DNA of 62,230 nt, filler included, from Sphacelaria rigidula (Eukaryota), in NCBI GenBank assembly GCA_964200075.2. It is 9 parts of 9 records of this genome, joined end to end, with 100 filler letters (N's around TTAATTAATTAA, not from the genome) between each part and the next. Parts side by side here need not be neighbours in the genome. Positions count along the whole stretch, not along the records: positions 41,556 to 48,380 come from CAXNAA020017892.1; 8 more parts are not named here. One strand, written 5' to 3'. This document shows positions 1 to 62,230 of the stretch, one piece after another. Positions within the stretch are counted from its first letter, which is position 1. Each line of letters begins with the position of its first letter. A program made the position numbers and the translations under genes. The notes beneath the pieces were generated by a model that was given only the letters and a program-made list of their open reading frames with translations, was not told the DNA's origin and did no database searches.

Positions 1-1309
1 GAAAAACATCAACGAGTGCACTCGTCTCGACGAGTGATGGCTCGTCCGACGTATGGAAGTTACAACATCCCACACTCCCAACAGGTTCGTATACAATTTA
101 GCGTCTACAACAGACTCCGGCTAAGGACGCAAAATGAATGTTTACATGCAGGAGGAGACGATAGCTGTTCGAGAGACATGGGAGAGTTCACAAATCATCT
201 TGCTTGCCAACACTCTGAGCGGAGATCAGCTTCAAAAGCTCACAGACTGTGAGCAAAATTTGGGAATCAATCGATCAAACGGTGAGTATCGATATATTTT
301 AAAGTGTAAGCGGAAAAGTGATGACAGAAACCCGTTCTTGAAGCCCGATCAAAAGTGATCCTTTCCGGAAAAATAATTTTCGCGATGCTTGCTAGGGCAT
401 CAGTCATTCAACGCCACTCCAAAAACTCAAGTTTCTTGCCGTTGTCGAGCGAACAGTTTTTTTTGTTGTGGGTGGTGTTGAGTAAACATCAGGGGAATGG
501 ATGTTGGAGAAAACCATCAAGGGCCGTAGAGGTTCTGCTGCTGCTGCCAAGAAAAGATGTCGTCGGGAGAGTAAGAGAAGATGGTTTCGGGAGAGATAAA
601 AATCTTGGGTTTGAGGGAGGGGCCGTAGAGGATATCGAAATAAAGATGGAGTCGCACTCACGTTTGTTGTGGTCATTAATTTCCAACTCCAACCGTGGGG
701 TTTTTGTTTCAGCTTCCCCATCTTTTACAACTTTTTAACAGTCAGTCACGAGCTCTGCTTCTCGGGGTGAAAAATTCACAGACCTGCGGCTGCTCTCGAA
801 AATCGCTTCCCTTCCATCTAAGGCAAGACCTCTGCCCGTCGCCGCCATGCGCGCCAAGTGTTTAATGCCAATTTCATGACGCGCTCTGTGCTCGGCTATT
901 TTCCGCTTCCGCATGAGCCCGCGCACCGCGTCGCGCTCGGCGTTGGGAATCTGCCCTATGTTTCGGTTGGTGTCAGGAATACATTGAATGGAGGATGACA
1001 GTCCCAGGACAGTCGACAGTAGACAGTCTCAATTTCAGAGTGGGGTTCGAGGACCGAGGGCCTAGCTCATCCCGAGATATAATATTTTAAATTTGATGGC
1101 TTGGACGAAGGAGATCCGTGTAATACATATTGGTAGGGATGGATGACTCAAGCGACTTTACGCGGTTTATAGACCTGTCACTCAAGATCAGATCGCCATG
1201 TGGACTCCTCCCATCACGGGCACATGGACTTCAGGAGCTTTATGGAGGTCACCCATCACAGAGTCCGGCAATCAGACCCGCAATTCCACCTACACAATGT
1301 CCCTAACCT

Positions 1310-3730
1310 TAGGTAACAATGGTGGCTAGAGTCTACAGCACCCCCAAAGTTCTCTACTACCAACAAGTAGTTACATCAGAGCTTGACAAACTCAGACATC
1401 ATTGGTGCCTGATAGGACCGTCGTTTCCCGCAAAGAATAGCTATCTCATCCGCTGCTTTCGACAACAGCTCCATACAAGCTTGCCCCACTTCCAAACACG
1501 AAGAACTCGCAAGAGATCCCAAGAAAATATCGTCCATCATGAACATGCAATCACGCTACTTGCATCACTTCGAGTTACAAAAGCGATAGCTAGCGCCAAA
1601 TTCTCAAATCTTCGCCCAAAACAAGTCTCTCGACTCTTCATCGGCACGAAACCGGAAATATCAGCGAACGTCCAATTCCAGAGCATTCGTGACTCATCGT
1701 CCCTCTCATCCAAGACAAGGTACTTGTCAACATACAAAATGCACTCCGCATCGTACGGCGGCGACGACAGTGAAGCATCGATTGACATGGTGCAAAGCGC
1801 TGGGGCCGCAGGAGGGATGGGTTCTCGATACAGCATCGCACTAAAAGAATTGTACGGTGATAGTACCCGAGAAGGCGCTGATGGATCGCGGACTAGTGGT
1901 GGCCAACTCGTGGTTGTCACATCGTGAACGTGGGCGAATGATGCGTGACATTGTTCATACCTTGCAGATCATCATGCAGGAAGGGAGACGCGATGCTGAT
2001 GCCTGGGTGGGTTTGGTACTTGCCGTGCAGTGGGCATTGCACACTGATTTTTTGGACTGCTGTGATAGCTGTAGCTGTATCTATGATGCGGGGAGCAACA
2101 CCACGGTGTGGACGAGATTATAGCCGGAGAGCTGCTGTTTCTCAGGAGCGGGCTGGAGGACTACAAAGAAGGTATTACCTGAGGTGCTTGCTGTTGTGGT
2201 GACCGCCGAGTTGGTTGCTGATGTTGAGGAGCAAGTGCTGAGGTGAATGAGTGCTTGTTGAGAATGAGGAAACACATAATGACTGGTATTCGCGAATCGT
2301 TTTGATAATGATTGCAGCTTGTTATTGTGTGGTTTGTGGTCATGCTTGCGCATGAAACATGGTTGTTGAGCGAGCATGATTGTATCGCATGTGCAGGGTG
2401 AAATTCTGGCGTACACGTGGATATTTCAGATGTGTGTGTGTTGTGCTGATCTGGTTGGCACGGAAGATGTATGGTGTTTGCTGCGAGGAAGGTGGCATCG
2501 CGTGTGCTGAGTGAAATAAATGCTAGCATGCATGTGTGGAATTTCCGCTACATTATGTTACTGCGCATGGTAACTGGCGAAGAGTCAGGGTGAGGAAAAA
2601 TTTAATATACTGCTGTATGCTGGATGAGATGAACTTCGTATATTCCTGCTCACACAGACCCGCGGCGGAGTTCTCGTTGTGCGGTTTGTGGGCCCTGACT
2701 GTAGGAGATGGTGATTGCTGCTATTGGCGTTAAAATGCGTAGGCTCGTATGTGCGTAATGAAAGCACGAGTGTTTCTTGTGGTTGAAAATGACTGATCTT
2801 TGGCTATGGAACTTCTTTTGAGGGAATATTTCATTTCCGTCTGGAAGATCATTTGTCTCAGGAAGCGGTGCAGGTGAGCTGCAAGTCTGTTGGGATATGA
2901 ACTGCATTTTACGTCGCGGTTGGTTGACTGATGGAATATCACGGTCCTGAATCCAATTTGGAATATTTTATCTGGGTGCTTTCTGGGGTGTACTCGGTAA
3001 TAACGAGTTTGAGAACAATATCACTACGGGTGAATCAATGATGGCGGAGGTCGAGACCCGTTTGCCGTTATCGGATTGGTATAAATGGCTTGATCAGCGG
3101 TTTGAGTTATGGCTTCTTCTTTTTTTTTGGTATGCTCATCAGTTGAGTGGGGCAATGAAGCATTCACAAAGAAAGGGTGTGCGAGGCATACCATTTCACG
3201 GAGTTAAACAAGCAAGAGGCCAGCTGCGTTCTAGATGTGTTGGATACTTATTTGATTCTAGTTTCAGGTATATTTCTTGGCTGTTGTTCTCCATTGCGCA
3301 GGTGTTGAACGTACGAAAGAGGAATTTGTCGGTTGACCGGTATCGAATGCGAGAGACGAATTGTCACCATGGCTTCAGAATTTGAAGTTCGTTGACTTTT
3401 ACATTTTTTGCCGGTTTGGAGTCAGGAGACTTGTTTGAGGCATGGGTTCGAAAATTGAGCGTCAGCTATCGCTCCATGACTCGCAGCGACGCAAGTAGCA
3501 TGATTGCGTGTTTAGGATGGACGTTTTGGATCTCTTGCGAATTGTTCGGAAATGGGACAAGCTTGTTCGGCTGTTATCATATTCAGCAGTAGGGAATGCC
3601 ATTCTATGTGAAAAATGACGGTAGACTTCAGCAACATGATGTCTGAGTTTATCAAGCTCTAGCTTGACTACTTCTTGGTGGTAAGCGAGCTTTGGGGGTG
3701 CTGTAGACTCCGGGCAACATTGTTACCTTG
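1310..3730. repeat. Diverged inverted duplication, arms about 1310-1690 and 3360-3730
   Basis: aggtaacaatg...gagtctacagcacccccaaag...agagcttga(c/t)aaactcagacatcat occurs on opposite strands. ORF-track peptides TRSDASSVIAC and TRSDASSMIAC confirm it. Confidence 0.75.
1775..2290 (+). mobile_element. Degenerate Ty3/Gypsy integrase core
   Basis: Broken peptide TWCKALGPQEGWVLDTASH*KN ... VANSW...RMMRDIVHTLQIIMQEGRR...WVGLVLAVQWALHT resembles rve motifs (W..FG.P...SD...F; NG..ER; W...L..VQ.ALNT). Confidence 0.65.
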
Positions 3731-4029
3731 ATTGAGTACATGACTGCAGTGGAAAAAATGCATAGCAGGCGTTTATAGGCTGGTTGATGGATAACCGGTC
3801 TGAGAGTATGATCGGTGGACTCTATGATGTATGATGTTTGCATACGAGATGCGGAGGTTACTTCCGATAACGAAGACTGTGTGTTTGTAAACAACAACTG
3901 TCTTGAAGTCTCCAAGCCCTAGTGGGGGAGGAAGCCCTTGGAGTAGTCTTATGACCTTGTTCCGAGTTCAGGAGGGCTCTGTAGGGCCTATTCAACTCTT
4001 ACAAGCCAACCCCTCCATAGGTGGACTGA

Positions 4030-4475
4030 CCTAGCCCATCATCACCATAGATGTGCCTGATTGTTGAGACTGGGGACCTTCGAAGGGGGAAAGCGCATCA
4101 AATAACTGTCATAGCAGCGAGTAGGATGTGGATAACCACAGTGCGGAGCATCTTTGATGGGTGTTTGAGGTGCGCGTTGCAGAGTTTTGCACGCCTCACA
4201 CCGTTATTCCGAGTTCTCCTCAACCCCCTCAGTATTTTGTGGCTTGGTTCAGCAAGGAAGTGGGCGTGTGTACCGGAGGGTTACAGTCCCAGGACAGTCG
4301 ACAGCAGACATTTTTTGTTCTGGAATGAGTTTCAAGGACCGAGGGCCTAGCCCATCATCACCATAGATGTGCCTGATTGTTTGGACTGGGGACCTTGGTG
4401 CGCAAGTAGCGCATCAAATAACTGTCATAGGAGCGAGTAGAATGTGTATATGACTACAGTGCGGAGCATCTTTCG
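4030..4475 (+). repeat. Direct repeats: 4030-4155 vs 4347-4473; also 4284-4356 vs 999-1071
   Basis: cctagcccatcatcaccatagatgtgcctgattgtt occurs twice. acagtcccaggacagtcgacag...ggaccgagggcctagc occurs at about 999 and 4284. Confidence 0.7.
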
Positions 4476-4533
4476 GCAATGTTTTTAATGTAATGCTTTC
4501 GTGAGATTGAGAATGAAAAAATGGTCAAGTTAA

Positions 4534-4630
4534 CCCTTAGACCGCGAGATTAATCTTTCTGGATCATGCATACTTTTTTCACTTGAAATTGATGCCGATT
4601 CAACTGAAGACTAACCTCGCGGTCTAAGGG
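4534..4630. mobile_element. piggyBac-like MITE (97 bp)
   Basis: Perfect 15-bp TIR CCCTTAGACCGCGAG / CTCGCGGTCTAAGGG flanked by TTAA on both sides (4530-4533 and 4631-4634). Confidence 0.75.
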
Positions 4631-6417
4631 TTAAGCCTTTGATCGTGCGGGTAGGTCACCTGCTGAATCGGCATCAATGTACACTTGAAAAAAGTATGCA
4701 TGATCCAGATGGACTACCCGAACCGCGGTCTAAGGTTTAAAGCGAATGACGGAACCCACTGTCAATCAACACCCTACTCTCAATCTGACGAAAATATTGT
4801 CAACAGTGAACGGTGAATTTGTGACCGGAGTTCACCTTACTGAGGGGGTGATATCTGTTATGTGCACCCGCGACAGTGTGCCGTGAATGAATGTGGTCGC
4901 CTTACTGCCGAAATATTTGAATTTCGGACAGAAAAACGACCCTATATGCTGACTTGCTCTGGCACCGAAGGTGGTTTTCATATCACGCTGTGCACCTTCA
5001 ACAATGCACTGTGATTTTGTTTCCTTGCGATGGCTTCTTTCTCAGCCACCTGCATGAATGCCAACTTGTTTTTATGCTCAACCCCTGCAACAAGCACTAC
5101 TGGGGATTTTTTTCAACGCCGTGCACCTACCTGCGAATCGAATCCTTCCTCTGCTTTGTTTACTTCATCATATGTTGTGATTCTCGGACTACCTACAAAC
5201 TCTGTTCATATCGAAGCTGCAGTCGCGGATTCCTGGCTCTTGGATCCTCCCTTTGCTGTAAACACATCGTTGCATTTCCTCTCTGAAACAACATACAAGT
5301 CGTCATGCCAACTGGAGATACACGTCAAAATCGACGATCGAACGGCTGAGGCGCTAGGAAGAATAAGACATCCTCGCGTCTCTTCTCATCATGCCAGAAC
5401 GATTTTTGTGTGCTCACCGGGGAGGCGAACCCCCTCCCCGCCACCCGCAAAATAAATTAAGGAGAGAGACAACGGCGAACACACTCCGGCCTTGTAGTCG
5501 GTATGAATTTAAAAGCATCAGTCATGCAGTTTTGAATTTATACAGTATTCCTTTAAACAAGGTAAATATTTGGGTGAACTTTCCTATGGTGTACGTTTGC
5601 AAATGCCGAGCCTTTCTCCGTTGTATGATGTTTTGGCTTTTTTCGCTAGCTGGTGGCAGTTGGTCTGTGTATGTGCACATGTGAGTTGTGTTGTGGGTGT
5701 GCGTGCCGTGGCCGACACTATCTGCCGGCTCTCTTCTGCACGAGTGGACTTGGAAATGGTGTCGATTGGACCGGCGGGTCTACAATATTATTGGTTGAGA
5801 GCTGGCGGGCAACCAATCGGGAGGACGAAAGAAGAACGAATCACGAAAAACGCTAGAATCTTTCTCATGACCACAGCGTGATCATTTTCATTCGGTGAAC
5901 ACAGGCTCATACTTACGTATCAACTCAGACCTCCCCTCCGACATTTCCTCCCCGATCCTCTCTGTGCTAACTTTTCTCTTGCTTTTGTTGAGGATGGAGG
6001 GTTGGTCGGGAGACTCCTACGAGGAGCCGACTTTGACACTCCAATTTTCCTCGGCGACGCGTACCATTCTAGCGCTCTTTTCGTGCTGTGTGCTTCGAAT
6101 TGGAATGCCATCGGCTGTAACCTTCTTTTTGGGGGCACGCCCCGCGATGGGAAAAAACAAAACATGACTTTCTATTCATGTAGATTTTGAGGGGAAGCTT
6201 GAGAAGCACTCGAAAAGCGGTCCAACCCCAAAATGTGTCGGCGGTGGGTAGGTGTGTGCGGCCTCTGAATGAAGAGGGCGGGCGTCACCTCAACGAACAA
6301 TTTTCGCATGTCAAGGGTGTAGACTAGAATCAAGTGCATCTAAGGAAACGAACAAGTAGTGCATCGTCGGTAAAACATTGTCGAATAGCCCGGACACTTT
6401 TCGGAGGCCAAGCCCCC

Positions 6418-6700
6418 CCAACATGAGCCGTGGCTATCTCTGGAAGTTGCGATACCAGAAAATGAAGCAACTCATTGTAGGCTGTCATCCAAATGCATGA
6501 TCATCAGCAGGCTTCGGGCCNNNNNNNNNNGCCCAACAATCTTAGCAGGAGGCAGCTCACCCTCATGCGACTGGCCGAACACGCCATGACGCTTCGTGCT
6601 TGGTAATTGATTGCGAGCCTGGTCCGGCTTTGTAGGGATACGTCAATGGTCTGATGACTATGCATGCATGATCATGAGTACACCCTCCCGCGCGCCCATT
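6418..6700 (+). mobile_element. 5'-truncated family S copy
   Basis: Shares gccgtggct..ctctggaagt..gcgataccagaaaatgaagcaactcatt and ends tcatgagtacaccc. Confidence 0.7.
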
Positions 6701-6749
6701 CGCACCTCTAACGGTGAGGCAGGCTTTCGTAGTGGTTACGGTAAGCCGT

Positions 6750-6826
6750 GTGTGACGGTTTAAGAGACAACCAACTGGACTACTGACCGGTCAGCGCTGA
6801 CTAGTCAGTAGTCCAGTTGGTTGTCT
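6750..6826. repeat. Family T1-related AGCGCT-centred hairpin at the contig end
   Basis: agacaaccaactggactactgac-cggtcagcgctgactag-tcagtagtccagttggttgtct is a near-perfect palindrome. Confidence 0.65.
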
Positions 6827-6926
6827 NNNNNNNNNNNNNNNNNNNNNNNNNNNNNNNNNNNNNNNNNNNNTTAATTAATTAANNNNNNNNNNNNNNNNNN
6901 NNNNNNNNNNNNNNNNNNNNNNNNNN
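6827..6926. other. Artificial contig-joining spacer (also at 13753, 20679, 27605, 34531, 41456, 48381, 55306)
   Basis: Identical N44-TTAATTAATTAA-N44 linker (stops in all six frames) between equal-length segments. Confidence 0.97.
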
Positions 6927-6927
6927 C

Positions 6928-7095
6928 AATCACCAAGCGCGAAGCGCCGTGGTGTGTTCGGCGAGTCGCATAAAGGGTGAGCTTCACCCTGCTAAGATTG
7001 TTCGGCCCGAAGCCTACTGACTCATTTGCATTTGGATGACAGCCTCCTATCAGTTGCTGTACTATTTGGTATCGTAACTCCCAGAAATAGCAACG
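6928..7095 (-). mobile_element. Family S internal fragment
   Basis: Reverse complement of the family S core (caatcaccaagcgcgaagcgccgtggtgtg...). Confidence 0.65.
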
Positions 7096-7201
7096 GCTTA
7101 ACCACTACCTCATGGCTGTCTCAAAATTATCCAGGGATACGGCAACAACCTTCGGCTACTGAGCTACACTGCAGGGAACAGAGCCAACAAGACGAACACT
7201 G

Positions 7202-7404
7202 CAAGGGCAGGTCGAGTAGAGTATACTCAAATGCGAGGTATCTTGAAAGAGGTACTTGGTACTCAAACTAGGGTAGAGTAGTGGGAGTCGTACCCCCAAA
7301 ATAACTGGAGAACAATCCTTGAAACCCTACCCCCAATTTATATACTTCAAGTACGACTTTCAAAATACCCTGCAGTTGAGTATACTCTACTCGTCCTACC
7401 CTTG
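7202..7404. mobile_element. MITE of TIR family H (8-bp TSD; hAT- or P-like)
   Basis: TIR CAAGGGCAGGTCGAGTAGAGTATACTCAA. TSD GAACACTG / GAACCCTG (7 of 8 match). Confidence 0.8.
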
Positions 7405-8139
7405 GAACCCTGTACGCTGAACAGAGAAGGGAAGCCGATGTCACCACCGCGGGTATCAGTCGGCCTAGACGGATGCCCCCGTACTAGACATGTAAAACCG
7501 CGGTTACTGCATCCCTCGCCCCCTCAAGCCAAAGACGAGAGAAGTGTGCAGAGCTTTCCCGCTGCGGGCATTCCGCTTATGCTTCGACAAAGGCTCAGAG
7601 TCTTGTGGTTCCACAGCCAAGAAGCCATATCTGGCAACCGGGCAGAGCTGACGCGCCCGAGCACGTTCCCCTCCGATGGTTGAGATCCGGGGGACTCCGC
7701 CACGCCGTAAAACGCGGGCGGACGCGGGCCGCAAAGTCTTGAAGGGACGGATGGTTTTGTTGGGAAACAGTCGTCTCTTATAACGGGTATAAACCGTTCA
7801 AGCAAGACAATTTCGATTCTGAATAGGAAACGATTTACTGCGGTACCCCCGAGTACTATTCTACATGTTTTGATTCGAGCGATGTTCCTCAAGTACCCCC
7901 ACGGTTGTCACAAATCATACCCGAAAGGAGTGTGTGCCAGCACTTTCGCTAGGTAGCTCAGACACCCTTTGGGACCTAGAGGAGAGATTATTTTGAAAAT
8001 CCGTACAATTGACCCTGAGCATACTCTGCACAGTATTGCATTGTTAGGTGGGTTTCGCAGGCAGTAGGCTCGCCGACTCGGTGGCGGGATAGATGGATGA
8101 TAGATAGGTGATAAAGCACATCTTCTGCATTTATATCGC

Positions 8140-8830
8140 ACCCTGGACAATGCAATATGTTTCCAATAAATATTAGTCGATAATATTGGAATTTTGCGAT
8201 ATATTGCCGGCGTAATATATATTTATTGGTACCCTCGGACTGCACACGTATTGCGCACTCAATATATACTGATGTCGTGGGACTGCATACACATTGCCCG
8301 CCTAATATATATTGGTACTGTGGAGTTGAACGCATATTGCTCCATTAATATATATTAGGGCAGCGTGGACGACAGCATATTGCACGACCAATATATATTG
8401 GAGTCGCATTGGTGAGAACATATTACCCGGTCAATATATATATTGGATCTGCGTGGGTGCCGATGTATTGGCCGGTCAATATATGTTGGATACCATATGG
8501 TATACGCTCTGAGGAAGATCCAGACGCGATGGATGCCGGAGCCCGTGCAGATTGGGAAAAGCTTCAAAGGGAGTCGCAGAAGTTCGCGTGCATGACTACG
8601 CAGAGTAGTCGAATGCATTTGACACATATATACAGTATCTACATACTAGCTAGAAAACATGGTGACAGAAGAGGCGACCTGGTATATATGCCTCCTGATA
8701 CCTAAGTGGTCACCGGTGCGGGGCCGCCTATCGCCTTCCCAGCATGAAATACATATATCTTGGCGACACATCACGATAACAGAAAACGCGGGTTGATATG
8801 CGCCTTTTGGTACCCCTGTGGTCACCGGGG
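8140..8830 (+). repeat. AATATATATTG minisatellite (~40-bp period) plus a dispersed core shared with 46190-46500
   Basis: Repeated aatatatattgg at 8140-8490. The core ccagacgc.atggatgccggag.ccgtgc.gat.gggaaaagctt recurs at 46191. Confidence 0.7.
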
Positions 8831-9679
8831 CTGTGTTGCTTATACCCTGATCAATACAATATGTTCCAACATGATACCAATACTTTGTATTGGAGCCAGC
8901 TCAAACATCGTTCTTTCAATATATAACAGAGGATTCTATAAAATGAGGTTCATCAATGAAATGAGGTTTGAAGACCCTAGCCGTTGAATGACGAAAAGCC
9001 CTCAGGAGTACCGCACGACACTGCTGATGCGCAATTTTGAGGAGGAGTAGGAAATGCGTCCGTGGTTTCACATGCCGTCCATCCCTGGTTAGCTGCGGGC
9101 GACAGAGCACAACAACGTTTGTTTGGTTGTCGACGGATGTTTTCACTGTTGTTCATCTCGAGGCTCGTGTCCAGACAAACATCTCGGGCGTCATGTTGCT
9201 GTCAGCAAGGTCAGTAATGTGATATCAGTGACGTGGTGGGGGGATATCACTGCCAACGCAGTGATGTGCCGAGCGGATGATTGGGCGTCCACTGTCCTGA
9301 AGAATCGACGGCCGATGCACAACGTGAATAGTTTATTGCACGACTCAACCGTACTGCAAATACCCGTCGAGCTTTCCAATCCGGTTCGAGCATATATGAG
9401 GCGGCAATGTCTGTCGAAAGAGAAATCGCTGGCATCCACCCCCAAGATCGCCTCGTACGGTCCCGCCATACACACCATCGCAACACCGCATCATGCTACA
9501 TGACAGCATCTCGACCCCGCCCTGAACCGTACGTTCGCGCCCGCATGCCGACCTGTATGCGAACCTATTGCTTTCACTCTCCAACTGCACCACTGAAATT
9601 CGAGACTCCAGCGTCATCGCTAGTTGCTATTGCCATCACCACCATCATCACCATCGCCATCACTTCCAGTATCACAGTC

Positions 9680-10320
9680 ATCATGGTCATCATCGGGGAC
9701 TACCTCGTCCTCCAATCCCTCTCGACCCGTGTCGCGTCTGGCCCTCAGCCACCTTTGCTCGAATCCCGATCCACCTACGACCAGATCCCCGAGAGTGACC
9801 GCGATAGGCTGCTTCGCGGTGAACCTCCCTTTCCTCTCTCGACTCCCTTGTACACTGGCTATTACAACATGCTGCGTACCATCTGCGCCGCCTATGGCAG
9901 CGGTAATGTACGAGTCTCTGGGGCCGTTGTGCGGTATTTTCGACCTGATCCCCATCACAACACCCTCCCCGCCCGTATCCCATTCCAAATGATAGAATGG
10001 GCACGTGCCTGAGACCTCCAACTACAGGGCCGCTCCCGGCTGGCAGCCTTCCCTGCCGGGTACTACGAGGCGCCTGAGTTGTCTGTTCGATGCGACCAAG
10101 ACCATGCGAATACATTGCTGATGCAGGATTTCTTGAGGTATCGAATCCACGGCCTCTCTAGGCGTGTTGTATACCCTGTACTTTCCCCACAAGGGAATTT
10201 CAGGGTATACGATCTTCTGCTGGCCAGGCTTCGTGATGAGGAACAGCTCGTTCATCTGATCGAACGTCGAACGCTGCGACTGAAATCAACGGTGGACAAG
10301 GTAGAGACGGCCGGCGGCCA
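9680..10320 (+). pseudogene. Interrupted ORF of unknown function
   Basis: ORFs 9407-10012 and 10079-10462 share a frame with one TGA at 10010. The peptide looks globular (MVIIGDYLVLQ...LYTGYYNMLRTICAAYG...FRVYDLLLARLRDEEQLVHL). Confidence 0.35.
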
Positions 10321-10614
10321 CGAACATGGGAAAGTCGATTCGGGATACGGAGGAGGGGCGGTGCTTAGAATCAGCGCTCAGACAGGGGTCTCAAAACCAC
10401 GATGTGTAGTTGTTCCCGAAACCACATGTCCCCCGGGCATCGCGCTGTGGACGCGCCCATAGAGGGACCAGAAAAAAACTGTTTTTTCACGAAGTTCGGT
10501 AAAGCGGGAGGGAAAAAAAGTCGATATCACGCAGTAAAAAAAAGCTACATCTCCAACGGTGCACGAAAAAACAAAAACGCGCACCCATGTCCCACGTTTC
10601 ATTTGAACCTCTCA

Positions 10615-10945
10615 GGGGGGGTAGGGGGGGGGGCGTACTCATTTATTGCTTGCCTTAGTCGTTTGACCATTGACCACGCTTATTTGTCGAGACGGAGCAT
10701 CGTTCCTATTCCTAACAAAGACACCTCCAATATTCCGGCGCTCATTACGTTCCTTCAGCAGCTCACTACGATTTTTCCATACATTACACAAAAACCTTTT
10801 ATATATCTTATCCCCGTTCTGTTTCGCCGTCTCTGGCCACTATCTCCTAGTATAGATATCATCTTCTCCCTACTGCTTAATGCATCAAACGATTGCATAC
10901 CACATTCGTTCACGTCCCGGATTTCCCCCTCTAGCACGTCCCGCG
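10615..10945 (-). mobile_element. 5'-truncated copy of LINE family L
   Basis: Reverse complement matches 18480-18790 (RDVLEGEIRDVNECGMQSFDALSSREKMISILGD) and has a G-tract on the plus strand. Confidence 0.75.
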
Positions 10946-11454
10946 CCGTCCCGTTCGGGTGGAGGGGGGGGAAGGGTTCATAGGTGTGAGGTTTTTTCGT
11001 GCACCCCCGACATCCCTTCAAATCGTGAGACAGTCGCGTACATATCAGGACGCAAACGGCGGTAAAGGGCGAGGGAAGAGAGGACTACGGGGTCACAGAG
11101 TCTTCATCGCCCCCCATGCAGCGCTGTTCTCACCTCCAGCTTGTAGCCGAAAGTCTGTGAAGCACCCGTCATGATCTTTTCGGTCGTGTCGCCTGGACCC
11201 CGAACGAGCAATCCTCCCGTGTCCGTGGGCAGCGCGGATGGGAGTGGTGTCGGCCCCACGTACACCTCGCCGACTGATATCATACTGCCGGCAAAGGTGG
11301 CACATGAGCACACGCGAGGTCGGAGTCATTGGTGTAAGCTACACCTGGCACATCTGATATAAGTCGCGAGTGATCAAATCCGATCCAGTACCTGCACGTC
11401 GGCCGAAGACGCGGCCTAAGGATCGCGATACCTCGAGCACGTTTTTGATTTTCT

Positions 11455-12800
11455 TCCTTTTTTTCTACTGGTTTAGGGCGTTCTATTATGGTAAAGACCA
11501 TTTCCTCACGAGAACGCCTGAACCTCTACGGAAAAAAAGAATGAAGGCCCATTTCGTTATCCATTCGGCGCTCTTTTGCGGTTCTTAACACCAAAATTCG
11601 TCTCCAAGCGCTAAATGCATCGATCGGGAGTGTCATAGAGATTCTAGAATCCCCCTCAGCTATAGGGATTACTAGGCATGGGGTTCAACCAACGAGAAAA
11701 TATGAGCCCAAACGTTCGAGTAGACGGGCACCTTGCCCTTGATTCGACGATTGATACGATATGTGGATCACGGCTCAACTCGACTATGTTGATGAGATAT
11801 TACTTATGCAGCTCAAGTCCGTTTTTAGGCTGGCCCAGCTCGTACAGCAGCAGTGTCGGCGGTTGGGCTCGGGATTCAGTCAGTCATATATCCCGCAACG
11901 TTTGCGGTTGACCGTCTCACGATATCCTCCGACCTACTCTAGCACGCCACTCAGGCCGCTTCTTACGAGCTCGGCCAGCCTGGAGGCGGATTTGAAGTTT
12001 GCAGGCCCATGCTCCCGCCAATATTTGGAGTTGGACCCTGAAATTTAGTGTTTACAACGAAAAGGGCATGGAAAAAAATGACGTCGGTACCTGTTTTTTT
12101 GCATGAGTGGAAGGCATTTTCCTGAAAACCAAAAACTGGATATTGCCCCGGACTGTTAGAAAACATTATTTTGGCACCGAGGTAATTTAGTTCCATGCCC
12201 CATTCGTTGTGCATACCAAATTTCAGGGTCCAACTCTAAAGATGGGCGGGAGCATGGGCCTTCAGAAAACAGGATCGGTCGAAATTCGGAACAGTATTCC
12301 GAAGGCCACCCACCGGCCGGCGTGCGATTTTCGTCTATTGAAATGTTGCGTGGGCGCTTTCCAAGGAAAAATCAACAGAGCAAAGCAGGTCAGTTCTTCA
12401 TTATTTTTGTCCGAGGTTTAGGGCGTTCTAGTATGGTGAAGACCATTTCTTCACGTGAACAACGTAACCTCTACGAAAAAATCTTGGAAAATGAAGGCCC
12501 ACTTTTTTTTTTCTCGCAACACTGTTGTGGTTCTCCGTGCCAAGTTTCAAATCATCATTCTAACAATTGAGCCAAGACATCGAGATGAGGCCCAAGAGCA
12601 ACGTTTGTTTCCCCCCAAAACTCCAATAAAAACACGAAAAAAATACGCATAAATGAAGGTAAAAAGAGTCGCTCTTCTGTATTTTTCCCATGCCTGGAGT
12701 CACCGGGATGTAGGGTGCAAGGAGCAGAGGCAGATATTTTACGAACCCCGCAAAGCCCACCAGACTTTTCGAATCCCTGCAGAGATATTTTACGAACCCC
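11455..12800. repeat. Nested direct (11455-11590 / 12400-12535) and inverted (12000-12050 / 12213-12262) repeats, probably non-autonomous DNA transposon debris
   Basis: ggtttagggcgttcta.tatggt.aagaccatttc occurs twice. ggcccatgctcccgcc...agttggaccctgaaattt has an inverted partner. Confidence 0.6.
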
Positions 12801-38800: not shown

Positions 38801-41167
38801 TGATTGAGGGTTACTCCGGTAATAAGCTCGTTCGAACAACCGTTGCCGCTTTCAACGACGATTTGACTTGGAATTTCGTGCAAGAAGTGGCCCAAAATTC
38901 TCCCTCCATCGTAGGATGACTTTCAAATATGGCACCCTCTAGGGTTGGTCGAGGACATGAACATATTTCGGAAAGCACACACAGAGACGCACATGCACAT
39001 ACGCGCGCGCGCGCGCTTCATGACATCCTGGATTACGACACGTACTGCCATGATACAGTACTGCAGGCCGTAACATGGTGCCAAAAATAGCTGAAAATCT
39101 AGCACCGGGGACGGGAGTGTAGTCATGATACTGCACGCCATAATCATAAGACCGTTGATTCCCTATCCTTCTAAAGCCGAGACGGAGGACCCGGGGTTTC
39201 CGCCGGACCAGACTCGCCATCACCACGCGCGAAGTGCCCGTGGTGTTTTCAGCGAGTTGCATGGGGTGAGCTGCGTCCTGCCAAGGGTGTTTGACTCGAA
39301 GCGTACTAATTTTCTCGCTACTGGATGACAGCCTCGAATGAACTTCTTCACTTTTTTATACCGCCACTTTCAGAGACAGCTACGGGTTCCACACTGCCTA
39401 ATGGGTGTCTCACTATTTGAACACCGGGGAGGCGGTGTTACGCGAAGCGCCGGTGGTATGAAAACCTACATTATAATGTGTGGAGTAAATGAACCTTGAT
39501 GAAAGTCGACGGGCTATGGGAGTGCTGATGGTCATGATCCAGTGCTAGATATTGACGATACAATGCAGGACCCGTACTGGGGGGGGAGATGAGTTGAGAT
39601 GGATTTAGTGTTGCAATCGCGCCAAATGATGACGATACAAACACTTTTCAACCCCGGAGACTTTTCCAAGAAAATGCCTTCATCTTGTCGAGGGGATCTT
39701 CCAGAAGGCGTCACATGGTACACGCCAGCTCACCACTCGCCCTCACACTTCATGGCGTAGCTTCAGCCGTGTTGGTCTAATACGCGCAGCGAGGGTATTG
39801 GTGTGAAACTTTCATCATGCAGGAGCGTGCAGATACGTTGTATTGATTGTTGAGATCGATACCGTGCAGTGTGGTTTTGTGGATATAATTGATCAACTCT
39901 TCTGGAACCCACTGACGGCTCTTGTTGTTGTGAATCGGCATCATTTTGACTTGTTCAGTTGCCGATTGACAAGAACAGAAATCGTCAATGGGTTCCTAAA
40001 GGGTAAAAAAAAAATGTGCGAAATTTTCGATGTCTGAAGGGGTCTGTTTGCATCGCGTTCAGCTTCTTCCTTAGCACACGGAGATATGCTCCTTTCTGCT
40101 TTTTTTTTTTTTTTGTTCAGGGGTCTCACATATTTTCCCACAGGCTGTCCCTGCGCCCCTCCTATGATTATCACTGCTGCTTGGGAGTGGGCGCAAGCAG
40201 CATTGATGCAGAAGTGTTGGTAAGATATCGCCACCCCAGGGTGTAATCTTCCGTACTTGTATATTCGACCATTCTGTAACAACACGCATACGATGAAACA
40301 TGACGGTCATGTTCGGTTCTTTCATTCGGCCATTTCAGTCCAGCGCCCTTAGGGCAGTGAATGGCGGCTGTGCGTTTATTAGAAGGGCAGGTCGAGTAGA
40401 GTGTACTCAATCGCAGGGTATTTTGAAAGTCGTGCTTAGGGTTAGGGTTAGGGTTAGGGTATTAGGAATCACTTTCCAGTTATTTTTTGGGTACGGCTCC
40501 TGACACTCTACCCTATCTTGAGTACCTCGAGTACGTCTTTCAAAATACCCCGCAATTGAGTATACTCTACTCGACCTACCTTTGGTTTATTACCCCATGC
40601 TGTCCACGACAAAAAATAGCAAGAAGATATCTTATTTTTCGTGCGACTTACTCACCTCAAGCCCTGGCCGGGGGCCTGTTGTGTGTGTGTGCGTGTGTTT
40701 TGTCTAGGGACCAGCACTCGTTTTGCCTTTTTTTTTTTCAAGTTTTTTTTTTTCTCATCCTTCTTTTTTGTTGCCCCTTTTCTCGAGTTTTTTTTCAAGT
40801 TTACTTTTGTTCGATTGTGTCCCTTTACTTTTCGTTATGATAGGTACTATCATACGTTGAACGTGGTACCACCCACACTGCTGGGTTCGTTGTGAGCCGC
40901 GCAACGTGCAACAAGTATCAACCAATCATTTGTGCCAACGTCCCCGAAAATCTCCCGGGGGGGGGGGGGGGGGTGATGGTTATCGTGGGGATAACAGGAG
41001 ACGATACTGCTCCGTCAGCGGGGGAATATTCCCAGAATGTTCCTGTGGAAGGACGGAGCGCACCTGGATTGTTCCGAGGCGAGGAAAAAAAACCGGAGGA
41101 GGTGCTTCGCGTCGTGGCGAGGGGGATTGGGGCGGAATTCAAGACGTTGCAGTGGGCTTGTCGACAG
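35803..41167 (+). CDS. Partial multi-exon host gene, uncharacterised protein (possibly BPI/TULIP- or HAM1-like fold)
   Basis: Three phase-compatible AG/GT exons: 35803-36084 (EGQSLAGG...DSTVDFLLEYLPHIE), 37507-38188 (VPPISGTSTRVGYAITNLDLSGFRLRKEDVKVEL...polyQ) and 40998-41167 (DDTAP...EVLRVVARGIGAEFKTLQWACRQ). No stops. The fold call is a weak inference from the amphipathic beta pattern. Confidence 0.7.
37012..37090 (+). mobile_element. Short 3'-end copy of LINE family L (intronic)
   Basis: gatgcgtggtcaatggtcaaacgactaaggcaagaaacaaatgagtacg followed by poly(C). Confidence 0.7.
38612..38695 (-). mobile_element. Short 3'-end copy of LINE family L (intronic)
   Basis: Plus-strand ggggcgtactcatttgttgcttgccttagtcgtgtgaccattgaccacgcatcc, the reverse complement of the family terminus. 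Confidence 0.7.
39105..39425 (-). mobile_element. Truncated family S copy (intronic)
   Basis: Reverse complement of the family core. The translation LVRRKPRVLRLGF..QRSYDYG matches the other copies. Confidence 0.65.
40382..40584. mobile_element. MITE of TIR family H with internal (TTAGGG)4
   Basis: Same TIR. Perfect TSD GTTTATTA at 40374-40381 and 40585-40592. Interior is in the opposite orientation to the 7202 copy. Confidence 0.85.
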
Positions 41168-41555
41168 GTTTGTGTGTTCGTGTTTGTTTCGTTTTTTTTT
41201 CCGTTTTTCATTTTTCCATTTTTCCATTTTTTTTTTTTCCCCTATTTTTTTGTCGCTTTGTCGCACTTTGAACCCTTCCCCTTCCTCAGAACGAGTCTGT
41301 GGTCTCAAGGGATCAACCCATCTCTCCCCCGGTACACGCCTTGCATTTTGGTCTAGCGGGTTGGGTCAGCACTCCCGCACCGCGTCAACTCACGTCAAGC
41401 AAACTCAGTCCACTACTTTGTTTACTCGCGTTCTCACGCTTTCCGCGGTGGAAATNNNNNNNNNNNNNNNNNNNNNNNNNNNNNNNNNNNNNNNNNNNNT
41501 TAATTAATTAANNNNNNNNNNNNNNNNNNNNNNNNNNNNNNNNNNNNNNNNNNNN

Positions 41556-43735
41556 ATTTTGTCAACGGAGGGGGTGAGGTGGAGCAGGAATCATCATCAT
41601 CATCATCATCATCATCAACGCCAACATCAGCGCAGACACCGATACCTACGCCGACGCAGACACCAGCGCAGACGCCGACACCTACGCCGACGCCGACACC
41701 TACGCCGAGGCTCACACCGGCATCGGACACTGCCTCGTCGCCCGCACTGTGACCCGTTTCCACGGGTCCCTCGCAAGATGGCGGGGGGGGGGGCGGCGAT
41801 GCTCCTCAACTCCCGAGGACCGAGCAACGCCGTCATGCGTGGGCTGACCGGTTACCAACACCTAGGGCGGGGCGTACGAGGAGCCAAACGCGCGAGGCAA
41901 TGGGGTCGGTACACGCACGAGACGAAACGCTGGCGGCTGGCGGAGCGGAGGAGAGCAAAAAAGAAGCGGAGATGGCGCTGGCGGGAATGGCGGAGGACAA
42001 ATGCTCGACCATGGAGATGATCACCGCAGCAGTAGGAGAGGTGGCTGGACAAGACGCAATCGCTTCGACTCAACACGAGTTAGCTGTAAACGAGTTTTTT
42101 TGTTTTGGTGCTAAGGAAAACAGGGTAGGGCAGCCTGAATTCGGTTTGCCTACACCGGTTGACCTACACGTGAGCAAAACAGGGGCAGCACCAACCATTA
42201 TGGATGACATTGCCAAGTCAGAATTTCGAGAGGCATGGTTAGGCGCGATGCAGGCCGAGCTAGGATGTCACGAAAAGGCTGGAACATTTTCGACTGGCCC
42301 TGTACCGGAAGTAGCAAACGTGATCTCAGCGAAGTGGGTCTTTAGTTGGAAAACCGACGCAGATGGTACTATAACGAAGGCAAAGGCAAGGTTGGTAGCG
42401 CGAGGATTTGGACAACGTTTTGCAATCGACTATTTCGAGACTTTCGCGGCAACGCCCTCCATGGCCTCCATCAAACTGGTCATGGCGGTGGCAGTTCAGG
42501 AAGAGTGGCCGCTGTACCATTTTGATGTGACACAGGCTTTTGTTCAAGCAGAAATGGATACTGAAGTGTACATGAGATTGCCTGAAGGATGCTCCTTTTT
42601 GACAGACGTGACCGTGAAGCTTGAAAAATCTATTTCCGGGATCAAGCAAGCGGGCAGGCAGTGGTTTCGTCTTCTGTGCCAAACTTTGCTGAAGGATGTC
42701 GGGATGGTGCAGTGTGAAGCTGACCCATGTGTATTCAAGATGGAGGATGCAGGACAAGTACGTGTGATTTTAGTTGTCCATGTAGACGACATCCTCATCA
42801 GTGGTTCTGAGGAATACGTAGGAACGGTGGGCCAAATCATCAACAAAAAGTTCCCCACGAAAACTCTCGGAGAGGTCACCTGGTACTTGGGGTGCGCAGT
42901 GGATAGAGACTGGGATAGAGTCACGCTGTCTGTGACGCAAACCACGTTCACGGACACGCTCCTAAAGCGTTTTGAGGTGAGGGGGTACTCAGAACTCCCT
43001 AACTCTGTTCCTGCAAATTTAGGGCCGACAACGAGCGAAGACAAAAAGGTGAATCGCCCATACCGTAACGCAGTGGGGGGTTGATGCGGCTGGCAACAAT
43101 CACCAGACCCGACATCGCGAATTCGGTACGAGCGATTGCTCGCCAGTCGCATGACCCATGCAAGAGGCACTGGGAAGCTGTTATGAAGGTTCTGAAGTAT
43201 CTGAATGAGACGAAGAAGTGAGGACTTACGTTCAAGAAAGCTCATGATGGGCTCTCGGTCTACTGCGATGCAGATTACGCCATGAAGGAAACGGATAAGC
43301 GTTCGGTTTCAGGGGTAGCCGTGATGTACGGTGGTGTGGTAGTGTCGGCAACGAGCCGCATGCAACACTGCGCAACTCTGTCAACTACGGAGGCAGAGTA
43401 TGTTGCAATGGTCGAGGGGGTAAAGGAGGGATTGTTGGTGAAGGCAGTGTTGGTGTTCTTGCGAGCGCAGACTGTGTCGGGAAGCGGGGAAAATAAAAGG
43501 AATTATTTTGTACGAGGACAACGAGGGAGCAAAAGCTCTGGCCGAAAATCCTCTCAGTTCCGAAAAGAGTTAGCACATTGACGTGAGATATCACTTCATT
43601 CGAGAGCTGGTGGGGACGGGAAAGATCAGGGTTGTACATGTAGGCTCAGGATGGTAGCATGCAGGTATTTTGACGAAGCCTCTTTCGATCAGCCTATTTA
43701 CGAGGAACATACGTTCTTTTATAAACTTGGAAAGT
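41556..43735 (+). mobile_element. Ty1/Copia LTR retrotransposon pol (linker, RT, RNase H), pseudogenised
   Basis: Motifs WLGAMQAEL, KWVFSWKTD..KAKARLVARGFGQ, FDVTQAFVQA, GIKQAGRQW, HVDD, YRNAVG, TRPDIA, YCDADYA, LSTTEAEYVA, YEDNEGA, HIDVRYHFIRE. Frameshift in a G-run near 43080, plus further stops and a frameshift. The linker encodes S- and TP-rich repeats (41590-41710). Confidence 0.95.
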
Positions 43736-44025
43736 GACAAGTATGTACGTTTGTTTTGTGTGTACCATTGTGCTCGTGCTGGGTATTATTAGATGTTCAA
43801 GTGATGCATTTATGCGCATTTTGGGTCAAGCCACCCACGCTACTCTGAGGGGCATGGGTTTTGTAGGGCGTTTCCTGACATGTCGTGTATCTGCCTTGAC
43901 CGCCGTCCGTGGATTATCAAGGTGGTACACAAGCTGTTGAGGGGAGGAGGTTTTTGCCCGGATGGCCGGATTTTCCTCTTGAAAACAAAATTGAGAGAGA
44001 AAAAGCCACGACGACTGATGTACCG

Positions 44026-44270
44026 GTTCAGAGGGGGTGTGCATGTGAACAGGTACACTGAGTGAACATGCACATGTGCGGATAGATTAATGCGGGCGTG
44101 CGGGTACGGTTAGTCCCGTGTGTGTGACTACAGTACCACCCAGGCTGGCAACCACGCTACCACCTGGGAACACTCAACATCTATTCCCTCAGTCATAGGG
44201 TCGACTCAGTTTAGGCACTCTCCACTAATACAAAAGATATAACTATGTACCCTTCGCCACGGGCCACGGA
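44026..44270 (+). mobile_element. Possible polypurine tract and 3' LTR of the Copia element
   Basis: AGAGGGGG is followed directly by TGTG at about 44038, downstream of RNase H. No second LTR is present in this contig to confirm it. Confidence 0.3.
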
Positions 44271-44271
44271 C

Positions 44272-45043
44272 TAGAATCGAACAGTTTATCAATTGAACCA
44301 GTGAGCGCTCACTGGTACAATGGGCAAACTGTTCGCTTCCTGAACAAACGATATGCGGTTCGAATCCCGGCATGATCGATTGTGGAAGAAACGAGTTTGA
44401 CATGTGGGCAGTAAGGCTTGCGAGGGGCACGAGGCCCCGGAGATCCCTGATGTGCCATGCCGGGATGGACCACGAAACATATCTTTTGTTCAGGAACCGA
44501 ACAGTTTATCCATCGAACAAGTGAGCGCTCACTAGTTCGATGGATAAACTGTTCGGTTCCTGAACACAAGATGCCCGGTTCGACCCCGGCGGGCATGATC
44601 ATTTGTGGAAGAAACGAGTTTGACATGTGAACAGTGAGGCTTGCGAGGGGCACGAGGCCCCGGAGATCTCTGATGTGTCATGCCGGGATGGACCACGCAA
44701 CATATATTTTGTTCAGGAACCGAACAGTTTGTCCATCGAACAAGTGAGCGATGCCGGGATGGACCACGCAACATATCTTTTGTTCAAGAAGCGAACAGCT
44801 TATCCATCGAACCAGTGAGCGCTCACTCGTTCGATGGATAAACTGTTCGGTTCCTGAACAAAATATATGTTGCGTGGTCCATCCCGGCATGACACATCAG
44901 GGATCTCCGGGGCCTCGTGCCCCTCGCAAGCCTCACTGTTCACATGTCAAACTCGTTCCTTCCACAAATGATCATGCCCGCCGGGGTCGAACCGGGCATC
45001 TTGTGTTCAGGAACCGAACAGTTTATCCATTGAACCAGTGAGC
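44272..45043. repeat. Array of ~220-bp units with tRNA-like termini joined at AGCGCT hairpins (family T2)
   Basis: Units at about 44307-44526 and 44527-44750, a partial unit at 44751-44820, and an inverted unit at 44821-45043. Junction palindromes at 44304-44309, 44524-44529 and 44818-44823. Confidence 0.8.
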
Positions 45044-45044
45044 G

Positions 45045-45240
45045 GGAGTTAAGACTGGTGTCCGTGATGATCCAGACCAGAAGCTGCTCGAGATGGAGGA
45101 AATTGCACGTAACCTGAATTCATACGAGGAGCATGAACGATTAAGCGAAAACCATATTCTCTTGAAATTCCTCAACGCGTTGCCTTTCGAGTATCACATC
45201 CAGAAGCAACTACTCGAGGATCGAGAGGGACCGTTGACAC
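45045..45240 (+). mobile_element. Copia-type gag fragment
   Basis: DDPDQKLLEMEEIARNLNSYEEHERLSENHILLKFLNALPFEYHIQKQLLE fits the Copia gag (UBN2-like) pattern with L..LP.EY. Confidence 0.6.
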
Positions 45241-47915
45241 ACAACCTGCGGCCAATCACTGCGGGAAACAAAGTCCACATCAAGCCACGTCACATCAGCT
45301 TCCGCTATGAACGTTTTAGCGTCCACTCTGAAGTTTCAACGCTTCTACTCTGCACTCTGACTCCATGATCAGAAACAAAATCTTCCGAAACTCTTTAATG
45401 CCGGGATATTATCTCGGAGTAATGTTTTGAGGAAAAGTGATCCGACTCATCAGTTGCCTGACCCTTTGGCTGCGAGATTTTACTCTGGCTAATGAATCGG
45501 CATCACTCTTGCTTGAAACAATGTCGTGTCCCAGAGCCAGGAAACAAACCACGAACGTTGGGAGTGTTTCATGCTGAAAGTTCCGGTATTGTTTCCTGTA
45601 AATTACTCCTTATATATACCGGAGTCTCAGGTTTGATATGCCTCTGTTGTGTATGAGCTAATCACCTCTCAGGGTATGTACTATTTTGTGGCAGTCCGCC
45701 GCAAAAAGGGTGAATGGCTACCAGCTGCCCACGGAAAAATATTCGTCTGTGGCTCTTAGCTGTCCACGCGAAAACATGTTTTTGTAGCTCTCTGTCCCTC
45801 TCTAGACCACCCGCTCACCACCCCCTCTCTCCACCGCATAACGAAGGAGCGAGGCGACCGTTGTATACAAAGAAGACATATTGATCAAGATTTCACAAAA
45901 GGTTGAAAAACGACGCATCTTTTTCGTAAAACTAGTCGGTCGACCGCCAGTGGCGAGTACTGAATGGTGGTGACAAGGTCACACGATGGGTGCAGTTGTT
46001 AGACCTCGCAAGGGTCGAGGAACACCTGTGCCGTCTCGCCGCGTCGATGGGTTGCGGCAACATCCCGTCTACCTGAGGGCGTCAAGACAACAATCGCCAA
46101 CATCGATGTTCTGCAGGGAAATCGGCTCTGCAAAGTCCCGCTAACCCCAAAGGCCATGCGATATTTCAAATGGTGTACGCTTTGAAAAGGTCCAGACGCT
46201 ATGGATGCCGGAGTCCGTGCGGATAGGGAAAAGCTTGCATGAAAGGAAGCCGCAGAAGTTCTCGTCCGTGGCCACGAAGAGTTGTCGAAAGAGTTTGATA
46301 CATCTATTGGCCGGAAAATATGGTGACAGGAGAGGCGACCCAGTAAAAATACTTTCTGATACCCATCTGGCCAGCGGTGCGGTGTCGCCCATACTCTTCA
46401 CAGTACGTAACATATCTTGGCTGAACCGTACGACGGCAGAAAACGCGGGTTGATATGCGCCTTGTGGTACCCCTCTGGTCACTGGTGCTGTGTTGCTTAA
46501 ATATCAATACTTGATATTGAAGACAGTGCGAATATTGGCCTATCAATATATATTATGCTCAGATGCCTTCGGAGATATTGAAGCGGCAATATATATTCCT
46601 CGTGTCATGATCACAAAGTAATGCATGGCAATATATATTGGACACGTTTTTTCTCCGGGAACACAACATTCAATTTATATTGTGCATGTCGGCCGTGTAT
46701 ATATTCAAGTGTCAATATATATGGAGTCGAAGCGATGCACAGCATATTATTGTCACAATATGTATTGAGCAAAAAAACATGCAAGAGTTGTCTTTCCAAT
46801 ATGTATTGCACTCGCTCATTAGAGAGTTTCGGAAAACGTTTTTTCAAATCTTAGTCAGAGTGGAAGGAAAAGTAGCCGGTAAGGATGCACTTTCCGCTAT
46901 GAGGTTGTTTTCAGATAGATTTTTTCAGAATCAGAGTGCCGTTCGCACCACTTCACTCTGAAAACCACTGTTCCTCTTCAGAGCTCATAGCGGAATGAAG
47001 AAGAACCACACCTACCTTCACCGCCATGGTCACGTCCAGTCCAAAGTCAACACACCCTAACCAGCAAAGTGGGACATCCATCATCCATCAAAACTGCCAT
47101 ACGCATCACAATGGGCCATTCACGAAGTAGAAAAGCTTGGCATGGCAATCAGAAGACCTCCCTGATGCCGCCATGGTATCAGCATTCGCTTGGTTGTGTT
47201 GCGTGAATATTCAAATGCTCGACGGGCACACGTTGACTTGGGTGCAGTTCCTCACTATTGCCAGCCTCAGTTGGAAGAAGACGGTGGGAACGATTCGTAG
47301 TCTACAACGCACAAGCAGTACTACACCTGGCTACATTGCCATTTCGTTAGAGTTCATAACTTCTTGGACCACACTCATCGGTGGCATGTTGGGAAATCAT
47401 CACGATGCGGCCTTGTCTATTGTTTGAAAGTGCTGCCTACTACTGTACTGTTGTGCTGCTGTATTACTGTACAACTGACTGTCTGTACGGCATCGCTGTA
47501 GTTCACCGTACCGCGATGTATTGTTGTAGGGTTTTGCATTGCACTCTCTATACTGCACTGGCTGTACTCTACACTGAACAACCCCGACAGAACTACAGTA
47601 CCCTGTGGTGCACCGTGGTGGATCGAAGTACTACAGGTGCAATGAAGCGTGGTGTACGGCACGTACGGTGCCGCAGGGTATGGAACAGCAAATGCTGTGT
47701 TGACTGGTGCATTTTCGGACTGCACCTGACCGCACGCTGAGCGATCGCACATTTATTTGGCGGCACAATCTGCGGCCAATCACGGGGGGGAATTTTTTTT
47801 CACATCAAGCGACGTCACATCAGCTTCCGCTATGAACGTTTTAGCGTCCACTCTGAAGTTTCGACGCTTCCACTCTGCACTCTGACTCTATGATCAGAAA
47901 CAAAATCTTCCGAAA
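45239..47915 (+). repeat. ~155-bp direct repeat pair (45239-45392 and 47764-47915)
   Basis: cacatcaagc.acgtcacatcagcttccgctatgaacgttttagcgtccactctgaagtttc...gatcagaaacaaaatcttccgaaa is near-identical in both copies. Confidence 0.8.
46190..46815 (+). repeat. Second copy of the same core followed by AATATATATT repeats
   Basis: Homologous to 8520-8830. Here the minisatellite lies on the 3' side (46520-46810). Confidence 0.7.
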
Positions 47916-48067
47916 ATCTCTATTGCATAGCTATTGTGCAGCCAATGTATATATTGGACACGCTCGCGGAGGACCATATTGAGCGTTTTCGACATCTGGT
48001 TATGTATCTTTCAATAGCGACAAAGTTCAGGCTCACGCGAATCGTACTGCCGCAAGGGCGGAGGCTC

Positions 48068-48380
48068 GATCCAAAGAGCTGGTGGTGGCCACGTGGAATG
48101 TACGCACCATGGCTGAGAGAGGTTCCAATGGCACAGGCCACACAGAGAACCTACTGCTTTTTGCATCCAAGTACAACTGTGATTTGGTCGCCCTCCAAGA
48201 AACGCGTCGCGATGGACGAACAACCTTCCACGCACCGACAGCGGGTTACGTAATTCACTGCAGCGGCCACTGCCATGGAGATGGGGGGAAACCGGGAATG
48301 CTCGGAGTCGGCCTTGCCATCAAGGAGTCTATTGCCCACACACTGGGTCCAGATGCCATCACTCCCGAACACGTGAGTGC
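48068..48380 (+). mobile_element. LINE (RTE-like) APE endonuclease N-terminus, truncated by the contig end
   Basis: VATWNVRTM...CDLVALQETRR...GYVIHCSG...GVGLAIKESI are canonical APE domain I/II motifs. Confidence 0.88.
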
Positions 48381-49421
48381 NNNNNNNNNNNNNNNNNNNN
48401 NNNNNNNNNNNNNNNNNNNNNNNNTTAATTAATTAANNNNNNNNNNNNNNNNNNNNNNNNNNNNNNNNNNNNNNNNNNNNCGGGTTCGCGAGATCGGACT
48501 AATGTGCGGAAATAATAATAAAATAATAAATAATAGGGATACAGTCGAACCATTTCCCCACCACTTTTCAGTAATCCCACTCCGATTTTCCTCATTCCGA
48601 ATGCAACAGACTACCTTTTTCACTGCACAACTGCTTCGCACATCAAACGTCACTACTGTAGCTCGTTATCCCCTCGTAACACTCGATACAATGGTTATAA
48701 GATGCTCCAAATACCTCCTCTACACTACTGCCCTGATCATCCCCCACCCCCGGATGATGACCTAGTCGCGCTCCTGTTAACAACCAACAATAGCCGTCTC
48801 AACATGACGTTTTCCTACACAGCAGCACAACAATAAGTACAGGTCACTGAACGAGAAAAATGCACGTACGGCACTGCACTCGCGCAACGGTGGAATGAAC
48901 ATCTCCGTGCCCAGCACTGCTGTTGCTTCTCCTCTTCCTCCTTATTCTCATAAAGTCCATGAAGATACAGCACTACGGTGCTGAGACCATTCACCCCGCC
49001 TCAACACTCCCGAACCGCCCGTTGAGCCACCAGAACAAGCTTAGGACGCATCCCTTCTCAACCACAACCACAGCATGCCTGCGGAGCTGTTCTCTCAAAA
49101 GCTCTCACAGGTATCGCACAGCTACAAGGTTTACATCGAGAAATCATGTCCACCACCAGCATGACGTGGAGCGCCGTGTCTCAACCCCCATCAACCCCAC
49201 TTCCCAAAGAACGCGAACAAGCCAGGAAATACCGTTTTAGTGGTATATAGTATTAACTTACGAACAAATCAGAGTCACCAGGCACACGTGAACGGGTGAG
49301 TCGAGTGGACACAAGCGTTGGCACTGTAAAACCGCAAGATTTGGAATAGAAGGTCAAAAATGCTCGTCAACAAGAGACCACAGTACAACACAGTATCTCC
49401 CCCGTCCCCCCTAACCCAGCT

Positions 49422-52400
49422 CTACACGGTCATGTTCTTCGGTCGGGCGTCCAGCGGGTTGCGCACGCTAGTACTACTGGCATTCAAAGACTCCGATCGC
49501 TTGGATTCCAGCACCCCTGGGCCCGCCGAAATAGCCCCCCACGGAGAGTGGGCTTGAGACGTGGTCTGGTCCAAACTCGAGTGCCTTGCTGCCGCTTTTT
49601 GGCCTTCTTTCGATCCATCAGAACCGAGTAAATCCGGCCGGTTTTCCATGGAGACGGTGGGATAGGGGGGAACGGGAAACGGGGACGTGGGAAAGAGACG
49701 ACCGCCGCTGCAAGGTGCTGCGCCGTTTCGCCAGCTGTTCCACTGTTGGGTGTAAACCTGCACCAGGTTTCGCAGATGGGCGTAGTGACGCGGAAAACGG
49801 GGCATGGGTCGGAGGTCAGAAGGGTGGCTAGTCAGAGGGAAAAGGCTGTCGAAAAAATGGCGCCCTGTGAAGGGCACGTGTGTGCACCTTACCATCATCA
49901 ACGTCAACATCGGAGGCGTGGAGTCAGCGGCGGAGTCTCGTTGTCGTGGCCTCTGTAAAACTTTGTTCGTTGACGGCCCTGAGCCACCTCCCCGTGGGGT
50001 TGGCGTAGGTTGGCAACGATAGTGTCAAATACGCCCCTCACTGCGTAAGCTAGGCAACCAGGTTACTGTTTTTTCTTTTGCGCTCGCGTTCTTTCGGGGT
50101 GACTATGATGGTGGTCGAGCTAGATCATGTTGTGCGGCGTGGGAGAACCTTAACTCCACGGAAAGAGGATGCTCATACTACGCAGTGTTTAAATAGTGAA
50201 ACACCCACGAGGTAGTGTGTGGCCCATGGCTGTCTCTGGAAGTGATGATACCAGAAAATGAAGCAACTCATTGGAGGCCGTCATCCAAATGCAAGATAAT
50301 TAGTACGCTTCGGGCCGAACAATCTTAGCAGGATGCACCTCACCCTTCATGCGATTCGCCTACACATCACGGCGCTTCGCGGTTGGTGATTGATTGCGAG
50401 CCTAGTCCGCCGGAAACCCGGCGTGCTCCGTCCCGGCTTCGTAGGGATGCGAGGTCAATGGTCATGTGACAACGGCATGCAAGATTATGAGTACACCCCC
50501 CCCGCGCGCCCCGTTCCCTCTCTAAAACTTTGTTCATTGACGACCCTGACCCACCTCCATATAAGTGTCCAGGATCTCAAGCTGCTTCCGTCGCATGGTT
50601 CGAGGAGAATCAGGCCCTGGCTGCTGCAACGGGCCGAAGTTGTTGCACTTGGCAAACCCGTCGTATCTGGGAGTAATAACCGCCGCGTTCCATGGCGATG
50701 CTCCCACCACGATACTCTCGCTTACTTCTTCACCACCCTGACCCCCGGGCCCTCCATGAGCACGATCCCCCTCGACATCTGCCGCCCCGGCTACCACCAC
50801 CATGCGCTCCATTCTGTCCTGCTCCTGTTCACGTCGCAGTGCATCGGCAGTGTCGCCGTCCTCAGGGCAGGCAGCAGTTGACGACTGCCGCAGCCTATGC
50901 TTGCCTTTGTTCGTGCCCTCATCGCGGCCGCTGGTCATCAGAAAGCGTGGGTTTTGTGACGCAGCCGCGGAGCAAGCGCGATAGTCTGGAGACGCGGTAC
51001 GATCGGGCACGGCCAGAAGCGGAGGGTGTCCCCCGAGCGCTCCATCCGAACATTTCTTCCGCCTCTTGGTACAGCTTCCCCACGGCCGCTCGACGATCGT
51101 TAGGCTTGTCTTGCTAGCAGGGCCGGGCTGACTTTCGACGTGGGCGCCCGCGGTCGTTAGGGATGCAGCGACAGACGGGGTCAGAGTGAGTGCTTGCGTT
51201 GGCGTCGGCGTTACCGAGGAGCTGAGTGCTGCGGAGCTGAGCGCCGTGTGAATACGGGAACTCGATGGCAACGGTGTGACAATGGGCGCCACGCCGTCAG
51301 AAGAAGACCCGTACGCCGGGGCAGGAGATTCCCCCTCGGTGCCCATCATCCACTGAACGCTGTGGCCCGCCCGGCCGCGTTTCCTGTTGCTCTTGTCGGT
51401 GCTCTGGCGGTCTTCCTCTTCGGAAGCGTCCCAAGACTCGGGAAAGTCGCGCATTACCTGAGCACGTGGACGTGAAGGCAAGAAGTACAGCGCAATCACA
51501 AGGGGGGGGGGGGGGGGGGAGGGGTAAGAGTGTTTTTTCCGCCGGGGCCACAAAAAAAGAAAAAATTGTGAGGCAACCAAAATGGGGGGGGGGGTAANNN
51601 NNNNNNNGCGAGGGGGGGGGGAAGAGAGGAAACAAAGCAGCAGGGGCGAGGGGGGGGGGGGGGGGGGGTTAGGGTTAGACTGATTTCTCGCGCCGTGTCA
51701 ACAACAAAGGAACAATTTGTGAGCCAGCCATATGAGGGTGAGGGTTAAAATTCGGGGCCGCATCTGGCACGGTAGGGGGTAGGTATAGCGAGTGGGGCTC
51801 CACGCCTCGTGTACTGCGGCGCATGGACGCTTTCATACGTTACACGGCACTTGATTGACAGCACACACCTGGCGAGGATCGACTGGGCTGCCCTGATCAC
51901 TTGTTAAATCGCTCATCTCCGCGCCACTGGTGGGCCTGGTAGCACTAGCCGTAGCACCACTGCTTGAAGGCTTGGGGGTGACGGATGCCGTCGTGGGGGA
52001 GTTCGCAGCGGCAGAAGAAGCAGACGAACGCGTTGCAGGGTGTCTGCGGCTTGAAGAAGGCGGAGGCGTCTCGTCCGTCGACTTCGCCCTCTTCCGTGTG
52101 CCTGTTGCAACCTGCAGAACGGGCCGATATAAAAGGCACAATTAATCTAGCGAGCGAGAGAAATACATGTCAATTTGTTCGGCCTTTCGCGTCTACAGTA
52201 GCATCGTCAACAAACTTCGCACTTCTTTCAGCGTGCAGGTTGTGTGCGTCAGAATGATACCTCGCCTGTCTTCGACCAAGTACAGCCTTGCGACCACCGA
52301 TCGAAGCAATGAGTTGGTGGCCGTGGAGCAGCAGAATTGCCATATGCACCCACAAACACACGCCATGGAAAACACCACGGATCTTCGACGGATCTAGCTG

Positions 52401-53619
52401 GACGGGGTCCTCAACGCAAAACGTACACACTACACACATACAGTATAACTCTTGCAACCATTATCGATTTACAGTTCGTCGCACGGTGACTTCTTCACTA
52501 CTGTACGCTGCACTCCGCTCTTTAAATTTACTTCGGGCAAATATTCGTGAGGTATTGCCCTGTCCAAATGCATTGCATGCTGACTCACCTGGCGACTCCG
52601 ACTGGGCGTGGTACCATCAGAGACTGACGCCGACCGTGTGCAAAGGTCCGGTGTCCTCCTGCCCGCATCACCTTTTCTTCTCTTGCCCGCAGGATTTTGA
52701 CTATCCCTTCCGCCGTCATCACTTTCATCCGTTAGAGTATCGCCGTTTCCTCGCTTAGTCTTCGACGTGGCAGCAGAAGTCGAGTTCTCTCGGCCCCGCC
52801 GAGGTGTGATAGTGGAACATGACCGGGCACTGCCACTACCACCACGACCGGAGGCGTTTCTGATTGCGATGTCGGGCATAGTGGTCGGGCTGTTGCTTGC
52901 ACCTCCTCCAGTGCGGTAGGTCGTTGGGCTGCCTCTGGTGGATCGCAAGGACGAGCGAGCATATCGAGGCTTGACGCCGCTCTTGTCCCCTGAAGCTGTC
53001 GCCACGTCAAAGTTCCCCCTGCGGCAACTCATAGTTGGTGTGGTCGGAAGTAGAGCAGGTAACGTCCTGACGGGAGTCCATATCCAACGGAAATTCGGTT
53101 TATGTGAGTCCGCGGCCTGGGGGTAGAATAGAGAACGGCATGCCGAAAAAGACGAAAAAAGGGGGGAATGGGGAAAAGGAGAATGGCGAATGCGAGGTAC
53201 GATGGACCAACAGAGGACACATGACAGATAAAAGACAGCGCGGACGAAGGAAGTACAAGCGGCTTTGACCGTCTGTGATGGCCTTTTAAATCACCGGACC
53301 CTCATTTTTTCTCCCAGCGGTAAGTCACCTTTTCGACCAGGCCGAGTGCCACGAGGGCGTTGGCGATGTCGTACAGCCTCCGCGCACGAGTCTTGTACAC
53401 CACATTCTCCGATTCCACCTGCATCCCCACCACAAACCAGCACGTGCGGCAAAAAAACTCAGCCATCTCCTACCGGCTTCACGTACGTTGGTATGTTGGC
53501 AGCGAATCAACTGCATCGCCTGGGAAGCGCGGTCGGTCAACGGCTATTTGCTCCCACGAATAATACATCAACGTGACTCTACAGTAGAATTTCGGAACAG
53601 TTTATTTCCTTCGGTTCTT

Positions 53620-53672
<53 letters not shown>

Positions 53673-55271
53673 AATAACACTCACGTCCTCTGGTTCGGAG
53701 AGCTTGATCGCAGCTTCGCCAACGCTCACCACGTCGTTCCCCACCAAGAACAACTGCACGAAGCGACGACAGAGTCCACCCAGACTCTTCTCCTGGAATC
53801 ACGCCAGCAACGAGTCAGGACATGCGAGCAAGTGCCAAGCTTCATCAGGCGTCATGCCACAGAGTAGGGACCCCCCCAAAAGCTACAGTATAACGGAAGG
53901 AACACAAAACGCCAGTGACTGGATGGGCGAGAGTTACCTTCTGTCCATCCGTCCTCGGGCCGCCCAAAGGACCAACTCCGTTCGCTTCCAGAGTTGGCTC
54001 GCTGTCCGGTGAACATGACTGGTCCGAGCCCGGCCGGAGGCACTCCGTCATACCTGATCATCCCGTCGACAGTACGATCACACGAATCAATACGAAGATT
54101 CATGAAAAAAAAAAACGAAGCCATGAACGACGAATCAAATCCATCGTGGCATGAACAGCACGGATATGATGAAAAGCTCAAGAGAGACGAATGTCACGAA
54201 ATACATTGGAAAAACACGTATAGCAAGATTAGGAACCATATATGACACGAGCGCTGTCGGTGTACCCGCCACATCGATCGTGCAGAGACACACTCTCCTT
54301 CGAAAAGAATTACTGGCGCATAGTCAGTCAACCTGTAGCACCCAAACGAAGCTTGCTGCTGTGTGGAATAAAAAAAATGTGAAAAGCGCGGCTAGCGTCA
54401 TCGACGGCTGCTCCTCCTCCAACGTGGGCACGCACCAGCTTACTACCGACAAACACCTGATAAATTGTGCCGCTACCGGTGCTGCTATTATATCCCTCAG
54501 TCTCACCGTTCTTTGCCACCTCCTCTGGGAACACGAGAGCTCCGGTTCTCTGAAGCTGCTTCAAGGTAATGTCCATGTTGCACTTGCCGTGCCATCTGCC
54601 AGCGTCCGACGCGGGCAAAGGCGAATCGGCGCGGTGAGCATTTGCGGGCGAGAGCGACGGACTGTGTGCACCGCAAAGCAAATCTTCTTCACCTTACAGC
54701 GCACAACAAGACACTTTCACAACATCCCTGAATTTCCAAACTTTCACGCGAGCAAGCTAGCTATACCGGAGCAAGGCGGAAAGAATATCGGACCGCTTGC
54801 CCTGCCGTCACCATCCACCTCCAGGGAAATTAGTATAGTGAGTTTACGTCACCGCCGCCCAAAGAACAAAATTCCATTTGCGGGTCAGACACGCGAAAAA
54901 AAAAGAAGTGGTATTTTTCGCAGTGCTCGTGTCGATCGAGGTGCCCTGTAGTGGCATAACCTACCGCCAGTACCGATTTTGCAATGCGTTTGCACGTAGC
55001 TCGGTGCTGACCTGTACGTGTTCTTCCTTGCTCTTGTTACGATACACAAGCTCTCCAAGATATTGATGACATCGTAAATACGTCGCCTGGCTACGCCCAG
55101 CTCCACGGCAGCCCTATCCAACTCCACCATCCCTTCGCTCTCGAAGGTATCTGATTCTTCACCCCGACCGGCCGATCGTGACTTGGTGAGTTTCGGTGTC
55201 ACTTCGTTGGATTGGATATGCTGCGCCCGTGCGTACACTTCGACAAAACGCCCGCACAGCAACCCGAGCGA
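49422..55271 (-). CDS. DEL: Atypical E2F transcription factor (DEL / E2F7-E2F8 type, two E2F_TDP winged-helix domains); 5' end missing at the contig edge
   Basis: Nine GT-AG exons assembled by hand with consistent phases: 55012-55271, 54507-54595, 53938-54053, 53685-53792, 53329-53418, 52589-53116, 51869-52111, 50555-51457, 49422-49757 (2673 nt, ending TAG). DBD1: SLGLLCGRFVEVY...[40 protein letters not shown]. DBD2: EKSLGGLCRRFVQLFL...VSVGEAAIKL...KTRARRLYDIANALVALGLVEK...HKPNFRW. Confidence 0.92.
49992..50516 (+). mobile_element. Putative full-length SINE (family S, ~520 bp) in the last DEL intron
   Basis: Flanked by a ~41-bp imperfect direct repeat (49950-49991 and 50517-50558). Has an A-box-like TGGCGTAGGTTGG head, a 3' end similar to LINE family L, and a C-rich tail. 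Collinear with 18860-19390. Confidence 0.7.
53623..53671. repeat. (GA)n microsatellite in a DEL intron
   Basis: Direct reading. Confidence 0.95.
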
Positions 55272-58200
55272 CTGTTGTCCGGGTAGAGTAACGACAGTTG
55301 GGTGGNNNNNNNNNNNNNNNNNNNNNNNNNNNNNNNNNNNNNNNNNNNNTTAATTAATTAANNNNNNNNNNNNNNNNNNNNNNNNNNNNNNNNNNNNNNN
55401 NNNNNCGATCAACTTTTTTCTCCCTTTCGGGCAATCAGGCCGAAGAAATCGTGAATTTGGTGATTCTGAGTCGTGATGATTTGTCCTAACCGTGCACTGT
55501 TCACCATGTTTCTTTCATTGCAACTATTTCAACAATAGACCTACACTTTTACGCAGTGCATTTTCCTGTCCATTGCAACTATTCACCATATTTTGTTCAG
55601 GGTATGAGCGTTTTAAGCGAACAGGATGGTGGCAGCCTGTCCGTTTCGCACCTCTCCTGGCACTGCTGTTGACGCTAACAACAGCGCAGGCGCATACACG
55701 ATTGCCGAGCACCTACTGGTCGTGTGCAAACATCACAAGAGAATGGCGAGAACTTTGTGCGTGGCAATAGCCCGGCGGACCCGGATCCCCTTGTTTCAAA
55801 TGAAGGCGTTTTCGCCTCAGCCGAAACAACGATTCCGAACCCTCGGCGCAGGGACAGGTAAACGGCCAACCGGCGGATGGGCGCCAACGGGGTTAGGCCC
55901 CGTCGTATCGAGATGAGAAAAAAAATGATGCATAGTGACAGTGATATCGATGATGGTGGCGATTTACTTTTTTTTTTTTTCTTTCTTGTCCTTAAGATTG
56001 GGTGGAGGCTGTTTGCTACTACAGGGGAACATTGTTAGTACGAGAGCACACATGAAAGGACGTAACTCGAGCGTTCATGGGTCGATTTCAACAAACGATA
56101 GCTCGGCTGAACCGCAAGGTCCCCGCGGTCAGCGGCCAGCGACTTCTTTTATTTTCAAAATGCACACAAGAAATGAAGGTTCATCTCGCGATTTTTTCAG
56201 TTGGCGTCTCTCCAATCCTGTATACTTCTCTTGTAATGCTCATGCTATTGATAACAATGTTCCCCCGTAATACATCCTCGTCGCCCTTGAAATCACTTCC
56301 ACAAAAAATGAACCATTCTTGAATTCATTTTGATGAGAACGGAGGAACATTCCGATGAGACTGCAAAACGCATCGCCAAATGTTGCCGCGCGTGGGCTGT
56401 TTGGCTCATGATCACACAAGGGACACCACACCCTCCAGGTGCACAGGAAGAAAGAGAGACGCGCACAGCTACATCTTGCGGCACTTCGCCGAGCGCGCTA
56501 GCACGGGACCCGTAGGCAGGGTTTCCTAGCACGGCGACAGTCATGCACAAGGCGCATCAGCATTGTCGCATGGTCGAAACCCGCACCGTCTCTCGCACGA
56601 GGAAGAGAAGCAGCAGCAGCTGTGTACGGTTGGGGATGGGGCTGAATCAGCCGGTGCCGATACTGCTGCTGCTGCTGCTGCGGCTCTTCCTCGTGTAACG
56701 GTCCATATTTTCACCGTGCGACACTGCAGATGCACATTGCAGGTGATCGCCATCCTGCTCGGAATCCCTGCTCTGTTCGCACTTTCTCACGTCATCAGCT
56801 TCACAGTTTCAATTTTTTTTGCCTGCGATAGGAAAGGCAGGCGATTTCTTGTGCGATCATGAGGTGGTGAACCGTCGCATCACTCTCATGGTCACACTTT
56901 CACCATCATTTCTTCTGTCTCGATACGACGGGGTCTTGGCAAAGCTCCAAGGGCGAAAGACCTGGCCTGAGCAGGGCAACCACAAGTTGACACACACACA
57001 CACAGACACGTACAAGAGCCAGGCGCACGGGACGGCAGCGGTACCTTTCCCCCCCTTTCAACTCCCTGCTGCCCAAGCGGAAGCTGGTGGTGTCGAGACG
57101 TGGGAAAGAGGAGCCGACCTCTTGCTTTTCAAACACGTTGCCAAGAAAAAAAAAAAAAAAAACCGCCCGGCGCTCAACCATGTAACATGGGTGAAGCAAG
57201 AAGTCGCATGGACATTGTTTTAGGGCCCACTCGCCCGATGGGTCGTCATCTACGCCCAAGAAGTTCACACCCTCCACAACTCGGCAGGACTGCCAGATTG
57301 TCGACTCCTCGAGCAAAGAGCCTGGGGCGCCTAAACAATTGAATGAAGGAACATGGGCATGGACTAGGGTGCGGGCGTCGATGGAGCCTCGTTTGTCTGG
57401 AGATCAAATTTCGATTTTTGAAAAATGAAAAATCAAAGCATCAATGCTTGCGTTGTGCTCATCGTGCACATGATTCACAACAGCGGGTGGTGCCTCTCGC
57501 CATGAACTTCGATTCCACCCGTATCGCTGTACTGCAGTTGCACTGCACTGTCGTCTGTACTGTACCGCAGTACAGAAGTGAATGCGGCGAAACGCCACCA
57601 CTTTCATGCCGCCACTGTTGTTGTGATGTTGCCCCGATTGCGCTTCCAAAGACGTGACGCATTTGGGCTCACTTCATGCCGAAAGGTGCTGAATACGCGA
57701 ACGGCACGCGACACGAATATCGTGAAGCAGTGTGAGCAACCCCCAAGGAGCAATCGAGTGAGATTGTTTGCTCTTGTCGTGGATATAGTACGCGCCATGA
57801 CTTACACAGCGGAATGCCAGTGCATTGCAGGGAATGATCACAGCCTCTCACGCGCTTTGTCGACAGCTGCTCTGACGCCATGATTCTCTTGAAGGATACG
57901 AAGGATATGGGGCATGTACGTAAGGGGGCATGGGAGAGGAGACTCTCATAAATTGCGCCGCATATTTTGACGCTATCGCGTTTGAACTTCGTGGTGATCC
58001 GTGCACACGGCCGAGCTAGAGAAGAGTAGAGTGCACTTCAACTCTTGAGAAAAGAGGGACTTTGGTGAAGGCTTTTCGAATATTCGATCCGCACGGTACC
58101 GACTATATGCTCTATGGGCTACAGCACAGATCCTTGGCACTTGCTGTTGTACTCAGCAAGCTCGACCATGGTGTTGTCTTGTGCTGTTTGTACCGTACGG

Positions 58201-58986
58201 CATCATCATGCTCTAAAATATGGTACGGCCAGGGCTATCAGTATGATTTTGGAACGTCAACTGCGGAGCGGCGCGTGTGCATCGAAAACACATAACAGCC
58301 CTCGCTTAGTTTGGCTGTGCAACTACAGCTACTATGTCATCTTCCCAGAAGACAACACACAACAGCCCCCTAGTGCTCTTCAGGCTGCTCTAGTCGGCGG
58401 AGATGTCGCCGAGCCAAATCCGTCCGCATTTGTAAGAACTGACAGGACAAGAGCTCAGTAAAGCCAGTACAGTACAGTTACGGCGCGGGTTGCAGACTAG
58501 AGCTTTTTTTTTGCTCACCTGAAGATGGATTCGCAAGCGCACGGAGAGATCGGCTGGCCGGCCGGCCCTACCACGCACCACTGCAGCCCGCTGCAAGATC
58601 ATGGAGATCAATGCTGCGCCGACTCAATAATGCACTCCACCCCACTCTAGTGCAGTACAGGGACTCAGCAGTTTGTCCTTCCGGGGGGCCCTATTCTTCA
58701 GTCGGTGGCGGTGGAGTTCAACTCCGTAGCTCTGGACGCCCATGTTTATGTTTCTCATTATTGAATTTGCCCAAGATGGTTCACGCCCGCGGTCGAGGGC
58801 TAAAGCACCATTCCGCAGTTCCATCCGTCTCGGGCGGGGACGAAAGAGAAGATTGAATTGGCGCGAGCCTTGCCATCAAGAATATTGTCCTGTATACTTG
58901 AAGAAATATGGATCAACAGCATATGACACCTACTAGAAACAAAAAATGAAGATAGAGCTGCATGGACACGAGAACAGAGACGGCCA

Positions 58987-61973
58987 ATGAAAAGCGATCG
59001 ATCGGTATTTTCTGCATCACGAGTATCTTTGTCGAATAATTGTCGGTTACTCCATGACAGTGCAAGTTATTTTATCGTCGAACCGGGACAAAACGACCCG
59101 ATGCACCACCGACGGAACAAGGTGTCCACCAGGCCGCAAGACCAGGGTTTGCAAATTCCCTGGCCTGCACCGGCGCCCCCGGCGGCTTCAGCGACTCTAA
59201 CTAGCGCCTGATTCAGCAGCCCCAGGCCTCCGCAATCATGCGGAGAATCCGATTTGTCGTCTCCACTCTATTCCACAGCAAAGCCACAAGACAGTCTTCC
59301 AGCACCCCAGAGCAGTAAAGGCCCAGGCGGGAACTGCAGAATCTTCACTTACATGAGAGTCTCGCGCGCCGGTGCCGACATCAACAACACTAGCAGCGGA
59401 GGGGACGGGAGCATAAGCGGTCCTGTAATCGCTGCAGCATGCGAGCCTCTACCTAGGGCGGCGATTCCTCACGTTAATCAGGTGCCAACATCGATACTCG
59501 TACTATTTTAGTCATGAGAGCGCAGTCAGTTGTGGTGGTGCGACAACGCAGGGGTTGGAATCGGACGTCTTCGTGTCGTTGCTGACGGACGGGCTTTCCA
59601 AGCACTTGTCGGCGACTCATCTATTCCTCCCGATCAGACGAATGTAAACAGCAACAGTGGTAGAAGAAACGGGGACGCTAGGAGAGCGGTGGCAGAGCAG
59701 TCGGTTGCAGGAACAATGATCGGGCCGGATGGACGTGACGGCGGCAGAGCAGACACTACTGCTACTACCGTCGTCGGTGTGCAGCCCAAAGACGGAAGTA
59801 CAGCAGCAGTGGTTGCGGCAGTTGGAGCGGATGCGTCGAAATCAAGTACTGATGTAGTTCCGAGCATCAATACAGTGTCGATAGATGGGAACGCAGCCGA
59901 ACAAGGGGCCGTGACGTCTACCAGGGGGACAAACGTTGATGCAGGAGCCAGCAGAAGCCTAGCCACCAAGACAACTCACGACAAGGTTTGCGCCGGGGGT
60001 TGGGATATTAGTTATGGCGGTTGGAGTAGTTTAGTTGAACAAAACATATGTGGGCTCGACTTTGCTCAGAACGGCGTAATCTCGTTCTGCAGTGCCTCGT
60101 TTCTTCTTGGCATGGAACTCTTCTCGGGGCATGTCATCCGTGCATTCCAGCGTACCCGCGTCCGAGACCACAACCAACGACTCCTTCGCGCCCCGTATAT
60201 ACCGCACAGGACCTCTGTCGGCTTCGATGAATTGCTGCACGTAGACCTCGAGACTGAGCTCAAACTCAACGGTGCGTTCGAAACATCACCGCCCGTAACT
60301 GCCGAAGTCGCGAATGCTCGGCGTGATTTTCGAATCATATTCCAAAGCTAGATGAAGCACGTCGGAAAGTGCCCACATGTAGCAACATGTCCGTGAGATC
60401 AGGAACGGATATTTTTTCGGGATGTTTTTTTTTCGAGGTTCACACCAAGACGGTCGAATCGTCCGGAACGGTTGTCACCCTCGTAAAAACCCATGGTCTA
60501 ACGGGAATTTTCGTGCGACAATATGTACAATTGACTTGGTCAGTGCGGTGTTGCGAGGGCAAACGTGTCTAAAAAAAGAAGGAAGCTGTGAAAATTTTCG
60601 GCCGTATCTCGTGGAAGGCGTCACCGATTTCAAATCTGATTGCGCCAGAATTACCGTCAGATCACAAGCTTTCAGGCGAGTGACGGCCGTTTCTGACAAC
60701 TCGACCGTCTTGGTTTTAGTCACAAAAAGACTCCCGTTCCGCACAAAAATCCGTTCCTAATCTCACAAACGTTATGTACAACATCTGATTTATGCAGAAT
60801 AACCGAGATGTGCCTTTGATTTGTTTATTCCGATGGCACTACGTAGAGTGCAGGCGCTGGCCATCCCGGGCCATCGTCACCCACCAACGCTTCGGTGCAG
60901 CGAGCGCCCGCCGAAGGCGGTCCGACTCCAGCAGGAGGGGACTCTGACGATTCGGACAGCGGTGAGGACGTTCGAAATGACGTGAAGAGATCACTGTCGT
61001 TCACCACGACAAAGCAGTCTTCACACGTGCGTGCCGTTCTTAAGCGTCGGACCTGGCGACTTGCTGGGAGTGCCGCCTCTAAGCTTACTGTAGATATGCT
61101 TTGGGCACTAGAATAATAGAAATGAGACGACAGATCTTCGTCTTATATGGACAAGTTTCGGCCTGTTGATATCTAGCTCCATCGTCTGCCGTTCGGCCCC
61201 GATGTTTCAGATCCCATGAGGGCATGTTTGAAAAGTGCGACTTTCACGATGTTGGACCTCGAGGCGGTCGCCATGTTGATGCACAGTACATGCCCCGATC
61301 GCACCCCGTGTCGCAATGAAATTACTTTGCAGGTTTGGGATCGTTGAGCGGCATCGAAGACACGGAATCAGAATCCGGGAAAGCAGTTTTATCGGCAGAG
61401 GAAAGCCCGGGGAACGGCGAAGAGGTGTTGTCAAAAGGGTTGGTGGGGGGAGCCTCCGCCGCCCAATCGCCTACTACTGCTGCTGCTATCTCTCAAGAAA
61501 ACGCGTCGAATTTGACGGGTTTTGTTCGAGACAACAATGTGCAACAACAGAAACGTAGCGACGTTGCGGGGCTCACCGCTGGTGACGGTGCAGACGGTAG
61601 TGCTGGCGCCGGGGTAAAAGGAGACACGCCTGTCGGTACTGTTCAACCTGTTGAGAATCTCGGGCAAGACGCTGGGGCATCACTCAGTGTAGTCGCTGCT
61701 ACTCATGGGGCGGAGACCTCAACAAACGACCGTGCCGACCGCGGAGGAATAGATCGTTATAATGCAGGTGCAGGTGACCACGTCTCGTCGGAAAGCGAGG
61801 GGAAAGAGAGAGATGCAGGCGACGACTTTGCCGGGGGTGCGGACGGCTACGCTGACGTGTGGGGGCTTGCGGTGCCACCACCCGACGGGACTACTGGTCC
61901 GTCGACCCTCGGTCTCGGCGACGGCGTGCAAGGAGAGTTTGACGAGCTTCCGGTGAGAATTTTTGCACGGTAA
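58987..61973 (+). pseudogene. Decayed or unresolved large gene encoding a G/A/S/D/T-rich low-complexity protein
   Basis: ORFs 58987, 59254 and 59530 share one frame separated by stops. Further coding-like ORFs lie at 60895-61116 and 61335-61973. I could not find a consistent splice model. Confidence 0.4.
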
Positions 61974-62230
61974 CACCTGCGTTGTACGCGATAACTGATC
62001 ACCAGAAATGTTTCACGAGGGGGTGATGGCGAAAAATTGGCTCTAAAACGATGTCATCTTACGCTTATATGCCACGTTGAAGTCGACCGTTTGGATAGAG
62101 AACGACAGTAAATATGCGTATACATCCCCCCCCCCCCTCGCCAGACGAGGCTGAAAGGCATAGACGGGGTAGGAAGATATACAAATGGAGAATAGAAGAA
62201 ATAGTATTGGGACAGAAACAGACAAAGATC

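What the first reader, a model, noticed from the sequence alone, without database searches (positions are those of the whole stretch)
44272..45043. Concatemer of double-headed tRNA-like units joined at AGCGCT hairpins (family T2)
Seen: each ~220-bp unit starts GCTCAC-TAGTTCGATGG-ATAA-ACTGTTCGG-TTCCTGA-ACACAAGATGCCC-GGTTCGACCCC. That gives an A-box/D-loop, a CCT anticodon-like loop and a B-box/T-loop, resembling tRNA-Arg(CCT). The far end of each unit carries a more eroded copy of the same head on the opposite strand. Units are fused at GTGAGCGCTCAC palindromes, in direct and then inverted orientation. Known: SINEs normally have one tRNA head and a tail, and MITE TIRs are not normally tRNA-derived. 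Inference: this may be an undescribed repeat type, either a tRNA-derived TIR element or one amplified through hairpin intermediates. Convergent Pol III transcription could produce dsRNA or siRNA.
Basis: partly seen in the sequence, partly recalled or inferred. Interest (0 to 1): 0.72.

Follow-up and report, generated by a model that had tools for sequence, protein, structure and literature searches.

The report
Tandem transposon-like repeats with tRNA-like ends
This is a short broken array of a very abundant, non-coding, transposon-like repeat from an alga; its inverted ends look faintly like a tRNA and form long palindromes, which is a curious variant of a common kind of element, not a new kind of gene.

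Summary
Window 44274-45043 contains three full ~220-bp units (A and B direct, C inverted) and two partial ones. Three junctions are palindromes centred on AGCGCT. Each unit has 40-46-nt near-perfect terminal inverted repeats that weaken out to about 75 nt.

The tRNA likeness is real but weak. ARAGORN at default settings and Rfam (E<=10) report no tRNA. However, a tRNA model I built and ARAGORN at relaxed thresholds both rank these heads as the most tRNA-like sequences in the 62-kb window. An exact B box sits at tRNA spacing and varies only at its two free positions.

A sister family (T1, 15227-15707) has the same design. Its ends are 88-nt palindromes with TG...CA termini flanked by GGCC.

Contigs from public runs show the T2 family in hundreds of contig variants in one organism.

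Best reading: a MITE/foldback-like mobile element carrying a degenerate tRNA-like module, locally duplicated and inverted through its self-complementary ends. The sequence argues against convergent Pol III transcription producing dsRNA, and nothing here tests hairpin amplification. Repbase and Dfam could not be searched.

The parts
44274..44306 (.). Partial arm (33 nt). It is the left half of the first AGCGCT-centred palindrome. Its distal ~7 nt do not match the family.
   Evidence: (I11)
44307..44526 (+). Unit A (220 nt), the diverged copy (88% to B). Its arm variant (...CGCTTCC...) is the commonest one among the public contigs.
   Evidence: other-letter table (44497 and 45014, C>G in nearly all contigs)
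44527..44749 (+). Unit B (223 nt), used as the reference unit. Its head at 44525-44597 is the only ARAGORN hit in the window at the 90% threshold.
44750..44820 (+). Partial unit: the right-end 71 nt only. Together with the start of unit C it forms a 2 x 70-nt palindrome.
   Evidence: period 71; I5
44821..45043 (-). Unit C (223 nt), inverted, 97% identical to B. It ends exactly at a palindrome centre and abuts an unrelated high-copy repeat.
44357..44367 (+). Exact B-box match GGTTCGAATCC (unit A)
44577..44587 (+). Exact B-box match GGTTCGACCCC (unit B)
44983..44993 (-). Exact B-box match GGTTCGACCCC (unit C)
44484..44487 (+). The only T4 run of unit A, just before its right arm. Possible Pol III terminator (inferred).
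44707..44710 (+). The only T4 run of unit B, just before its right arm
44860..44863 (-). The only T4 run of unit C (reads AAAA on the + strand)
44307..44346 (+). 40-nt arm. At its distal end (44346), 59-67 contigs per run leave the window sequence for unrelated sequences. I take this as a boundary of the conserved module.
   Evidence: table 7
15227..15707 (.). Sister element T1. It has 88-nt palindromes (centre GTCAGC|GCTGAC) at both ends, two convergent heads each with an exact B box, termini TGTGACG...CGTCACA, and GGCC on both flanks.
6750..6826 (.). T1b: a third AGCGCT-centred palindrome of the T1 type. Its left arm also ends at TGTGACG. Its right arm is cut by a masked stretch. It can be at most 177 nt long.

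Best explanation
T2 is a high-copy, apparently lineage-restricted, non-coding mobile element of the terminal-inverted-repeat kind (MITE/foldback-like).

Its roughly 75-nt inverted ends are built from a degenerate tRNA-like module. The module has an A-box-like motif, a 5-bp/7-nt hairpin in the position of an anticodon arm, and, on the left end only, an exact B box at tRNA spacing.

The functional ends are palindromes: two 40-46-nt arms around AGCGCT. This is seen most clearly in the sister element T1, whose 88-nt palindromes end in TG...CA and are flanked by GGCC.

The stretch 44274-45043 is not a transposed concatemer. It is a broken local array. Because a terminal palindrome is its own reverse complement, exchange or template switching between two of them can either duplicate or invert the segment between them. 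That would give units that share palindromes and lie in both orientations.

What is shown: the anatomy, the abundance and the weak tRNA likeness. What is inferred: mobility by a DDE transposase or integrase supplied in trans, the recombination origin of the array, and Pol III activity of the left head.
For: Anatomy:
- Three full and two partial units with 40-46-nt inverted repeats at 85-95%.
- No coding capacity. The open frames simply run through the units. The 122-aa one had no relative. Of the 18 long window ORFs scanned, which did not include the frames inside the array, only the flanking reverse transcriptase matched a family.

Abundance: 3535-4006 contigs per run were laid on the 1.7-kb stretch in organism A and in an 'algae metagenome' from a second study. 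Of these, 620-717 fit two places of the stretch, which only T2 units allow.

Module boundary: 59-67 contigs per run diverge at 44346 into sequences with no consensus (agreement 0.34-0.35).

Sister family T1: same design. Three arms (two in T1, one in T1b) stop at the same TGTGACG next to unrelated flanks, and GGCC lies on both sides of T1. T1b can be at most 177 nt, so a palindrome can stand alone or nearly so.

Mixed ages in the array: A and the 71-nt piece are 88-91% to the rest, while B and C are 97% to each other.

tRNA likeness:
- B box: 6 matches in the window against 1.05 expected, 5 of them in T heads. The four variants differ only at the two free positions.
- ARAGORN at the 90% threshold gives one hit in the window, the unit B head (score 92.5). 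At 85%, 4 of 12 hits are T heads. On 3 Mb of random sequence the rates are 7.7 per Mb at >=92.5 and 123 per Mb at >=85.
- My tRNA model (19 phage T5 tRNAs; it finds held-out Ser, Leu, Tyr and pseudo-Gln at 24.5-42 bits) puts T2 heads at ranks 1-5. T heads take 7 of the top 8 and 8 of 19 hits at E<=10, with full-length hits on left heads placing model position 1 at the palindrome centre.
Against: - No T2 copy with both intact ends and host flanks is available, so no target-site duplication and no empty site is shown. Mobility is inferred.
- The GGCC beside T1 is a single case. It is itself palindromic, so it could equally be an extension of the repeat.
- No autonomous partner and no transposase or integrase was found in the window.
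- The divergence at 44346 could reflect varied internal sequences rather than host flanks. The contig tables cannot tell these apart.
- tRNA scores are sub-threshold everywhere: no tRNA from ARAGORN at default or from Rfam at E<=10. The best score from my model is 14.3 bits, E 0.065 on a rough calibration. That hit and two of the other T2 hits (ranks 1, 5 and 7) are far-end heads aligned with the T arm deleted. About 1.1 ARAGORN hits at >=90 are expected by chance in 62 kb.
- The T2 copies are not independent, so the real sample is two families.
- No listed contig spans the whole array.
Confidence: 0.55

Rival explanations
1. A SINE-like retroposon. The left head is an internal Pol III promoter. 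Transcripts run about 180 nt to the T4 run. The AGCGCT palindromes arise because the reverse transcriptase snaps back at the 5' end of the RNA and copies about 40 nt of its own cDNA.
For: The A-box-like motif at position 7 and the exact B box at positions 51-61 match tRNA spacing. There is a single sense-strand T4 run at unit positions 178-181 in all 3 units. The palindrome centre coincides with position 1 of the tRNA model.
Against: There is no A-rich, microsatellite or LINE-like 3' tail; the unit ends in an inverted repeat. Palindromes occur at both ends of T1, and their outer arms stop at the same base in three cases. That points to an inherited end, not one made anew at each insertion. The flank repeat beside T1 is 4 bp, which is short for LINE-driven insertion (general knowledge).
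Confidence: 0.13
2. A miniature LTR-like element (TRIM-like). The palindrome acts as a tiny terminal direct repeat with TG...CA ends that an integrase uses. Solo palindromes and arrays with shared repeats then arise as they do for LTR elements.
For: In T1 the palindromes are also 88-nt direct repeats 383 nt apart (D1). T1 has TG...CA ends flanked by 4-bp GGCC. T1b is short and possibly a solo palindrome. The T2 array shares palindromes between units. Copia-type reverse transcriptase lies next door.
Against: Next to the palindromes the strand carries the sense, not the antisense, of a tRNA 3' part, so there is no primer-binding site. No polypurine tract abuts the other repeat. The heads next to the palindromes are inverted, which suits a DNA transposon.
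Confidence: 0.1
3. A 223-bp satellite-like tandem repeat with internal dyad symmetry. It spreads by unequal exchange and segmental duplication and does not transpose.
For: There are 2.2 tandem copies at period 223 plus a 71-nt duplication. The contigs show many rearranged joints: skips of 71, 225 and 231 nt, and joints between opposite strands (table 5).
Against: T1 stands as a single unit between unrelated flanks. About 60 contigs per run leave at one boundary into sequences with no consensus. The array here holds only three full units, of mixed age.
Confidence: 0.1
4. One reading: amplification through hairpin or rolling-hairpin DNA intermediates gives head-to-head concatemers that then integrate.
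For: The junctions are perfect or near-perfect hairpin formers. Outer arms vary in length: 33, 40-46 and 70 nt in T2.
Against: A and B are head-to-tail, not head-to-head. The units differ in age (88% against 97%), which one concatemer would not show. No replication protein or extrachromosomal form is seen. No tool available here can test it.
Confidence: 0.06
5. An assembly artefact: repeat copies collapsed or folded back by the assembler.
For: Palindromes and high-copy repeats are error-prone in assembly. No listed contig spans the whole array.
Against: A 158-nt contig from run X1 covers 44701-44858 with 3 differences. A 181-nt contig covers the right junction 44985-45165 with 1 difference. 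The same palindrome design appears at three separate loci.
Confidence: 0.04

Closest known systems
MITEs (miniature inverted-repeat transposable elements; non-autonomous DNA transposons)
   Same: Small (220-470 bp), non-coding, high copy number, terminal inverted repeats, able to form long hairpins.
   Different: The inverted repeats are long (46-75 nt or more) and carry a tRNA-like module with an exact B box. The ends are themselves palindromes. No target-site duplication is shown for T2 and no autonomous partner is known.
tRNA-derived SINEs
   Same: A-box-like and B-box motifs at tRNA spacing, a body of about 120 nt, and a T4 run that could end a Pol III transcript.
   Different: No 3' tail. 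A second, inverted head. Palindromic ends. Scores against tRNA models are far below those of genuine tRNAs.
Foldback elements and arrays born from transposons (Tetris in Drosophila virilis, PMC4079207; tandem dimers from double insertion, PMC5932611; for both I saw the search listing and the start of the abstract only)
   Same: Inverted-repeat elements that turn into short tandem or inverted arrays.
   Different: In a double insertion a target duplication lies between the two copies. Here the units abut at a fixed AGCGCT that two families and three loci share, so it belongs to the element. The repeats are not built from sub-repeats.
Ginger1 DNA transposons (PMC2836005; passages read)
   Same: Inverted repeats within the 40-270 bp range, TGTNR termini (T1: TGTGA), and a 4-bp GC-rich palindromic flank repeat.
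   Different: The paper gives CCGG or CCGT/ACGG as the target, whereas T1 has GGCC (one case). T2 begins TGTTC, which fails the fifth base. No Gypsy-like integrase was found.
Cassandra TRIM retrotransposons carrying 5S RNA genes in their terminal repeats
   Same: A Pol III-type gene module sitting inside the terminal repeats of a miniature element.
   Different: Those are direct LTRs with a primer-binding site and a polypurine tract, and the module is 5S, not tRNA-like.
SINE domain carried by the MER6 DNA transposon (PMC6887750; search listing and start of abstract only)
   Same: Precedent for SINE-derived sequence travelling inside a non-autonomous DNA transposon.
   Different: There the SINE piece is an internal conserved domain, not the inverted repeat itself.

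Membership tests
tRNA gene or pseudogene (Rfam RF00005; ARAGORN) | Cloverleaf detected at standard thresholds | tested here: not met
   ARAGORN finds 0 in the window. Rfam gives no tRNA row at E<=10 on 44000-45300, 44520-44620 or 15200-15730. My model gives 7.5-14.3 bits against 43-74 bits for the T5 tRNAs it was trained on.
tRNA-derived SINE | Internal Pol III A and B boxes at tRNA spacing | tested here: inconclusive
   B box is exact at positions 51-61 in the 3 left heads. A box has 2-3 mismatches of 9 at position 7. Activity was not tested.
tRNA-derived SINE | 3' tail (A-rich, simple repeat or LINE-derived) and a single head | tested here: not met
   The unit ends in an inverted copy of the head. 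No A run or microsatellite is present.
MITE | Small, non-coding, with terminal inverted repeats | tested here: met
   220-223 bp. Inverted repeats 85-95% over 40 nt. No relative for the read-through ORF.
MITE | High copy number, dispersed | tested here: inconclusive
   620-717 contigs per run fit two places of the stretch, and about 60 per run diverge at one boundary. Contigs give no map positions, and no genome is held.
MITE | Target-site duplication of fixed length | tested here: inconclusive
   Both ends of the T2 array are broken. T1 has GGCC on both sides, a single case that is itself palindromic.
Ginger1 | TGTNR termini and a 4-bp CCGG or CCGT target duplication (PMC2836005) | tested here: inconclusive
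   T1 has TGTGA plus GGCC. T2 has TGTTC.
Ginger1 | Autonomous copy encoding a Gypsy-like integrase with the same termini | tested here: not met
   Within the window only: no further arms, and of 18 long ORFs scanned only RVT_2 matched. The genome could not be searched.
TRIM / LTR retrotransposon | Primer-binding site and polypurine tract next to the terminal repeats | tested here: not met
   Read directly from the sequence: next to the palindromes the strand carries tRNA-sense, not antisense, sequence.
Satellite DNA | Long head-to-tail arrays | tested here: inconclusive
   Only 2.2 copies here. Array lengths elsewhere in the genome are unknown.

The most novel reading that the evidence does not exclude
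T1 and T2 belong to an undescribed algal group of mobile elements. In it, a tRNA-derived Pol III unit is embedded in hairpin-forming palindromic terminal repeats with TG...CA ends. The elements are moved by an integrase-type enzyme. The palindromes behave like miniature LTRs, giving solo copies, arrays that share repeats, and inversions. This would be a hybrid of SINE, MITE and TRIM that spreads B-box (TFIIIC) sites and hairpin-forming sites through the genome.
Probability: 0.15. Interest if true: 0.7.

Novelty: new variant of a known kind. Interest (0 to 1): 0.4.

Why it matters
If the tRNA-like module is functional, these elements would scatter Pol III promoters or TFIIIC-binding B boxes across an algal genome by a DNA-transposon route instead of the usual SINE route. 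That bears on how Pol III sites and chromatin boundaries spread.

The 80-140-nt perfect palindromes are also likely hot spots for rearrangement, for hairpin RNA if read through, and for assembly errors.

If the likeness is only a relic, this is simply one more lineage-specific MITE family, and the array is an ordinary local rearrangement.

Tried and rejected
- No whole genome is held for this window. A census of copies, flanks and target duplications was therefore impossible.
- Exact-pattern scans for the T2 arm found nothing in metagenome contigs, genome contigs or viral contigs. A scan for the T1 centre and arm in metagenome contigs also found nothing.
- The search for homologous proteins with the 122-aa read-through frame: no hit. 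Only proteins of 67-214 residues were searched.
- No RNA holder was listed among the sequencing runs, so expression was not examined.
- Run X5 (organism B) gave only 7 contigs. The three that touch T2 or are near-identical to the window have depth 2.1-2.2, against 10-124 for the other four. I do not count them as evidence that organism B carries T2. They may be carry-over within the same study.
- Parts of the array without a listed high-identity contig are not counted as evidence either way.
- The Rfam microRNA rows (mir-8517, MIR1861 and others; 17-42 bits, all below their gathering scores of 52-100 bits) are generic hairpin matches to the palindromes.
- Pfam found nothing in the ORF right of the array (45042-45368) even at E<=5. 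My impression that it is gag-like rests on recall only.
- Earlier findings of this scan: nothing by place, sequence or words.
- Five of the six literature searches found no description of a transposon whose inverted repeats are tRNA-like. The sixth was a look-up of the Ginger transposon paper. These are word searches of an open-access library. They do not show that the family is unpublished, and Repbase and Dfam are not available here.
- I considered a target duplication hidden inside the junction (AGCGCT, GCGC or CG). I rejected it because the same centre recurs at 3 T2 junctions and 3 T1-type palindromes at unrelated loci.

Full report
**What is there.** The stretch was read directly. It was dissected with TRF, the repeat finder and a blastn of unit B against the whole window. 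The layout is:
- 44274-44306: a 33-nt partial arm.
- 44307-44526: unit A, + strand.
- 44527-44749: unit B, + strand, 223 nt.
- 44750-44820: a 71-nt piece that is only the right end of a unit, + strand.
- 44821-45043: unit C, - strand.

Pairwise identities are A/B 88%, A/C 89% and B/C 97%. The 71-nt piece is 90-91.5% identical to the right ends of A, B and C. The array is therefore a mixture of older and younger copies, not one concatemer.

The centre GTGAGC|GCTCAC lies at 44306|7, 44526|7 and 44820|1. The junction at 44749|50 is not palindromic.

Within a unit the two ends are inverted repeats: 85-95% over 40 nt, 85-91% over 46 nt and about 75% over 75 nt. No other copy of the unit or its arms lies in the window.

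The arm motif occurs 7 times against 0 expected. A scan for long palindromes found five in the window, all centred on AGCGCT and all at loci of this type. As single-stranded DNA the junctions fold at -45.7 and -69.9 kcal/mol, z = -15 and -18.

**Is it like a tRNA?** Standard detectors say no:
- ARAGORN finds no tRNA in the window.
- Rfam at E<=10 gives no tRNA row on 44000-45300, on a 101-nt slice of the unit B head, or on the sister locus. It gives only sub-threshold microRNA rows that reflect the hairpins.

(i) The B-box consensus occurs 6 times in the window against 1.05 expected. Five of the six are in T heads. The four variants (AT, CC, TC, TT) differ only at the two free positions.

(ii) ARAGORN at relaxed thresholds:
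- At 90% of its thresholds, the only hit in the window is the unit B head (44525-44597, score 92.5, read as Glu-TTC).
- At 85%, 12 hits appear. Four are T heads: unit A at 88.9, unit C at 87.9 and T1 at 89.1.
- On 3 Mb of random sequence with the window's dinucleotide make-up, the rates are 7.7 per Mb at >=92.5, 25.7 per Mb at >=89.1 and 123 per Mb at >=85.
- About one hit at >=90 is therefore expected somewhere in 62 kb. What is unlikely by chance is that the hits fall on these heads, starting at or within one base of the palindrome centre.

(iii) I built a covariance model from 19 annotated tRNAs of phage T5.
- It recovers held-out Ser, Leu, Tyr and pseudo-Gln tRNAs at 24.5-42 bits, and its own training set at 43-74 bits.
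- Run over the window with filters off, the top five hits are all T2 heads: 14.3, 11.4, 10.5, 10.4 and 9.1 bits, E 0.065-2.1.
- T1 or T2 heads take 7 of the top 8 hits and 8 of the 19 hits at E<=10. In the printed full-length alignments of the T2 heads, model position 1 lies one or two bases before the palindrome centre.
- In fairness, ranks 1, 5 and 7 are far-end heads aligned with the T arm deleted and a chance CCA. E-values from this model are rough. The T2 copies are not independent.

My reading is that the heads carry a real but badly degenerate tRNA-like module. It is compatible with old descent from a tRNA or a tRNA-derived SINE, but descent is not shown.

In units B and C the only good stem in the anticodon position gives the loop GGTTCCT (anticodon TTC). 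The Arg-CCT reading holds only for unit A, on a weaker stem.

**A sister family changes the picture.** The other B-box matches led me to 15227-15707. This element, T1, has an 88-nt palindrome centred on GTCAGC|GCTGAC at each end (15232-15319 and 15615-15702; -34 and -36 kcal/mol). Inside each palindrome lies a head with an exact B box, and the two heads converge.

The outer arms stop at TGTGACG...CGTCACA, next to unrelated flanks that both begin with GGCC.

A third palindrome of the same type (T1b, 6750-6826) has a left arm that stops at the same TGTGACG next to yet another flank. Its right side is hidden by a masked stretch. The space available there limits it to 177 nt.

In T1 the palindrome is therefore an inherited end of the element, not a by-product of joining two units. 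By analogy, the T2 ends would lie 40 nt out from AGCGCT, at TGTTCAGG...CCTGAACA.

The contig data fit this. The best-supported loose end inside T2 is at 44346, the distal end of a 40-nt arm. There, 59-67 contigs per run continue into sequences with no consensus (agreement 0.34-0.35). That table cannot distinguish host flanks from varied internal sequences, so this point is suggestive only.

**Abundance and reality.** Four runs were laid at 85% likeness.
- In organism A (X1, X2) and in an 'algae metagenome' from a second study (X4), 3535-4006 contigs fit the 1.7-kb stretch. Of these, 620-717 fit two places of it, which only T2 units allow.
- The flanks on both sides are high-copy repeats too.
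- Nearly all contigs differ from the window at 44349, 44497 and 45014. The commonest family variant is therefore closer to unit A in its arms.
- Joints in the contigs include a skip of exactly 71 nt, skips of about one unit, and several opposite-strand joints. Rearranged copies are common.
- A 158-nt contig of X1 covers 44701-44858 with 3 differences, which supports the 71-nt piece and its two junctions. No listed contig spans the whole array.
- Organism B (X5) gave 7 contigs. Those touching T2 have depth about 2, and I do not count them.

**How it most likely works.** I commit to a non-autonomous inverted-repeat element (MITE/foldback-like) with palindromic ends, at confidence 0.55.

A palindrome equals its own reverse complement. 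Two terminal palindromes are therefore at once direct and inverted repeats of each other. Exchange or template switching between them can either duplicate or invert the segment between them. That would yield exactly what is seen: units that share palindromes, in both orientations, and of mixed age. This step is inferred.

Both ends of the array are broken. The left arm has lost its distal ~7 nt, and the right end stops at a palindrome centre against an unrelated repeat.

The TG...CA ends and the 4-bp GC-rich palindromic flank of T1 recall integrase-type DDE enzymes. Ginger1 elements are described with inverted repeats of 40-270 bp, TGTNR ends and CCGG or CCGT duplications (PMC2836005, passages read). 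T1 fits loosely: TGTGA ends and GGCC, in one case. T2 starts TGTTC, which does not fit. No such enzyme was found in the window. I therefore offer Ginger1 as a lead, not a classification.

**Pol III and dsRNA.**
- Each T2 unit has one T4 run, on the sense strand only, at unit positions 178-181, immediately before the right arm. A transcript from the left head would therefore be about 180 nt long and would stop before the inverted arm.
- The far-end heads have lost the B box (3 mismatches).
- Units B and C, although they face each other, would both produce sense RNA, and each would stop before reaching the other.
- The right head of T1 carries TTTT at +48, between its A-box-like motif and its B box.

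Convergent Pol III transcription producing dsRNA is thus disfavoured by the sequence. Hairpin RNA from read-through by another polymerase remains possible but was not tested.

**Comparison and novelty.** The array as such is ordinary. Inverted-repeat elements are known to seed short tandem and inverted arrays (PMC5932611 and PMC4079207, listing and start of abstract only).

What is unusual is the end design shared by two families: AGCGCT-centred palindromes followed by a B box at tRNA spacing. My five searches for such a description found no element whose inverted repeats are tRNA-like. These are word searches of an open-access library, and Repbase and Dfam could not be consulted.

I rate it a new variant of a known kind, with interest 0.4.

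Noticed in passing
window 15227-15707: Sister element T1. It has 88-nt AGCGCT-centred palindromes at both ends, two convergent heads with exact B boxes (15335-15345 on +, 15591-15601 on -), TG...CA termini and GGCC on both flanks.
   Followed up: yes
window 6426-7098: A large imperfect inverted repeat (arms 6426-6609 and 6927-7098, 80-88% complementary). Its loop holds the T1b palindrome (6750-6826). There is a 10-N gap at 6521-6530.
   Followed up: partly
window 6827-6926 and every 6926 nt thereafter (13753, 20679, 27605, 34531, 41456, 48381, 55306): Regular 100-nt blocks of N44-TTAATTAATTAA-N44. They look like masks or spacers put into the window, not assembly gaps. The inverted repeat around the first block continues across it.
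   Followed up: partly
window 45240-45401 and 47764-47926: A ~155-bp repeat, 89% identical between its two copies. Its ends are sharply marked by loose ends of many contigs at 45240/45242 and 45394. It is another small high-copy element, inserted in the repeat to the right of the array.
   Followed up: partly
window 25687-27109 and 7206-7400: Tandem arrays with periods of 41 and 155 nt, built from small palindromic TACTCAAAATTTGAGTA-like units. A related inverted pair lies at 7206-7400.
   Followed up: no
window 41753-43084: Copia-type reverse transcriptase (RVT_2, E 1.4e-43) on the + strand, upstream of the array. The rest of the element looks degenerate. Of 18 long window ORFs scanned, this was the only one with a Pfam match.
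   Followed up: partly
window 15401-15412: Inside T1 there is a 12-nt stretch, GCGCTCACGGTA, which matches the start of the T2 unit A head apart from one missing base. It may be chance.
   Followed up: no
window 44038-44273: The left flank of the array is itself a very high-copy repeat. Summed contig depth there is several times that of T2. Twenty contigs in run X1 have a loose end at 44038.
   Followed up: no
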